Source: Eledone cirrhosa (Eukaryota). From it: a stretch of DNA of 64,000 nucleotides. Position 1 is the first letter of the stretch. Each line of letters begins with the position of its first letter. Both the position numbers and the translations under genes were made by a program. The notes beneath the pieces are model-generated. The model did no database searches and had not been told where the DNA came from. It saw nothing but the letters and a program-made list of their open reading frames with translations. The stretch is from contig OZ024759.1 of the NCBI GenBank assembly GCA_964016885.1, positions 18,848,001-18,912,000 of the forward strand, written 5' to 3'. Below, piece by piece: positions 1 through 64,000 of this stretch.

Positions 1-46
1 ACTTATATATATATATACTTATACATATATATACTTATATATATAC

Positions 47-139
<93 letters not shown>

Positions 140-267
140 TATACCTATATATATATGTGTGTGTGTATACCTATATATATATATATATGTATACATATAT
201 ACACATACACACATACATATATATATAATATAATATTATATATATAATATAATATAATATTATATAT

Positions 268-334
<67 letters not shown>
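1..334. repeat. (TA)n-dominated compound microsatellite
   Basis: Continuous TA/TG/TATAA runs read directly. Confidence 0.97.
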
Positions 335-335
<1 letters not shown>

Positions 336-695
336 AGAAGTTATATTTAATTTGTTGGGATACAACAAGCAAATATTTTTATAACTGATATAAAGCACTC
401 AACAAATTTTTGGAGTAAAAATACAATATATTAACAAATGGAAACTATATTTATAAAACCATATTTATTTCATTATACATATTTCAAGGACACCAAAGCA
501 AATTACGGGACTATCCGGGAGCTTCCAACAGACATGGTCGCATTCTTTAAGGGTATGTCAATATTCGTTTATAAAACTGATCTATATTATATTTTATCTG
601 ATGAAAGCGCACCATAATTTGCTTTGGTGTCCTTGAAATATGTATAAAGAAATAAATATGGTTTTATAAATATAGTTTCCATTTGTTAATATATA
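335..695 (+). mobile_element. TA-embedded Penelope-like/retrozyme-like terminal fragment (family A) with inverted partial copy
   Basis: 79-bp inverted arms at 427-505 and 615-693; HHR motif inside; second copy of the sense part at ~22241-22382; flanked by (TA)n. Confidence 0.65.
590..654 (+). ncRNA. Type I hammerhead ribozyme motif (family A)
   Basis: TATTTTAT-CTGATGA(598-604)-AAGCGCACCA..TGGTGTCCTT-GAAA(635-638)-TATGTA-TA-AAGAAATA; one mismatch in stem I. Confidence 0.7.
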
Positions 696-726
696 TATAT
701 AGTTATGTAATAAACAACATAAGGCA

Positions 727-794
727 ATTATTCCATTTACCAGTGGTTTCTTAAAAGCAAAAGATTTTGTTTTCAATCCTCAGAATGAAAAAAT
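727..794 (-). ncRNA. Type I hammerhead ribozyme motif (family B, minus-strand copy)
   Basis: Reverse complement of 861-928 with one stem II substitution; core intact. Confidence 0.75.
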
Positions 795-860
795 CCTGGT
801 CTGTTTATTGAATTTGGATTTAAAATTTTTTTTAAATCGAAATTCAATAAACAGACCAGG

Positions 861-928
861 ATTTTTTCATTCTGAGGATTGAAAGCAAAATCTTTTGCTT
901 TTAAGAAACCACTGGTAAATGGAATAAT
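861..928 (+). ncRNA. Type I hammerhead ribozyme motif (family B)
   Basis: TTTCATT-CTGAGGA(872-878)-TTGAAAGCAAAA/TC/TTTTGCTTTTAA-GAAA(905-908)-CCA C TGG-TA^AATGGAA; all three stems pair. Confidence 0.85.
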
Positions 929-1018
929 TGCCTTATGTCGTTTATTACATAACTATTAAGCTCTGTTACCTACATAGAGCACTCTTTTTTCCTGGACTTT
1001 TCCGGCGGAATTACTTTA

Positions 1019-1073
<55 letters not shown>

Positions 1074-1409
1074 CTCACGATCACTCACAAAGTAAATCTA
1101 CATGTGTTTCTAACTATTTGACTTTGCATGCTGATATCTTAAATGAATTCCGAATACGATTCGTCTTTTTATTTATCTAATTATTTCTGTCGTTCCTATA
1201 CAAACTCAGAGAGGTAATTCCTAAATATTTGCACGTATTTTCACGTACACTGAAAATTGTTGCTTTCAAACTATCCTTCACTGTTTACTGAAAAGTTGAG
1301 TACATTTCTGTTGTAATTACATAACTGTATCCCGAAGGTATTATCACTTGTATTAAAACGATTTTACCTATTTAATTTTCATACTCTTGCTGCTTTACTT
1401 GCGTAATAA

Positions 1410-1798
1410 ACTTCTTTCTCTCTGTCTATCTCGTTCACTCTTTCGTTCGCGCCCTCGTGCACTCTATCTTTCGTTTGCTCTCTCCTCTTTTTCCTCTAAT
1501 CTCTCTTCTCTCGTGTCTGTGCTCTTCTCTCTCTCCCCTTTATGCGTGTGTGTGTTTTTCTCTCCTCGCTCGCTCTTTCCCTTACTCTCTCTCTCTCTCT
1601 CTATCTTTCTCCTACTACCTTGCTCTCTTTCTATCTCTATCTCTCTCTGTCTCTCTCTCTCTCGCTCCTTTCTTTTTAACGCACACATTCTTTTTCTTAT
1701 TCTTCTCTTTCTCGCTCATCTCTTTCTCTCTATCTGACACACTCTCTCTTGCTCCTCTCTTTCTCTCTATCTCATACATTCTGTCTTGCTTCTCTCTT

Positions 1799-1833
<35 letters not shown>

Positions 1834-1860
1834 CCCCTTCTCCCCTTCCCTCTCTATGGA
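1410..1860. repeat. CT-rich low-complexity tract with (CA)n
   Basis: Degenerate (CT)n read directly. Confidence 0.9.
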
Positions 1861-2214
1861 TTTACCTGAAGATTCTCTTACAATAACTATGTTTCTGTAC
1901 TTATTTATTCATTTATTTATTCATTTACTCATTTAGTCATTCTTATTTCGTCTTTGTTCACTATGTTGCTTCTTATTTATCATAGAATTCAAATTGCTTT
2001 TATCTACCAACTTCATTTAGCTGCTTTCAAATGAGAATGACAACTCTTTTCGTTTTGAATAAACGTCTTTTTCAAAGAGATTACTGCAGATATTTTTAGC
2101 AAGAATTCTTGAAATTATTTAAACTACTACTTATTATATAAAGTGTCAAATAGTTGATTAATACGATCTAAGCTCAATACATCCAATTATCAATTTTGTA
2201 AAGAATGAGATAGT

Positions 2215-2790
2215 GGATTTGCCAGTATTATTAACATTTCGGGCAACATGCTTTGCAGCATTTAGTTACGGCCCTTTATATTCTTAGAATAAATCCCACC
2301 TTATGGGATCGAGAAAATAAAGTACCAGAAATGCACTGGGGTCAATTTTATCGACATTCCCCTTCCATTCTAATTGCTGGCCTTGTGCGTAAATCAGAAG
2401 CCATTATTAGAGCGACTGGTAACATGCTTTTTTACGTTGTGAGTTCAAATCCTATCGAGGTTAACTTTTGATTTTCATCGTTATAGGGTCGATGAAATAA
2501 AGTGCCAGAAACGCACTGGGTTCGTTTTTATCGACATTCCGCTTGCCTTCTAATTTCTGACCGAGTGCCTAAATCAGAAACGATTATTATAGCACCGGTC
2601 AAAATACTTTGTGGCATTTAAGTATGGATCTTTACATTCGGAAACCAAATTTCACCGAGGTCGGTTTTTGCCCTTTATTCTTCCGGGGTCAAATAAATAT
2701 GATATCTATCCAGTACTGGGGGTTAATATACTTAATCTTTTCCTCACCCAAAATTACTGGCCCTGTGCTAAGATTAGAAAACATTATCTT
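2215..2790 (+). mobile_element. Three tandem diverged copies of the major octopus tRNA-derived SINE
   Basis: Repeated GAGTTCAAAT..GGTCGAT.AAATAAAGTACCAG..CACTGGG..TTGCTGGCCTTGTGC..AGAAAC motif series. Confidence 0.85.
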
Positions 2791-2919
2791 TCAGTAAGGA
2801 CTACCAAATGCCTGTTGATCCTGGTTTCTATCTGCTAGTAACAAACAATATCATGGAAGCCCATTTTTAAAAAATGAAGATACATATACAGAGAGACAGA
2901 CGGTTACACATACATACAT

Positions 2920-3222
2920 GATGGCTGCCCCCTCGTTATCGAGTATGGCCATTGCACGTTATTCCATTATTAATAATTATTAATTAATTCTATCGTGCAA
3001 TGCCTGTACGTGAAGATATTTTTTAAAGTGAGGAAAAATTGTGCACTGAGCCAATCCCACACTCTGAGCGACAGTAGCTACAACCCGAAAAGAAGAAAAG
3101 ATCAACATCATCAGTTACTACTGAGCCGCAGGTTTTATATCGGAGTTATCCCAGTTTCCTGAGTTGCCTTCTCCTAGAAGAATGCCCTGACTAAGGCTAG
3201 GGGTCCTTCACTCCCAGTGGTT
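2920..3222 (-). mobile_element. RTE-leader-like non-autonomous repeat (second copy ~15335-15597)
   Basis: Two dispersed copies in the window; minus strand has GGGCATTCTTCTAGGAGAAGGCAACTC, resembling the RTE 5'-region motif I recall. Confidence 0.5.
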
Positions 3223-3347
3223 TAACAGCGCTCTCGAGTGTCCAGCCCGACTTTTCGTATGTCCTCGCGCATATACATACACATGCACCCATGTATATAA
3301 ACATATACATACATATGTACATGTGTATATACATATTTACACACTTT

Positions 3348-3536
3348 TAGCCGTTGACTCTTATGAGTTCTTCCGCCCATTGTCAGGTTTTGTTTTTTGT
3401 CCTGGAGGGTGTCCAAATCACCCTCCTCACCAAGTAAACTTGGTGGGGGTTGCCGGCTTAGTCACCGACGACCCGACCATGCCACAGGTTGTACTGGGTT
3501 ACATGTTACCAGTAGCACTCAAGAGTGACCCGACAT
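3348..3536. mobile_element. ~190-bp interspersed repeat (other copies ~15613-15780, ~55203-55392, ~55968-56166)
   Basis: Shared GGCCGTTGAC..CACCCTCCTCACCAAG..CTTGGTGGGGTTGCCGG..GTACTGGGTTACATGTTACCAGTAGCACTC; four copies. Confidence 0.85.
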
Positions 3537-3651
3537 ATATATATATACATACATACATATATATACATACATATTTATATATATACATACATACATATAT
3601 ATACAAACATATTTATATATATACATACATACATATATATACATACATATT

Positions 3652-3684
<33 letters not shown>

Positions 3685-3762
3685 TTATATATATATATAT
3701 ACATACATACATACATATACATACATATTTATATATATATATACATATATATACATACATAC

Positions 3763-3962
3763 AAACGAAAGTCGCCTGAGAAGTTCATAGACTGACCAAG
3801 ATACTCTCATGGAATGACGAAATGAGGTATATTTTTCAAAATAGTCCCTGAAAAGAAACACTGCAGTTATTAAGAAAAATTGAAATTAATGCATGCAAGA
3901 TTTCATAGCTCTAGCATCTCGCCTTCATAGTCAGCCTATCAGATTTTCAGCCCACCCTCGTA
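3763..3962. mobile_element. Mariner-type MITE (~190-200 bp)
   Basis: Ends in TTTTCAGCCCACCCTCGTA; same internal sequence as the intact copy at 53118-53305. Confidence 0.75.
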
Positions 3963-4600
3963 CATCACATACTCGCACGCATACACACATACACACATAC
4001 CCACACACACATACACATACCCACACACACATATACACATACCAACACACATATACACATACCCACACACATACACGCATACCCACGCACATACACGCAT
4101 ACCCACATATACACATATACCCACACACATACACACATACCCACGCGCATACACGCACACCCACACATATACGCATACCCACGCACATACACACATACAC
4201 ACACATATACACACATACCCACACACATACACACATACCCACACACATATATATATACATACCCACACATATATATACATACCCACACACATATACGCAT
4301 ACCCACACATATACACGCATACCCACGCACATACACACATACACACACATATACACACATACCCACACACACATATATATACATACCCACACACATATAC
4401 ACACATACCCACACATATACACACATACCCACACAAATACACGCATACCCACACATATACACACATACCCACACACATACACACATACCCACACACATAT
4501 ATATATACATACCCACACACATACATATACACAAACCCACACACATACACACAAACCCACACACATATACATACATTCTGTACAAACCCATACACATACA
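3963..4600. repeat. CA-rich satellite (CACACATACC/CACATATA units)
   Basis: Read directly. Confidence 0.95.
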
Positions 4601-5173
4601 TTCTGTACTACTAATACACATGTACATGTGTATTCATATGTATGAAGTTAAAATTAGTCTGTGGGCATACGTAAACAATGATGTGCTATGCTTCATTGAA
4701 CCAACATCAAATGGTTATAAAAATACATGGGAAATTCTAAATCAATGTAATGTCACGTGAGAGTAAAGGTATTTTTCGGAATACTCTATCGATTTATAAG
4801 TTGATCGCGACGGGAATTGACATCAGAGTGCAGTGAGCTGGAACAAATATCAGGGTGTTTAATCGTACACTTTAACCACTCTACAAATATTTCTGCCAAT
4901 TCAGCAGAGATAATGGTGGAAGAGGTACAGGATTGATGAACTTACTGTTCCAATTCCAATATATATCGTAACCCATTCGAGGTCTAAGATAAATAGGTAC
5001 TAGATATGAGTCGGATTTATATGATATATATTGTTCTAAATTAAGGAATAACTAAAGTGTACTTAACTGTTAGTGGAGTTGTAGGGGCACCGTCTTGATA
5101 TATAGCGTGCCTTGGGCAGTTTAAAGGTGACGAAGCGCATCCCTCTCTGGATCGAAACAGCTTATTTTTTTAC

Positions 5174-5231
<58 letters not shown>

Positions 5232-6311
5232 GAAGAAATAGAGAAAGCGCACGCGGGAGAGAAAGAGAGAGAGGGGGAGAGAAAGAGAGAGAGAGGAGGG
5301 ACGAGAGAGAGAGGGGGGAGAGAGCCCGAGAGAAAGTTAGAAAGATGTATGGAGGAAGAATCGACCCAAGTATTGGACTGGTACTTTATTTATCGACCTC
5401 AAAGAGATAAAATACAATCAAACTTAATCACAGAATAATTTCCTAGAAAATAAAATATAACCCCCCCCCCCACCCCCACCCCCACCCCACCCAGAAAATA
5501 TACAAATAAAAAGTAAATATCTGTTGGGTGGAAAGAATGACTGGGGGTTGTAAGGAACTGCGTGGGAAAAAGTTAAGATTAGATTATTCTGAAAACTACT
5601 GTGTGTGTTCAGAAAGAGAAATAACATTAGAATCGACAGCATGGCCGTTATTCATTGGCAGCTATTATTGGAATATTCAGGAAGATGAGAATTTTAACAG
5701 AAAATAAGGAATGAGCAAAGTTCAAAAGTAATTACACAACGTATATTATCAATTTCCTGTGGTCAAAGCAAGAAGAAAAAAAACAGTAGCTAAAATTATA
5801 TTTATATGAATACTAAAATAGCGGATCTAGTATAACAAAGATTGCCGTTTATCGGCAACTACATTACTTCTACTATGTTTTATAAATACTCATGTCAATT
5901 GCCCTAAATAATGCTATAGTTATTTTCAGAAAGAATAAATTAGAAGAAAAATAGAACAGAGATGTAAAATAAAAATAAAAAGTTGTATCGTACCAGACAC
6001 CGGAAGCGATACTGTTTATTATGAAATATTTACTTTGAGCGACAAATACATACAATCACAAAATGGTGTATAATAAAACTAGTGAAGCTAGGTAGGCATA
6101 TTGTGACTGTCGACTCGCTGTCGAGTATGACCACCTTTGGCGCTAAAATAGCGGGACCGTGTCGCCACCTGCCAGACACCATTAGAAATTCAGCGAAGGA
6201 TGCAGATGCGTAGGCGAATGATGAAAAGATGCATAAAATATATATATGTGTGTGTGTGTGTGTGTTTGTGTGTGTGTGTGCATGTATATATTTACATATA
6301 TGTGTGTGAAA

Positions 6312-6343
<32 letters not shown>

Positions 6344-6365
6344 ATTTACAAATGTGTGTGTGAGA

Positions 6366-6428
<63 letters not shown>

Positions 6429-6451
6429 TTTACATATATGTGTGTGTGAGA

Positions 6452-6486
<35 letters not shown>

Positions 6487-6805
6487 CGTGTATATATATA
6501 TATATATATATTTACATATATGTGTGTGTGTGTGTTATATCTATATAAATACAGGGTGTGTAAACGAGACTGCAATAACGTGTATAAATATATTCACATA
6601 TCTAATACATGTGTATAAATATATACGCATATCTAATATATAGGGATGTAAACATTCCAGTAAATATGAATTTCCCAGTAAAATGAAAAATGATAAATAC
6701 CTTTAATCCATTTCCCGATCTAATTGGACCCTTATCAGTAGACGTGTATATCATCCAACCAACCATAATGGAGCATGTATTTGATGGGTGTATATACCCC
6801 CCCCT

Positions 6806-6864
<59 letters not shown>

Positions 6865-6933
6865 AAGAAGAAATATCTGTAGTAGATGAAGTTACGCATG
6901 TATGAATGAGAAATAGAAATCAGCTTTACTAAA

Positions 6934-6987
6934 TTCAAGAGTGACCCGACATATATATACATACATACATATATATACATACATATT

Positions 6988-7021
<34 letters not shown>

Positions 7022-7125
7022 CTGTCATTTCTATAATATGAAGAGGGTGTTTAACTCCAACACACTCTAGTATTTTAATTCTTATATATATATATACATA
7101 CATATTTATATATATACATACATAT

Positions 7126-7158
<33 letters not shown>

Positions 7159-9040
7159 CATACATACACATTTATATATATACATATATATACATATTTA
7201 TATATATACATACATACATACATATTTATATATATACATACATATATATATATATACATACATATTTATATATATATACATACATACATATATATACATA
7301 TTTATATATATACATACATATCTATACATACATATTTATATATATACATACATATATATACATATTTATATATATACATACATATATATATATATACATA
7401 CATATTCATATATATACATACATACACATATACATACATATTTATATATATACATACATATCTATACATACATATTTATATATATACATACATACATACA
7501 TATACATACATATTTATATATATATATACATATATATACATACATACAAACGAAAGTCGCCTGAGAAGTTCATAGACTGACTAAGATACTCTCATGGAAT
7601 GACGAAATGAGGTTTATTTTTCAACATAGTCCCTGAAAAGAAACACTGCAGTTATTAAGAAAAATTGAAATTAATGCATGCAAGATTTCATAGCTCTAGC
7701 ATCTCGCCTCCATAGTCAGCCTATCAGATTTTCAGCCCACCCTCGTACATCACATACTCGCACGCATACACACATACACACATACACACATACCCACACA
7801 CACATACACATACCCACACATACATACACACATACCCACACACACATATACACATACCAACGCACATATACACATACCCACACACATATACCCATACCCA
7901 TACACATATACACATACCCACACACACATACACACATACCCATACACCTATACACATACCAACACATATATACACATACCAACACACATGCACACATACC
8001 CACACATACACACATACCCACACACATATACACATACCCATACACCTATACACATACCCATACACATACACACATACCCATACACATACACACATACCAA
8101 CACACATACACACATACCAAACACATATACACATACCCACACATACACACATACCAAACACATATACACATACCCATACACCTATACACATACCCATACA
8201 CATACACACATACCCATACACCTATACACATACCCACACACATATACACATACCCACACATACACACATACCCATACACATACCAACACACATGCACACA
8301 TACCCGCACACATATACACATACCCACACATATACACATACCCATACTCACATACACACATACCCATACACCTATACACATACCCACACACATACACACA
8401 TACCCACACACATATACACATACCAACACACATATACACATACCCACACACATATACACATACCCACACATATACACATACCCACACACATATACACATA
8501 CCCATACACATACACACATACCCACACACATATACACATACCCATACACATATACACATACCAACACACATGCACACATACCAACACACATGCACACATA
8601 CCCACACATATACACATACCCATACACACATACACACATACCCATACACCTATACACATACCCACACACATACACACATACCCACACACATATACACATA
8701 CCAACACACATATACACATACCCACACACATATACACATACCCACACACATATACACATACCCACACACATATACACATACCCATACACCTATACACATA
8801 CCAACACACATGCACACATACCCACACATATACACATACCCATACACATATACACATACCAACACACATGCACACATACCCACACTCATATACACATACC
8901 CATACACCTATACACATACCAACACACATGCACACATACCCACACATATACACATACCCACACACATATACACATACACACATACCCACACTCATATACA
9001 CATACCCATACACATATACACACACCAACACACAAACATA
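6934..9040 (+). repeat. Local duplicate of 3519-4600 with expanded satellites
   Basis: Same order: TCAAGAGTGACCCGAC, TATACA array, MITE (7548-7747, a few substitutions), CA satellite. Confidence 0.92.
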
Positions 9041-9344
9041 CAGCAAGATATTTATATTTGTATGTGTATGTGTGTATTATGTATGTGTGTGGAGACCCAT
9101 AACTCGGCCGTAGTCACATGTGGCATTTCTTGGCCATTTTTAAACCTGGCGCAGTTCAGCTCTCCAGCTCCGATTCATTCCAGAGAAGGGAGAGAGAGAA
9201 AGAAAGGGAGAACGAAAGAGAGAGAGAAAGAGAGAGCGAGAGAGAGAGAGAGAGAGGGAGAGAGAGAGGGAGGGAGAGAGAGAGAGAGTGTGTGTGTCTC
9301 TATGTTTGTGTGTAATGGAGAAGTGAGGAAAAGATTAAGAGGAA

Positions 9345-9780
9345 GAATAGATGCCGGTACTAGACTGGCACTTTTTATCGATCTGGAAATGATGAAAAGC
9401 AAATTTGACCATGGCAGGATTTGAACTCAGAGCGCAGGGAGTCGAAACTAATACCCCAATGCTTCCAGTCCGACGTCCTAATGATTCTGTCAAGGCACCA
9501 TCGCTACTGTGTATTTAGAAAAGAATAAAACGGTATTATATTGTGTTTTGCCTTTCATCCTTACGGGGTCGATAAAATAAAGTACCAGTAATGCACTGGG
9601 TAATTGCTGGCCTTGTGCCAAAAGGAGAAACAATTATATTGTGTTGTGCTTATTACGGTCCGAGTTCAAATCCTGCCGAGGTTAACTTTGCCTTTCATCC
9701 TTACGGGGTCGATAAAATAAAGCACCAGTAATGCACTGGGAAAATTGCTGACCTCGTGCCAAAAAGTAGAAATAACTATA
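9345..9780. mobile_element. SINE cluster: one minus copy and two 5'-truncated plus copies
   Basis: TTTGCCTTTCATCCTTACGGGGTCGATAAAATAAAG core at ~9548 and ~9688. Confidence 0.9.
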
Positions 9781-10299
9781 TTTTGTTGTGTTTTAATTAA
9801 TAAATACAATGTTATGAAATAAATGTTATTTAATATATTCACCAGAAAGAAAGAATATATGTGAAAAGATTTCAAATCAGTAAATAATTGTTTTAAAGGA
9901 AGTACAGAAATAACGAGGAGTCAAATGTTATATTTAAAACGTAGATTTACATTTTTGAATAAAATGTTTGAATAAAATTAAGTGCTGGTTAACCTCCTGT
10001 GAAAAAGCTACAAATTGCCGACATTTTAAATAATGAGAAATATGCATATTTATGGCGTGAATAAAGGAGTGTTGTGCTTTAATCCATGTCTTCTTCTTGA
10101 GATCTTGTTTCCACTGCATTAACATAATTATAGTGTCAGTCCTCAAAAATTAGTTTAAGCTATCTCTCTAATACAATATTGAATTACTTTCCTCATTTGA
10201 AATATTATGCATAAGTATATACGTAGACATAGTACATAGACATACATATGAACTCATAATAGCACGCAGACCCACAGTTATAGACCCGCACGTATGCAC

Positions 10300-10372
<73 letters not shown>

Positions 10373-10378
<6 letters not shown>

Positions 10379-10513
10379 AGGGTTGACGGACCCAGCATAT
10401 TTATCAATGCCAGTACCGGTTGTATCTCATCGCACACAATGGGCAATGTAAGATACATTACCAGAGTATACACATAGTTATTTGCCTCAACACAACACAC
10501 GTAAAAGAAGTGC

Positions 10514-10518
<5 letters not shown>
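10373..10518 (-). mobile_element. TA-embedded fragment of HHR family D (3' part only)
   Basis: Reverse complement of 34669-34812 with high similarity; flanked by (TA)n. Confidence 0.85.
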
Positions 10519-10547
<29 letters not shown>

Positions 10548-12019
10548 ATTCCCGGTTTAATCGGGGGTAACCACAGTAAGTAAGGTACTCAATACATAAC
10601 AAAGTATAATTTTTAATATAGAAATGGCTTCTTTGAGGCTAAAGCATCTGCTAGAGATGCTCATTTGCATTGAGCGCGAGTTAGGATTAATTAGCAGTAG
10701 CACTAACATAACGTTATTCATAATGTACTCGTATCCAATCTTTTTTCTCACACATCCAAAGGTTAATGCTCCTCTAAATCATTTCAAAGTCTTTCGACCA
10801 GTCGATATTAAAACTGAACACAAATATATCGATTTGATTACATTCAGTGAGCATGTTTCCCGATCTATTATAATATAATTCCCTTGAAGCTAATACATGC
10901 TTGCTCAGTTATACGCCAAACGTAGCATATTATGCATATGTCAAATGTTTCATGTCGTATATTTATCAGACTTCCTTAGCATTTTAACAGGCAACGTATT
11001 GAATGGGATTCACGTTAAAAATACATCTACAAAAGATTTACTTGATAATTTCTGGCTCTAACAACGAATGAGTTTGGTCGGCTTTCTATCTTCTGCAATT
11101 GTATGATTTCGTAATGCCAGAGATATTGCGTGCTTTTATATTCCGTTAATTTTAATCAGTGGTATTCGGTCTTAGATAAAAATAAATGGTTTCTATCTAT
11201 TTTGTCCATAACTCTGAAGACAGCAACAGCTGTATTTGGGGATATTTATGTTAACAGAGATAACTAACACTAATATAGTTTAATGCAGTTACTAGTTGCT
11301 TATTACGAGTGATATTTCTGGTCACACAAACACATGTTGACATATACATACATGTATGTATGGAGCCATAACTCAAGATGGAGTTGTTTGGACGCTTTAA
11401 TAGCATACGACGTGTCTTGAATATTTTACAACTAGCAAAGTCGATCGATTCTCCAGGACTAAACACAGATGATTTCCTTCAGAGAAGTTACGAGTGAGTG
11501 AAAGAGAAGTGATAAGTGAGAAAGACTTTTTGAGTAAAAAGTATCCCAATACTGGACTGGATCTTCTTTTATCGATCTCGAAAGGATGAAAGGCAAAGTT
11601 GGCCTCGGCGTACTTTTAACTCGTTGGGCATAGAACCGGAACGAATACCAAAAAGCATTCTATCCAACGTTTTAACGAAACAGCCAATTCGCCGCAACAT
11701 ACGCACACATACATTCATACATTCATATATATAATTGAATAAACAAGAGAGATGAACACTAATATAAACATACATGAGTTCGAAAAAATATTTTTCTTAA
11801 TTTAATATTTAAAGTTAAGGATAACAAACCATATTCCTGTAGTTAATATTTTTTCACCCTAGCAAATTTGGTCCTTACGATTCGAACACATGTATGTTTA
11901 TATTAGTGTTCATCTCTCTTGTACGGCTCGGAAAAGCTTTTTCCTTAGAGCTATTTAATTGTAAGAGACTACTCGGAGTTCTTAACTCAATATATTGTAT
12001 ATACATTCATATAGATATA

Positions 12020-12200
12020 TGAAAAGATTCAGGACTCCTCCGGCCGTTTCGATATATAGATCCGAACTGTTCGGATCTAGCTTTCGAAATGGCCGGAGGT
12101 CAGCCGTGGGGGTCCTCAATCTGTTCATATTACCCACTCTACTACCCCAAGTATCGAGTACTCTGGTCTGTTATGGTCTAACTGGTTTTTACCACACCCT
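12020..12200 (+). mobile_element. TA-embedded fold-back element family (other copies 21128-21320, 38888-39050, 39078-39280)
   Basis: Shared CGAAACGGC..GAGCTC.GCCGTCGGGGTC..CCCACTCTACTACCC.AAGTAT.GAGTACTCTGG; three copies have a 5' inverted partial duplicate. Confidence 0.8.
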
Positions 12201-12250
12201 ATATTATATATATATAGTTAAAAGAATAGAGGTGTAACACACAAGTTATT

Positions 12251-12631
12251 ATATATTGGTAAACGGAATAGAAAATGCTGACAAATTGTTCACAGTTGAA
12301 AAATGGTTTAATTAGGAATAAAAGAGTATTAGTGATTGTATGAGTTAGTATTCAGTTGTGGCTTTAAGTTTTTAAGTTTTTACCGGTTGCGCATTTCTAA
12401 ATGCTTTTCAAAAATAATTTTGAGATAGAGTGTCCGTGTTCAGAGCAAACAACACGGACACTCTATCTCAAAATTATTTTTGAAAAGCATTTAGAAATGC
12501 GCAACCGGTAAAAACTTAAAAACTTAAAACCACAACTGAATACTAACTCATACAATCACTAATACTCTTTTATTCCTAATTAAACCATTTTTCAACTGTG
12601 AACAATTTGTCAGCATTTTCTATTCCGTTTA

Positions 12632-12640
<9 letters not shown>
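12251..12640. repeat. 190-bp-arm inverted repeat with 10-nt loop
   Basis: 12251-12440 versus 12451-12640; one substitution seen; ends in (TA)n. Confidence 0.97.
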
Positions 12641-12684
<44 letters not shown>

Positions 12685-12748
12685 GTAGAACACTGGGCGG
12701 TTATTTCCGTAGCAGTAGAGCACTCAGTCCATGGGACGAGTTTGGTAG

Positions 12749-12883
12749 AAGTAGTTCCACAACAGTTAATTCACCATATCGAGAACAAATGTATCACCTT
12801 ATGCGCATCTTCAGCTCGGTCTGAAGATCCGGATAAGGTGAAACACTTGATCTCGATATGGTGAATTAACTGCTGTGGAACTA

Positions 12884-12886
<3 letters not shown>
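12749..12886. repeat. 66-bp-arm imperfect inverted repeat with a degenerate HHR in each arm
   Basis: 12749-12814 versus 12821-12886; both arms begin CTGAAGA at the centre. Confidence 0.85.
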
Positions 12887-12937
<51 letters not shown>

Positions 12938-12990
12938 TGGGAAAGTAAGAAATCGGAGAATAGACCGTTAAAACATGTTTATTTAAAACA

Positions 12991-13031
12991 GCACCTACGT
13001 ACGTTTCGCCCAGTTGGGCTTCTCAAAGGCA
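12991..13031 (-). ncRNA. Variant minimal hammerhead-like motif
   Basis: TGCC-TTTGAGAA-GCCCA AC TGGGC-GAAA-CGTACG-TA-GGTG; palindromic stem III, non-canonical 5' core. Confidence 0.5.
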
Positions 13032-13182
13032 TAAATAATCAAGTGTTCCTTACATTGCTCGGAAAGAGTTTTTGGGGTTAAATCCACGTCAAGATTTATT
13101 GCTCGCAAAAATAGCTTGTTTTGATTTTGCAGCAGGTCAAAGGAGGTAACTCTGGCCGGTGTTAGGGCAGTCTTTCCCGGAC

Positions 13183-13405
<223 letters not shown>

Positions 13406-14007
13406 ATATGTGTGTGTCAGAGATTGAGAGGGAGAGAGGGGGGAGGGAGAAAGGTGGGTTGTCCCTAGACGAAAATAGAAGAACACAATTCCATGAAATA
13501 CAACACGATTATATGGAGAAAAAAAAAGCTGAAATTTTTTTCAAACCCTTCTCTTTCATTATTTCTTTATAAACCGACTGACGTCTTTCACTAAACATAT
13601 TTACTGTTCTATTTACTATGTTGCGTCACGCTGTGCAATCTTTAAGCTGGAACAATCGTTCTTATGATTTTTCTCCATTTTCATCATTTAATAAATTTTT
13701 CTCCTCATTTTTTTTGTCGTTCTTTTTCTCTGCTTATTATTTTTTTTCATTCCTTTGTCTCCCCTATATTTCTATGTCCAGGTTTATTTCATTTTTTTCA
13801 TTTCTCAATTATCTATTTATTTATTTAGTGAATTTTGTATGGTATTTTTCTGTCTCACTTCATTTCCTATTTACATCAGAGTAATAACTGATTTTAAGAA
13901 AAAAAATAATGAATATTTTTACCTATATATTTCTTTTTCTGCATAATTCACGATTCATAACTATTCGGATTCTTGTTTATATCTTAATTTATACATTTTA
14001 CATGCAT

Positions 14008-14043
<36 letters not shown>

Positions 14044-14075
14044 ATATATATATATTATATATATATATATATATA

Positions 14076-14269
14076 GTAATAATAATAAATGTGAAGACAA
14101 AAATCCAAAGAGGGCTCGATAAGGATAAATATATAAGAACCCTAGAGCAAATATTTATTAAAATAACAGACTAAAGTTAAGGGTGAAAGCAGCGATTCTC
14201 TGCTTAAACTTTAATAGGTTATTTTGATATATCGTAATTTGAGACACACGATTTACTGTGTTTATTACT

Positions 14270-14272
<3 letters not shown>
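14076..14272. mobile_element. TA-embedded rearranged family (other copies 23058-23200, 43893-44018, 58211-58416)
   Basis: Shared GAGGGCTCGATAAGG and AAGGGTGAAAGCAGCGATTCT.TGCTTAAACTTTAAT blocks in varying inverted junctions. Confidence 0.85.
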
Positions 14273-14330
<58 letters not shown>

Positions 14331-14332
<2 letters not shown>

Positions 14333-14898
14333 TGAGCGGAACAAGTAATCATCAAACAATCTTTTAAATGAATTAAAAAACGATTTAAATATTCACCTAT
14401 TCTATTGCCGTTACCGACGGTTTCACTAATAAAAAGATATGAAATTCAAAGAATTTCCAATGGAAAGAATTAGATCTTCAGACAGCTATTTCCGTACTAT
14501 AAGGGTATAAAGCCTCACAGTAAGATAATATATCGCTTCCTGCCCGTTGTATGGGGTCAGGCCGTTAAAGTGACCTACACACAAAAATAGGCCATAAGTA
14601 AAGGCGGGATATTATAAACTTGTTGATCATGCCGCTAAAAATAGCAGCGCGATACAACGTTTTGTTCTCTACATATAGGAGAATAATTATAAAAGGGTAT
14701 GGATATTCCAACAGGCACTAGGTACCTACAGAAATATGCATGGTATTGATAATAGTTGTGGTTCGATGGTACTAATTTGAGATACCAGAACTATAAAAAT
14801 GAGCGGAACAAGTAATCATCAAACAATCTTTTAAATAAATAAAAAAAACGTTTTAAATATTCACCTGTCCTATTGCCGTTACCGACGGTTTCACTAAT

Positions 14899-14900
<2 letters not shown>
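14331..14900 (-). mobile_element. HHR-bearing element with ~100-bp terminal direct repeats (pLTR/retrozyme-like, family C)
   Basis: 14331-14430 is repeated at 14798-14898; (TA)n on both sides; no ORF. Confidence 0.75.
14404..14489 (-). ncRNA. Type I hammerhead ribozyme motif (family C)
   Basis: ATAGCTGT-CTGAAGA-T CTAAT..ATTAG T-GAAA-CCG T CGG-TA^ACGGCAAT on the minus strand. Confidence 0.8.
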
Positions 14901-14944
<44 letters not shown>

Positions 14945-16103
14945 TTTTATTGACCTCGAATGGACGAAAGATGAAGTTGATTGTGACAGGTTTTGAATAC
15001 CGCAAACATTTTAGGAAGTGTTAAAGAGATGTACTGTCTTCCCCCCTTTCGAGGTCGATAAAAAAATGTAGCAGTTCAGTACTGCGGTCGATTCTTCCAC
15101 TATATCTCATTTTCACTTCCTCCCTCTCACCTTTTATCCTTTTATGGAAGAAAGAAATCTGCTGTATTTAAAGCCGGAGAGGTGATGGGCTCCGCCAGGT
15201 TTAAAATGCCCAATAAACGATGATGCCCATACGGTGCCTCTAAGACTCTATAAGGAATTATGAGAACGTACATACATGGTGGCTGGAAATTCTGCTAAGA
15301 GTATTGCAATCGCTTATTAGATTACAGAAAATGGTGCACCTTTAAGCTACAGCTAGCCACACGAACATTTAACATATCCTGAACAAGCAATGCTTGTGAT
15401 TTGAAGATTTTTTATGTGGTGAAATGCCTTGCACTCAACCAATCCCACTCTCTGATCATCGAAAACACTACCCGAAAAGGAGTACTGGTCAACATTATCG
15501 GATTTTTCCGAAGCCGTTTTTTTTTGTTTTTTTTTTAGAGTTTTCCTCTCTTAGAAAGGTGTTGTGACAACAACTGTGGGCCTTTCACGCCCAGGTGAAA
15601 AAAAAATACTATTTGGATGGCCGTTGACTTTGCTGAGTTCCTCCGTCCTTCGCCGGGTTTTGTATTTCATCCCGCAGGGTGACTAAATATCACCCTCCTC
15701 ACCAAGCAAGCTTGGTAGGGTTGTCGGCTTAGTTGTACTGGGTTACATGTTACGAGTAGCACTCGAGAGTGCCCTGACATACATACATGTATACAAAAAT
15801 GTGTCTGTTTATGTGTGTGTATGAATGTATGATTATGCAAAGGAAATCTGATTTTGCATGAGTTGCATCGACTGGAAAATAGTATATATATGGAGATATA
15901 ACATTCTCTCCTGGTGAGATTAACATACATACATACAGTGGTGGACTGGCCAGGTTGCCAGCTTGCCCAATGGCATTGCAAGAGCCCACAGTGGCATTGC
16001 AAGAGCCTACAGTAGCATTGCAGGGCCCACTGTAGTATTTTAGGGGCCAATGCTTTGCTTTCAAAAAGTACCTGAAATCTAAGAGAAAGAATACATTTAT
16101 TTA

Positions 16104-16286
16104 AAAATAACTAAAACAATTAACCAAAGCATTTGGTCAACCAATTCCCCAGTGAATTACTAGAAACCAAAATATACGATAGTGCAAATAGTTGAAATCA
16201 GTGGTTATACATTCTACTAAATCTAAAGCTTAGTGTATTCATTCATGCATGCAAACACATATATATATATAGACACAGACACTCAA

Positions 16287-16349
<63 letters not shown>

Positions 16350-16531
16350 TATGCTTGAGTGTCTGTGTCTATATATATATATGTTTGCATGAATGAATAC
16401 ACTAAGCTTTAGATTTAGTAGAATGTATAACCACTGATTTTAACTATTTGCACTATCGTATATTTTGGTTTCTAGTATTTCACTGGGGAATTGGTTGACC
16501 AAATGCTTTGGTTAATTGTTTTAGTTATTTT
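16104..16531. repeat. ~185-bp-arm palindrome centred on (TA)n
   Basis: 16104-16292 versus 16349-16531 with a few substitutions and small indels. Confidence 0.93.
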
Positions 16532-16710
16532 AGTTAATTGTTTTAGTTATTTTAGTTAATTGTTTTAGTTATATACATATATATATATATACTTACACAC
16601 GAACTACTGACCAAATAATATTTGGTTTCAATGGGTTAAAGACATCTGCCAAATCAATTAGTGGTAAAGGTGGTGTATATATATATATTGAGTGAGTGTG
16701 AAAGACCAAA

Positions 16711-17187
16711 GGTCATTATTGAAAGTCGACCTTAAGTAGGAGCAATAACATTAAGAAAGACATGAACGACACCACAAAACTTTGTTTTCAAAGTTTTGAA
16801 AGAAGATTTATAAATATGAATTTTCATAAGATTTTCGTAGTTGTCTCTGTGGCCTAGTGGTAGGTACTAGAGACGGTGGAGATCCTGGCCTTGGGTTTAA
16901 TCCTGGTCAAGAAGTACATGTAGCCGTTTTTTAGTTATTTTACAACCAATAGAAAAAATATGAAAAGGTTTACCGGGAACCCTATTCTAGGATCGAACTT
17001 CAGACCAAGATCACCACCGTTTATGATTCCTACAACTAGGCCACCGAGACAACTACGAAACTATAATGAGAATTGATAATTATAAACTTACTTTCAAAAT
17101 CAAAGTTAAAAATATGTGGTGTCGTTCATGACTTTCCTAGAGCTATTAGTAATATTTAGGGTCAACTTCTGGTCATCATTGAAAGTC
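16711..17187. other. Diverged fold-back carrying two convergent tRNA-like Pol III cassettes
   Basis: Plus strand A box TGGCCTAGTGG (16850) and B box GGTTTAATCC (16894); mirror copy on the minus strand at 16985-17050. Confidence 0.65.
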
Positions 17188-17859
17188 TCTGGATTTCGCA
17201 AAATACATAATATTTTTTATTGGAGAAGGTACGATATTTTTCCGCAAAAATTTGATTTTACTGTTTTGTTTCCACTTATGTATTTGTCGAAAATGTTATT
17301 TATTCATTATAAAAATTAACTGATAGCATTCTATATGTAGGTGGGCCCCCTTCATCTCCTGGCAACCAATATATTTAGACCCAGTCCGGCACTGCATACA
17401 TACATATATATATTACAACAACCAAACAAACAAAGTGATGTACAGTACTGCACTGATACTTTTTATTGACTTCAAATGGATGAAAAGCAAAGTTGAATGA
17501 TCTTGGCAGGTTTTGAAAGTGCAAGAAGCCGGAACGAATATAGCAAATATTTTATCCAACGTCCTCACCGCACTGCCAATTCGTCACCTATATCTACATA
17601 ATATACATAGATGAGAATCAATGAATTATTAGAGTTTAATACTCTAACGAACATAATAAAGTAATCAGCTGTATTTTCTAATTTGAAGACGTAATTTTTT
17701 TTATCGGTATATCAAATATCATTGATTTTACTAGCATTCCAATACACTACAGTAACATTTTCACATATCCAACAAACTGGACGAAAATGAATTATTAATG
17801 CCGTTTTGCATTTTAACAACCGCAAGGTATATACCTGATCATAAATCACACGTGCTTAC

Positions 17860-17882
17860 ACACACATATATATATGTGTATA

Positions 17883-17954
<72 letters not shown>

Positions 17955-18022
17955 TATATATATATGTATATGCATATATATATATATATATATATATGCA
18001 TATATATATATATATATATATA

Positions 18023-18102
<80 letters not shown>

Positions 18103-18375
18103 TATATATATATATGTATATGCATATATATATATATGTATATGCATATATATATATATATATGCATATATATACATATATATGCATATATATCTATATA
18201 TAGCATATATATATGTATATATATCTATACATAGCATATATATATGTATATGTATATCTATATATAGCATATATATATATGTATATATATCTATATATAG
18301 CATATATATATGTATATATATCTATATATAGCATATATATATGTATATATATATATGCATATATATATATATATA

Positions 18376-18411
<36 letters not shown>

Positions 18412-18492
18412 TATATACATATATGCATATATCATACACATATGCATATATATATATATGCATATGTGTATATATATATATATACACACATA

Positions 18493-18532
<40 letters not shown>

Positions 18533-18742
18533 TTGTCTGCCTCTCTGTTTCGTTCCCGTCCAAATGTGCACTGTATATATTTATACATATATATACATAT
18601 ATATACATATACACATAAGCATTTATTAATATATGTATGTGTATATATATATATGTGTGTGTGTGTAGGCGGGGGGTGAGTGTATGTTTATATATAGATT
18701 TTAGTAAGTAAGTTAATTTTTATAATTTTCTTATTTTACGTC

Positions 18743-18806
<64 letters not shown>

Positions 18807-18830
18807 TGTGTGTGTGTGTGTGTGTGGTAG
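17860..18830. repeat. (TA)n / TATGCA compound microsatellite
   Basis: Read directly. Confidence 0.95.
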
Positions 18831-19268
18831 GTTCTTCATTTGTATAGTTAAACAGAAATAAATCAAATAACTCTAAACCAATGAAATATGAAAGCCATAA
18901 TCTGAAACCTTAGGATATACGAAGGAGAAGAAGAGGCAAAGCAATTGTTTATCGCGATTATGTGTGGTTATTGGAATAGATTAGCAGTGAAAACCTCGCA
19001 TCAGATGACGCTGCAAATTTTAGAATAAATTTAAATCAATTTGAATCGAAATTATAATTATTTTTTTTTTAAGAAGTTACATATTACACATAAAATGAAT
19101 GTGTATGCGTGTTCTTGTATGCGTTTTTTTTTTTGCATGTATGTGTGTGTGTGAATGTGTGTGTGTTCGTGTGTTTATGTGTGTGTGTGTGTGTGTGCAA
19201 TAGAGAGAAAGAGTGAGAGAGGAGTGTGAGAGAAGAGAGAGTTGGTGAAGAGATTGGAAAAAGAAGAG

Positions 19269-19335
<67 letters not shown>

Positions 19336-21555
19336 ATAGGGAGAGAGAAAGGAGGGAATAGAGAGCAAAAATAAAAAGGTGAGTGAAATAAGAAAATGAG
19401 AGAAAAGAGAATCAATGGATACATAGATATATAAACGAAAGAAACACAGAGTAAAAGAGAAGATAGGCAAGAGATATATATATAAAGAAAAATGAAAGAG
19501 AGAGAGAAGAGATACAGAGAAGAGATAGATATAGAGAAGAAAGAAAGATGAAGAGAAGAGTTTCAAAGAAAAGATAGATATAGAGAAGAAAGAAAAATGG
19601 AGAGAATGGTTACAGAGAAGAGAGTGAGAAAATATAATGGAATAATGTTTGTGTGTATGTGTTTCTATATGTATGTGTTAACACGGCTGGGAAGTCTTTT
19701 TGCTTTTACTAGATATGTGTGAACATTTTACAGTAAAAAAAAAAGAACGTTTTTTCTCATAAAAATTTCGGTAATTTTTTTTTAATATTCGTCTAAAACA
19801 TCTTAATCAGTTGTTCTCAAGCGATTTTGCTGAAACGCCTCCTTGTAATCTGATAAAATTATTAACGCCTCCAACACTCTCTGTTTCTCTTTTCTATATA
19901 TTTATCTATTACCTCTATCATGTATTTCTTTCTCATCCCTCTCTCCTTTCTCTTCTTGTTCTTTTCTCTAACATTCTTCTCTTGCTATCTTCTCTCTCAC
20001 TCTCTCTTTCTCTTTCTCTCTCTCTCTCTCTCTCTTCCTTTTCTCTCTCTTTGCCTACTATCTCTTTTTTTCTACTTATCTCTCTATGGCATACACACAT
20101 ATACACACACACACATATACACTCGTGCACATACAATCACACAAACGCACATTTATTTTATACGGGTTTTATGTATCTTGAAATATGGGTGTAATAACTT
20201 TAGAAACATATTTTCGCCATGTCCTCCTCTCCCCAAATTTTATAAAACGCCCCCAAGTTTTGAAATACCTTGGTATAAATAGAATCAGAGACTGTCGAAA
20301 TATTAATAAATTAGAAAAAAGAATAAGAAAGAAAAACGAATTGAAATTATACAAACTCCACCCCATTACATTTATCTTTCTTCCTCTACTTCTCTCTGTG
20401 TATTTTATGTTTCTGTAACACAGGTATACTTTTTGAAAGAAAACATTGTTAACGCATCACTAACTTATTTATAGAAGTAGATCACGAGAATGTGTTGTAT
20501 ATGTAATGTGGCCAATTTAAGATTGGTATTTAAGATCTTAATAATTGTATGTCTAGAAACAGGGTCACCTTGGACAGATAAAGGTGTTCAGTCGTTAGTG
20601 ATATTTTAACAAGAACGAAACTAGTTTGGCTGAACCTTTATTTTCTATCCAAGAAGATATTGTATACATGTCTTTATCTGCATCTACACATTTTTCTTTA
20701 GGACCCGTAACACTTGAAGGAGCAGTGAGGGCACAGTATTGACACACGACGTTTCATATGGCATTTTTTAAAACCTGGCAGAGCCCAGCTCCTCTACAGG
20801 TTTGAATATATCAAATTTCTTCCAGAGGAGGATAAAGAGTGAAAGAATAGAAGTAAGAGAGAGATATAGAGAAAAATCTACCCTAGTATTAAACTGATCC
20901 ATTTTTACCTACCTCCAATGGAAGAAAGGGAAATTTGACCTGGGTGACATTCGAACTCAGAATGTAAAGAGCGAGAACAATAAACTATTGTCAGATGCTC
21001 CAAGGATTCTGCTTAGCCGTAGCCCTTATAGGACTTTATTTTATTAACTCTGGAAGGACAAAAGCCAAAGATCTCAGCAACATTTGAACTCATAATGCTT
21101 GTATAAAGGGTTCTTATATATATATATTAAAAAGTATGACCCCGACGGCAGAGCTCAAGCCGTTTCGACGGCTCTATCTGGACTGAAATAGCCGTCAAAA
21201 CGGCTTGAGCTCTGCCGTCGGGGTCATACTTTTTCCTATTTCCCACTCTACTACCCTAAGTATTGAGTACTCTGGTGCGTTATGGTCCATCTGGTTCCTT
21301 ACTTACCACAATTCCTTTGTTATACATATATATTATATGATGGACTCTCCCGTCGATATCCGACATATGAGTGTCCAACAAAAGTTAAATGTGAGAAAGT
21401 GAACTGATGTTGAACTACCCACACAGCACAAAGTTTTGATTTAAGTGGTGAAGGCTTGTGTAGGACCAACCACCTTTTTTGGAACTGACCATACATATCT
21501 TCGGTCCACGGAAAATACGAAAGCCCTCAGCTTTTTATACCTGGGAGTTTAACCT

Positions 21556-21895
<340 letters not shown>

Positions 21896-21897
21896 TA

Positions 21898-22112
21898 TAA
21901 AAGGGTCAGCTGAAAAGTTCATAAGCTGAAAAGTCCATAGGCTGACCAAGATACTCCCATGGGTTGACCAGTTGAGATTTATTTTTCAACAGTCACTGTA
22001 AAGAAACAATGCAGTTATTAATTAGAAGAATTGAAATTAATGTATGCAAGATTTCACAGCTTTGTATCACTCCTTCATGGTCAGCCTATGAACTTTTCAG
22101 CCTACCCTCATG
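21898..22112. mobile_element. Mariner-type MITE copy
   Basis: AGGGTCAGCTGAAAAGTTCATA ... TATGAACTTTTCAGCCTACCCTC inverted termini. Confidence 0.75.
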
Positions 22113-22114
22113 TG

Positions 22115-22149
<35 letters not shown>

Positions 22150-22179
22150 CATATATAGCCAGGTTGTCTTTATGTATGT

Positions 22180-22223
<44 letters not shown>

Positions 22224-22278
22224 CCAGGTTGTCTTTATGCGGGTATGTCAATATTTATAAAACAAAAAAACAAATTTG

Positions 22279-22344
22279 TATTTTATCTGATGAAAGCGCA
22301 CCAAAATTTGCCTTGGTTGCCCTTGAAATATATATAATAAAATA
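22279..22344 (+). ncRNA. Type I hammerhead ribozyme motif (family A, best copy)
   Basis: TATTTTAT-CTGATGA(22287-22293)-AAG C GCA CCAA..TTGG T TGC C CTT-GAAA-TATATA-TA^ATAAAATA; perfect 8-bp stem I. Confidence 0.85.
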
Positions 22345-22440
22345 ATTATGGTTTTATAAATATAGTTTCCATTTATTAGTATATATATATGTGTGTGAGT
22401 ATATACATATGCATATATGTATATGTATATATATATATGT

Positions 22441-22886
22441 GTTTTCACGGTATTTTTGACTAAAGGAATTGTAGCCTGATAACGGGGTTTAGAACCCTCA
22501 GATAAATGGAAAAAGATGTGTATTGACGTACATGGGAGTCGAACCCACATCTTTGGTTATCGCGACCATTGTGCTACCATTACACCAACACATTACCCAT
22601 CCCCTTCTATTCAAATTAGAAGCTACATTCTTAGCGAGTTTAAATGGCAAGTAAGTATGTTTTGAAACAGTGAGCAGGTTTGAAATTAGAAAATAGAATA
22701 GCTTTCACGGTATTTTTGACTAAAGGAATTTTAGCCTGATAAAGGGGTTTAGAACCCTCAGATAAATGGAAAAAGATGTGTATTGACGTACATTTTATCA
22801 GGCTAAAATTCCTTTAGTCAAAAATGCCGTGAAAGCTATTCTATTTTCTAATTTCAAACCTGCTCACTGTTTCAAAACATACTTAA
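22441..22886 (-). mobile_element. TA-embedded element with 260-bp tandem unit, terminal inversion and internal tRNA-like cassette
   Basis: Direct repeat 22443-22533 / 22703-22793; 22793-22885 is the reverse complement of ~22652-22743. Confidence 0.75.
22524..22596 (-). pseudogene. tRNA-derived sequence (A and B boxes; weak acceptor stem)
   Basis: TGGTGTAATGGTAGCAC..TGGT..ACCA..GTGGGTTCGACTCCCAT: D arm and T arm pair. Confidence 0.65.
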
Positions 22887-22991
22887 TATATATATGTATA
22901 TTTATGTACATATATATATATGTGTGTGTATATATATGAATATATATATGTATATGTATATTTATGTATACACACACACACACACACACAC

Positions 22992-23063
<72 letters not shown>

Positions 23064-23196
23064 TAAAATAACAGATTAAAGTTTAAGCAAAGAATCGGTG
23101 CTTTTAATAAATATTTGCTCTTCGGTTCTTATATATTTGATATATATTTTCCTTATCGAGCCCTCTTTGGATTTTAGTCTTCAATTTTATTATTAT

Positions 23197-23252
<56 letters not shown>

Positions 23253-23730
23253 CTAATGGTTTTAGCAACTAGAGATCTTATTGGAATATATTTCTAGCAT
23301 TGCGTAAGGTGATAATAATTGTGGCGCAATAATTCCTTAAAAGATTCCTGTGCATCCTTCGGCCATTGGACATTGAATTTGGTAATTTTTCAAAAACCAT
23401 AAAACGTTGAATTATGTCAAAGTTAATGTCTTTATTCTTTCGGTAGTTGGAGCCACATGTTCTCTCCAGAGGTTAGGACTACCGAAATTATTTTATACCA
23501 TAACCAGAAATAGTTTCTTATTAATGAATAATCCATATGCTGTATGATCTAATTTATAACCTAACTTGCCTAAAAGATTTCACAGCAGATGGTTTATTTC
23601 TGTTACTGACTAATGTTTAAACTATTGAATATTGAGAGAACGAGTTTCATACTGAATACATGAAGGTTGAATAAGACTCAATTGCTTTCATTTCTTTGTC
23701 AGGCCTGAATATTTCTTGTACAAATTACAT

Positions 23731-23788
<58 letters not shown>

Positions 23789-24127
23789 TAGCAAAGCACG
23801 TAAGATTTTCAGATATAGAATGACATTATTCATATTATATTTGGTTAGTTACAGAATATTTGAATTGCATGTCACCGTCGCGTACAGGCTGTCATCTTCT
23901 CGTGGTGCAAATTGATACTAGATACTACTTTGGATCAAATTGGATCTTGTAGAAGATATTAAAAGAATCCCTATACGAGCCTAAAACGGTGGAAATATGT
24001 AGATCTGTGGATTATAATTATAATTACAAACAGTATGTAGTTACATTGTCCGGCAGTATTGTTATAATTACATATCATTTTTGTATGCGTTTTACAAAAT
24101 GAAAAGCCGGCTCAAATTATTGGTAAC

Positions 24128-24166
<39 letters not shown>

Positions 24167-24212
24167 GAAAGGTATAGAAATTGTTTTAGCAATAAGCTAA
24201 CAGTATTCCATA

Positions 24213-24254
<42 letters not shown>

Positions 24255-24487
24255 CCTTATTTTATAACTGTGCGTGTGCAGCCTCGTGTCAAATAAAAGA
24301 AGCATAGTTACATTAACAATTTCAGATTGTTATTTCATTAATCTGCATCCTAATTTAGTGGCTCAGCAGGTGTCAATGTAAACTCCAAAGTCAAAAGAAT
24401 GGAATAATGCAAGGACTAAAAATACTTTGAGTGAAGAAAGATCGATTGAATATATAAGTACACGTAATCTTGCCGAAGTTAGATGAT

Positions 24488-24820
24488 GAGGTGGCGAATT
24501 GGCAGGGTCGTTTGAACGGAGGATAGATTGCTTTGTGGCATTCGTGTCGGCTCCCTGCTCTCTAAGTTCAAGTTAAGCCGAATTCAACTTTGCATGTTAT
24601 CGTTTCGAGGTCAATAAAAAAAGTACCAGTCTAGTACTGGGGGTAGATTTCTCCTCTATATCTCCTCCTCACTTCAAGTCCCTCATTCTTTATCCTTATC
24701 CGTGAGAAATTTGCTGTATTTAGTCCTGGAGAGGGATGGGCACTAGCTTTAAAAGATGTCCCAGAAACGCCGTATATTAATACGGTGGCCCTACGACGCT
24801 CATGTGAGTTACAGGACCAT
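24488..24820 (+). mobile_element. Chimeric SINE (major-SINE head plus alternative 3' module)
   Basis: SINE head, pyrimidine linker, then GAAAT.TGCTGTATT.AG.C.TGGAGAGGGATGGGC..GAGTTAC.GGACC. Confidence 0.8.
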
Positions 24821-25264
24821 GTATGCATGCCATGCATATAATGAAGCTGCGAATAGGTGAAGCCCTTTTTCCTGATGAATGCTCTCTCCTGAAAATTGCA
24901 GTTGGTTGCCAAACCTCTAGGAAAAGGATCCCCAACCACCAAACTTCTTGGACATGTGGTTGGTATGATTATCGGTAACTATCTCCTATCAAAACTGTGT
25001 ATATATGCGTATGTATGTTAGGTTTGTATATTTGTATATTGGGTATGCTTATGTATATTTGTGTGTAAGAATGTAAATACGTTTGCATGTGTGTATGTAT
25101 GTGTGTATGCATGTGTATGTATGTATGTGTATATGTACGTATGCGTGTAAGTATGTATTCATGTATGCATGTATGTATGTACGTACGTATCTGCATGTAT
25201 GTGGGTATATGTAAGTACCTAACATAATTCATATCATTACCTTTTTACTAAATAAATATAATTT

Positions 25265-25372
25265 TTCTTGCTCAGGGTCTACCGTTGGGTCTACTGCCGG
25301 TTGGTTTTGCCCCGTAAAATCTGCCCAGCGATTCTTTCCTGAGACATTCTAACCACATGACCGTAATATTTT
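25265..25372 (-). mobile_element. RTE LINE 3' remnant
   Basis: Translates YGHVVRMSQERIAGQIL..PTGSRPNGRP; homologous to 28620-28800 and 61672-61900. Confidence 0.7.
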
Positions 25373-28300
25373 AAATTACTACGAATAGGAATAAAAATAC
25401 TTATCAACTCCTATTCCAAAAGTGTCTTGTTTAAGGATACAATGCGCCGCGAGATATCGAACTTACGGCCTTACAATAACAGCTGAACACCATAGTCGTT
25501 AAGGCACACGCCTTCATCGTAAATCTAATTCAGTATTGTACCGGAGTCGACTGAATCGATTATACTTACTTGTTGTACAAATGCGCATTTGTACTTAAGT
25601 AAGAAATCAGTATTTCAGCTACGACTTTGGGATTATCTGTACTCAGTCGACATAGGAATTCTTGCTCGTATCACTATTACACTTTATGGTGGCGACGCAC
25701 CCATCGTGTATAGCAGTAACATTAGACAAATAGATAGACGTTTAACATTTCTCAAGTCTTGAAAACTGAGTGAAAATCGATACTATTCGTGATGCCAAAT
25801 GCGTTTAATCTAATCAGATATTCCGACAAAGCTTCAGAGGAATGGTTCTAATATAAGACAAGATAATCTGTTTTATTTGTACGTGTAATGCCATCATTCC
25901 AAATACTGTTTCCAAGTTGATATTACTGAAATGTAAAAAGGAAGAGATCGTTTATACACAACACAAGGAGAGCTTTGACACCGATATTGTGTGTTAAAAT
26001 CACGATTATCAGCTAAAACATTCATTCCGCCTTGTATTACACATACTTGAAGAATACATAATATTAAATAAATGAATGAATAAATAAATAAAATAAATAG
26101 ATAAATGAATAAACAAAGAGAAAGTGGATAAAATATATCTCATCATTTCTTATCTATCATTAGTTACTATGGAAGTATGTTTTGTTATTTTGTTTTTTTA
26201 CATTTTTCAATGTACTGATCCACTCTTATCAAGTTCATCTCTATGGCTGTTACATGTATATAATCTTATTTTGTGTGAGAGCTGATTTGTTTCAATCAAC
26301 GGCATGTGTATAATGGTGTTGATATCGTTGTTGTTTTTATCGATGTAAGCTGTGTTTTGTGTTGTGATAGTAAAAGGTATGGTATGACATCACACCACAT
26401 CAGAAATCAACTACGATGACATTGTTAAACACATCCGGAGGTCCAGTGTTTACGAAGCATAATTAAAAATGGAGAACGACAAAGATAACACTCAGTGAAA
26501 GATTAAAAGCATGAAGAGTTTTCACGACGTATTATTGATTCCTAATTTAGGCACAAGGCCAGCAAATTGTGTGAGTAGGTTTAACATTGATTAAATCGAC
26601 CCCAACACTTGATATTCAGGTTAAGATGGAATCCGACTTTTGATCAGCAAATAAAGTTTTCTTGCAACTCATCCGCCAACTTCGTAATAAGAAATCTTCC
26701 ACATCTGCTAACAGGAAACCACCCGGGGTATTTCTATCTGAAAGGAAGTGCATCATTATGGTCCATGTTGATTACAGATTCGTGGAAGTGATTAAAGATA
26801 AAAATGACATTTTGATAATTTATATCTAGAATACAATTACATAAATGTTCAACATATATGTATAAATAACATACCGGATTAAATGTATAAATTTGGAGAA
26901 CTTCTTATTGTAAAACACGACTACTGTAGGAAATGATCAGTGTGTATGCCATTGTGTATATATTTTAAAGAGTTACAGACGGAGTTATGGTATGATATGG
27001 TATGATCCCGAAACACCTGATGAAGTCGTAGGGGCGCTGTATTGACGTACGGCGTTTCTTGGACATTTTAAGCTTGGCGGATCCCATCCTTCTCCAGGCC
27101 TGAGTACAGCATATTTCTTCCGGAGAAGGGCAGAACGTAAGAGAGAGGAAATGAAAAAGAGATATAGGGAAAAAAAATCGATCCCAGTTCTAGACTGGTA
27201 CTTTTTTTTATTGACCTCAAAAGGATAAAGGCAAAGTTGACCTTGGTGGGATTTGAACTCAGAGAGCAGAGAGCCGGAAGGAATACCATGGCATATTATT
27301 ATTTGTGAGTACCAGTAATGCACTGGGTAATTGCTGGCCTTGTGCCTAAAGTAGAAACAATTATTATTTGTGAGTCAGGGAAAATTATATTTACCCCGAT
27401 CCTAGCCTTTGACTGGTACTTTATTTTATCGACTTCGGAAAGATGAAAGGCAAAGTTAACCCTGACGGAATTTGAACTCAGAATATAAAGAATCGTAAAA
27501 GAAATGTCACATGGAATTTTGTATGATGTGCTAACAATTTCTCAAGCGTTTTGCAATAATACAAAATTATGCAAGACTCCATATAAAAGTTTTAGTGACA
27601 GACTAAATGACTTTGTTTAGATAATCGATAATGTGATTAATATTAGAGAATGTTCAAGGAATTAAAAATAACCAAATGCTTCATCAAATCTATAGGAAAA
27701 GCAATAAGAGGAATTAGATTATGTTAAACGGTCGTTTTAGCAATAGAAAGTCTTGTATATATGGACCAGTAATTCCTGATGGAGTTATAAGGGCGTTGTT
27801 GTGACATTCAACGTAACTTAGGCGTTTTAAATCTGGCTGACCTCATCCCCTTTTTAGCTCTGAACACAGTTGGTTTCTTCCGGCGAGGGAGAGAGTGAGA
27901 GAGTGAGCGAGTAAGAGAGAGAGAGAAGGCGGGAGAGAGAGAGAGAGAGAGATAGACTGACAGAGAGTGAGTGTGTGATAAACAGGCATATGAGAAGAAT
28001 CGATCCCAGTACAGGACTGATACTGTTTTAATCGCCCTTGTAAGGGGGAAAGGCAACGTTAGCTACGGTCAGATTTGAACGCAGAGCGCAGAGACCCGGA
28101 ATGAATAGCGTAAAGCATTCTACCCGACTTACTGGGACGTCTTAGCCAACGTGACATCCTTATACAGCAATTAAACGTACACGTAATGCACACATTACTA
28201 CTTCATTATCGTCTTGTCAACGGGCAAGAAATCAAATAACCTACCAGAGTGTAATTAGTTCATCGTGTATGAAGTCCAGGCATCCCGGAAATATTCTTTT

Positions 28301-28619
28301 CAGTTGCTCAGTCACCAGAATTCAAATCCGATTAATAGAGTTTGTCGCATGATAATTAATGTCAGTGTTCTGATTAACAAATTATATCCCTCAAAACACC
28401 AGAAGGGATTCTACATGAAGGATGTATGGCGTTAAAGCTCTATTTGACCACCATTTTAGTATTCAACCTCATAGTCTACGAAATCAAGCAATAGGACAAT
28501 CACACTCTCCGATTGCCTCAAACTCTGTCGTCTGTCTGTCTGCTTTCCTTTATTACTCTCGCCCTCCCTTTCTTCTTTCTTTCTTTTGTTTTCGGCTACA
28601 TATTTCTGAGGATCCTGTC

Positions 28620-28802
28620 TTCATGCACGTCTTTTAGAGAGTCCTGTCAGAAGCAACCGTCTCGAAATTATCCAGATGAATCCCCAATGAGACCAAACGA
28701 GGTCATGGATATTATCTAATCTTACTCGTAATCTATCTCTTGACTTTGCCTATAAAAACTTTCCAGCGATTCTTTCCTTAGACATTCTAACTACATGTCC
28801 AT
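28620..28802 (-). mobile_element. RTE LINE 3' remnant
   Basis: GHVVRMSKERIAGKFL motif. Confidence 0.65.
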
Positions 28803-29289
28803 TCTATCGGGGATCTGCATGTTCGCCTCAGGGACACGTCATTTCGCAATCGCATTCTTTCGATTATTACCCAAGATTCGTGAGAATAAGTAAGGGTAGA
28901 ATCGAACACCGAGCCGAGTGAGTTTCGTTTTTACGCCTAACTCCCTTCTTCTGATGACACAATGCTGAAGCTGGCGCATTATTGCACTGGTATACTTGCT
29001 GGCCTTGTGCCAAATATAGAAACAATTATTGCACCAACTCCAGCAATTCTTGCATTTAATTCAGTCTTATTAGAAGCTCAACTGTCGTATTCACTGTGGT
29101 TATTTAATTTCGCAAATGTCACAACTGCAATGATTCTGCAACTACCATCACAATTGATAGAGCACAGCATGTTTCATACAAATTGTCTATTGGTGACGTT
29201 CCTCTTTAATTTAGCCTGAACAAGGATTTCTTAACATTGAACAGAAGACTTTTCCCTCGTTGTTTGTGCCATTAAGGTTAGTCTCGCTA

Positions 29290-29990
29290 TTCTAGAGTTA
29301 AATATATTTCCCTTAACCATTTCAGGGACCGTATTTCTAAGAAACATTTTAATAATTTTGAAAAAACCAAGAATGTAGAGGGATTTAGTTGCGTAACAAA
29401 TATTCTCACTTTTGTGCTCGTGTTTGGAACATAACAAAGGTTCAAAAATAAGATTATGGTGAGAGATTTCTAGATAATTAAAAACTCTTTAAAACAATTT
29501 TTTTGTGTGTGTGTGTAGAACCAGAAGTGTTTCACTGCGGTTTGATATCAAAATGGCTAAAATGTATGTTATTCTACATTGCCTTCAAACCCTAAACAGC
29601 CCGAGTCTATTTCTACCAAAGATGCAGCAAATGTCTTCTTCCTATTAGAATGATATATTATTGATATTATAGAAATACAGCCAGTGTGCAAATAAAAAAT
29701 TTATGAAGAGTGGGACATCACTTTTACCCAATATATATCCCACTGAAAATTCTATAAAATTTATGATCTATATAAAATATTTATAAATATGTCTAGTAAA
29801 GCAAATTGGAGGCTTCCTGTTGAGATGAAAATATGACAAGATTCACTGTTTGAACATATTTATCTTTGCTTAATTCCCTGGTGTCTTTAAGAATGGCATG
29901 AGTGTCACATTTGTCAATTTCCTTTCTTCTGAAACACAATTCCATTGATCTTAACTGAAATGAATCAAAAATACAAGACAGCATTATGGC
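29290..29990 (-). pseudogene. Possible highly decayed hAT transposase remnant
   Basis: FKIIKMFLRNTV resembles the hAT C-terminal dimerisation motif (LK.IK..LRNTM); many stops; recalled similarity only. Confidence 0.3.
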
Positions 29991-30264
29991 TGTTTAGGCA
30001 GCGACAAGCTTTCAATTCTGCTTTACTTACATCTTAAGAAAAACAATTCTGAACGTCATATTTATCTTCCATAACATACATAGAGCTTTTGTGGTGAGAC
30101 AAGGAAACCAATATTATTTCCTTACAGTTTAAACATACTTATATATTCATATTAATTAATGTTTTTCTTTTTCGTTTTTACGTCTAGAGCATAAGACATA
30201 CTTTCCGCTACTCCAAAGATTTTATGTCAATATCTATCTGGGTCCTATACAAGGTATATAATAC

Positions 30265-31367
30265 TGGTTTCTAATTTAGGTAGAGGGGTTGGGAAAAGCC
30301 GATTATATCGACATCAGTTCGTTACTGGTACTTTATTTCATAGACCCCGTGGGATGAAAAGCAAAGTTTACCTCGATGTGTTTTGACCTCAGATAGTAAA
30401 GACCTAGAACAAATATTATTAAACATTTGTCCGATGCTAATCCTTCACCCCTACAATGGATATGATATTATCTGTTTCTAATTCAGGCACAAGGTCAGCA
30501 TTTGGGAGGATAACAATAATAATAATGATATCTATCATAGGAACGAGGCCAGCAATTTGGGGAGGGAGAGTCGATTAAGTCGACCCCAGTGAATTACTGG
30601 TGCTTTATTTTTATCGATTCCGTAAGGATGAAAGGCAAAGCTAACCTCGGCGGGATTTGAACTCAGAACGTAAAGGACCGAAGCTATATGCCGCAAAACA
30701 ATGTCCGACGCTCTAATAAAACTGACAATCTACCAACCTAGGTATAACAATAATAATGATAAAAATAAACTATACACAGAGCGTGTATAATTATATCTCT
30801 ATATTTAAATGAACATTTACAGTTTAATTATTTTAATGAATTCTAATAATGATGCTGTACCTTAGACGAAACATAGCCCTTTACATTACTCTCTGATTAG
30901 TAAAACCCCAAATGAGTTATAGATAATTGTTTCTACTTTTGGCGCAATGCCAGCAATTATCCCAGTGCATTACTGGTACCTTATTTTATCGACCCTGAAA
31001 GGATGAAAGGCAAAGTTAACCTCGACGGGATTTGAACTCAGACCGTAAAGGGACCTAACTATGCTGGAAAACATGGTGCCGACCCGCTACCGATACTGCC
31101 AATCCACGGGTTTCTTGAATTAATCTACACTGATTTTCTGTTTTACTCTAAATCTGTTAGTATGATCATGTTTTTAATTTCTTTCTTACTCTCGTATCGG
31201 TGACAAAAGAGAATGAGCTAATAATGGTTTCTGATTTAGGCACAAGGCCTGCAATTTTGGGGGAGGGGGATTCCATTAAATCGGCCCCAGTGCGTGACTG
31301 GTACTTTATTTTATCGACCCCGTAAGGATGGAAGGCAAATTTAACCTCGGCGGGATTTGAACTCAAA
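30265..31367 (-). mobile_element. Cluster of at least four minus-strand major SINEs
   Basis: Copies at about 30300-30450, 30538-30735, 30925-31108 and 31222-31367. Confidence 0.9.
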
Positions 31368-31406
31368 AGTTTTGAATTAATAAAAACAATTCTACAAGTC
31401 TCTTCA

Positions 31407-31745
31407 TGAAGGCGTGTGGCATCGAGGTTAGAGCTTTGAATTCGATTCCTGAACCGGTTGGTGCGTTGTAACCTTGAGCAAGACATTTTACTTCACCATG
31501 CTCCAGTTCACTCAGTTAAAAAAATATGTTGCGACGTCACTGGGGCCTAGTTGTATCCGCCTTTGCCTTTCTTTTGGACTACATCAGTGACGTGGAGAGA
31601 AGATGAGGTGAGGCTGCTCTGCATGGGTGACTGCGGGCTTTAAAAAAAAAAAAGTAAGTACCTAACTCGGATTTGTGTCTCGGAAGGAATCTTTCTTGGT
31701 ACAAAACCCATGGTCATTCGTGACCGAAGGTGTATTTAACCTTTA
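31407..31745 (+). mobile_element. tRNA/CORE-type SINE (second family)
   Basis: GAAGGCGTGTGGC..GGTTAG..TTCGATTCC head followed by CCTTGAGCAAGACA.TTTA.TTCAC..TGCTCCAG. Confidence 0.75.
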
Positions 31746-32064
31746 TACAGCTCTTCTTATATAGACTTTACTCAGCTAACAAAATTAAGAACATTTGTTT
31801 AATCAACAATATGATCAATATTATAGAACTGTCAAAGAATTAAAAATAACTACATGTTCCAACCAATCTACAAGAAAAGTAATTAGATTAATTAGATTAT
31901 GTAAGACGGTCGTTTTAGAAATAGAACGTCATGTATGTATGTATGTATCAGTAGCTCTTGATGGAGTCATAAGGGGCGCTGTAGTGACTTATGGTGTGTC
32001 TTGGGTACTTTAAGCCTGGCGGAGCCCATCCTATCTCCAGATTTGAACACAGTGGATTTCTTTG

Positions 32065-32151
32065 AGAAGAAGAAGAAGAAGAAGAAGAAGAAGAAGAAGA
32101 AGAAGAAGAAGAAGAAGAAGAAGAAGAAGAAGAAGAAGAAGAAGAAGAAGA
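32065..32151. repeat. (GAA)~29 trinucleotide repeat
   Basis: Read directly. Confidence 0.97.
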
Positions 32152-32292
32152 ATTGACCTGAGTCCTGGAGTGTTACCTTTATTTGTACTCAGGGATTTGT
32201 AGGGACAGACGGTGTATCTAAGGGCATTTCTTAACATCTGGAGCCCATTTCCTCTCCAAGTCTGAATACAGCAGATTTCTTCCAGAGAAGGG

Positions 32293-33326
32293 TATAGAGA
32301 GGGTAGGAATAGACGTAAGAAAGGTATAGAGAGGGTAGGAATAGACGTAAGAAAGGTATAGAGAGGGTAGGAATAGACGTAAGAAAGATATAGAGAGGGT
32401 AGGAATAGACGTAAGAAAGATATAGAGAGGGTAGGAATAGACGTAAGAAAGGTATAGAGAGGGTAGGAATAGACGTAAGAAAGGTATAGAGAGGGTAGGA
32501 ATAGACGTAAGAAAGATATAGAGAGGGTAGGAATAGACGTAAGAAAGATATAGAGAGGGTAGGAATAGACGTAAGAAAGATATAGAGAGGGTAGGAATAG
32601 ACGTAAGAAAGGTATAGAGAGGGTAGGAATAGACGTAAGAAAGGTATAGAGAGGGTAGGAATAGACGTAAGAAAGATATAGAGAGGGTAGGAATAGACGT
32701 AAGAAAGATATAGAGAGGGTAGGAATAGACGTAAGAAAGGTATAGAGAGGGTAGGAATAGACGTAAGAAAGATATAGAGAGGGTAGGAATAGACGTAAGA
32801 AGGGTATAGAGAGGGTAGGAATAGACGTAAGAAAGATATAGAGAGGGTAGGAATAGACGTAAGAAAGATATAGAGAGGGTAGGAATAGACGTAAGAAAGA
32901 TATAGAGAGGGTAGGAATAGACGTAAGAAAGATATAGAGAGGGTAGGAATAGACGTAAGAAAGGTATAGAGAGGGTAGGAATAGACGTAAGAAAGGTATA
33001 GAGAGGGTAGGAATAGACGTAAGAAAGATATAGAGAGGGTAGGAATAGACGTAAGAAAGATATAGAGAGGGTAGGAATAGACGTAAGAAAGGTATAGAGA
33101 GGGTAGGAATAGACGTAAGAAAGATATAGAGAGGGTAGGAATAGACGTAAGAAAGGTATAGAGAGGGTAGGAATAGACGTAAGAAAGATATAGAGAGGGT
33201 AGGAATAGACGTAAGAAAGGTATAGAGAGGGTAGGAATAGACGTAAGAAAGATATAGAGAGGGTAGGAATAGACGTAAGAAAGATATAGAGAGGGTAGGA
33301 ATAGACGTAAGAAAGATATAGAGAGG
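32293..33326. repeat. 32-bp minisatellite, 32 copies plus a partial
   Basis: Unit TATAGAGAGGGTAGGAATAGACGTAAGAAAG(G/A). Confidence 0.97.
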
Positions 33327-33786
33327 AAGAATGGAACCCAGTTGTAGACTTCGAAAGGACGAAAGGTAAAATTGAACTCAGAACACAAAAAGCCGGAACG
33401 AATACCAGAAAACGTGGAATCCGAAATTCCAGTAAAATATCATAAAAGTATTGTGTACACAAAGGACTGGGAAAACAACACATGTTTCATAAATATACCT
33501 CAGGAAAATATATTTCCGTTGTCTGTTATTTTTAGATTTTAAACATCCCCACAGGGAGGTTATGTATGTTAATTACTGGGATAATATCAGCTTATCAATG
33601 TTTTTCAGCTCTCTATACATCATATATGAAACCCTAACTTATTTGTATTTAGTATTCAGAAAGCCCACCTACGGTTATTTTCCTAAGATATACACATTTT
33701 GTTGATATCCATAATTGTGCTCATTACATTTTCTCTCTGTATATCTACCCATCTCTGTCTCTCAAGTTCCTTTTCTCATTCTCTCT

Positions 33787-33889
<103 letters not shown>

Positions 33890-34163
33890 GTATGTATATA
33901 CGTGCGTGTATGTGTTTCCCTGTATCTATCTTTATGTGAATTTCATTGTCCGTCAATGCATTTATGTATGTGTATATATATATAAATATATATATATATA
34001 TAGATATAGATATATATACAGACAAACAAATACACATACATACAGACCCATGTAAACATACACACGCTCGCATAAAGACATACATACATAAATAAAGTTG
34101 TTACTAGTTAAATGGCTATTTAGACCATTCTTCATCTTCTTAGTACGCCAAACTTTTAAGAAA

Positions 34164-34221
<58 letters not shown>

Positions 34222-34444
34222 ATACATAGATAGATATAAATGTTACTAGTTAAATGGCTAGTTAGAAGATTATTCATCTTAGTACACCATACTCTGAAAC
34301 AAACAAATATATATATATATACATACATATATATATATACACGTATATATACATATATATACATATATATATATATACACACGTATATATATACACACAT
34401 ATATATATATACACCTATATATATATATATAGACACACACACAG

Positions 34445-34505
<61 letters not shown>

Positions 34506-34540
34506 TATGTACATATACATATGCATATATATATATATAT

Positions 34541-34808
34541 TGATTAGGCGATACCCGCTGATGAAACCGCATAAGCTGATTGTGCATTGTTGCATAATAT
34601 ATGCAGACAGATGGTGCAGTGCACCTTACTGCTGCATTAGTGCGGCAGAAACTCGAGTCCGGGAACCTTATAGGCACCCGTTTTACGTGTGTTGTGTTGA
34701 GGCAAATAACGATGTGTATACTCTGGTAATGTATCTTACATTGTCCACTGAGTGCGCTGAGATACAACCGGTACTGGCATCGATAAATATGCTGGGTCCG
34801 TCAACCCT

Positions 34809-34812
<4 letters not shown>
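34541..34812 (+). mobile_element. TA-embedded HHR element (family D)
   Basis: Bounded by (TA)n; 3' half recurs at 10373-10518. Confidence 0.75.
34546..34670 (+). ncRNA. Type I hammerhead ribozyme motif with GUC site and extended stem II
   Basis: CCCG-CTGATGA(34558-34564)-AA CCGCA..TGCGG CA-GAAA(34648-34651)-CTCGAG-TC^CGGG. Confidence 0.82.
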
Positions 34813-34853
<41 letters not shown>

Positions 34854-34860
34854 CATATGC

Positions 34861-34947
<87 letters not shown>

Positions 34948-35339
34948 TGCGTGCGTGCGTGTGTGTGTGTGGAAAGAATGAAAGACAGAGGTGGAAAGGG
35001 AGCAAGAGAGAGAGAGAGAGTAAAGGAAAAGTGGGGAGAGAGAGAGAGATAAGGAGAGAGAGAGAAAGAGAGAGGAGATAAAGTGTAAGATAGAGGCGGA
35101 TAGAGGCAGGGAAAGAGAGAACGATAACGTAGAAGACACAAATTGTGAAGGAGAAATCAAGTTGATGCTTTCAATATGTTCTTTTGCTTTCACATTAATT
35201 ATTTCAAGCAGCAAATTATTAAATAAATACATGGTCTCCTTGACTCAATTACCAAACTGTGATTTATCTTATCTCTATAAATGGATTGTTATATATCAAG
35301 ATTTCTCTATATAATTCGAACATATATACTCACAAAGAC

Positions 35340-36027
<688 letters not shown>

Positions 36028-37179
36028 ACAGTTTATTGACAATAATAGGCCGTATTAACGATTTTTACCCAGACTTCAGCTTTCTAGAAACTTGAACACT
36101 TTATCTAATTGATTTATGATATGATGGAATGAAATTAGAGAGCAAAACAAACTTTCAATCTTCAGTTCTATTTTTGTGTTATTCTGTACTTGTTCGTTTG
36201 TTTATGTGATATTTCAGAATTAATTAAGATATATTGAAGCGATCTGATCTCTATTATTTAAATTTTAAATCTTGAATGACTTTAAGAAATAATATTTATT
36301 CCGCACTTGTTCTATTAAATTACACGAAGACTCGTTCAACTGTAGAAATAAGCCTCAATTGTGAATGTCTAAACATTCTTTCACCAAGAAAACTCTCTCT
36401 TATTCATCTTTCGATATTTTATTTGCTATATTTTATAGTTAAATAATAATATTAGAGCGGTTATGTTACAACTATAAATGAATTCGAATTGAAAGTTGAA
36501 CGTTGTGTAATTTACACTAATTGGTTCATTTAATAGCAGTTCAAAATATGACAAAGAAAAACGGAACCAAAAAACATCTAAATATTTCTATCATCATTGT
36601 CCACATCATCATCATTACTATTTATAGATTTAAAGATCTGTGTAAGAAATATTTCCAGGGTTAGTTGAAATAGATTGAAATAAAAGTAGAGAAAAAAAAT
36701 ATCATAGAGCTTACGAAGGTTGAATATTAAATACACAAATTTGAATAAATACGACAAATGTAATAAACTGGAATGCTTAAAGTAGAGGTGATTGATGTTT
36801 GAGTTTTTTCTTTGTTCTATGTTCTTATTTAATATCCTTCTTATGACATCCTTGTGATTGCAGATCCTAGTGAACAGGATGTAAAGCGTTTTGTTCCGTG
36901 ATATAAAAACTGCAAAAATCCTCACTTCATTAATAAAGGACAGCTAATGTTATGCAAAAGGCGGTGAATTGACAAAGTCACATAGAATACTTTGTGGTAT
37001 TAGATTCAACTATCTGCTCTCTCTCTGAGTTCAAATACCCGCGAAATCAACTATGTTTTTATACATTTTGAGATGAATAAACAGTATTAGTCCAATATGG
37101 GGCTCGATGTTTCCTCTTTATCCATTTCTCACTTCACCTCTACAAAAATCTTCACTTCAGTAATAAAAGACAACTAATG

Positions 37180-37602
37180 ATGTCTAGTATAGGCACAAGG
37201 CCAGTAATTGTGGGGGGGGGGGAGAAAGTCGATTAAATCGACCCCAGTACGTTACTGGTGCTTTATTTAATCGACCCGTAAGGATGAAAGGCAAAGTTAA
37301 CCTCGGCAAGATTTGAACTCAGATCATAAAGGGTCGTAACTCTACACTGCAAAGCATGGCGTCCGACGCTCTACCGATACTGCAATACACCGCTCTAATA
37401 AAAGACAAATAAATGTTTCTATATTTGGCACAAGGCCAGCAATTATCCTAGTGCATTACTGGTACTTTATTTTATTGACACCGAAAGGATGAAAGGCAAA
37501 GTTAACCTCGGCAGGATGTGAAGTCAGAACGTAAAGGGCCGTAACTCTATGGTGCAAAGCATGTTGTCTGACGCTCTACCGATTCTCCCAATCCACCGCC
37601 CT
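37180..37602 (-). mobile_element. Two tandem young major SINEs (long and short form)
   Basis: Copies at 37180-37395 and 37413-37602; TAATAAAAGACAA flanks the first. Confidence 0.92.
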
Positions 37603-37944
37603 TAAGAGACAATAATAGTCACATAGTAGAATAAATTGGGATATTTGCTTCAGCTCTCTCAGTTCTCTGAGCTCAAATACCCGCGAAATCAACTTTGTTT
37701 TAGGTCGATAAAAAAGTACTAGCCCAATACGAGGATCGACGTTTTCTCGCTTTATCTCTTCCCGTTTCTCTCCTTCTCTGAAAGAAATCGGTTGCGTTTA
37801 GACTTGGAGAGGGAATGGGCTTTGCTGGGTTTTAAAATGTCCAGGACAGGCCATATGTCATAATGGCGCCCTTGCGACACCAAGAGAATTTACATTTTCA
37901 TACGTACAATTAAATATAAACGAAAGGTTTGTTATCAAATTAAT

Positions 37945-38119
37945 TGTTTCTACTTTTGGCACAAGGCCAGCAATTATCCCAGTGTATTACTGGTACTTTA
38001 TTTTATCGACCCCGTAAGGATGAAAGGCAAAGTTAACCTCAGCGAGATTTGAACGGGCCGTAACTCTTTGCTTCAAAGCATGGCGTCAGACCCTCTACCG
38101 ATACTGCCAATCCACCACC
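37945..38119 (-). mobile_element. Young major SINE with 17-bp TSD
   Basis: TTTGTTATCAAATTAAT at 37928-37944 and 38120-38136. Confidence 0.93.
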
Positions 38120-38654
38120 TTTGTTATCAAATTAATGTTAGCCTCTTTATTCAAGTAAATACTATACAATAGCCATACTTATTTAAAGCAGATTTCTCTG
38201 CTTACAAACATCGACACCACCAAATTAACAATTCAGCAACATTATCATTATTTTAATATTTAATGTTTTATTTGCACTGCTGTAGCCCTATAAAAAGACA
38301 CTCTATTTTTAAGTTTGATTATTTTTCTATAACTAAGGAACAAAACAAAAGACATAATAGAAATCATTAACATAACGTAAGTGCTATGCAAATCTATATA
38401 TTTATGCATCAAACTAAAAGTAAGAACATTTATGAAACGGGAAATTTCTGTCTGTGTAGTTTGTAGTAATTAAACTACAAATCAATATATGATGAAAAGA
38501 TAAAACTACATGTAGACACTCTAATAGAAATGGGGAGTTTAAATTGATTACTTGCCTGTCATTGATCAGACTATCACTCTGCCTACATACCAAGCTATCT
38601 ACCTACCTATCTAACTGCCTAAACACCACACTATTTAGCTATATATCAATTAAA

Positions 38655-38838
38655 TAATTGTTTCTACTTTTGGCACAAAGCCAGCAATTACCCAGTGCAT
38701 TACTGGTACTTTATTTTATCGAACTCGTAAGGATGAAAGGCAAAGTTAACCTCGGCAGGATTTGAACTCAGATCGTAAAGGGAAGTAACTATACTGGAAA
38801 GCATGTCCGACCCTCTACCGATACTGCCAATTCACCGC
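38655..38838 (-). mobile_element. Young major SINE, short form
   Basis: Full-length match to 59221-59410. Confidence 0.92.
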
Positions 38839-39044
38839 CAACTTATCTAACTATCTATCTATCTCTTTCTATATATATATATATATAACGAAGGAAGTGT
38901 AGCAAGGAACCAGGTGGACCATAACGCACCAGAGTACTCGATACTTAGGGTAGTAGAGTGGGTAATAGGAAATTAACTACTGGGTTAGTTCAGATCTAGC
39001 TGTCGAAACGGCCAGAGCTCAGCCGTCGGGGTCCTGACTCATTT

Positions 39045-39082
<38 letters not shown>

Positions 39083-39279
39083 AAAAAGTATGACCCCGAC
39101 GGCAGAGCTCAAGCCATTTCGACGGCTGTTTCTGGACTCTGAGTCCATAAATAGCCGTCGAAACGGCTTGAGCTCTGCCGGCGGGGTCATACTTTTTCCT
39201 ATTACCTACTCTACTACCCTAAGTATTAAGTACTCTGATGCGTTATGGTCCATCTGGTTCCTTACCATATTTCCATTGT

Positions 39280-39335
<56 letters not shown>

Positions 39336-39374
39336 TATAAATATTAATAAAATAGATGTTCTTTTGATCAATTA

Positions 39375-39429
39375 CATTTTATTATACATATTTCGGATGT
39401 ACAACAGTACGTCCTCATCAGACAAAATA
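39375..39429 (-). ncRNA. Type I hammerhead ribozyme motif (family E)
   Basis: TATTTTGT-CTGATGA-GGACGTAC TGTT GTACATCC-GAAA-TATGTA-TA^ATAAAATG on the minus strand. Confidence 0.88.
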
Positions 39430-39514
39430 TGATACATGACATACCCTGAGATGTTAAATGGTTAAGATTTAATCAAAGTAGTGATTAGACATAATCATTG
39501 AATATCGTTTAACA

Positions 39515-39988
<474 letters not shown>

Positions 39989-40449
39989 ATACATCTATCT
40001 ACATGCCTACATACCAACCTCTATATCTACCTGCTTATATACCAATTTATCTATCAAACAATCAACTCACCTATCCATCTATCTATCTACATGCCTACAT
40101 ACCAACCTCTATATCTACCTGCTTATATACCAATCTCTCTATCAAACAATCAACTCACCTATCCATCTATCTATCTACTTGCCAACACACCTCTCTGTCC
40201 ATTTACTTGCCGACATACCTACCTACCTATCTATCTAAACTTCTACTTATCTGTCTATCAATATATTTATACATATCAGCCGATGCTTTAACCATCTGTG
40301 TATCTATCAGTAATATACTAAGAAAGCTTTTCAGTTCTGTAAACATGTCAATCTTCAGAAAATTAACTCTTCACAGTGTGGAGGCATGTGCATAGTTTAC
40401 GGACAATACAACACTTCCGCAAACTCACATGAAAAACCTATATGTGCAT

Positions 40450-41300
<851 letters not shown>

Positions 41301-42880
41301 TCTTGACTGGTACTTTATTTTCTTGACTCTGGAACGGTGAAAGACAGAGTTGACCAGCTCAGGATTTGAACACAGAACGTACAAAGAAAAGAAAAAAATG
41401 TCAGATGAGATAATGGAAGGCTTTTGTGTGATGCTCTTAAGTCTCTGCCAACCGAACGCTCTTAGTAATGTGACTAACCTTATTTTATTGAAATAAATCT
41501 CGACATATTTTGGCAGCTGTCGTTAAAATGTGTACTATCTCTGACAATTTCTTTTCTCACGTTAACAGCGCTGAATAGGCTTGGAAAAGTAAATAACATG
41601 TTTTTCTGTTTGATTTATTTTTACTTTTCAAACATCCATGATTTAATTGGCATTCTAAATCCTGAAGTTAGAAATATAATACTGACTCCAAAAGAAATTC
41701 TGAAAAGGAAAGTTAAACCATCTGTATAGAACTATTGATGAGTAAGTAAGCTGAAGATAAATCGATTCAGAATTGGGTAGATGTTTCCAAGCGACTACGA
41801 TGTTGAAGGTTATACTGAATGGATTTAATGGCTATTTAATTGATTTACACCATAATTATTTTTTCTGGACTACCACATTCATTCATTTCTTTGTATTAGA
41901 TAGAAATGTGAATGTAAAATCGTTAAACCCTTGAAAATATAGAATAATATTGTGCTGAATAATGGAATATATTAGAGCAATGGAATATAAAAGTGCCATG
42001 AAAAAACTTTAAGTGAATAATCTTATTATAAAAGCATGAATATCAATAGATTATCTAATGATATCATATCAGATGGGGTTTCCGTTTTTCCCTTTTACTT
42101 AAATACACAATATTAAACAAATCAACGAGAGTAATTCCAATTACACATATTTCATCACGCTTTCAGCATTGACTTCTACGCTGTTTCAATAACTGTGATT
42201 GACGAATTGAATCCATTTTGTGGAAAAAAAACGCACAGAAACCAGCCTAGTTTATATGACAGATTGAATAATATACAATAGCAAAGACAGCTCATTTAAA
42301 TGTCATTATTCAACTTATTCGATCAATCTAAATACAGCCTATAAAATCTATACTAAAGATGTTCCGGATTAAGGAAGACTAGAATGCCTTTCAAACGATA
42401 GATTCAATCATAAAGACTCCGCCTTCGTGTGATGTTAATGGGGCTGTTTTAAACAGAGACATAACATAAACGTTGCTAAAACCCAATAATATAATATAAT
42501 GGACACACTTGATTATGCAAACGATGCATCTATTTCTTATATGTATGAACGTACACTTAGTATCGTAGGAGGAATGGCTGACGTAGCGAATATCCCTAGC
42601 TGTTCTTCACAACACCGCATCCGCCATCTTGTCCTACGGGGCACAGATATGCTGTCCAGACGAGGGTGTAAGTCCACACCTAGTTTTATGTTCTTTCTCT
42701 TTTTTTTTTTTTTTTTTTTTTTGCATCTCACTTTTAATTGTATTTTAAATAAATCTCAGGATTATAGATATGCAGACAGATGTTGCGAAATTGAAACTGG
42801 TGTGTAAATACAAGTAGAGGAATCAATTGACAAACTTCATTCGCTTACCGAGTGGAGGGGAGCTCGTCAAATCGGACCAA

Positions 42881-43010
42881 GGAGGCGCGTGGCTTAATGG
42901 TTAGAGAATTGGATTCGCAATCATGCAGTTGCAAGTTCGATTACCGAACCGGGCGATGCGTTATGTCGATCAGCAAGGCATTTTATATCACGTTGCTCAA
43001 TCCGACAGGA
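42881..43010 (+). mobile_element. tRNA/CORE-type SINE 5' part
   Basis: GGAGGCGCGTGGCTTAATGGTTAG..AGTTCGATTACC..AGCAAGGCATTTTAT.TCACGTTGCTC. Confidence 0.8.
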
Positions 43011-44014
43011 GTTGCTACCAGTAGATAGTAGCAGCAATGGAAAGACCAATGGAAAGAAATACAAGTAAAAACTAAGGATCATACACTACCTTAATGATAT
43101 ATGCCTGGACAATGTTGGAGAACGTTCGCCAACGTGCAGAAACTTAGGCGCAGGCCGCCTGAAGGTCCCAGCGGGGGGAATAGAGAAATTATGATTCATA
43201 AATAAAATTCAGCTCCGATGTAGTGAAATTTATTATCTAAGGTTGATCAATCACAATAATAGGCAGCAAATTAGCCGAGCCGTTAGAACATAGTATTCGT
43301 TCCGGCTCACTGCACTCTCAGTCCAAATCACATTGAGGTGAACTTTGCCTTTCATTGATTCTAGGTTGATAAATATAGTACCAGTCAATTACTGGGGTCG
43401 ATTCATCCTCTATATCTCTTTCCCACTTCTTCTCTATTATCGCGTCTCCTTCTCTGGAAGAAATCGACTGTGTTCAGACCTGGAGATGGAATCTAGTTTA
43501 AGACGAGTACGGTATATACGTATATAATGGTTAGGGTTGGTTGTAGAATTATGATCAATGTTTCCTTGGATGGCATGGATATGGTTTTCATTTGTTGACT
43601 TTCTAATTAAGGCAGATGTCAATCTTAGTTATATGCAAGGTGTATATCAAAAAGGCCATATTTCAAATGGTTATATTTTTTAAACAAACTACCATATAAT
43701 CATGCAGTACCTTGTACAATTTTGTTTCTTTCTTTAGTCCCCTAACTCCCGAGGGAGGGGGGGGGGTCGTATGGGACGCCGGATTGACACACAGTGTATC
43801 TAGGGCATTTTAAAACCTGGATGAGCTCGTCTCCTCTTCAGAACTGAATACAGCAGGTTTCTTCCAGAGTTGAATATATATATATATATATATTTATTAA
43901 AATAACAGATTAAAGTTTAAGCAAAGAATCGCTGCTTTCACCCTTAACGGGATCTTCTGAAACTAACAAAGTCAATCTGTAAACGCAAAACGTAGTCTTC
44001 AATTTTATTATTAT

Positions 44015-44113
<99 letters not shown>

Positions 44114-45092
44114 AGGACAGAGAGAGAGAGAATGGAAGTGTAAAAGTGATATAGGAGAATTTACACCAGTACTAGACTGGTATTTTTTTATCGACCTCGA
44201 ATGGATGAAAGGTAAAGTTGACCTTGGTGAGATTTGAGCTCAGAGAGTCGAGAGTCGGAACGAATGCTGCTGATACGTTTTAATGACTTTGTCAATTCGC
44301 TGCCTTCAACTTGTAAAATATATATCTGAACATCAAGTTTTATTCTTTTTTTATATAACTTTTATAATTTTTACAAAATCATTTACATACTGAGCATTTG
44401 TGAAAATTGCGGATAAAATCGGCTGATTACTTTTGATACACTCAGTGTATTCGATTTATATATTTCGTCGATACACATTGAACGTATATACAGAATATAA
44501 GTTATTATAAATTAGTTGAGACTACGATCAATGTCTATATAAAATACATAAATGGAAAGAATGAATCTTCAGTAGGCGTAACTGTATGTGTGTGCGCATA
44601 TTTATGTGCATGTGTGTGTGTTTCTCTGAGAGTGTGTGTATGTGTGCGTCTGATCCTTATTTTAAGCTTCAATCATATAGATTGTGACTATGACTTTTAC
44701 ATTTAATCGATTTCCAAACAAACACTTTAATTAATGAGACGAACTTTTTTCTTTACTGGCTAAACTATCGAAATCTTTGAATGCACATTTTTAATAGACA
44801 AAAACATAGCAGTTATGAGATGAATCAAGTCTACGATACGTTATTCATTGTTTGAATACAGCTTCACTTATAATCCCAATCCCTGAGAGAGAGACATTAC
44901 TATATATATATATATATATACACATATATATCATTTTCTAAATAATAGCGGGCTATTAAAACTAGTCGAAAGGAAAGATGGCAGACGGAAAACTACGTTT
45001 AAAGTATCTTCGTATTGTCATCCGGGACTGCTATTCATTTCTGAGATTCTCTTGAAGCTAAGTCACTCGCAAAGATAATCCAATAAAAGGTA

Positions 45093-45132
45093 ATATATAT
45101 ATATATATATATGTGTGTGTGTACATTATATA

Positions 45133-45191
<59 letters not shown>

Positions 45192-45390
45192 GTATGTGTA
45201 TAAATATATATGTATATATATTTCTTTAGTCCCCTAACGTGTGTGTGTGTGCCTGCGTGCGTGCGTGTGTGTGCGTGCGTGTGTGTGTGTGTGTGTGTGT
45301 GTTTGTGTGTGTGTGTTTGTGTACATTATATATATATATGTGTATATATATATTTCTTTAGTCCCCTAACGTGTGTGTGTGTGTGCGTGC

Positions 45391-45425
<35 letters not shown>

Positions 45426-45426
45426 C

Positions 45427-45500
<74 letters not shown>

Positions 45501-45502
45501 AT

Positions 45503-45557
<55 letters not shown>

Positions 45558-45683
45558 GTATGTGTATAAATATATATGTATATATATTTCTTTAGTCCCC
45601 TAACGTGTGCGTGCGTGCGTGCGTGCGTGTGTGTCTGTGTGTGTGTGCGTGTGTCCGTGCGTGTGTGTGTATGTGTGTCTGTG

Positions 45684-45722
<39 letters not shown>

Positions 45723-45724
45723 GT

Positions 45725-45759
<35 letters not shown>

Positions 45760-45848
45760 CGTGTGTGCGTGCGTGTGTGTGTGTGTGTGTGCGTGCGTCT
45801 GTGTGTGTGTGTATGTCTGCGTGTGTGTGTGCATTATATATATATATA

Positions 45849-45885
<37 letters not shown>
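45093..45885. repeat. Three-unit higher-order microsatellite array
   Basis: Anchor TTTCTTTAGTCCCCTAACGTG at ~45221, ~45353 and ~45587, separated by variable TG and TA runs. Confidence 0.9.
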
Positions 45886-46164
45886 TTTTCCAGACTTCAA
45901 CTTCATGTTTTAATCTGGTGTATTGCCCTTTGTCTTGGCCCACACCAGTTGCATTTTCTGTAAAAGAGAGTATTATGTTCCAGATAGCAGAGCAGTTTGT
46001 CATGACCATCAGTGTATTCTACCTCGTCTTTGAATCTTAATCTCGCCAGGAGAGAATGTTCTATCTCCATGTATAGAATATATATACGAATATTTTCCAG
46101 TCCATGCAACTCATACAAAAACAGATTTCCCTTGCGAAGTCATACGTACATACACATATTTTTG

Positions 46165-46950
<786 letters not shown>

Positions 46951-47062
46951 CCTACTCAAGCAGATACACAAGCACACATATATATATATAAGTATTTATG
47001 CGTGTGAGTATGTGTGAGTGCCTATGATGTCTATATTCATAGATATATGGAAAGGCACATGA

Positions 47063-47514
47063 CCAACAGCGATATATGCCTGTGAGACATGGAAGAGTAC
47101 GGAAAGTGTATGTAACAAGCTTGATGTATTCCACTGTCGTTGCATTCGGACCATATTGAAAATTTCATGGAGAGACCCCAAGTTAGCAACGAGGAAGTGA
47201 TGAGGAGGTCAGGATTGGAGAGGTTAAGGGACATTGTCCGGAAAAGGAGACGGCGGTTCGCGGGCCACATCCTTCGTTTGCCGGCAGATCGACCTGCTCA
47301 TATTGCCATGGATTGGGTACCAGAAGGTGGCAGGAGAGAACGGGGAAGACCACGAAAAACATGGCGGAGCACATTCAGAGGGAGGACCTGCGGGAGATGG
47401 GAATTACCTGGAGAGGTGCTGGAAGGGCCGCCAGTGACAGGATCAAGTGGAGGAAGCTCGTCGCCCAATGTTCTACAAGGGACTGGAGGAACTAAGACTA
47501 AGACTAAGACTCAG
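47063..47514 (+). mobile_element. 5'-truncated RTE-clade LINE (RT C-terminus, two frameshifts, (GACTAA)n tail)
   Basis: PTAIYACETWK..LDVFHCRCIRTILKISWRD / VSNEEVMRRSG..RRFAGHILR..RGRPRKTW / REDL..DRIKWRKLV; TSD ACATGAC. Confidence 0.92.
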
Positions 47515-47616
47515 ACATGACTTGTGGTCAGTGTGTTAAGCTCGCTATCATCATTTCAGCTATATAACCTTTTCTTTCATTTGTGACAATTGCAATTTAA
47601 TTTATTCCATTTCTCC

Positions 47617-47905
47617 GGGGTATGGCTCTATCATGGCGAGGAGGATTGCGTGTACTGTAAATCCGAGAGAGCATCACCGTCTGGAGTTTTACCCTTAGTA
47701 GGGGCACCGTTGGTGGGCCGGTCTCCGGGGTGGTTCGAGACTAACAGTGACCCGGGGCACGTTGACTCGTCGCCAGGATTGCTGCCCTGTTATTCAACAA
47801 CGCACCTAAGAGAATCCTCAACTTACTACGACACCAGACCACTTCCAGAAATTCCTGTACCAGAAACTTAAATTGAAAACAATCTAGTCCTGGGCGGGAG
47901 GAACT
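47617..47905 (+). mobile_element. RTE 5'-leader-derived element
   Basis: TATCATGGCGAGGAGGATTGCGTG..GAGAGC..GTCTGGAG..CCTTAGTAGGGGCACC..GGTC..GAGACTAA resembles recalled Expander/RTE 5' leaders. Confidence 0.55.
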
Positions 47906-47972
47906 TTAATGTCTTATATTTATGTAAATAATTGCTTTGCAAATAGAAGAAAACAAAAGCTAGTTTTCTTAA

Positions 47973-48158
47973 TAATTGTTTCTACTTTTGGCACAAGGCC
48001 AGCAATTATCCCAGTGTAATACTGGTGCTTTATTTTATCGACCCCCGTAAGGATGAAAGGCAAAGTTAACCTCGGCGGGATTTGAACTCAGACCATAAAG
48101 GGCCGTAACTCTTTGCTGCTAAGCATGGCGTCCGATCCTCTACCGATACTGCCAATCC
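47973..48158 (-). mobile_element. Young major SINE, short form
   Basis: Match to the other copies. Confidence 0.92.
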
Positions 48159-50342
48159 TAATAATGTACTCGAAATACCAGGAGGTATGACCGGTGGATA
48201 GTCCATATTCCAAGGGCCGTGAAATCCTTATTGGGGCGTAGGGGTGCTGTAGCGGCACCCATCCATGTTCAGCTTGAAACATAGAAAAGAAAATAAGAAG
48301 AGCCAGACAAAGAGACAGATCTGGAAAATATAAAAGGCAAAGTTGACCAGTCACGGAACGCAGAGAGTTGCAGCTAATATTACGAAATGTTCTATCCATG
48401 GTTTCTAACGACTCTGCCATTTCGTTGTCTCTGTAGGTAGCATCACCACTGGAAGGACCAATGCATACATTTGACGAAGTTCACCTTTTGCTTTTGAAAA
48501 AATGATATTTGTCATCGTTGTTAATCTGTTTTTGCTTTTTCTATCAGAGTTGGTGGGGAGATGTCCTTGCTCCTCCTACGGCCTCGTGTGCCTACGTGTA
48601 CAGCTCATCTGCAGACTTTCCATTGCTGAAACTTATCTGCTTGTCATAGGATGTCGTAGAAGGTGGTAGGATTTGAACTCATGACGCGCAGTATCGTATC
48701 AAATACCACAACGCTTACCGTTCGATTCTTCTTAAAAGAAATTCCGCTATAGCCACCACATATAGACTGTTGCTTTATTTTATCGACCCTGAAAGAATTA
48801 AAAGCAAATTTGAACTCAGAACGCAGTGACTCGTAACTATAGCTGAAGCATTTGATCGCGATCCTGAACGACTCTGACAGTTCATCGAAAATTCTGCCAA
48901 TTCACATACATTTTTCTATTTTTACTTGGCATCCCAATAAGAAGATATTTATTGGCCGACTTAATGGAAGAGACGTGACGATGCAATGCGGATTAATTGC
49001 AATAAATCATTTGGTTTCTTCACTTTAGATTCAATTTCGTCAGGGTTGATTCTACATTTTGCTACGCTTTCATCGATAGAGCAATTTCAATTCCTCCTTT
49101 TGCAGCAATCTACGCAAATATTGTCTCTTCTAACATTTGTATCCTTGTAGCAAATTAAGAATTCATTCTAATTAAATTTTTTGGAGAGAATACCTTTTAA
49201 TATTCAAGATGTACGTCTTCACACTGAACAATAAATATATAAACATATGCCAAACGCTGTATTAATATTTGATTATATTTATATTGCATTTGTACGTGGA
49301 CACAATAGACATATGAAAGTGATTCGAAAGCGACTCATAATTGATTGTATTTCCTATCTTTTTTTTTTTTCTTCATCCATATTTAGCTTAGCTAATGTGA
49401 TTTCCATCTCAAATCTGCAAGCGCCATTCCTGCGTTTGACATGTGATTAAGGAGGCGAAGTGGTTGAGTTGTAATAACGCCGGATAGTATACTCTGCGGT
49501 CTGAGTTGAAATCCCACCAAGATCAACATTGCCTTTCATCCTCCCGGAGGTCGATAAAATAAGGTACCTGTCAACTATTGGGGGTCGATAGGATCGACTT
49601 TCCCCTTCCTTCCTTCCCTTTTAACGCTGGCCTTATGCCTACACCAGAAATCCATCGATAAAATAAAGTACCAGTCAAGTATTGGGGTCAATACACTTTC
49701 CCCTTCCTTCCCCTCTATCAATGGTGGAAGCAATTAATTGATAAAATCAAGTACCAGTAAAGTACTTGGGTCGATATAACTGTGCTTCAATTAGAAATCA
49801 ATATATGCAGCCGTGATTGCTGCGTTTGACATCTATATATATATAATTTTGAGCGACTTCCGTCCGTCCATCACACAATGTATATGTGCGTGTGTTTGTG
49901 TGAATGTATGTGTGTAGAAGGAAGGAGGGGAATGTGAAAAAACTATAGCAAAACAGCGGTTGGCGTTGCTTTTGCTACGCTGTGTGTGAGTGTATGTGTA
50001 AATGTGTGTTTGTGCAAATGTATGTGTGTGTGTTTGTGTGAATGTATTTGTGTGAATGTATTTCTGAGTGTGTAGTTTTGTAAGTGTGTCTGTGTTTACG
50101 CGTTTATATTTATATATTCATACATATACATGTATGCATATGCACATATACACACACATATACACATACGCATCAGCGTGTTGAAAAAAATACCAGTATA
50201 ATTAAAAACAACAGCGAAGTGAAAGAAAAGTCGGATAGACTTCACCGAGGTCAATATTGCCTTTCAGCCTTTTGAGTTTGATAAAATACCAGTCAAATAC
50301 TGGGTTCGACATTATATTTCTTTCTTACTTCCTTTCTTCCAT

Positions 50343-50379
<37 letters not shown>

Positions 50380-50654
50380 CTCTCCTCTCTTTATCTGGAA
50401 AAAAACTATTGTGTTTACAACTGGAGAAAGGTGGGCTTCGCCATGTTAAACATGTCCAACAGAGCAGCCCTACCGTTCAAACTGGAGTTAATTGTCAATG
50501 ACAAGGTAGAGATTATTTAGTTTAGATATAAAAGGATATTAATGTGATTTTCATCTTAATATTTGCAGCCATTATTCCGCTCATTGACATATGGTTGTTC
50601 TTTTGTTAATGTAAAAGATGTTTATATTTATAAAGTACCACCCTGTAAATCTAT

Positions 50655-50870
50655 TGCGAGAGAGCGTGAGAGACGGAGTAAGAGAGAGATATAGTTAGAG
50701 AGATAGGTAGAGAGAGAGGGGGAGAAAATGGAAAGAAAGAGAGATATGTAGGGAAGGGAGGAGAACGAGGAGAGAAGAGAAAAGAGACAGAGATGGAGAG
50801 AGAGAGAGAGACTGTGGGAGGGATGGGGGGGAGACTGTGGAAAGGGAAGGGGAACGGGAAAAGACAAGAG

Positions 50871-50907
<37 letters not shown>

Positions 50908-51050
50908 TAGATAGATCGAGATGATTGGAGAGAAAGAGTTGGAGAGTGAGATAGAAAGAAGGAAAAAAGAAAGAGAGAGACGGTGGTGGAGGAGAGGAGA
51001 AGAGAGAAGAGAAAAGAGATGAGAAAGGGGAATGAGAGGAATTGAAAGAA
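50655..51050. repeat. GA-rich polypurine tract
   Basis: Read directly. Confidence 0.9.
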
Positions 51051-51674
51051 TCTAAAAGCAATGAAAATATAAGTCTAAGGACGCATAATTGAGAAATAAA
51101 TGTTGTTGATCTATCTTTCTCTATTGTAATATATCTATATTCCACGAGTAATTCATAATTATTCTTTATTTCCATTAAGGAGAATGCCAAAGGCATTTGA
51201 AATTAATATTCTGACAATGTGTATAGTTTAAGTCTAATTCAATATATACATTCGTTGTTGAGTCTTCTTACTATTGTGAGACTATTCCCAGATCAACCAC
51301 ATTAATATTAGATTATGAAACTCAGTTAATATCAGCCTCTTACGACTAATGTAATAATTAACTGTATATAGAAATCCACCTGAGGTAATATTCACTCAGG
51401 TGTTTGCATACCTTAATGTTAACTTTACAATTTGCCGCAATATAAAAGCGCACATTTATGTATTGACAATTTATGTTTGAATAGCCTGGGTAATTGCATT
51501 AATAAACTCGAGCTGAGTAAGTAGTGCACTGGCTATTGAATTTAAATTACGAAGAAATTACATAACTTGCTTATTTCTATATCTTATCTACTATCTGAGG
51601 AAATATTGTTTCTTTCACAAACACTGAACATAGCAGGTGAATGTATATTAATATTCTGTTAGTTTGAAATTTAT

Positions 51675-51995
51675 GTGGTCAATTAACAGAGTCGTTAGAA
51701 CGTCGTATAGAATGCTTTGCAGTATTCGTTTCGACTCTGTACTCTCTGAGGCCTAATCCCGCCGAGGTTAACTTTGCCTTTCATCCATTCAAGATTGATA
51801 AACAATGTACCATTCTAGTACTGAGGTCGATTTTTCCTCTATATCTCTTTCTCATTTCCATTCTCTCACTCCCTATTCTTCTCTGAAAGAAATCTGCTGT
51901 ATTCAGACCTGGAGTGGTGATGGGCTTCGCCAGATTTTAAAATGTTGTATGTGAAGGCGGCGCCCATAAGCCTCATTCAGAAGTTACGGGACCAT
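51675..51995 (+). mobile_element. Chimeric SINE, best-preserved copy
   Basis: Major-SINE head and body, CT linker, then GAAATCTGCTGTATTCAGACCTGGAG..GGCGCCC..AGTTACGGGACC. Confidence 0.85.
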
Positions 51996-52306
51996 GCAAG
52001 CATACATATTGATGGTGGTTGATTAGCAGAATCGCTAGAGCGTCAAATAATATACCATTGCAATATTTGTTCCAGCCCATTACCTTCTGAGTTCAAAATA
52101 TGCCGAGTTCAACTTTGCCTTTCATCCTTTCAAGTTCGATAAAATGAAATACCAATTAAGTACTGGGTTTGATTCAATCAACTCTGTTCTTCACCCAAAT
52201 TTGCTGGCATTGTACCTAAATCAGAAATCAATACTTGTTCTGGCTCTTTAAACTCTGAGTTCAAACCCCGCCAATGTTGCCTTTCATCTTACTGGATGGT
52301 CTCCAA

Positions 52307-52593
52307 ATTTTAAAAGTCTGTCTCGAGCCCGGGGGCTCATCAGGCCGGTGCTTATCCTGGTTTCCGTGACATGAAGCAACTGAGAGTACAAGACTCCCCC
52401 ACTGGACAGAATACCAGTCCATCGCAGGGTTAAACCTCCAGTTATTACTGGTACTCATTTTCAGCTAAGTACACTTGAGCAACATGAAATGAAGTGTTTT
52501 GCTCACGAACACAACACGCACCCCAGCCAGGAATAGAACCCTCGACATTATGATCGTAAGTGCAACACCCTTACCACTAGGCCACGTGCCTCC
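52307..52593 (-). mobile_element. tRNA + CORE + V-domain-like SINE inserted in a major SINE
   Basis: GGAGGCACGTGGCCTAGTGG head; AACCCTGCGATGGACTGG..GCTTCATG..GGAAACC.GGATAAGC.CCGGCCTGATGAGCC 3' part. Confidence 0.75.
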
Positions 52594-52769
52594 ACATACT
52601 GGGTGGGGGTTGGGGGGGCATTAAATAAAGTATTAGTCAAAAATTGAGATTGATTTCATTGATCAACTTTTCCTTTCCCACAATTTACAAATTTTTCGGC
52701 CTTGTACCTAAATTAGACATCAATTTCCTGTTAGATTTGGAGCTTATCACCTAACCATGTTGTTGGATC

Positions 52770-53092
52770 TTCGTCGGTTCCGACGACGAGTGTTGTATTC
52801 CATTTGTTCGAATATCGGAATAAGATGGCTCCTGAAATTAATGTGCAAGTGACTGAGCATTCCATATGCATAAGCACGTATAACGTAGCTCTTGTGGAGA
52901 CAAAGCGTAATACAGTGTGTGACAAGGTTGACCCTTTGAATTATAGATACAATTCATCTTTTTACCAGCTGAGAGGAATGGAGCAACGTGAATAATCTGT
53001 CTTGCTCAAGGGCGCAATGCTGTGCCAAGAATTGAACTTACGACCTTACAATCGTGAGCTGAACACACAAACCACTATTTCTTGCGCCTTCA
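52770..53092 (-). mobile_element. tRNA/CORE-type SINE (related copies ~53800-54030, ~60320-60580, ~25420-25515)
   Basis: GTCTTGCTCAAGG..CAATGC, GAAATTAATGTGCAAGTGACTGAGCA.TCC and tRNA head on the minus strand. Confidence 0.8.
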
Positions 53093-53117
53093 CTTCCTAA
53101 CCTTATCATAGCAATAA

Positions 53118-53305
53118 TACGAGGGTAGGTTGAAAAGGTCATAGACTAACTATAAAGGTGTGATGCTAGAGCTGTAAAATCCCGTATGCATAAATTTCAA
53201 CTCTTCTTATTGATAACTGCATTGTTTCTCTCCGAGGACTATGTTGAAAAATAAATTCCATGAGAAAATCTTGGTCAGATTATGAACTTTCCAGCTACCC
53301 TTGTA
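53118..53305. mobile_element. Mariner-type MITE, intact
   Basis: TA-CGAGGGTAGGTTGAAAAGGTCATA ... TATGAACTTTCCAGCTACCCTTG-TA. Confidence 0.85.
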
Positions 53306-56300
53306 TATGCAAATGTTGCACTGTAAACAATGATGGTTATCTCAAATCATGTTGTTTTGCTACAAATATTATGCCCGGGACTTTAAACAATGTTTTCAAT
53401 TATTCATTTGTTTGTTTCTAGAATTTTCCTCTGGATTTAAAGATACTTTAATCTTCGCTTTCATTCTAATATTCTTTAAAAATAAAACACATCGAGATTA
53501 GATAAAACAAGATAAAATACAGTGGATGCTTGTTTTGTTACTGTCTGTATATATCAATATTTATTATAGATATTGTTTATCATCAATTTCTGTTCTAAGT
53601 ACGATTATGAGGTCAGTTTACATTATTTTGGAAGTTAAAATACGCTAAAATATAACAAACTATATTCGATAGTAGCAGAAGGTAATGTTTTTGAAACATG
53701 CATTATCATCGCTTAACTTAAAAGTTTAATGCTTTGAATTTTATCTCTTCTAATACGTTTCGTCATATCTTTTCTTTTTAATCGATTGGCGAGATATGAA
53801 ACCACATTCGATGATCAAAAGGGGTGGAACTCGTTAAATCAGATCACGGAAACAATGTTCCATTGGATGTTTCCATTGCTGATACGATCTATCGGTCGCA
53901 ACGCTTGGCAGAAAGAGCAACGTAAAATAAAGTGTCTTACAAAAGGATGTCGCACATAGCCTGGTCCAGGAATTGAACCCGCAACTTTACAAATGCGAAT
54001 CCAACTCTCTGACCACTAATCCACGTGCCTTAAACATACGTAAGATCATGCCAAATCCTTCAGTTTGGGATTTTCATAGCCACCTTTTCTTTGTCTAAGG
54101 GTAATTTATCCAATTTTCTTAACTATTATCTATAGAGATCAACTGTTTTTGCAGTTATTGTCTGAGTTTGGGACTCTCACTTCTTCCTATTACCACGGGT
54201 TATGTTACATGAAATCGATATTCGATAGTTATGCGCAAAAGTCGCACTCTTTGACACAAGTCAAGTGAAATCTATAATACCCTGGATCGACGTTGTTCAA
54301 CTCAGCAAAACATCTGAAAATATTGGCTGAAAATATCATTTTCAGAGAGAGACTCTTGTAGACGGCAGACTAGAAAGCGATCGAATTTTATTTCTAACAA
54401 GGAGAGAATAAAACGGAGAAGTAAAGGGGTGAAATAATCAATATTTAGATTGGCATACGATAAGTTAATTAAAACTCTGAATGAATAATGCATGCAAGAG
54501 AAGGAGAAAGATCACCGATGTGTAATGATATATTGAAAGAGCCATAGACATAAAATTTAATATCGGAAAAATCAAAAGGAAATTTAAAAAAAAACAGAAT
54601 AAGTATCGTAAATAGTATGAAATTTAGCATGTGAGGCAATCTCACAGCAAATAAAACTTTATAAAGATAAAATTCTATGGAGAGAAGTCTATCTGAACTT
54701 AAATACAATAAGAAACGTGGTTGGTTTGACCATCATTTGACTTGCAGGAATACAACATACTCTACTATCTCTTTTACTTAACCTCTCATAACAATTACAT
54801 ATATCATTAATCATACACTCATTTGACCAGCTCGTAACTGTTGATGGAATCCTAGGGGCGCGCGCCGTAGTGACATACATCTCGGACATTTTTTAACCTG
54901 GCGGAACCCATTCCCTCCAGGTCTGAAGATAGTCGTTTTCTTCCAGAGAGAGAGAGGGGGGGGGCGTGGTAAAGAGGAAGTGGGAAAGAAATATAAAAGA
55001 AAATTCGACACCAATGCGAGACTGCTACGTTTTTATCGACCTCGAAAGAATGAAAAGCAAAGTTGACCTCGGTGGGATTTGAACAGACACCCGGAAGGAA
55101 TACCATCAAGCACTCTCACCGACTTGGGCAATTCACCACACTCGTAAATTAACATATACATATGTACACACCAACATGATATATATACATATGTACACAC
55201 TATTGGATGGCCGTTGACTTACGTTAGTCCCTCCACCTTCTGTCAGGTTTTGTTTTTCATCCTCCTAGATATCCAAAATCCTCCTCCTCATCAAGCAAAA
55301 AACAAACTTGGTGGGGTTGCCGGTTTAGTCGCCGACTACCCGACCATGTGCTAGGTTGTACTAGGTTATAGGTTACCAGTAGCACTCAAGTGATAGGTAA
55401 AATAATGATAGGTAGAGGTAAATAGATTATATAACCAACTTGACATACGTTTCCGTAACATATTTCTGAATCTTTAGAACAGATTTTACCCACACATTAG
55501 CCAGGACTAACTTTAATTGGACATGAGGAAACGTGGTCCACTTTTTGTGATTCGGTGTATATAATTTCTTTTGCGTTCTTGAATAAACAACTTCGTCAAA
55601 GATATATTTTTTCTTGTTTGCAAATCTCTGCAAGGCAAGTTTCTTCTCTATTGGTCAGTTCATGCTCTATCTAATATAATCTGGCTGAGTTTACACTTGC
55701 AAATAAGAAGAACCAGTACCGCCCCTAGGAGCATTGGATTTGGTGTACTTCATATTTGTTTCGGTTGCTGAATACAATCAGGGGTGGCTGCTTCTCCTGA
55801 AGGTCAATAGTGCTCTTCTAACTCGAGTGGGAGCGCCTTTCCAATGTCAATTTGCATTGATCATCTGCAAAGCCGCATTGTTCTCAGAACTACTACACCA
55901 GTCTTTCATTGCGTGCAGCTGGAACTACTGCCACCCATTGATTTAGCAGGATTTTTTATTTCTTTTTAGATGGCCGTTGACTCTTATGAGTTCTTCCACC
56001 CTTTGTCAGGTTTAGTTTGTTTTTTGTTTGTCCTGCAGGGTGTCTAAATTTACCCTCTTCACCAAGTAAACTTGGTGGAGTTGCCGGTTTAGTCGCTGCC
56101 GATCCGACCATGTGACAGGTTGTACTGGGTTACATGTTACCAGTAGCACTCGAGAGTAAGATGACATAAAAATTTCATCTTCTGAAATTACCTATTGGTT
56201 AGATTGTAAGCGAATTAAAAACTGCTGATATTTACACTATTTCCTTCGTTTAACAACCAGTGTGTGTGCTTTATCTATTTTTGTTTAAGCCATGTAAATC

Positions 56301-56689
56301 TGCCTTTTCACACAAAAATACAGTTGTCTCTACTTTCGATCGTACGTGATTGTTTCACTGATATTTTCTTGCGTTTGTATTTTCTTTTGGAATACATTCA
56401 TTTCGAATTCATATTCGGGTGTTCGGGGATTTACTGTTTTCTTTTAAACGGTGTACTATTGCCTTTATTTTTATTATCGTGTTTTGTTTGTTCGTCCTTA
56501 ACAGAATATGATACTGAAAATTATTTCAAACACAACAAATTTCGGGCAAAAAAATTTAAATGATGCTTAAAACAGACTTTCTGTCTCCACTAGCTTTTCA
56601 GGTAAGCCTTCTACTGACGTTTCACGCCCCCTGTGTGAATAATAATAATAGTAAAATAATAATAATAATAATAATAATGATAATAATAA

Positions 56690-56724
<35 letters not shown>

Positions 56725-56784
56725 ATATAAATATAAATATTCTTCTCCAGTAAAATTTGCTAATAATTCAAAAATTTCTCAGAT

Positions 56785-57992
56785 GAATAAGTGTGGTTTC
56801 GCCGAGTCGTCAGAGCGTCGAAAGAAATGCTATGAAATACTGTTTGCAGGCTCCTTACGTTCTGGGTTCAAATCACGCCCAAATCAACTTTGTATATCAT
56901 TATTCTGTGGCAGTATCGGTAGAGGGTCGGACGCCATGCTTTCCAGCATAGTTACGTCCCTTTACGATCTGAGTTCAAATCTCGCTGAGGTTGACTTTGC
57001 CTTTCATCCTTACGAGGTCGATAAAATAAAGTACCAGTAATGCACTGGGTAATTGCTGGCCTTGTGCCAAAAGTAGAAACAATTATTCTGAGGCTTAATA
57101 CCAAAGTGCCAGTCTAGTACTCGGGTTGTTATAATCGGCTTTCTTCACCCCTAAATTGCAGGCCCGTACTGAGTATATGCCGGTAGACTGAGGAGTTGAA
57201 GACCTGAGAGAGGGTGCTTGCCCTGGTGATCAGGGTGGCCGTGGTCTTTTGTGTGGTTTTCACCACGATTGACCCTCGGAGGTTTCCCCCTTTTTGGGGA
57301 ATTTTTGTTACTTGAATTGTTTTGATTTGTTTTTCCACATTTCTATCTTCTTGTTATAACCTTTTTACACTACCAAAACACACTTTTTATCATCTTGTAA
57401 CGTTCTGTGCCGTCTGTAATGTTTGTTTTTTTTCATGTTAGCCCTTGTGGTCAATAAAGAAACCATTATTATTATTATCATTAGGGTTAACTTTGCCTTT
57501 CATCCTTACGGGGTCGATAAAATAAAGTACCAGAAATACACTGGGTAATTGCTGGCCTTGTGCCTAACGTAGAAACAATTATTAGATTTGTAGATTTTTT
57601 TACGTTCCGAGTTCAAATACCGCTAAGGTTAGATTTGCCTTTCATCCTTACAGGGTCGATAAGATAAAGTTCCAGTAACGCACTGGGTCGATTTAATCGA
57701 CTTTCCCCTGTCCCCAAATTGCTAGCCTTGTACCTATATAAGAAACCATTATTAGAGCCGTTATAGCGTCGGGGGAAATGTTTAGCAGTTTGTCAACATC
57801 ATTATTTTGGATTGGCAGTATTGGTAGAGGGTCGGACACCATGCTTTGTAGCATAGAGTTACCTCCCTTTATGATCTGAGTTCAAATCCCGCCGAGGTTA
57901 ACTTTACCTTTCATCCTTACGGGGTCGATAAAATAAAGTACCAGTAATGCACTGGGTAATGTATGGCCTTGTGCCAAAAGTAGAAACAATTA
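56785..57992 (+). mobile_element. Nested cluster of plus-strand major SINEs around an L1/Tx1-like 3' UTR (57170-57480)
   Basis: SINEs at 56908-57085, 57485-57580, 57600-57750 and 57808-57992; UTR ends TGTGCCGTCTGTAATG..AATAAAGAAA+(ATT)n, also seen at 61500-61660. Confidence 0.8.
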
Positions 57993-58166
57993 TTTAATAT
58001 ACAAGTGGCTTCTACAGGACTAGAACTCTTTCAATCGTATGAAATCATCTGGAATATATATATATGTGTGTTTTGCATCTCTGTGTTTGCCCCTTTCTTA
58101 ATATATAACTGTAGCTGCTGTAGAAGGGATGGAATCGTTTAACATCTCTACATCACTAAAGGCATT

Positions 58167-58214
<48 letters not shown>

Positions 58215-58408
58215 ATAATAATAAATTTGAAGATTAAAATCCCAAGAGGGCTCGATAAGGATAAATATATATCAAATATATAAGAACCGTAGAACAAATA
58301 TTTATTAAAATAATAGATTAAAGTTTAAGCAAAGAATCGCTGCTTCAGTTTCAGAAGATCCCGTTAAGGGTGAAAGCAGCGATTCTTTGCTTAAACTTTA
58401 ATCTGTTA

Positions 58409-58472
<64 letters not shown>

Positions 58473-58659
58473 TCTGTGTGTGTGTCTATTTTATCTCTGT
58501 GTTTGCCCTTTTTTTAAATATATATATAGATATATATATTTAAAAAGACAAACACAGAGATACAAAACAAAGAGATACAAAATAAAGTACCAGTAATGCA
58601 CTGGGTAATTGCTGGCCTTGTGCCTAAAGTAGAAACAGTTATTAATGTTATTAATGTTA

Positions 58660-58960
58660 CTAGTTTCACACTTAGTTTCACACTTCTTGTGACGCTAAAC
58701 TCCACCAGTTGCAGTCTGCGCATCAACATGTGATCTCTCTCTCTTCACAAAGTTCGGTCACCAGCAGCAGAGTTCAAAGAGCAAAGATCAAGTCCAGTTC
58801 ATAAGTTGACTGCCGGCCTCTGCTTCTCCGACCAGCCAACCTTCCTTCCAGGGATAACCTACTCACACCATGAGTTGATCTTTTTATATGGCCGTATAGT
58901 TTGTGTACTCTTGACTTGACAATTGATACAATTGGTCTAAGTTTGGTAATGTTGCGCACT
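58660..58960 (-). mobile_element. RTE LINE 3' remnant
   Basis: IVSIVKSRVHKLYGHIKRS..LEGRLAGRRSRGRQ; short tandem AGTGTGAAACTA tail. Confidence 0.8.
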
Positions 58961-59220
58961 TACAGGTGCTTTATTCTGTCGACCCCGTAAGGATCAAAGG
59001 CAAAGATAACCTCAACGGGATTTGATCTTAGATCGTAAAGAGGCGTAATCCTATGCCATAAAACATATTGTCCGACACTCTATCGATATAGTCAAATCAC
59101 CTATTATTATTAACATTATTATAACTTTGCCTTTCATCCTTACGGGGTCGATAAAATAAAGTACCAGTAATGTACTGGGTAGTTGCTGGCCTTGTGCCTA
59201 AAGTAGAAACAATTATTATA

Positions 59221-59410
59221 AGGGCGGTGGATTGGCAGTATCGGTAGAGGGTCGGACGCCATGCTTTCCAGCATAGTTACGTCCCTTTACGATCTGAGTT
59301 CAAATCCCGCCGAGGTTGACTTTGCCTTTCATCCTTACGGGGTCGATAAAATAAAGTACCAGTAATGCACTGGATAATTACTGGCCTTGTGCCTAAAGTA
59401 GAAACAATTA
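59221..59410 (+). mobile_element. Full-length young major SINE (short form), reference copy
   Basis: AGGGCGGTGGATTGGCAGTATCGG (A box) ..GAGTTCAAATCC (B box) ..GTAGAAACAATTA. Confidence 0.95.
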
Positions 59411-60717
59411 TTAACATTATTATTATTTTCTGTAATCATACTAATGAGTGATGGGAGTATAGAATATGGTTTTGACAATTATCATAACGGTATTATCAGA
59501 AGACCCTGTTGATGATGATGCTTCTTTAATGGGATATTTATACGATATTTTTTAACATATTTTAATTGCATTCCAGCATTCGAAATGATGCTATTGTTAA
59601 TTTTCCTTTATCATGAATATGCGATCGTTTTAATTAACACTATCTATCGCATCCAGTCCGAATCTCTTCTGTCTCTGCTATGCACATTTTTCACAATCAA
59701 GATGGTGGTTTTGTGTTCCTTTTACTAACCATCTTTATGGAGATTATTTTTACTTTTTGGGGGGTAAAAAGAAAAAAAATAGGACATAGAAAGTTAATAC
59801 AGAAAGACAAAAAAAAAACAGTATAAATCTTAAAGTAAGATAATACGAACGAAAATCGATTACTCGTCCCTATAACGGAAGTCACGCGTCATTTTTAGTA
59901 CAATAATGCACAGGATAATGCACGGAGCTTCAGGTCAGAACTTGGAATGAAAAGTCCTTTATTGATATGTTTTATTGTTTTGTTTGGGCTATTTATTTAT
60001 TTATATATTTATTTATTTATTGGGTTTTCTTTCAATTGAGTTTTTCATTTATTTTAAGTGCAGATCGGAATTATGTCTCACCAATGGCTGATGTGATAAA
60101 GGAAGGAATTCAATGAGCCCAAGGAAATGGCTTTCAGAAGATCTGAAGCTGCACCAAAGATCCAAGAGAAATTTCGTTTTAGAGAATCGAAATACATTTC
60201 CGAACGACAGAATAAAAATGCATGATTGAACGAATACTAATTTATGATATTTCATTGTTTACATCAGTGTATTTTCACGGACAATTACAGCGATGCAAAT
60301 GGCCAATCATATGATAAATCACCATCGGTTCTGAGGACGAGTCTTCCAGTTTGTTTGATCAACGGAACAGCCTGCTCGTGAAATTAATGTACAAGTGAAC
60401 GAACATTCAAGAAACACGTGTACCCTTTAACGTAATTCTCAGGAAAATTCATCGTAGCAGATAGTTCAACAAGGCCGGCCCTTTGAATTACATGTACAAC
60501 TCATTTTCTTTCCAGGTGAGCGGACAGAAACAAAGTGAAATAAAGTATCTTGCTCAAGGAGACAATGCGCTGTCGGATTACATAGCCCCAATGGAATAGA
60601 GAAACCACTAATCCACCCACCATCAAGAAAGAGCCAATAGCGTGTAACTATTTTACAATCCTGATATAAATGATTTTGGTTCTATGATCAAATCTTGCTT
60701 TCTTATTATTATTATTT

Positions 60718-61373
60718 TGGCAGTATCGGTAGAGGGTCGGACACCATGCTTTGCAGCATAGAGTTACGGCCCTTTACGGTCTAAGTTCAAATCCCGCCGA
60801 GGTTAACTTTGCCTTTCATCCTCACTGGGTCGATAAAGTAAAACACCAGTAACGTACTGGGATCGATTTAATCGACTTTCCCCTCCCCACAAATGACTGA
60901 CCTTGAGCCTATACTAGAAATCTTTATTATTGTTATTATTAGTTATTATTATTGTTATTATTATTGTTATTATTATTTAGGGCGGTGGATTGGCAGCGTC
61001 GGTAGAGGGTCGGACGCCATACTTTGACGTATAGAGTTACGGCCCTTGCCATTCTGTGTTCAAATCCCGCCCAGGTTAACTTTGCCTTTCATCCTTACGG
61101 GGTCGATAAAATAAAGTACCAGTAATGCACTGGGTAATTGCTGGCCTTGTGCCAAAAGTAGAAACAATTATTGTTATTATTAGTATAAAGGCGGTGAATT
61201 GGCAGTATCGGTAGAGGGTCGGACGCCATGCTTTCCAGCATAGTTACGTCCCTTTACGATCTGAGTTCAAATCCCGCCGAGGGTGACTTTGCCTTTCATC
61301 CTTACGGGGTCGATAAAATAAAGTACCAGTAATGTACTGGCTAATTGCTGGCCTTGTGCCTAACGTAGAAACA
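60718..61373 (+). mobile_element. Three head-to-tail young major SINEs
   Basis: 60718-60920 (long form), 60979-61170 and 61188-61373, joined by (TTA)n tails. Confidence 0.95.
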
Positions 61374-61601
61374 GTTAACAATTTAAATCCATTCTTTAAT
61401 CGAAATTTCGAATGCTTAGTAGAAATTTCGAATGCCAAAAGTAGAAACAATTGTTATTGTTGTTACTGTTATTGTTATTATTATTATTATATAAATAATA
61501 AAAATCTTTACACGCACAAAACCCACAACGTACCGTCCTGTACCGTACTGTGCCGTCTGTAATGTTTTTCTTGATGTCAGCCCTAGTGGCCAATAAAGAA
61601 A

Positions 61602-61662
<61 letters not shown>

Positions 61663-61671
61663 CATCATCAT

Positions 61672-61900
61672 CCAGGAAAGGTCGTGGGAGTCCTCAAACA
61701 CTCCATTCAGAGGGTCCTCTCAGAATCAAACGTCTCGATTTGATCCGGCTGAATCCCCAAGCGAGACAAGCCTATCTCATAGATGTTATTCAATTATCTT
61801 GCTGGGAGTCTGATTCGGAGTTTCCTGTCGCTTGGTTTTGTCCGCAAAATCAGTCCAGTGTTTCCTTCCTGAGATATTCGTACCATATGTCCGTAATATT
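61672..61900 (-). mobile_element. RTE LINE 3' remnant
   Basis: YGHMVRISQEG..; homologous to 25265-25372 and 28620-28802. Confidence 0.65.
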
Positions 61901-62152
61901 TTTAATGTTTACGAATAAGAATAACTAGTAAAGATAGTATAATCATTTGAATCAACAACCCTGTCTTCAGATATTTTCTTAGAGGATGTTAAGAGGTAAA
62001 TTTCTCTATGAACATATTGTATCCTCGTAACTCCCGAGGGTGTTGTAAGGGCGCCATATTGACATACGGCTTTTCTAGGGCTTATTTAAAGCTAATGGAG
62101 CCCATTAGCTTCCCTGGGCATGGATACGTTGCTTCCCTGGGCATGGATACAT

Positions 62153-62483
62153 TGAAGCTCCGTCAGAAAACAGCACAGCTCGCATGACTTTCGGAAACAT
62201 TTTTTTCACGCTCTGAGTTGCTGAAGCATGGAACAAACTACCTGCATCGGTTGTTAGCTGTCGAGACACTGCATCCTTTAAAACCTCAATGCTTCCCGAG
62301 ATTCGCCAACACTACACCTAATGTTCCCCCTCCACACACATGCACACATGTATATCATGACCCTTACACTATTCACTTCCCTGACATTTGTATATTATTC
62401 TATGTACTATACATGCACCTTTGACGAGCTGTAGTGCACCTGGGCACTGTACACAATAATTTCATTATTATTATTATTATTAT
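62153..62483 (+). mobile_element. CR1/L2-type LINE 3' end inserted in a chimeric SINE (62025-62730)
   Basis: HDFRKHFF / TL*VAEAWNKLPASVV..ASFK motif, 3' UTR hairpin GTAGTGC..GCACTGT, (ATT)n tail. Confidence 0.85.
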
Positions 62484-63199
62484 TTCTTCTCTAAGTCTGA
62501 ATAAAGCAGATTTCTTTCAGAGAAGGATAGAGAGTGAGAGAATGGAAATGAAAAAGAGATATAGAGGAAGAATCGACCCTAGCACTTGACTGGTACGTTG
62601 TTATCAAATTTGAATGGATGAAAGGTAAAGTGGAGCACAGTGGTGTTTGAACTCAGAGAGAAAAGAGTCAGAACGATTATTGCAAAGCATTCTATCCGAC
62701 GTTCCAACGACTCTGCCCCAATTCTCAGCCTCTAAGAACATTCTTACTTTTGTTATTCAAAAAAGTCACATGGTGATATCAAGAGAATCTGTTAGAACCT
62801 CAACTATCTAAACTATGTGGTTTTCACTAAAAGTAGACATCAATATTAGATTATATATTCTAAAAAAAAAAAAAAAACAGAGCAAAAATTTGAGAGAATC
62901 AGAAAGAACAAAAATGGAAATTTTGCATGAAATAAAATATATATACCATATTGAAGAAATGTGATCATAATTGCTTTATTTATTTCTTCATTTTATCTAT
63001 AGATTTTCTTACTCTGATTCTGTGCTGGAAAATACCCGCCTAAAGAGTAATGCTAGTTTTAATGGAAGTATAAATGTTCCTATTGTGAAAATGATAATTT
63101 CCAAGATATATTACAATAAATACCAAAAAATAAAAACAAATTAAGAAAAAATAAAGATCTACACATTTTCTCTTATTTGCTCTCCATATATTCTATGAT

Positions 63200-63209
63200 T
63201 GTATGTACG

Positions 63210-63243
<34 letters not shown>

Positions 63244-63405
63244 TGTATGTATGTATGTATGTATGTATGTATGTATGTATGTATGTATGTACGTACGTAC
63301 GTACGTACGTATGTATGTATGTATGTATGTATGTATGTACGTACGTACGTATGTATGTATGTATGTATGTATGTATGTATGTATGTATGTATGTATGTAT
63401 GTATG
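63200..63405. repeat. (TATG)n / (TACG)n tetranucleotide repeat
   Basis: Read directly. Confidence 0.97.
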
Positions 63406-64000
63406 CATCTATGCATATATGTATATATATATAAGCATGTATGCATACATATCTATATGTCTATGATTTTATTTAATAGCAATTGCTATAGGAAATATAG
63501 GCATCAATTTTTTCAAAATAAAGTTTCAACGAATTTCTGTAACTTTTCTGCCAGTCAAGTTATAGAGCCAAAGAAAAAATGATATAGCTTAAATAATATG
63601 GTTAAAAAATAATATGGTTAAGCATATTTCTTCCAGCAAACTAGTACTTTATACAAATACTATTTAATGCTAATTTAATAATCTCAGTTAGACACAGATT
63701 ACAATTTCTTGCGGCATTACTCTACGTAATATTTTGAGGAAAATGCAAATAATTATACCTAAATATTTGCCGCAAATGCTGTACCTCAAATCTAGCTCAT
63801 TAGATTTCAATGTTGAAGTCTAATTGGATAGAAGAGGAAGTGTCTAAATGAACACCTTGAAGTTAGTGAATACCACCGTTATAAGAGCCAGTCGTGGATT
63901 CGCCTTAAGTTTGTAAGTTATCTAAATATAATCTGATTAGGTTAAGAGGACAGCAGGAAAGGGACATTTACTTATTTATATATTTAGTTAGTTTCATTTC

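Follow-up and report, generated by a model that had tools for sequence, protein, structure and literature searches.

What kind of sequence would carry a hammerhead ribozyme (HHR) on each strand, the two set back to back in an almost perfect palindrome, and does such an arrangement do anything for its host? We addressed this question in a window of 64,000 nucleotides from the octopod Eledone cirrhosa (assembly GCA_964016885.1; contig OZ024759.1, positions 18,848,001 to 18,912,000 of the forward strand), in which all positions below are counted. Our reading, to which we assign a probability of roughly 0.9, is that the palindrome consists of two 3' ends, each 5'-truncated, of a Hydra-clade Penelope-like element (PLE), joined head to head within a (TA)n tract. 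One of the two ends is tailed, and the pair likely arose in one insertion and likely lacks a host function.

The inverted repeat is centred on the axis 827/828 (i + j = 1655). Its arms (699 to 825 and 830 to 956) are 127 bp each, so that the fold-back described in the original prediction was found, with arms longer than the approximately 117 bp given there. The arms pair at 124 of 127 positions (mismatches at 716/939, 770/885, and 816/839) around a loop of four T residues (826 to 829). The left arm is on the minus strand and constitutes the 3' end (pLTR) of the element with a short terminus and no tail; the right arm, on the plus strand, is the corresponding end of the same element and the same sub-lineage. 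The structure had been thought to stop at 956, whereas the right arm runs on as a family-wide, one-sided tail of about 64 nt (957 to 1020, plus strand) with a predicted hairpin at 960 to 980. On the outside, the short end enters a (TA)n target tract at 689 to 700, as short ends do in most copies, and the tail end is followed by a second (TA)n tract at 1022 to 1068. The head-to-head junction (821 to 834) lies in a self-complementary T-run/A-run site at which other copies also turn (L009, L032, L059/L060, and L123; overlap, 8 to 13 nt).

A palindrome of this kind could be a fold-back artefact of assembly or library preparation, and the centre of the locus is indeed unspanned by any listed contig or read. 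We nevertheless give this explanation almost no credence, because each of the three differences between the arms is private relative to the family copies, because the structure recurs at many loci with varied junctions, and because sibling junctions are present in short-read contigs of one public sample (possibly the assembled sample), one of which matches the genomic junction C14:21636214. The private bases are 770, 839, and 939 in the arms, with a further one at 1005 in the tail. The arms also finish at two different, family-defined ends. The base differences seen among sequencing-run matches correspond to other DNA copies rather than to editing.

A motif scan located a type I hammerhead at 865 to 924 on the plus strand, with stem I at 865 to 871/918 to 924, the core CUGAGGA at 872 to 878, stem II at 879 to 889/894 to 904 (overall, 879 to 904), GAAA at 905 to 908, and stem III at 908 to 910/914 to 916 (palindromic helix III, 908 to 916). 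The CUGANGA and GAAA boxes, an NUH site, and helices I to III were thus all present, and the cut anticipated after 917 coincides with a GUA site. The minus-strand copy occupies 731 to 790 (core, 783 to 777; GAAA, 750 to 747; predicted cut after 738). The expectation of a complete HHR on each strand was borne out for the plus copy only: the private change at 770 places an A.C mismatch in stem II of the minus copy and weakens it, and the predicted energy of the active fold is -5.2 kcal/mol for the minus copy versus -11.9 kcal/mol for the plus copy. Stem II comprises 11 bp with a 4-nt loop; the 12 bp previously assigned to it would force a 2-nt loop. Both arms, like the common family haplotypes, have U-A at positions 10.1/11.1, where G-C is usual. 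The label "family B" attached to these HHRs was the original prediction's own.

The Rfam scan at gathering thresholds did not call a hammerhead in the window at this locus. The match is not a chance one, since the exact 55-nt ribozyme core occurs 447 times in the genome and its reversed control 0 times. The plus copy is identical to the commonest family haplotype (80 of 292 copies), and the core was intact in 270 of 283 scored family copies, many of which came from loci selected on that same core.

These motifs belong to a large repeat family. The right arm retrieved 784 genome candidates, the best of which were 97 to 99% identical to it. Family copies have two alternative ends, one at the position matching 956, where they enter (TA)n, and the other about 64 nt further on, where they enter (TA)n or (CA)n; among 172 unique terminal-type matches, the tail was present in 90 and absent in 82. 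A pattern search of the genome for two cores set head to head 34 to 64 nt apart, a range that does not include the 82-nt core gap of the window's own palindrome, returned at least 67 loci with varied junctions. Inverted pairs exist at all sizes from <0.1 to about 8 kb, and by-eye inspection of the first 100 of the 447 core matches gave 13 head-to-head arrangements and 1 tail-to-tail arrangement. The palindrome is a retroelement stub, one of many, which the original prediction overlooked. Two sets of loci share the same insertion together with its flanks (C1:35989521/C1:34754238 [L059 and L060] and L150/L151) and are likely segmental or haplotype duplicates.

Longer copies connect the arm to a coding element. 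Upstream of the arm, they contain a microsatellite-rich untranslated region (UTR), then a second, internal hammerhead, and then a reverse transcriptase (RT)-like coding sequence. A protein search yielded 147 matches at 92 to 100% identity, many of them lying in uninterrupted frames of about 714 codons. We selected 13 stretches for their long open reading frames (ORFs) (L091 to L103). Their layout was arm, tail, about 120 nt, ORF, UTR, and arm, often preceded by an inverted truncated copy; the arm lay 3' of the ORF in 13 of 13 stretches, and in most the ORF start was preceded, at a distance of about 120 nt, by arm plus tail. One of these stretches (L098) has a small fold-back, like that of our locus, directly before a full ORF. 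Family stretches thus include both pLTRs from partial tandems and the inverted 5'-truncated copy, and the locus is an ordinary insertion of the element in its most reduced form. In full-length copies, the tail sequence comes after the 5' pLTR, about 120 nt ahead of the ORF; this link is drawn from the ORF-anchored stretches, and a pattern search for a tail continuing into the ORF gave (TA)n-ended copies among the matches listed. At 64 nt, the tail is longer than the 30 to 40 bp usually reported.

Within the tail, the hairpin (960 to 980 in the window) was compared across 119 family copies. Its stem is kept and the common variants fall in the loop, where two positions account for 41 and 29 changes, compared with 0 to 4 at stem positions; no compensatory pairs were seen in these 119 copies in a search that allowed only 6 substitutions.

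The ORF product (710 amino acids) had 1,598 homologues. Pfam and PDB sequence searches with this ORF gave only weak, below-cutoff matches, which we discounted as noise, and called neither an RT nor a GIY-YIG domain. A protein model built from 76 aligned sequences had a mean pLDDT of 92, and its seven best structural matches were all telomerase RTs. A putative endonuclease region carries a VVY...YVG motif that we aligned by eye with rows of the Hydra supplement, and one homologue carries PF01541. The ORF further contains RWK, DKT (in place of DKG), and a CxCX5C linker (CSCRKPDEC), the features by which Craig et al. 2021 (PMC8557442) characterise the Hydra clade. Insertion into (TA)n and an HHR near the 3' end also fit this clade. 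On these sequence features, we classify the parent as a young, high-copy Hydra-clade PLE with a single ORF for an RT plus a putative GIY-YIG-type endonuclease. The Neptune clade, which the Cys linker had suggested, was dropped in favour of the Hydra clade on the published motif definition.

The internal hammerhead lies about 1.4 kb upstream of the terminal copy (e.g., L054, 7978 to 8074, and other full-length copies). It is likely noncleaving because it has GUG at the cut site, as did 38 of 38 copies filed as internal; our sorting into internal and terminal copies misfiled 47 copies whose cut site has a G and whose stem II is of the internal type. The internal copy looks like an older end that became fixed inside the 3' UTR.

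The features of the locus that might suggest a nonautonomous retrozyme or a MITE are that it is short, noncoding, and ribozyme bearing and that its arms are inverted. We regard this explanation as exceedingly unlikely. In longer copies, the arm forms one continuous sequence with the 3' UTR and ORF, so that it reads as the stub of an autonomous element; tandem ribozyme units are absent, the two copies being on opposite strands; junction points vary by copy, with no single fixed unit; and the two ends are asymmetric, unlike terminal inverted repeats. The metazoan non-LTR retrozymes (bioRxiv 10.64898/2026.07.22.740005) are similar in having a type I HHR, a PLE pLTR origin, and no coding capacity. 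As described there, however, they are tandem units with HHRs on the same strand, unlike the inverted pair of element ends observed here.

Comparison with what is reported of Hydra-clade PLEs (PMC8557442) showed these shared features: a single ORF, the RWK, DKT, and CxCX5C marks, a C-terminal endonuclease (putative in our family), (TA)n targeting, a type I HHR near the 3' end, and an inverted 5'-truncated copy with a one-sided tail. The nearest family listed there, Hydra-1_Obim, targets (TA)n and has an HHR with an ACCA-N-UGGU helix III and without G-C at 10.1/11.1, as judged by eye to be the case here. The same by-eye comparison found many different residues and different HHR stems, so that ours is a distinct family. 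The family unit is also larger than in those PLEs, at about 4 kb versus under 3 kb, has a 3' UTR rich in microsatellites, and is set apart by a clear pLTR, partial tandems, an internal HHR with GUG, and a tail of about 64 nt.

The arrangement itself is already in print. Dual metazoan min-HHRs on opposite strands, 100 to 700 bp apart, have been ascribed to truncated PLEs (Cervera and de la Pena 2014, PMC4209133); an inverted 5'-truncated copy with a one-sided tail has been described for PLEs by Craig et al. 2021; and head-to-head palindromes with a tail on one inverted pLTR have been reported, with self-priming proposed as their origin (Arkhipova et al. 2013, PMC3846280). The locus is thus an ordinary stub of a known retroelement class, and its value is indirect: the family counts bear on how PLEs make inverted repeats and one-sided tails. 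Our literature search found no study that counted the pairing of tailed and short ends (Arkhipova 2006 and Evgen'ev and Arkhipova 2005 may hold such counts) and no study of hammerhead palindromes in cephalopods. A study of Octopus vulgaris repeats (PMC13282606) names Penelope families among those recently active; its available text makes no mention of hammerheads.

We counted the end types of paired arms. Among 35 unique pairs within 400 nt, 34 had one tailed arm and one short arm; in the exception (L126), both ends had been replaced. These tight pairs came from tail-independent searches (24 pairs), tail-selected searches (7), and hand-picked stretches (4), and the set counts both L059 and L060, which look like one duplicated insertion; L136, L147, and L148 were dropped from the 15 head-to-head-pattern loci as their minus arms lacked an anchor. 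The rule held in 23 of the 24 pairs that were found without using the tail. For wider pairs, we took 40 contig-1 core matches with about 10 kb of upstream sequence, skipping tight pairs already counted. Of these 40 loci, 20 had an inverted partner end, which was of the opposite type in all 20 (including L188, whose partner is diverged and maybe unrelated, and L165, which repeats L129); for the other 20, no inverted partner end was found within about 9.5 kb. Diagnostic variants were common to both arms in 46 of 49 informative pairs (64 pairs in total), compared with 40% at random pairing, which indicates that the two arms share a single event of origin and a single source lineage.

The extent of the arms and the form of the junctions were scored in 34 tight pairs. 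The tailed arm reached further 5' in 7 pairs and the short-ended arm in 14 (L017, L048, and L120 among the latter look like later deletions), and the two were equal within 2 nt in 13. The short-ended arm was also the longer one in several multi-kilobase pairs (L051, L052, L053, and L056). Junctions had an overlap of at least 1 nt in 15 cases, were blunt in 3, and contained inserted bases in 16. The ribozyme cut site or helix I edge was not a main turning point: tailed arms extended 0 to 161 nt, with the edge at 40.

One explanation of such pairs is that a single cDNA (or an antisense template) folds back at a short self-complementary site and copies itself, after which the endonuclease trims the second arm at the short end. 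This is the kind of self-priming proposed for head-to-head PLE palindromes in PMC3846280. The 13 symmetric pairs, the 15 overlapping junctions, the sharing of sub-lineage between arms, and the turn of our locus at a self-complementary run are all consistent with it. The symmetric pairs would seem to be more numerous than expected from two cDNAs truncated independently of each other, and they fit fold-back or subsequent repair of a hairpin equally well. Fold-back of a tail-primed cDNA requires the tailed arm to be at least as long as the other, however, and cannot give a longer short-ended arm; this favours two primed ends, and the inserted bases at 16 of the 34 junctions likewise speak against fold-back. 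Because of the many symmetric pairs and the few likely deletions, fold-back stays alive as an explanation, though we consider it unlikely.

Our tentative preference, which we would put somewhat short of an even chance, is that the tail/short rule, the single sub-lineage, and the fact that either arm may be the longer together form the footprint of double-ended target-primed reverse transcription, in which a pair of RT subunits, one beginning on each side of the 64-nt tail, copy onto both ends of one (TA)n cut. The element's enzyme would cut both strands of (TA)n, and each DNA end would prime copying of the element RNA, with one start at 956 and the other at about 1020. Each copy would end prematurely, in this case about 40 nt upstream of the ribozyme, after which the two 3' ends would be joined at the self-complementary T/A run and then filled in. 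The hammerhead, which is the element's own pLTR motif, would be carried twice because the element end was copied twice. The order of these steps is inferred from genome copies. If this model is correct, head-to-head Penelope palindromes would be the normal product of two primed ends and not of self-priming, and this young family with many open ORFs would provide a ready test system for double-ended priming.

Work on Poseidon PAc of Anolis reports that the tail is defined by two start sites of the RT, that cleavage and extension occur on both strands, and that a dimer is predicted (Frangieh et al. 2024, PMC11167929). PAc resembles our family in that its tail is the sequence downstream of the pLTR HHR, its copies have two fixed genomic ends, its targets are AT-rich, and its tail region has a stem-loop. 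It differs in belonging to another clade and in that its HHR overlaps the ORF start, whereas here the ORF begins about 220 nt after the cut site. In the available text of that work, the two starts are not paired with the two arms of one insertion. The PAc ribozyme is reported there to need protein and to be dispensable for insertion in vitro.

The remaining explanation is that the locus acts as a two-headed switch in which self-cleavage competes with a long double-stranded RNA (dsRNA) and ADAR or Dicer acts on the hairpin for a host purpose. The original prediction was right that a read-through transcript would carry one ribozyme plus its antisense and form a long dsRNA; the competition it envisaged turned out to be one-sided in silico, with the hairpin ahead by about 88 kcal/mol. 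The predicted fold of 699 to 1020 has an energy of -208.9 kcal/mol, compared with -121.2 kcal/mol when the hammerhead is enforced, and the predicted probability of stems I to III within 699 to 935 was 0.000. In this head-to-head layout, transcription entering from either side reaches the antisense arm ahead of the sense ribozyme, and so the folding order also favours the hairpin. Read-through RNA is thus predicted to form a 125-bp hairpin that silences the ribozyme, which could form only in a transcript starting near the axis.

Even the isolated arm had a predicted active-fold probability of 0.01. Helix III, being palindromic, pairs better between copies than within one (predicted, -8.2 kcal/mol between two sense copies versus +0.4 kcal/mol inside one copy), and on this modelling the ribozyme likely depends on another copy in the sense orientation, something the palindrome lacks. 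Self-cleavage is accordingly predicted to be weak for the monomer. This agrees with what is reported for metazoan min-HHRs (PMC4209133), whose single motif gave no cleavage and whose dimers gave little. Min-HHRs share with our motif a long helix II, a dimer-suited palindromic helix III, and a location mostly on truncated PLEs; our motif departs from them in having a helix I of 7 bp, a helix II of 11 bp, and U-A in place of the conserved G10.1-C11.1.

In favour of a switch, both arms carry a hammerhead core, and the hairpin could in principle be unwound by editing. Tight palindromic repeats in the frog and Penelope in the lizard are reported to be hyper-edited, and hyper-editing in the octopus to be very high (PMC5625713); by analogy with the frog and lizard repeats, the read-through hairpin is a plausible ADAR substrate. 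We nonetheless consider a functional switch very unlikely. In addition to the predicted energies and the folding order, the left copy already has its stem II mismatch, and the at least 67 sibling palindromes have varied junctions. There were 0 Pfam matches among 93 ORFs in and beside the window that would point to a host exon near the locus, an intron still being possible. Since the hairpin is predicted to block folding of the motif, we regard the locus as a recent, likely neutral insertion that was probably left behind by transposition and is not a switch, and any editing or dicing of a read-through hairpin would be incidental. In this genome, one retroelement family seeds many near-perfect hairpin templates, which are plausible editing substrates if transcribed.

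A second fold-back stub, with a different hammerhead family, occupies 340 to 694, directly to the left of the palindrome and sharing its (TA)n tract at 689 to 700. Its plus arm has the core CUGAUGA at 598 to 604, its minus arm is truncated (430 to 508), and it has a one-sided tail (340 to 430). The family is found again at many of the loci retrieved, frequently as inverted pairs in which one end is tailed; judged by its sequence, the stub resembles a MITE at first sight but looks like another product of the Penelope pattern. A single diverged copy of the same family, with an intact core and ending in (TA)n, is present at 22241 to 22390. At 39383 to 39421 (minus strand) lies a third type I hammerhead, unrelated to the others, whose stem II has a G-C at its base and whose helix III is palindromic. 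Elsewhere in the window, Rfam gave a weak tRNA match (36 bits; 22524 to 22594, minus strand), which is probably a tRNA-derived repeat, and positions 32286 to 33326 hold a very homogeneous 32-bp minisatellite (32.5 copies at 98%).

What the first reader, a model, noticed from the sequence alone, without database searches (positions are those of the whole stretch)
14331..14900. 468-nt HHR-to-HHR unit: retrozyme or pLTR-like monomer
On the minus strand the element starts with the 3' half of an HHR (predicted site 14880/14879), runs 468 nt without an ORF, then contains a complete HHR (site 14412/14411) and ~80 nt of repeat before (TA)n. A 1.2-mer with cleavage sites one unit apart is what reverse transcription of a circular or multimeric self-cleaving RNA, or of a tandem PLE terminal repeat, would leave. 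Stem II has a U-U closing pair and an internal GAAAUUC/GAAUUUC hairpin.
Basis: partly seen in the sequence, partly recalled or inferred. Interest (0 to 1): 0.85.

Follow-up and report, generated by a model that had tools for sequence, protein, structure and literature searches.

The report
Hammerhead retrozyme hitchhiking on Penelope retrotransposon
This stretch is one old copy of a repeated, protein-free unit of about 460 bases carrying a hammerhead ribozyme motif; its copies bear the insertion marks of Penelope-type jumping genes and were likely made by that enzyme reading round a small RNA circle, which would make a proposed but unproven mechanism testable.

Summary
Observation confirmed. 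A type I hammerhead motif lies on the minus strand (sites 14880/79 and 14412/11, 468 nt apart); the unit has no ORF and sits in (TA)n. It is one 1.22-unit copy of a genome-wide family (well over 1,000 motif sites, units 457-491 nt) whose ribozyme stems covary between subfamilies. None of 156 loci joins the unit to an RT ORF, so it is not an ordinary PLE terminus. Copies show PLE footprints: two fixed 3' ends (about 85 and 190 nt past the cleavage site), scattered 5' ends, and inverted arms that pair one end of each kind (42 of 44). A young Neptune/Nematis-type PLE in this genome has the same architecture and forms three chimeras with the unit. A young subfamily has arrays of up to 19 units whose private variants are shared by all units, which points to a monomer, likely circular, template. 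Cleavage, expression and circles are untested, and an uncleaved linear template remains a rival. It is a new member of the non-LTR retrozymes. The scan held no look-alike sequence, only similar-type notes from other genomes.

The parts
14329..14900 (-). Whole insertion, 1.22 units of the 468-nt repeat, 5'-truncated
14412..14879 (-). Monomer between the two predicted cleavage sites (468 nt, 35% GC, no ORF; folds better than shuffles, z -4.0)
14875..14900 (-). Upstream 3' half-hammerhead: GAAA 14892-14889, palindromic stem III, predicted site 14880/14879, stem I 3' strand; no core of its own
14407..14486 (-). Complete type I hammerhead: stem I 14486-14482/14411-14407, core 14481-14475, stem II 14474-14469/14430-14425, GAAA 14424-14421, predicted site 14412/14411
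14441..14457 (-). Extra hairpin inside the stem II loop (7 bp here, 10 bp in relatives, with compensatory changes)
14461..14494 (-). Conserved GGAAA before stem I (14494-14489) and UUUCC(A) in loop II (14466-14461); possible loop-loop pairing, no covariation, inferred only
   Evidence: both motifs in 83 of 103 sites
14329..14432 (-). 3' terminal repeat ending at priming site A, 83 nt past the cleavage site
14797..14900 (-). 5' copy of the terminal repeat (6 differences from the 3' copy)
14792..14796 (-). Internal copy of priming site A (q84-88)
14688..14692 (-). Internal copy of priming site B (q188-192), the second fixed 3' end of the family
14274..14330 (.). (TA)n target tract at the 3' end
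14901..14941 (.). (TA)n target tract at the 5' end

Best explanation
The window holds one old, 5'-truncated copy of an ORF-free hammerhead repeat family (a non-LTR retrozyme) that is likely copied into (TA)n by the RT/endonuclease of a Penelope-like element, likely reading round a circular monomer RNA. Numbering: q1 is the first base after the cleavage site. (1) Inferred: tandem copies are transcribed, probably by Pol II or read-through, since six T-runs of 4-8 would stop Pol III. (2) Predicted: the hammerhead cuts after GUA/GUC, probably as a double hammerhead through the palindromic stem III, releasing a 457-491-nt monomer that is ligated into a circle. (3) Inferred from insertion ends: a PLE protein nicks (TA)n and starts cDNA inside the RNA at site A (q~85) or site B (q~190); when both target strands are extended, one starts at A and the other at B. 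(4) Shown in DNA: the copied sequence runs through the cleavage site without indels, for 0.1 to 19 units, with scattered 5' ends. Going round one template is the inference. (5) The helper is most likely the young Neptune/Nematis-type family of L123/L124. Odds by step: non-autonomous hammerhead family 0.95, PLE-mobilised 0.93, this helper family 0.65, circular template 0.68.
For: Family: 1196 sites of one 14-mer against 36 for the control; 29 of 30 loci from a second pattern are 66-85% relatives. Ribozyme kept under selection: 32 compensated cells against 13.2 shuffled, 0 of 500; one stem I pair is GC 81, AU 12, UA 4 of 103. Non-autonomy: 5 of 156 loci have any RT hit; judged from the segment maps and flanks, none is joined to a unit's 5' end. 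PLE footprint: 100 of 118 segments end at A or B; 184 of 226 are followed by TATATA; inverted arms pair A with B in 17 of 18, 13 of 13, 8 of 9 and 4 of 4, the last three counted by eye. The autonomous family has a 4979-nt HHR-to-HHR unit, ends at q82 and q150, and pairs them in 4 of 4 inverted loci. Three contiguous unit-PLE chimeras all involve that lineage. Two internal RT start sites, used on both strands, are published for a lizard PLE (PMC11167929). Monomer bottleneck: repeats within one insertion share rare variants, 28 against a null of 2.8 (tandem) and 35 against 3.2 (arms). A 19+9-site two-armed array has 17 of 26 units identical. Private variants are fixed in every pass: 19 of 19 in L237, 4 of 4 in L229 across both arms, all passes of the large array. 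Arrays of 3 or more occur in the youngest subfamily and not among the 66 sites of the window's older subfamily.
Against: No RNA evidence exists and cleavage is untested. In vitro, the lizard PLE did not need HHR cleavage and mainly used unprocessed RNA, and 8 of 9 Xenopus retrozyme dimers did not cleave. Some array variants recur three units apart or in adjacent units, which suggests unequal exchange after insertion; that could also homogenise units. The predicted stall after exactly one lap was not significant (10 against 37, p=0.10). Folding does not consistently give the double hammerhead: intermolecular stem III has P>0.8 in 9 of 21 two-site RNAs. The unit has no detectable sequence homology to the proposed helper's end (score 80 against 82+-6). 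The chimeras are few (3 of 154 loci) and one has a 6-nt microhomology. Other TA-targeting PLE families are present and could also be helpers.
Confidence: 0.62

Rival explanations
1. Same non-autonomous, PLE-mobilised family, but the template is an uncleaved linear multimeric transcript. Units become alike through conversion or unequal exchange after insertion, and the hammerhead does something else (processing transcript ends) or cuts rarely.
For: HHR cleavage was dispensable for a PLE in vitro. 5' ends do not pile up at the cleavage site (5 of 137 against 3.6 expected). Period-3 and adjacent shared variants in arrays. Long source arrays exist.
Against: Private variants are shared by both inverted arms and by short 1.2-1.9-unit copies. 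There are no fixed 5'-versus-3' repeat differences beyond the priming site and gap-placement artefacts. The scattered variant in the large array is not mirrored between arms. Long arrays occur in the youngest copies, not the older ones.
Confidence: 0.22
2. The template is the self-cleaved linear monomer, and the PLE RT jumps from its 5' end to the 3' end of the same or another monomer.
For: It explains the monomer bottleneck equally well. Unit-PLE chimeras show that template switches occur, one exactly at both HHR sites.
Against: Junctions are precise (109 of 109 without indel, partly selected for; 28 of 28 in the array found by an upstream-only pattern), and 5' ends do not accumulate at q1.
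Confidence: 0.09
3. An ordinary 5'-truncated terminus (pLTR) of an autonomous PLE.
For: All insertion hallmarks are those of PLEs.
Against: Upstream of the ribozyme the sequence always continues into more unit, up to 19 times. None of 156 loci joins an ORF. The autonomous PLEs seen carry a different, minimal U3-A8 motif and a 4979-nt period.
Confidence: 0.03
4. A satellite or DNA-level mobile repeat with a relic ribozyme.
For: Tandem arrays exist and show signs of DNA exchange.
Against: Dispersed copies have fixed 3' ends, variable 5' truncation and inversions, which are retrotransposition marks, and the ribozyme stems covary.
Confidence: 0.02

Closest known systems
Non-LTR retrozymes of animals (Cervera & de la Pena 2020, PMC7229834; Li, Clavereau & Pollet 2026, 10.64898/2026.07.22.740005)
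   Same: ORF-free, GC below 45%, tandem units each with a type I HHR with C3-G8 core and short palindromic stem III; monomers to long multimers; coexist with PLEs.
   Different: Unit 457-491 nt, above the 170-400 nt of the 2020 paper but within the 51-972 of the 2026 preprint. Extra 10-bp hairpin in loop II. Mobilisation by PLEs is a hypothesis there, resting on co-occurrence and pLTR similarity. Here it rests on insertion anatomy and chimeras, with no sequence homology to the helper. RNA circles and cleavage were shown for coral, mussel and axolotl, not here.
EN+ Penelope-like elements, Neptune/Nematis type (C-terminal GIY-YIG with CX2-5CxxC linker; Craig et al. 2021, PMC8557442)
   Same: Partial tandems, inverted 5'-truncated arms, a 'tail' at one end only, microsatellite targeting, HHR upstream of the 3' ends.
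   Different: No ORF. Tail about 104 nt against the 30-40 nt described and about 65 nt in the local PLE. Canonical core instead of the local PLEs' minimal U3-A8 variant (a variant described in PMC4209133).
Poseidon PLE of Anolis (Frangieh et al. 2024, PMC11167929)
   Same: Two internal reverse-transcription start sites downstream of the HHR that define the tail; both target strands are extended.
   Different: There initiation is not homologous to the target and the template is linear and uncleaved. Here both sites carry a short TA microhomology, the two arms use different sites, and copying runs for many units.

Membership tests
Non-LTR retrozyme | Type I hammerhead with intact core in the unit | tested here: met
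   core intact in the window's full copy
Non-LTR retrozyme | Short, low-GC, non-coding unit | tested here: met
   457-491 nt, 35% GC, longest stop-free stretch 51-69 aa
Non-LTR retrozyme | Family occurs as head-to-tail dimers and multimers | tested here: met
   arrays of 2-19 units
Non-LTR retrozyme | 'Active' copy as defined by Li et al. 2026: two consecutive complete HHRs (this window copy) | tested here: not met
   the window copy has one complete and one half HHR; relatives meet it
Non-LTR retrozyme | Self-cleavage of the RNA | not testable with these tools
   folding only
Non-LTR retrozyme | Expressed as linear and circular monomer RNA | not testable with these tools
   no RNA holder listed
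Truncated autonomous PLE (pLTR) | Terminal repeat continues upstream into a 3' UTR and RT-EN ORF | tested here: not met
   0 of 156 loci
PLE-mobilised element | Two alternative 3' ends (tail), variable 5' truncation, inverted arms | tested here: met
PLE-mobilised element | Insertion into microsatellite / AT-rich target | tested here: met
   184 of 226 segments followed by TATATA
PLE-mobilised element | Sequence shared with the helper's terminal repeat | tested here: not met
   no significant similarity to 45 PLE loci outside inserted unit copies; only the GAAACC..GGUA motif and the spacing to site A are alike
Plant LTR retrozyme | Type III HHR in LTRs with PBS, PPT and 4-bp TSD | tested here: not met
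   type I topology, microsatellite ends; PBS/PPT not searched for separately

The most novel reading that the evidence does not exclude
A ribozyme-made RNA circle is the direct template of a PLE reverse transcriptase dimer: one subunit starts at site A and the other at site B of the same circle, and both roll round it with strand displacement, giving two-armed arrays of up to 19+9 units in one event. The retrozyme mimics the helper's RNA architecture without sharing its sequence.
Probability: 0.4. Interest if true: 0.8.

Novelty: new member of a known kind. Interest (0 to 1): 0.56.

Why it matters
How animal retrozymes move, and whether a circle is the template, was proposed in 2020 and argued from co-occurrence and pLTR similarity in a 2026 preprint, but no transposition test appears in the text read. 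This genome holds a very young retrozyme subfamily and a young candidate helper PLE with matching end architecture and chimeric insertions, so the two can be tested together in vitro. The strict A+B pairing of inverted arms also bears on how PLE tails and inverted ends form. The window copy itself is an old, ordinary member.

Tried and rejected
Rfam: no hammerhead model matched. Expression: no RNA holder listed. Three contig runs of unknown kind from one sample hold the family and say nothing on expression. A Pfam accession recalled for PLEs was not in the library; GIY-YIG was used instead. The unit next to the PLE ORF in L124 is a separate insertion, parted by about 220 nt of (TA)n. The sequence upstream of L151 is another abundant repeat, not an ORF. 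One-lap stalling: inconclusive (p=0.10). Pile-up of 5' ends at the cleavage site: none. Chimeras exactly at the cleavage site are not common: 1 exact match, 0 for the reverse join. The count (594) equals its reversed control (601), so only its inspected loci were used. Hairpins around sites A and B are predicted but have little covariation (2 of 40 pairs). TA microhomology alone does not explain priming, since TTTATA at q267 and q374 of the window unit is hardly used. Among copies of the window's subfamily the core is barely more conserved than other non-diagnostic positions (2.7% against 3.5%), as expected for decay after insertion. An inhibitory core-stem III pairing in the circle is predicted strongly in only 2 of 21 monomers. 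Dropped rows: 13 duplicate loci before and 22-25 in later scripts; L018, a near-duplicate of L017, was left out of the variant tests but remains in the end tallies, where it is not among the 18 classed pairs.

Full report
Observation. The minus strand carries, between two (TA)n tracts, a 3' half-hammerhead, 468 nt of AT-rich sequence and a complete type I hammerhead followed by 83 nt of repeat. The unit has no ORF (51 aa at most) and folds better than shuffles (z -4.0). Rfam does not recognise it. Below, q1 is the first base after the predicted cleavage site.

Family. The genome is 3.0 Gb in 1796 contigs; an animal, possibly a cephalopod, is my untested guess from size and microsatellite load. 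A DNA search gave 2490 candidates, of which 40 were scored, the best other copies at 87-96% identity. There are 66 exact 27-mers of the window's subfamily (control 0), 1196 sites of TGAAACCGTCGGTH (control 36), and 309 exact 30-mers of a very young 457-nt subfamily (control 0). A further pattern gave 594 sites with an equally large control, but 29 of its first 30 loci are 66-85% relatives. Units measured between tandem sites are 457-491 nt.

Ribozyme. In 31 aligned motifs the named structure has 32 doubly changed cells against 13.2 in shuffles (0 of 500). The count of covarying pairs is not significant (8 against 6.0, 56 of 500), and lower stem II shifts register between subfamilies. Over 103 sites one stem I pair is GC 81, AU 12, UA 4; the stem II closing pair is U-U 73 or G-C 22; position 17 is A or C. 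Stem III was selected for by my patterns, so its invariance is no evidence. It is a 3-bp hairpin of +0.4 kcal/mol alone but a -11.3 kcal/mol duplex with a second copy. This fits the double-hammerhead logic described for animal HHRs (PMC4209133, part 1 of 4 read). Whole-molecule folding supports this only partly: the stem III hairpin never dominates in 21 circular monomers, and the intermolecular form exceeds P 0.8 in 9 of 21 two-site RNAs. In the window copy the upstream half-site could only be cut with the downstream core (inference).

Not a PLE terminus. Upstream of the ribozyme, copies continue only into more unit. Five RT-bearing queries hit 5 of 156 unit loci. From the segment maps and flanks each hit lies beyond a 3' end or across a microsatellite. 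The autonomous PLE L123 has a 4979-nt HHR-to-HHR period.

PLE footprints. Of 118 segments in 84 loci, 75 end at site A (q80-94) and 25 at site B (q190-199), while 5' ends spread round the unit. Of 226 segments, 184 are followed by TATATA. One-armed insertions mostly end at A (45 of 53). Two-armed inverted insertions pair A with B in 17 of 18 (p 7e-5 against 50:50), 13 of 13, 8 of 9 and 4 of 4. A tail at one end only and inverted arms are known PLE features (PMC8557442, passages and section 15; PMC3846280, passages). Two internal RT start sites, used on both target strands, were shown for a lizard PLE (PMC11167929, parts 1-2 of 4).

Helper. The genome has many GIY-YIG candidates (10,595, 150 scored). 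[quoted passage not shown] It carries a minimal U3-A8 hammerhead-like motif, ends 82 and about 150 nt past it, and pairs those ends in 4 of 4 inverted loci. Three insertions join unit and this lineage's 3' end with no microsatellite between them. L145 joins at both HHR sites with a 6-nt microhomology, L152 joins the unit's site A to the PLE tail, and in L224 one arm ends at unit site A and the other at the PLE's second end. No chimera with another sampled PLE family was seen. Against: no sequence homology, few cases, and L123's ORF is in two frames.

Template. The copied sequence crosses the cleavage site without indels (109 of 109, partly selected) and 5' ends do not gather there (5 of 137), so the template is continuous across the site: a circle or uncleaved RNA. 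Repeats within one insertion differ less than random pairs (5.9% against 8.5%) and share rare variants (28 against 2.8, maximum 9 in 300 resamplings; arms 35 against 3.2), with no fixed 5'-versus-3' differences. The young subfamily includes one insertion with a 19-site arm ending at A and an inverted 9-site arm ending at B, 17 of 26 units identical. Private variants are fixed across all passes and both arms of several insertions. Arrays of three or more appear in the young subfamily, not among the 66 sites of the window's subfamily. This points to a single-monomer bottleneck at each insertion, most simply a circle. Caveats: adjacent and period-3 shared variants suggest later unequal exchange, assembly error is not excluded, one-lap stalling was not significant, and the lizard PLE used uncleaved RNA.

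Comparison. It works like, and at family level meets the sequence criteria of, non-LTR retrozymes (PMC7229834, passages and sections 14 and 17; 10.64898/2026.07.22.740005, parts 1-3 of 5). Both papers propose PLE mobilisation. The RNA-level criteria could not be tested. Searches for an earlier report found none for an octopus-type host or for A+B arm pairing in retrozymes. Supplements were not read and may list such species, and subscription papers are not covered. The scan's index had no look-alike sequence and nothing in this genome, and three notes of related type from other genomes.

Verdict. A real feature and a new member of a known class. The window copy is old and ordinary; the family gives unusually clear footprints of PLE-driven, probably rolling-circle, copying. 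Interest 0.56.

Noticed in passing
window 12200-12680: Two-armed inverted insertion of the 3' end of another PLE family (up to 98% like L134, L108, L106), with a degenerate minimal hammerhead-like motif, in (TA)n.
   Followed up: partly
window 22524-22594 (-): tRNA-like match (Rfam 36 bits) with imperfect pairs; perhaps a SINE head or pseudogene.
   Followed up: no
window 32286-33326: 32-bp minisatellite, 32.5 copies, 98% matches.
   Followed up: no
window 60960-61377: Two 207-bp tandem copies of a SINE-like sequence.
   Followed up: no
L209-L210 (G000:C1:156425700-156438700): In the 19+9 array one substitution (194T>G) occurs in 6 of 28 passes in both arms and in 0 of 62 passes elsewhere; repeated misreading of one damaged template base, gene conversion or assembly error.
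   Followed up: partly
L139:820-1110: A different hammerhead (CUGAUGA core, long stem II with UUUCCA, stem III ACC-UCAUGG-GGU) in an inverted arrangement; likely another retrozyme-like family.
   Followed up: no
L099, L101, L109, L118, L124, L139: At least three autonomous PLE families here carry minimal hammerhead-like motifs ending GAAACCGGU(A/C), two of them clearly with the U3-A8 core.
   Followed up: partly
L155-L178: Abundant 327-bp repeat (5444 candidates), often as inverted pairs 0.4-3.4 kb apart; looks like the terminal repeat of a DNA transposon.
   Followed up: no
L031, L019, L061, L072, L079, L096: Short (about 150-220 nt) 3' fragments of the candidate helper PLE start at nearly the same position in several loci; perhaps a short non-autonomous derivative.
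   Followed up: no

What the first reader, a model, noticed from the sequence alone, without database searches (positions are those of the whole stretch)
22279..22344. Best family A ribozyme: stem III is itself a (TA)4 repeat
It has a perfect 8-bp stem I and a predicted cut after 22336. Stem II differs from the copy at 590 yet still pairs. Stem III plus the cleavage site reads ATATATAT-A, the same sequence as the arrays these elements sit in, which raises a possible link between the cleaved RNA end and TA-target priming (speculative).
Basis: partly seen in the sequence, partly recalled or inferred. Interest (0 to 1): 0.7.

Follow-up and report, generated by a model that had tools for sequence, protein, structure and literature searches.

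The report
Hammerhead in a Penelope element tail
This is an ordinary hammerhead motif, predicted to cut its own RNA, in the leftover tail of a Penelope-type jumping gene that lands in TA repeats; its own short TA run likely serves to pair two copies of the RNA, and copies of the gene end about 45 or 140 bases past the predicted cut, almost never at it.

Summary
The motif is real: a minimal type I hammerhead at 22279-22344, predicted cut after A22336, with covarying stem II across relatives. It lies in a 153-bp, 5'-truncated end of a Penelope-like element (PLE) with Hydra-clade motifs. Full-length relatives carry it in both pseudo-LTRs around an RT + GIY-YIG ORF. The proposed link between the cleaved end and TA-target priming fails. 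3,667 copies run intact through the cut site and only 10 run into (TA)n there. Only 5,470 of 20,508 descriptor matches have a pure TA stem III. A sister family of 22,841 copies has ATGCGCAT and still sits in (TA)n. What is kept is self-complementarity, the known dimer feature. Insertion ends fall about +45 and +140 from the cut, matching published internal RT initiation (PMC11167929). Extra points: each end lies just 5' of a repeated small hairpin, and 68 of 70 inverted pairs have one end of each type, copied from one source. The scan had already noted the hairpins on other DNA of this genome.

The parts
22226..22378 (+). 5'-truncated 3' end (pseudo-LTR remnant) of a Hydra-type Penelope-like element; no ORF, no second copy, ends before the first hairpin
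   Evidence: 93-95% identical over query 2-154 to the best genome copies; same sequence flanks RT+GIY-YIG ORFs in L071, L104
22279..22286 (+). hammerhead stem I, 5' strand
   Evidence: 98.1% of cells paired in 74 relatives, partly by selection of the set
22287..22293 (+). catalytic core CUGAUGA
   Evidence: sequence
22294..22324 (+). stem II: 3 bp, conserved C-C mismatch, 3 bp, bulge, 4 bp, 8-nt loop
   Evidence: 5 of 6 proximal pairs show changes on both sides
22325..22328 (+). core GAAA (G12, A13, A14, A15.1)
   Evidence: sequence
22328..22335 (+). palindromic stem III ATATATAT (A15.1 to U16.1), predicted to pair between two motifs
   Evidence: variants ATATGTAT and ATGCGCAT keep dimer pairing in 99.3% of cells; genome counts
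22336..22336 (+). H17, predicted cleavage 3' of this A (triplet AUA)
   Evidence: hammerhead numbering; cleavage not tested
22337..22344 (+). stem I, 3' strand
22345..22384 (+). post-cut sequence up to the 'short' insertion end, +42 to +48 from the cut, where it merges into (TA)n; in full-length elements this is the start of the 5' UTR
22158..22182 (+). short local duplicate of the fragment's 5' edge inside the TA tract
   Evidence: blast; sequence
22126..22222 (.). (TA)n tract on the 5' side
22380..22440 (.). degenerate (TA)n tract on the 3' side
551..701 (+). second copy of the same family (hammerhead 590-654), short end
333..504 (-). inverted partner arm of the 590 copy, with the long (+140) end

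Best explanation
The sequence is a minimal type I hammerhead motif inside the truncated tail of a Penelope-like retrotransposon with Hydra-clade motifs, and its ATATATAT stem III is likely a palindrome for pairing two motifs rather than a primer for the TA target. SHOWN: the motif sits in the repeats that flank an RT + GIY-YIG ORF; stem II covaries; stem III changes between families but stays self-complementary; insertions end about 45 or 140 nt downstream of the cut and run intact across it. INFERRED: the element's GIY-YIG domain nicks (TA)n DNA. The RT then starts inside the RNA at one of two sites downstream of the hammerhead, as shown in vitro for the Anolis Poseidon element, and copies back across an uncut (or re-joined) cleavage site. 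This copy is a cDNA started at the upstream site and stopped after about 150 nt. Alone, with an all A-U stem I and no same-strand partner nearby, it is probably inert. In an active element the motif would cut only as a dimer or with protein help, outside the priming step.
For: Both pLTRs of L071 carry the motif 3,676 bp apart around RT and GIY-YIG frames. Open 743-aa frames in L104 and L105 have RLRWR/RIRWR, SDKTN, CNCRNKSNC, (I/V)VY..YVG, CxxC and CxH; Pfam GIY-YIG E 1.5e-4; Atlas neighbours at 0.96-0.98 carry HTH_animal, GIY-YIG or RVT_1. Covariation score 0.342 against 0.227 +/- 0.007, 0 of 500 shuffles, and at most 0.164 for slid partners; RNAalifold recovers stems I and II unprompted. 3,667 copies run through the cut against 10 ending there. 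Among 249 places, the first (TA)5 lies at +30-69 in 121, +70-119 in 3, +120-155 in 89, and is absent in 36. Stem III is pure TA in 5,470 of 20,508; the ATGCGCAT family has 22,841 copies with the same two end classes in (TA)n. Published Hydra families insert in (TA)n with non-TA stem IIIs (PMC8557442 supplement). Two internal RT starts, and no effect of hammerhead mutants on insertion, in PMC11167929.
Against: Cleavage was not tested and no Rfam hammerhead model matches. The G10.1-C11.1 pair typical of minimal hammerheads is A-U in 113 of 144 sequences. The Pfam GIY-YIG score (22.4 bits) is just under the 22.6 cut-off and Pfam gave no RT hit on the three RT-part frames. The motif is RWR, not RWK, and elements are 3.3-4.3 kb against 'generally <3 kb' for Hydra. 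No tree was built. The shuffle control ignores relatedness, and the 249 places were picked by patterns that include stem I 3', so they cannot show ends at the cut; only searches test that. 8 of the 10 copies do stop at the cut, so a rare route (about 0.2%) is not excluded. Internal initiation was shown for a Poseidon element, not a Hydra one.
Confidence: 0.88

Rival explanations
1. One reading: self-cleavage leaves an RNA ending in AUAUAUAUA that anneals to nicked (TA)n DNA and sets the start of reverse transcription, so stem III doubles as the targeting sequence.
For: The sequence identity is real. 10 copies run into (TA)n at the cut, 8 of them with nothing of the element beyond it, and all 10 have the pure TA stem III although the pattern allowed the G variant.
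Against: 10 against 3,667. The rare cases are as easily explained by deletion between stem III and the downstream TA tract, or by a later insertion into this TA run. 73% of descriptor matches lack a pure TA stem III. The ATGCGCAT family targets (TA)n equally. Hammerhead mutants did not change insertion in PMC11167929.
Confidence: 0.03
2. The hammerhead cuts at both pseudo-LTRs and the unit RNA is circularised. The circle is the RT template, so the RT starts in the 5' UTR, crosses the ligated site, and makes the partial tandem by going round more than once (model of PMC4209133).
For: Both end sites lie in the 5' UTR, yet both cap arms that carry the ORF. The long end does so in L194, L196, L197, L199, L201, L204 and L219, which needs a template continuous from ORF through the cut to +140. 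Most full-length copies seen end at the short site and lack the hairpins at their 3' end. The two pLTRs of L109 and of L112 share private variants.
Against: A ligated junction has the same sequence as an uncut one, so genome data cannot separate the two. Tandem or long-ended parents could supply a linear template. In PMC11167929 unprocessed RNA was the dominant substrate and no RNA reads began or ended at the cut.
Confidence: 0.25
3. The fragment is a stand-alone non-coding retrozyme or SINE-like mini-element rather than a truncated copy of a coding element.
For: Short copies without ORF are the majority of those seen; animal retrozymes are described as PLE derivatives (10.64898/2026.07.22.740005, part 1 of 5 read).
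Against: No fixed 5' end: copies stop at scattered points upstream, and the same sequence continues into the 3' UTR and ORF of coding elements. No head-to-tail array of short units here.
Confidence: 0.04
4. The match is a chance pattern in AT-rich DNA next to microsatellites.
For: The single sequence folds no better than shuffles; stem I is all A-U; no Rfam hit.
Against: Invariant core boxes with a freely varying but paired stem II across at least four families; fixed position in pLTRs; 20,508 against 0 control matches.
Confidence: 0.02

Closest known systems
Hydra clade of C-terminal EN+ Penelope-like elements, including Hydra-1_Obim of Octopus bimaculoides (Craig et al. 2021, PMC8557442; seen: passages, sections 11 and 15, supplement searches and part 2 of 59)
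   Same: RT followed by GIY-YIG without CCHH; DKT; CxCx5C linker; CxxC and CxH near the C-terminus; hammerhead near the 3' end; insertion into (TA)n; inverted 5'-truncated copies; tail at one end.
   Different: Not Hydra-1_Obim: its hammerhead (stem III acca-a-tggt), N-terminal sequence and length (2,507 bp) differ by eye from ours. Ours is 3.3-4.3 kb with a long AT-rich 3' UTR, has RWR for RWK, and a tail of about 90 nt instead of 30-40.
Minimal hammerheads of metazoan PLEs (Cervera and de la Pena 2014, PMC4209133; seen: parts 1-2 of 4, introduction to start of methods)
   Same: Type I core, long helix II, tiny palindromic helix III thought to work as a dimer, most copies scattered as single motifs from truncated PLEs, pairs on opposite strands 100-700 bp apart.
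   Different: Helix I is 8 bp rather than 4-5; 10.1-11.1 is mostly A-U, not G-C; a conserved C-C or C-U mismatch at the fourth pair of helix II (1 of 144 paired); at least 20,508 matches here against 2,000-9,000 per genome reported there.
Poseidon element of Anolis carolinensis, internal RT initiation (Frangieh et al. 2024, PMC11167929; seen: parts 1-2 of 4, main text and start of methods; supplements not read)
   Same: Two RT start sites downstream of the hammerhead cut define the tail; both target strands are nicked and extended; hammerhead cleavage is not needed for insertion; protein predicted to be a dimer.
   Different: Other clade; starts lie in an AC-rich stem-loop inside the ORF, whereas ours lie in the 5' UTR about 90 nt apart, each just 5' of a repeated RCTC..GAGYGCTT hairpin; target is ATT in AT-rich DNA rather than (TA)n.

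Membership tests
Minimal type I hammerhead of metazoan PLEs | Core boxes CUGANGA, GAAA, UH in type I order | tested here: met
   invariant in alignment A1, but the set was selected on these boxes
Minimal type I hammerhead of metazoan PLEs | Helices I and II supported by covariation | tested here: met
   5 of 6 helix II pairs and 1 of 8 helix I pairs change on both sides; 0 of 500 shuffles reach the score (74 of the 144 distinct sequences, chosen by hand to cover families)
Minimal type I hammerhead of metazoan PLEs | Short palindromic helix III (dimer form) | tested here: met
   ATATATAT, ATATGTAT (two G-U) and ATGCGCAT all self-pair; 99.3% of cells paired
Minimal type I hammerhead of metazoan PLEs | G10.1-C11.1 with an unpaired base after position 9 (typical, not universal) | tested here: not met
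   A-U in 113, G-U in 19, G-C in 3 of 144; Hydra-1_Obim also opens helix II with A-U in the published table
Minimal type I hammerhead of metazoan PLEs | Self-cleavage at H17 | not testable with these tools
   no assay possible
Rfam hammerhead families | Match to a covariance model | tested here: not met
   no hammerhead among 1 hit at gathering score or 22 hits to E 10
EN+ Penelope-like element | Single ORF with RT and C-terminal GIY-YIG | tested here: met
   743-aa frames in L104, L105, L106, L109 with YRDD (YRDY in L104) and VY..YVG; Pfam GIY-YIG E 1.5e-4, just below cut-off
EN+ Penelope-like element | Partial tandem pLTRs holding the hammerhead; inverted 5'-truncated copy; tail at one end | tested here: met
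   L071, L072, L109, L112; 68 of 70 pairs have the tail on one arm
Hydra clade | DKT in place of DKG | tested here: met
   SDKTN in all 10 frames printed
Hydra clade | CxCx5C linker; no CCHH; CxxC and CxH around the late E and N | tested here: met
   CNCRNKSNC at 602; CSLC/CDLC; CKH/CRH; no CxxC inside the GIY-YIG core
Hydra clade | N-terminal RWK motif | tested here: inconclusive
   RWR at the same place in 9 of 10 frames, RWH in one
Hydra clade | Insertion into (TA)n | tested here: met
   213 of 249 places have (TA)5 within about 200 nt past the cut
Hydra clade | Generally short, under 3 kb (a tendency, not a definition) | tested here: not met
   cut-to-cut units of 3,334, 3,676 and 4,297 bp
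Hydra clade | Phylogenetic placement with named Hydra families | not tested
   reference proteins were seen only as supplement text and compared by eye; no tree built

The most novel reading that the evidence does not exclude
Each insertion of these elements is made on one RNA at two marked start sites. Two copies of a small hairpin (ACTC..GAGUGCUU and GCUC..GAGCGCUU, 90 nt apart in the 5' UTR) each dock one RT of a dimer. Each RT starts 7-10 nt upstream of its hairpin from one of the two nicked target strands, and the downstream one displaces the cDNA of the upstream one. This would explain the PLE tail, the inverted arms and the one-short-one-long rule, with the hammerhead outside the priming step or serving only to circularise the template.
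Probability: 0.4. Interest if true: 0.6.

Novelty: new member of a known kind. Interest (0 to 1): 0.3.

Why it matters
As given, the finding is ordinary: one of tens of thousands of hammerhead-bearing PLE ends, and the TA-priming link is refuted by the genome's own junctions. The side result matters more. How PLEs make their tail and inverted arms is open. Two defined start sites with a repeated hairpin, used once each per insertion and from one source, give a direct in vitro test on a very abundant family with open reading frames still present.

Tried and rejected
Rfam at gathering score and at E 10 gave no hammerhead. Monomer folding gave no support for an active single motif. Pfam found no RT family on three RT-part frames. 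The search for sequencing runs returned no RNA holder listed, so no reads were laid and expression and cleavage in vivo are untested. The de-duplication failed, so its counts hold repeats; it is used only for the sequences shown, and one search gives the de-duplicated counts. A twin-priming model in which the long end comes only from the 5' pLTR of a linear RNA was rejected, because long ends cap ORF-bearing arms in 7 loci. Arms copied from two unrelated parent copies were rejected for most pairs: median 1 difference within pairs against 10 between same-family arms. An R2-like 5' end at the cut was rejected (7 of 2,284). The look-up of earlier notes by place returned nothing. Four paper searches listed no paper whose title or abstract start describes the repeated hairpin or a one-short-one-long count. 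The library is partial, and the supplements of PMC11167929 (Figs S1B, S2) and PMC4209133 were not read and may bear on this; 'tail often at only one end' is already in PMC8557442.

Full report
Observation. The window is G000:C20:18848001-18912000 of a 3.0-Gb genome rich in (TA)n. I take it for an animal, probably a cephalopod; that rests on recall of its repeats and on no call. A pattern scan finds at 22279-22344 a type I hammerhead: stem I TATTTTAT/ATAAAATA, CTGATGA, a 31-nt stem II region, GAAA, TATATA, TA. The copy at 590-654 keeps stem II through G-U pairs but has a stem I mismatch. The monomer does not fold into this shape (z -1.06, 30 of 200 shuffles as good). Closing stem III raises the energy from -8.1 to -5.2 kcal/mol. 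Rfam has no matching hammerhead model.

Is it a real structured RNA motif? A descriptor with fixed core and stem I but free stem II and stem III matches 20,508 places; the reversed control matches 0. From the fetched loci I drew 249 distinct places and 144 distinct sequences and aligned 74 of the 144, chosen by hand to cover the families. 97.4% of cells pair. 5 of 6 proximal stem II pairs change on both sides. The covariation score is 0.342 against 0.227 +/- 0.007 in shuffles (0 of 500) and at most 0.164 when partners are slid. RNAalifold finds stems I and II itself. Limits: the shuffles ignore relatedness, and stems I and III were filtered to at most 3 mismatches from the family form. The fourth position of stem II is a mismatch in 143 of 144 sequences, mostly C-C or C-U.

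What carries it. The fragment 22226-22378 is 93-95% identical to copies across the genome. A 25-mer just past the cut has 44,753 exact copies. In L071 two same-strand hammerheads 3,676 bp apart flank frameshifted RT and GIY-YIG frames. L104, L105, L106 and L109 hold 743-aa open frames; in L104, L106 and L109 the hammerhead core starts 213-237 nt upstream of the frame. The proteins have SDKTN, CNCRNKSNC, (I/V)VY..YVG without a CxxC inside, and late CxxC and CxH. These are the features listed for the Hydra clade in PMC8557442 (section 11). RWK is RWR here and the elements are longer than typical. The published octopus member, Hydra-1_Obim, has a different hammerhead, N-terminus and length (compared by eye), so this is another family. 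No tree was built.

Test of the TA-priming idea. If the cleaved end set the junction, copies would stop at GAAA(TA)n. 10 do so by pattern against 3,667 that continue into stem I. Of the 10, 8 stop there, one is a TA expansion with the element continuing, and one continues for 4 nt. On the 5' side, 7 of 2,284 copies have a TA run directly before the post-cut sequence, and one of the 7 still has its hammerhead. Pure TA stem III makes up 5,470 of 20,508 descriptor matches. Among the 249 places, TATATA occurs 113 times, TATGTA 71, TGCGCA 58 and seven other forms once each; this sample is enriched for the query's type. A sister family with ATGCGCAT has 22,841 copies and ends in (TA)n in the same way. 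All common variants self-pair as a dimer, the property described for minimal hammerheads in PMC4209133. In the published Hydra table nearly all families prefer (TA)n while stem III reads acag-tt-ctgt, actc-g-gagt and the like. Stem III is therefore kept as a palindrome; its TA identity in this subfamily is incidental. A rare route through the cleaved end (about 0.2%) is not excluded, but deletion between two TA runs explains it as well.

Where the ends are. The first (TA)5 after the cut lies at +30-69 in 121 of 249 places, +70-119 in 3, +120-155 in 89, and is absent in 36. These places were picked with stem I 3' present, so the empty 0-29 class is not a test. The window copy ends at +42 to +48. 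In full-length elements both sites lie in the 5' UTR, between the cut and the ATG at about +185. PMC11167929 showed for the Anolis Poseidon element that the RT starts at two internal sites downstream of the hammerhead, that the tail is the stretch between them, that hammerhead mutants do not alter insertion, and that cleavage needs the protein. The genome pattern here fits that.

Side results. (a) Of 81 head-to-head pairs within 600 bp, 68 have one short and one long end and 2 have two short ends; 11 could not be classed because an arm runs on into the ORF (10) or ends elsewhere (1). 68 of 70 gives p 2e-18 against 0.5; two loci contribute a duplicated pair each. Of 24 pairs 1-5 kb apart, 23 are mixed by my count, taking a +68 and a +39 end as short; L208 has two long ends. 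(b) Either end can cap the ORF-bearing arm, and in L200, L205 and L213 both arms reach the ORF. (c) Arms within a pair differ at a median of 1 position in about 95 nt, against 10 between same-family arms. The partner is the closest or tied in 41 of 57 pairs, and one pair is a cross-family mismatch. (d) ACTC..GAGTGCTT starts at +51 to +65 in 86 of 126 copies with no TA run in the first 115 nt; 37 lack it, among them short-ended copies without a TA flank. A second copy ending GAGCGCTT lies at about +136 to +152 in 15 of 19 copies that run into the ORF. GAGYGCTT occurs only at these places in whole elements: twice each in L105 and L217, once in L071 and in the truncated L108. I noted the hairpins before reading the scan's earlier notes, two of which report them on other pieces of this genome; those notes are not independent evidence.

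Mechanism. Shown: anatomy, covariation, junction positions, pair rule, common source of the arms. Inferred from related elements: GIY-YIG nicking of (TA)n, internal RT initiation, dimer- or protein-dependent cleavage. Inferred here only: that the hairpins mark the start sites and that both are used on one RNA. Whether the template is uncut tandem RNA or a re-ligated circle cannot be told from DNA, since both give the same junction. The window copy lacks ORF, hairpins and a nearby partner and is probably inert.

Verdict. A real but ordinary minimal hammerhead in a truncated end of a new family of Hydra-type PLE. Interest 0.3, nearly all from the two-site, twin-hairpin side result.

Noticed in passing
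alignment A1; window 22297 and 22321: The fourth position of stem II is a C-C or C-U mismatch in 143 of 144 sequences across families whose flanking pairs covary; it may be a tertiary contact with stem I or a protein site.
   Followed up: partly
window 22443-22885: A separate element in the next TA tract: a tRNA-like unit on the minus strand (22523-22595; ARAGORN calls tRNA-Ser, Rfam tRNA 36 bits) between 91-nt direct repeats (22443-22533, 22703-22793), with a 92-nt inverted copy (22652-22743 against 22794-22885). The layout resembles PLE insertions.
   Followed up: no
window 731-790 (-) and 865-924 (+): Fold-back pair of an unrelated hammerhead family (core CTGAGGA, 7-bp stem I, stem III ACCACTGGT, a palindrome with one central base).
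   Followed up: no
window 39374-39430 (-): Related hammerhead with 9-bp stem I, short stem II and stem III ATATGTAT.
   Followed up: partly
window 21124-21239: Palindromic mini-element with 55-nt arms, 91% complementary, next to a TA run; similar sequence recurs beside TA tracts in many fetched loci.
   Followed up: no
L073:3250-5611 (-): A different PLE-like ORF in three frames (GLKF, YLDD, CxxC inside the GIY-YIG core) lying between two inverted duplicates of a block that holds the family A hammerhead.
   Followed up: no
G000: Many copies of a related subfamily (74-78% identity to the query frame) keep open frames of 740-760 aa, which suggests recent activity.
   Followed up: partly
L011 and L025: Two of the best genome copies share 98%-identical flanks, so they are one insertion in a segmental duplication.
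   Followed up: no

Follow-up and report, generated by a model that had tools for sequence, protein, structure and literature searches.

A hammerhead motif with a long, branched stem II in the terminal repeat of a non-coding PLE-type element of Eledone cirrhosa

Can a hammerhead motif whose second stem encloses a structured insertion of 67 nt act as a ribozyme, and what might such an arm do? The question is raised by positions 34541-34812 of a 64,000-nt stretch of the Eledone cirrhosa genome (contig OZ024759.1), hereafter the window; features are on the + strand unless stated otherwise. A preliminary description had placed a GUC hammerhead here, cut after 34659, and both core and site are present as described, the cut itself being predicted. 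The sequence has what defines a type I hammerhead: a CUGANGA plus GAAA core, an NUH site and three stems. CTGATGA occupies 34558-34564 and GAAAC 34648-34652. The first core half, from C3 to A9 plus the A at 10.1 (34558-34565), is identical in the majority sequences of three subfamilies; the second (34647-34659) comprises an A at 11.1, G12-A14, the palindromic stem III ACTCGAGT (34651-34658) and C17. Stem I, proposed as CCCG/CGGG, was confirmed at 34554-34557 with 34660-34663, its 5′ strand being paired in 89.8% of the cells across 26 copies. A search of the region against Rfam returned no hammerhead, either at the gathering score or at E<=10.

The multi-hairpin stem II domain of the preliminary description also stood up to analysis. 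It covers 81 nt (34566-34646), in which a 7-bp helix (34566-34572 with 34640-34646) closes a three-way junction and encloses a 67-nt domain of two hairpins (34573-34639). Hairpin a (34579-34598) has 8 bp and a 4-nt loop and is paired in 98% of cells, with an A-U/G-U exchange at one pair in 13/13 rows. Hairpin b (34601-34637) has about 15 bp with bulges and a G-C/A-U swap at 34610/34629; its tip has been rewritten between subfamilies with pairing retained. A further swap, A-U/G-C, is found in the closing helix at 34569/34643. The region folds at a z-score of -2.79, equally good folds being obtained from 2 of 200 shuffles.

Two other subfamilies were gathered by their upstream sequence alone, which avoids choosing copies by their core. 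This search yielded 29 and 29 loci, of which 28 and 26 cover the motif and 18 and 20 have an intact core. Among the three subfamily majorities the core is identical at 19/19 positions, the arm is 78-89% alike and the upstream sequence 62-79%. The 7-bp helix and both hairpins occur in all three, a fold that random mutants carrying the same number of changes keep in 5-26 cases per 1000, so that the conservation of the insertion among copies, which the preliminary description had put forward as a check, is observed. In the 26-copy alignment 94.3% of cells pair, with a covariation score that 1 of 500 shuffles attains, with the qualification that 23 of the 26 copies were picked by the core pattern and that related rows inflate both tests. 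Two-sided changes affect only three pairs of this alignment, no more than in shuffles (294/500). The cleavage triplet is GUA in all 28 copies of the oldest subfamily and GUC in the others. As judged by these comparisons, the three subfamilies keep the same stem II fold through compensatory changes, and the motif is a real hammerhead variant under selection, carried by a non-coding PLE-type element. The putative protein-binding or regulatory role of the domain suggested earlier is a reasonable possibility.

The element around the motif belongs to a family, here called family A, of which the host genome (3.0 Gb, rich in microsatellites) holds many copies. The 272-nt query gave 2674 first-look candidates, 40 of the scored ones matching at 96-98% with the query itself excluded, and the exact core-plus-stem pattern occurs at 575 places genome-wide, against none in the control. 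Segment 34541-34812 is 97% identical to its best copies, with which it has a common 3′ end and from which it differs in its 5′ end; it represents the 5′-truncated, pLTR-like 3′ end of the young subfamily. The unit reconstructed from copies is about 840 nt long, non-coding and PLE-like in anatomy. Its 3′ end is fixed 153 nt past the predicted cut, copy comparison placing the rest of the pLTR, with a TTA/TA tail, at 34681-34812, and copies are variably truncated at the 5′ end. Position 34541, which had been taken for the start of the element some 5 nt before the ribozyme, is such a truncation point: other copies extend up to about 556 nt further 5′. An AT run stands at the fixed 3′ end in 51 of 54 loci and a TA run on the 5′ side in 40 of them. 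Two segments are present at 22 of the 54, consisting in 21 cases of a partial copy before the unit and in one of an internal deletion; in four fetched loci two hammerheads lie about 840 nt apart. Variable truncation, a fixed 3′ end and partial tandems make up the structure reported for PLE insertions in the consulted part of PMC8557442. By its anatomy, 34541-34812 is thus the pLTR end of a non-coding PLE-type element. The window copy itself, single, truncated and with a weakened stem II, is likely inert.

A genome-wide search for exact unit junctions found 42, with one adjacent pair among them; there are therefore no arrays, and full dimers of family A were likewise not found by this search. 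No ORF remnant was found in the unit, whose longest M-ORF has 93 aa, and tblastn with three Hydra proteins gave no match at E<1. The 5′ part carries an intron-like signal (GTAAGT, a TACTAAT-like branch and a pyrimidine-AG). A 25-bp target-duplication-like repeat flanks the window copy (34510-34534 and, after a (TA)n run, 34846-34870), repeats of this kind being no more frequent at family A loci (3/54) than in the control (9/300). Pieces of families A and B are present in two contig runs of unknown kind, and a second organism (X4) has a few pieces 80-95% alike over family A. Just 5′ of the position corresponding to 34541, full copies contain the palindrome TCGATCGA within a block of 33 nt on which the three subfamily majorities agree completely. 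The 5′ truncations cluster at positions 521-532 of the unit, immediately 3′ of a GC hairpin.

Several features bear on whether a single copy could cut. The AA/CA opening of stem II in the preliminary description exists in the window but not in the family: G is found at 34566 in 57 of 60 full copies (two duplicate loci dropped), so the only family-wide mismatch is A34565.A34647, at 10.1/11.1, and the second one is a private G>A change of this copy. Positions 10.1 and 11.1 are unpaired throughout family A, as A.A or A.C, with C at 11.1 in the older subfamilies (22/28 and 24/26 copies); mismatches here are known from natural hammerhead motifs, according to the section of PMC3088659 used. The proposed extension of stem I by AGG/CCT did not hold, since CTA or TAT replaces CCT in the older subfamilies. 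What is conserved instead is a competing hairpin (34660-34680), in which the 3′ strand of stem I pairs with CCCG at 34677-34680 and CCT (34666-34668) pairs better with the downstream AGG (34672-34674); it is retained in all three majorities with differing inner sequence. Stem III has 2 bp and forms no hairpin alone, and the duplex of two copies through the palindrome is predicted at -10.7 kcal/mol. In 25/25 copies the active fold of the monomer is less stable than the minimum, by 2.1-16.9 kcal/mol (9.1 in the window copy). Because stem III fails alone, the competing hairpin is available and the active fold lies above the minimum, the family A monomer is predicted to be off.

Long arms are by no means confined to family A. 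Cores with 47-108 nt between their halves were matched at 1577, 6088 and 2918 places (about 10,600, in sets that can overlap), against 102, 224 and 207 (533 in total) for reversed-pattern controls. Since the long patterns required an A at 10.1, the fact that this base is constant is no finding; A.A and U.U flanks occur on short arms too. Among 117 long matches at loci L061-L150, which include several per family and some due to chance, stem III is palindromic in 84 (seven different palindromes) and N17 is not G in 116. The arms span 57-102 nt between the core halves and vary among families in sequence and shape. Those of 15 family representatives fold at z-scores of -1.1 to -4.9, 12 as single rods and three with two hairpins, and the family A arm gave no alignment above z 1.8 with the arms of 12 other families. 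Thousands of related elements in this genome are long-armed, which points to a function of the arm, likely that of helping the element's protein or a second copy to switch cutting on.

In 10 of the 15 representatives, among them coding long-arm families (L107, L092, L132 and L093), AATAAA is found 1-16 nt after the predicted cut, and cleavage would therefore remove the poly(A) signal; family A lacks it. The near-identical coding loci L092 and L094 (family C) have only one stem I pair beside the core.

In several families, ORFs of 737-784 aa sit between two long-arm hammerheads. Coding carriers B, C and F, with spacers of 85-92 nt, have RWK and DKT motifs, a CxCX5C linker, CxxC, CxH, a C-terminal GIY-YIG and (TA)n targets; they were assigned to Hydra by comparing motifs with the descriptions in section 11 and in excerpts of File S1 of PMC8557442. 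In an RT tree of 12 rows, midpoint-rooted and without published proteins, families B, C, F, D and H group on a single branch (98/95), with the short-arm family outside it. Families E, D2, X and M, in which the ORF is linked to the hammerhead by adjacency, were left out of this clade assignment, and the endonuclease tree carries long-branch warnings. By motif and tree, then, the five protein-coding long-arm families are Hydra-clade PLEs on one RT branch. Pfam gave no match above the cut-off for two coding carriers, and a metagenome scan for coding relatives found none. Between family A and the protein-coding families no common sequence was detected in a non-exhaustive search (fetched loci plus patterns), so that the partner of family A is inferred. 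A search for an autonomous partner with the TCGA loop gave five matches, all of them decayed family A. A Naiad origin of the carriers was considered and rejected, their endonuclease being C-terminal with Hydra motifs. A very abundant young Hydra family (L171, G000:C1:91472000-91480500) has 150 scored copies at 95-97% and many open frames above 770 aa; the 1250 nt after its stop contain no CUGANGA match, and a long stem ending in GAAAC stands there instead.

Known systems resemble family A in part. Like the hammerheads of Hydra-clade PLEs, as presented in the parts of PMC8557442 to which we refer, it has a type I core near the 3′ end, a small palindromic stem III and (TA)n targets; 10.1/11.1 are frequently non-paired there as well (U.U), and the protein motifs of our coding carriers match. 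Unlike them, family A encodes no protein, and while loop 2 measures 3-10 nt in the 26 Hydra rows of File S2 of Craig et al. 2021 (PMC8557442; Hydra-1_Obim included), 57-102 nt separate the core halves here, in a branched fold in family A. With animal non-LTR retrozymes, or non-autonomous PLE derivatives (Cervera & de la Pena 2020, PMC7229834; Li et al. 2026, 10.64898/2026.07.22.740005), family A shares a non-coding unit of low GC, a single type I hammerhead in each head-to-tail unit and a unit length within the reported 51-972 bp; it differs in being dispersed, 5′-truncated and without arrays, and in its long arm and intron-like 5′ part. An enlarged stem II region is listed for the spike-moss elements PLE-X1_sMoe and PLE-X1_sTam, with loops of 29-35 nt and a region of about 53 nt in sMoe (Craig File S2, as far as it is used here). 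These differ in being plant elements, endonuclease-less, marked non-canonical and unbranched as listed, and there is no sign of common origin. The anole Poseidon element PAc (Frangieh et al. 2024, PMC11167929, selected sections) likewise carries its hammerhead in the pLTR, 5′ of a 3′ end that is fixed and internal; it belongs to the Poseidon clade, and protein-assisted cleavage has been demonstrated there, whereas here it is inferred. The portions of PMC6155905 and PMC10085705 available to us contain no long-arm PLE motif, and in the literature searched we found no stem II of 60-100 nt described for animal PLEs, although subscription papers or supplements could hold one.

On balance we favour, at slightly better than even probability, the reading that family A is a non-coding PLE parasite with a hammerhead in its terminal repeat, off as a single copy and cutting via a dimer or a Hydra-type protein, with the long arm as a handle. 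The cut after 34659 would likely need one of two events. The first is the pairing of two copies by way of their palindromic stem III; comparable motifs of PLEs and of the axolotl cut better as dimers (PMC4209133, PMC7229834, in the passages cited). The second is binding of the protein of a Hydra-type element, the long arm likely serving as a binding or folding handle. The anole motif cuts only with its own protein, copying there starts internally on uncut RNA, and insertion in vitro does not need cleavage (PMC11167929, same sections). Family A would be mobilised in trans by a Hydra RT/endonuclease, head-to-tail precursors would be cut into units of about 840 nt, possibly circles, and reverse transcription, with uncut or re-joined RNA as its template, would begin 153 nt beyond the cut at the fixed site. 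Against this reading, of 21 upstream copies 8 continue across the cut and none starts within 5 nt of it; the arms of the families are mostly unalignable and mostly rods (12/15), as expected under a loose "any closed helix" rule; and short-arm Hydra motifs are commoner (17411 matches, control 3151), while the abundant L171 family has no core match after its ORF.

A more daring version, which we regard as doubtful, holds that a Hydra sub-lineage and its non-coding parasites evolved a large structured stem II module that is bound by the element's own RT/endonuclease and flips a locked RNA into a cutting dimer. If true, it would mean a natural protein-gated hammerhead that occupies some ten thousand places in a single genome and escapes standard ribozyme searches. 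Young coding long-arm elements, short-arm relatives and a non-coding parasite coexist in this genome, which makes arm swaps or deletions with the matching protein directly testable. As this class shows, a large part of the hammerheads in such genomes goes undetected by Rfam and by descriptors with a size limit.

The strongest competitor to the dimer- or protein-switched hammerhead, possible if on the unlikely side, treats it as an ordinary PLE hammerhead whose arm was lengthened once in the Hydra sub-lineage and is kept folded only to spare the core. Arm length, sequence and shape do vary among families, families with short arms do well alongside them, and copies L096 and L097 have deletions inside the arm. 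Yet no family on the supported RT branch has shortened its arm, though branch lengths reach about 0.5 changes/site; in family A both hairpins persist where the upstream sequence has diverged by as much as 38%; and the family A arm is more conserved than that sequence. Quite improbable, in our opinion, is a fold that never cuts and whose only role is in recognition by the RT (or which acts as promoter DNA), the catalytic core being kept for its shape. It would account for the uncut site 153 nt inside the 3′ end of every insertion, for 5′ ends without a pile-up at the cut and for the poor activity predicted from A.A at 10.1/11.1 and the competing hairpin, and the sections of PMC11167929 cited report that anole RNA reads gave no cut ends. 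However, the catalytic positions, the N17 not-G rule and the palindromic stem III are all kept across unrelated families; these are requirements of dimer cleavage, and they count against it. Very improbable is the canonical loop-loop hammerhead of the preliminary description, a fast monomer with its extended stem I docked on the arm as a sensor: a 3-4-bp pairing of 34547-34550 with the junction strand can be drawn (84% of cells paired), but this pseudoknot has no covariation support (104-139/500 shuffles), AGG/CCT is unconserved, and the 2-bp stem III fails to fold alone in a monomer whose active form lies well above the minimum.

Other hammerhead-like sequences occur in the window. An inverted pair of medium-arm cores at 746-783 (-) and 872-909 (+), with palindromic stem III, has the form of a PLE-type inverted insertion, and a short-arm, Hydra-type core at 12821-12852 (+) has an inverted truncated copy directly 5′. 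Two similar hammerhead-like cores at 598-638 (+) and 39391-39421 (-) end in GAAATATGTA instead of GAAAC and are perhaps another family or decayed copies. At about 39715-39745 (+), another element end includes a minimal motif of PLE type in which the first half of the core is altered. A tRNA-like match at 22524-22594 (-) scores 36 bits with a mismatched acceptor stem and is possibly a SINE head, and a 32-bp tandem array of 32.5 copies with 98% matches extends over 32286-33326.

What the first reader, a model, noticed from the sequence alone, without database searches (positions are those of the whole stretch)
39375..39429. Compact canonical HHR sharing stems I and III with family A but with a different stem II
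This 55-nt motif has CUGAUGAG..CGAAA. Stem I and III (TATTTTGT / TATGTA-TA-ATAAAATG) nearly match family A, while stem II and the flanks look unrelated. It is natural evidence of structural conservation and the best candidate for a first assay.
Basis: partly seen in the sequence, partly recalled or inferred. Interest (0 to 1): 0.75.

Follow-up and report, generated by a model that had tools for sequence, protein, structure and literature searches.

The report
Hydra-clade Penelope hammerhead, truncated copy
This motif is one of over a thousand identical copies of a hammerhead-shaped RNA at the end of a known kind of jumping gene; it likely cuts RNA only as a pair or with protein help, and this truncated copy is predicted to fold worse than its relatives, so it is ordinary and a poor first assay candidate.

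Summary
The motif is real (minus strand, 39429-39375): full hammerhead core, AU-rich stem I, 7-pair stem II with one C·A mismatch, palindromic stem III, AUA triplet, predicted cut 39383/39382. It is not a rare compact ribozyme. The genome holds 1,094 exact copies of the 55-mer and 27,815 matches to a pattern shared with family A (control 0). Longer copies run contiguously into an RT plus C-terminal GIY-YIG ORF with the Hydra-clade signatures (DKT, CxCx5C, CxxC/CxH, no CCHH, (TA)n targets); the hammerhead sits in both pseudo-LTRs, 212-215 nt before the ATG. The window copy is a 5'-truncated solo pLTR with an inverted tail remnant. Copies end +56 or +160 nt past the cut, none at it (0 of 35), so the reverse-transcribed template was uncut or rejoined. 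A 3-nt deletion makes this copy misfold in silico; the majority variant folds as a double hammerhead. The scan noted this mismatch family before on other DNA of this genome. New member of a known kind; cleavage untested.

The parts
39375..39429 (-). Type I hammerhead motif, Penelope-type (short palindromic stem III)
   Evidence: Sequence; descriptor scan and shuffles; 1,094 exact copies in G000
39415..39421 (-). Catalytic core strand CUGAUGA (C3-A9)
39395..39414 (-). Stem II: 7 pairs, 4-nt loop, unpaired C39411 opposite A39398 (position 10.4/11.4)
   Evidence: position unpaired in 66 of 66 distinct stem II sequences (C·C 44, C·A 17, U·C 4, C·U 1); covariation
39391..39394 (-). GAAA core strand (G12-A15.1)
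39383..39391 (-). Self-complementary stem III segment (8 pairs with a second copy, two of them G·U) and AUA cleavage triplet; predicted cut between 39383 and 39382
   Evidence: pairing; cut site inferred from hammerhead numbering, not tested
39422..39430 (-). Stem I 5' arm; lacks 3 nt present in most family members, shortening stem I from about 12 to 9 pairs
39374..39382 (-). Stem I 3' arm
39437..39446 (-). Conserved upstream GGGTATGTCA motif shared with family A; role unknown
   Evidence: 95 of 124 distinct copies
39327..39487 (-). 5'-truncated pseudo-LTR fragment of the Hydra-clade element, ending at the +56 site
   Evidence: 95.7% identical over 164 nt to the pLTR of full-length copy L149; end site
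39488..39519 (+). Inverted remnant of the element's tail, ending at the +160 site (second arm of a two-armed insertion)
   Evidence: reverse complement of the tail seen in L009, L012, L019, L021, L086
39280..39330 (.). (TA)n target, one side
39519..39571 (.). (TA)n target, other side

Best explanation
The motif is the hammerhead of the pseudo-LTR of a Hydra-clade Penelope-like retrotransposon, left here as a truncated, likely inert copy in a (TA)n tract; in full-length elements it would likely cut after AUA only as a double hammerhead or with help from the element's protein. SHOWN: full-length copies read pLTR(HHR) - 212-215 nt - ATG, RT, linker, GIY-YIG - about 1.3 kb 3' UTR - pLTR(HHR), with 3.3-4.3 kb between hammerheads; copies insert in (TA)n and end at +56 or +160 nt past the predicted cut, two-armed insertions having one end of each kind; the window copy has exactly this anatomy. 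INFERRED: (1) a read-through transcript of the partial tandem brings two hammerheads together and the palindromic stem III segments pair across copies to make two active cores; (2) cleavage would trim the 5' end of the ORF RNA or release a unit that can be circularised; (3) the RT starts internally at +56 and +160 on RNA that spans the cut site, hence uncut or rejoined RNA, after the endonuclease nicks (TA)n; early termination gives solo pLTRs such as this one, which vastly outnumber full elements; (4) the invariant stem II mismatch is under selection, for a tertiary or protein contact or to damp cleavage.
For: Linkage to RT/EN: 87-93% identical blocks of 2.4-3.4 kb from ORF to hammerhead among L061, L062, L063, L065, L067; in 14 of the 25 loci found with the ORF's 5' part a hammerhead-pLTR match lies directly upstream in the same orientation; four loci with two same-strand hammerheads around ORF pieces, spacing 4047, 4282, 3794, 3313 nt. 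Hydra signatures read in those translations against section 11 of PMC8557442; EN part scores 0.95-0.96 to GIY-YIG clusters in the Atlas, Pfam GIY-YIG E=0.006, below cut-off. End sites: of 35 copies picked by sequence upstream of the cut, 21 end at +55 to +64, 14 at +155/+160, 0 at the cut; same two modes in 75 copies. This matches internal RT initiation at two sites and use of unprocessed RNA shown for an anole PLE (PMC11167929, parts 1-2 read). Dimer: monomer stem III costs 2.8 kcal/mol; 8 cross-copy pairs possible; unconstrained cofolding of the majority variant gives the double hammerhead, -36.0 vs -33.2 for two monomers. PLE hammerheads cleave weakly and as dimers (PMC4209133, parts 1-2 read).
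Against: No cleavage or expression data. No intact ORF among the copies examined (all carry stops or frameshifts). Pfam finds no RT family for this ORF and no solved structure matches, so clade assignment rests on motifs, not on a tree. The N-terminal motif reads RWR, not RWK. The tail is about 104 nt, not the 30-40 bp described. Two of five covariation measures do not exceed shuffles (pairs with double change 5 vs 5.0, 365/500; pair types 13 vs 14.2, 481/500), and the rows come from only a few deep lineages. Two hammerheads 4 kb apart may rarely meet. No copy ends at the cut, so the genome shows no footprint of cleavage. Samples of loci are best BLAST hits or the first listed places, not random draws.
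Confidence: 0.85

Rival explanations
1. Same origin, but the motif is effectively non-catalytic in vivo: it is kept as a folded recognition element for the element's protein, and cleavage is negligible or dispensable.
For: 0 of 35 copies end at the cut; invariant stem II mismatch and AU-only stems I and III weaken the fold; in PMC11167929 core mutants did not affect insertion and no RNA-seq reads began or ended at the cut.
Against: The catalytic core is kept across families: CUGAUGA 111, CUGAGGA 3, CUGAAGA 3 of 117 (N7 is the free position, though the search pattern fixes the other letters), and stem III varies only between two self-complementary forms; the same paper shows protein-assisted cleavage that depends on C3-G8.
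Confidence: 0.3
2. The short unit is its own non-autonomous family (retrozyme- or SINE-like) that is transcribed, cut and copied independently of full-length elements.
For: Solo pLTRs far outnumber full elements; the 3-nt-deleted variant is common among short copies (23 perfect 64-nt matches among the 40 scored) and rare in ORF- or UTR-linked copies (1 of 35); retrozymes are proposed to derive from pLTRs (10.64898/2026.07.22.740005, part 1 read).
Against: No head-to-tail arrays of this unit were seen in the loci fetched; 5' ends are heterogeneous; in L009, L025 and L028 one arm of a single insertion has the 3 nt and the other lacks them, which points to recurrent slippage, not a lineage; the enrichment is built into the query.
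Confidence: 0.12
3. A compact, monomer-active canonical hammerhead.
For: Complete core; 2-3 pair stem III is possible; some invertebrate type I hammerheads with short stem III cleave well as monomers (PMC7229834, passages read).
Against: Monomer stem III is unfavourable; no loop 1/loop 2 tertiary motif of canonical type I was recognised; Rfam models miss it; this copy's predicted fold lacks stems I and II.
Confidence: 0.08
4. Chance motif or a C/D box snoRNA-like sequence (UGAUGA box).
For: Rfam lists two C/D snoRNA models at E=5 and 5.3.
Against: Scores 13-16 bits against cut-offs of 48-50; 0 of 200 shuffles give a motif; fixed position in a retrotransposon and stem II covariation.
Confidence: 0.01

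Closest known systems
Hydra clade of C-terminal EN+ Penelope-like elements and their hammerheads (Craig et al. 2021, PMC8557442; abstract passages, section 11 and part 2 of the supplement with the Hydra sheet and File S2 read), including Hydra-1_Obim from an octopus
   Same: RT plus C-terminal GIY-YIG, DKT, CxCx5C linker, CxxC and CxH around the conserved E and N, no CCHH, (TA)n targets, pLTR hammerhead with a 3-4 pair palindromic stem III and 1-2 nt loop, inverted 5'-truncated arm, tail on one end only.
   Different: Longer unit (3.8-4.3 kb vs under 3 kb) with a 1.3 kb 3' UTR; RWR for RWK; tail about 104 nt; hammerhead sequence unlike the listed Hydra-1_oBim motif; an internal stem II C·C/C·A mismatch that I did not see in the Hydra rows of File S2 (read by eye); tens of thousands of motifs.
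Minimal and palindromic-helix-III hammerheads of metazoan PLEs (Cervera and de la Pena 2014, PMC4209133; parts 1-2 of 4 read)
   Same: Type I topology in pLTRs, long helix II (7-8 bp), palindromic helix III, mostly solitary copies from truncated elements, opposite-strand pairs 100-700 bp apart, many families per genome with compensatory changes.
   Different: [quoted passage not shown]
Poseidon PLE of the green anole, PAc (Frangieh et al. 2024, PMC11167929; parts 1-2 of 4 read)
   Same: Two internal RT start sites downstream of the hammerhead that define the tail; AT-rich targets; template spans the cleavage site.
   Different: Different PLE clade; in PAc the hammerhead overlaps the start codon, here the cut lies 212-215 nt upstream of it; start sites here are AT-rich with microhomology to (TA)n.
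Metazoan non-LTR retrozymes (PMC7229834, passages read; bioRxiv 10.64898/2026.07.22.740005, part 1 of 5 read)
   Same: Small non-coding type I hammerhead repeats related to pLTRs; dimer dependence in some.
   Different: Retrozymes are head-to-tail arrays; this unit occurs singly or as inverted arms and is a direct fragment of a coding element.

Membership tests
Hammerhead ribozyme, type I | Core CUGANGA ... GAAA ... UH around three helices, ends in stem I | tested here: met
Hammerhead ribozyme, type I | Helix II supported by compensatory change | tested here: met
   28 cells vs 12.2+/-2.5, 0/500; 94.6% paired vs 35-59% when slid; two other measures not above shuffles; few independent lineages
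Hammerhead ribozyme, type I | Helices I and III supported by compensatory change | tested here: inconclusive
   helix III never varies (and is fixed by the search pattern), helix I varies on one side only
Hammerhead ribozyme, type I | Site-specific self-cleavage | not testable with these tools
   needs in vitro assay
Rfam hammerhead families | Score at or above gathering threshold | tested here: not met
   no hammerhead model listed even at E<=10
Penelope-like element (C-terminal EN+) | Single ORF with RT then GIY-YIG, flanked by pLTRs carrying the hammerhead | tested here: met
   every ORF copy examined is broken by stops or frameshifts
Penelope-like element (C-terminal EN+) | Inverted 5'-truncated arm and tail on one end only | tested here: met
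   window copy has a +56 end and an inverted +160 end
Hydra clade | DKG changed to DKT | tested here: met
   DKTNNLY in L065, L067, L151
Hydra clade | CxCx5C linker | tested here: met
   CNCRNKTDC in L061, L064, L149, L150
Hydra clade | CCHH absent; CxxC and CxH on either side of conserved E and N | tested here: met
   one Cys only after the VYK strand; CALC before E, CLH after N, read by eye
Hydra clade | N-terminal RWK motif | tested here: inconclusive
   RWR in this family and in family A: conservative variant; alignment to published Hydra proteins not done
Hydra clade | Insertion into (TA)n | tested here: met
Hydra clade | Length generally under 3 kb | tested here: not met
   hammerhead-to-hammerhead 3.3-4.3 kb; described as typical, not diagnostic
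Hydra clade | RT phylogeny groups with Hydra | not tested
   reference Hydra proteins were not available as usable sequences
Non-LTR retrozyme | Head-to-tail tandem units each with a hammerhead | tested here: not met
   single or inverted copies in the loci fetched; no array at the window locus
Non-LTR retrozyme | Abundant small linear and circular RNA | not testable with these tools
   no run on record as RNA was listed

The most novel reading that the evidence does not exclude
These pLTRs form a gated RNA module: a deliberately weakened hammerhead (invariant stem II C·C/C·A mismatch, AU-only palindromic stem III) closed by a long-range helix between the conserved upstream GGGUAUGUCA motif and a tail hairpin lying between the two RT start sites, so that protein binding or dimerisation switches the RNA between cleavage and reverse transcription. 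The helix appears in the minimum-energy fold of the majority variant and shows matching changes in several families, but a cognate-versus-swapped test was not significant.
Probability: 0.12. Interest if true: 0.6.

Novelty: new member of a known kind. Interest (0 to 1): 0.22.

Why it matters
The single motif matters little: it is one of more than a thousand identical retrotransposon remnants. The family is useful as a natural mutagenesis set for an open question, namely what hammerheads do in Penelope-like elements: about 28,000 motifs in one genome keep the core and an unexplained stem II mismatch while copies consistently extend past the cut site. It also gives a practical correction: assay the majority variant as a tandem dimer, with and without the element's protein, not this copy.

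Tried and rejected
Rfam: no hammerhead model; miRNA and snoRNA hits are (TA)n or box-C look-alikes far below cut-off. Pfam on the RT pieces and PDB sequence search: nothing informative. RT fragment joined to a pLTR in L012: first taken as the parent, rejected, because it occurs once and is not the ORF linked in the other loci; likewise the Poseidon-type ORF beside L043/L046 and the other Hydra-type ORF in L039 are neighbours, not the parent. Long-range helix between the upstream motif and the tail: 10 contiguous pairs in this family (shuffle fractions 0.01-0.06 for the five rows with the best-matching tail variant, 0.23-0.42 for four other rows of this and the long-loop family), but cognate vs swapped pairing over 22 representatives p=0.13 and over 14 A-like ones p=0.17, with the motif mis-picked in several rows; kept as a lead only. 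Test for copies that begin at the cut: the DNA search with the 60 nt downstream of it returned nothing (AT-rich words skipped), so 5' ends at the cut were not assessed. Sequencing runs: no RNA holder listed (the query was an ORF stretch of L086); three contig sets of unrecorded type were laid and give no information on expression or ends. Lunse, Weinberg and Breaker 2017 (PLE hammerhead variants cleaving as dimers) was not held; known here only through the review PMC6765202 (passages), and it may already list these variants. Paper searches surfaced no description of this family; PMC13282606 (passages) has no mention of hammerheads. bioRxiv supplements were not seen.

Full report
Observation. 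On the minus strand the window reads a complete type I hammerhead from 39429 to 39375: stem I 5' arm, CUGAUGA, a stem II of seven pairs with a 4-nt loop and one C·A mismatch, GAAA, an 8-nt self-complementary stem III segment, the triplet AUA and the stem I 3' arm. A strict descriptor finds 4 motifs in the window and none in 200 locally shuffled windows. Rfam lists no hammerhead family, at gathering score or at E up to 10.

It is a dispersed repeat. A 181-nt query gave 48 matches from 40 scored of 429 candidates in the 3.0 Gb own genome. The 55-mer occurs exactly 1,094 times (559 + 535; control 0). A looser pattern shared with family A occurs 27,815 times (control 0). Most copies are 150-270 nt long and flanked by (TA)n on both sides. 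The genome looks like that of a cephalopod-type animal; this is my inference from composition, the Atlas taxa and earlier notes, not a tested result.

The parent element. Walking upstream from longer copies reached, about 1.3 kb before the hammerhead, a GIY-YIG-type endonuclease preceded by an RT; blocks of 2.4-3.4 kb from ORF to hammerhead are 87-93% identical among five independent loci. Searching with the ORF's 5' part, 14 of 25 loci show the hammerhead pLTR directly upstream in the same orientation. Four loci carry two same-strand hammerheads around the ORF pieces, 4047, 4282, 3794 and 3313 nt apart, with the first cut site 212-215 nt before the ATG. The protein has DKT, a CxCx5C linker, CxxC before the conserved E, CxH after the conserved N and no CCHH, and RWR near the N-terminus: the features given for the Hydra clade of Penelope-like elements in section 11 of PMC8557442, whose supplement lists Hydra families, one from an octopus, nearly all in (TA)n and with hammerheads. 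The EN part scores 0.95-0.96 against GIY-YIG clusters in the Atlas; Pfam gives only a sub-threshold GIY-YIG hit and nothing for the RT. All ORF copies examined are broken. No tree was built, so the clade call rests on motifs. Family A is a sister family: one of its hammerheads (L154) precedes a homologous ORF start, 58-65% identical in the aligned pieces.

The window copy. Positions 39487-39327 are 95.7% identical to the pLTR of full-length copy L149. Positions 39488-39519 are an inverted piece of the element's tail. No ORF piece of the element lies in the window. It is therefore a two-armed, heavily truncated insertion in (TA)n, the arrangement described for PLEs (PMC8557442, passages).

Stem II is homologous, not unrelated. 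Over 66 distinct stem II sequences from the loci held, positions 10.1-10.3 pair in 61, 64 and 61, positions 10.5-10.7 in 59, 63 and 57, and position 10.4/11.4 in none (C·C 44, C·A 17, U·C 4, C·U 1). Pairs switch between G-C and A-U across families. On a 24-row alignment 28 cells change on both sides against 12.2 in shuffles (0/500), and 94.6% of cells pair against 35-59% for slid structures; the counts of pairs with a double change and of pair types do not exceed shuffles (365/500, 481/500), stem III never varies and stem I varies on one side only. The rows descend from a few lineages, so the number of independent events is small. A family with the same stem II base and a loop 12 nt longer, and intermediates, are in the list, which suggests that the 'compact' stem arose by loop deletion. 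The flanks are homologous too: an upstream GGGTATGTCA-type motif in 95 of 124 distinct copies and alignable tails with a conserved hairpin after the first end site.

How it likely works. As a monomer stem III costs energy (-6.1 vs -8.9 kcal/mol open), but its 8 nt pair fully with a second copy. For the majority variant, unconstrained two-strand folding returns the double hammerhead (-36.0 vs -33.2 for two monomers). Published PLE hammerheads cleave weakly, as dimers (PMC4209133), or only with the element's protein (PMC11167929). Among 35 hammerhead copies in loci chosen only by sequence upstream of the cut, 21 end at +55 to +64, 14 at +155/+160 and none at the cut; two-armed insertions carry one end of each kind (same modes in 75 copies). 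The RT therefore copied RNA that spans the cut site, uncut or rejoined, starting internally at two sites, as shown in vitro for the anole element. Cleavage, dimerisation and expression are inferred or untested.

The proposed assay. The window copy lacks 3 nt of the stem I 5' arm present in 31 of 35 ORF- or UTR-linked copies (1 of 35 has the deletion). In three two-armed loci one arm has the 3 nt and the other lacks them, so the deletion probably recurs by slippage. These are secondary-structure predictions without tertiary contacts or magnesium.

Novelty. Hammerheads in Hydra-clade pLTRs are published, including in an octopus. This family and its invariant mismatch did not surface in my searches nor in the Hydra rows of File S2 (read by eye), but the 2017 paper on PLE hammerhead variants could not be read. 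A long-range helix linking the upstream motif to the tail is present in one minimum-energy fold and suggested by matching changes in some families, but failed a permutation test (p=0.13 and 0.17). Verdict: a new member of a known kind, interest 0.22.

Noticed in passing
window 39411 and 39398; family-wide: Stem II position 10.4/11.4 is unpaired in 66 of 66 distinct stems (C·C, C·A, U·C, C·U) while its neighbours covary; function unexplained.
   Followed up: partly
window 39446-39437 (-); L086 tail about +117 to +127 from the cut: The conserved upstream GGGTATGTCA motif can form 10 pairs with a tail site between the two end sites; permutation test across families not significant.
   Followed up: partly
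L086, L098, L109, L129 and others, about +60 to +95 and +105 to +135 from the cut: Two hairpins are conserved in the tails of all these families, one right after the +56 end site and one before the +160 site; candidate RT positioning signals.
   Followed up: partly
window 747-908 (cores at 783 on - and 872 on +): Inverted pair of a third hammerhead family (CUGAGGA core, ACCA-C-UGGU stem III) resembling the stem III listed for Hydra-1_oBim.
   Followed up: no
window 335-690 and 22235-22380: Family A copies: the first is a two-armed insertion with a tail on the inverted arm; family A is a sister Hydra-type family with at least 1,168 first-look candidates.
   Followed up: partly
window 38886-39278: Adjacent unrelated two-armed, (TA)n-interrupted repeat with GC-rich hairpins, also present in L009, L018, L020, L023, L027; probably another PLE end. 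Its GAAAC lies upstream of a CUGAUG-like word, so it may relate to the scrambled-hammerhead families in earlier notes; not tested.
   Followed up: no
L012:1369-864 (-): A pLTR of this family is joined directly to an RT fragment of a different PLE family, suggesting template switching or nested insertion.
   Followed up: partly
L067:3050-5030 and L068:2616-5120: Two loci share a 4-kb block in which this element abuts a Poseidon-type PLE tail to tail (91% identical); duplication or a shared target.
   Followed up: no
window 22524-22594 (-): tRNA-like sequence (Rfam tRNA, 36 bits), possibly a SINE head.
   Followed up: no
L091, L148, L055: Further hammerhead families with CUGAAGA core and the same stem III but different stem I and II.
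   Followed up: no
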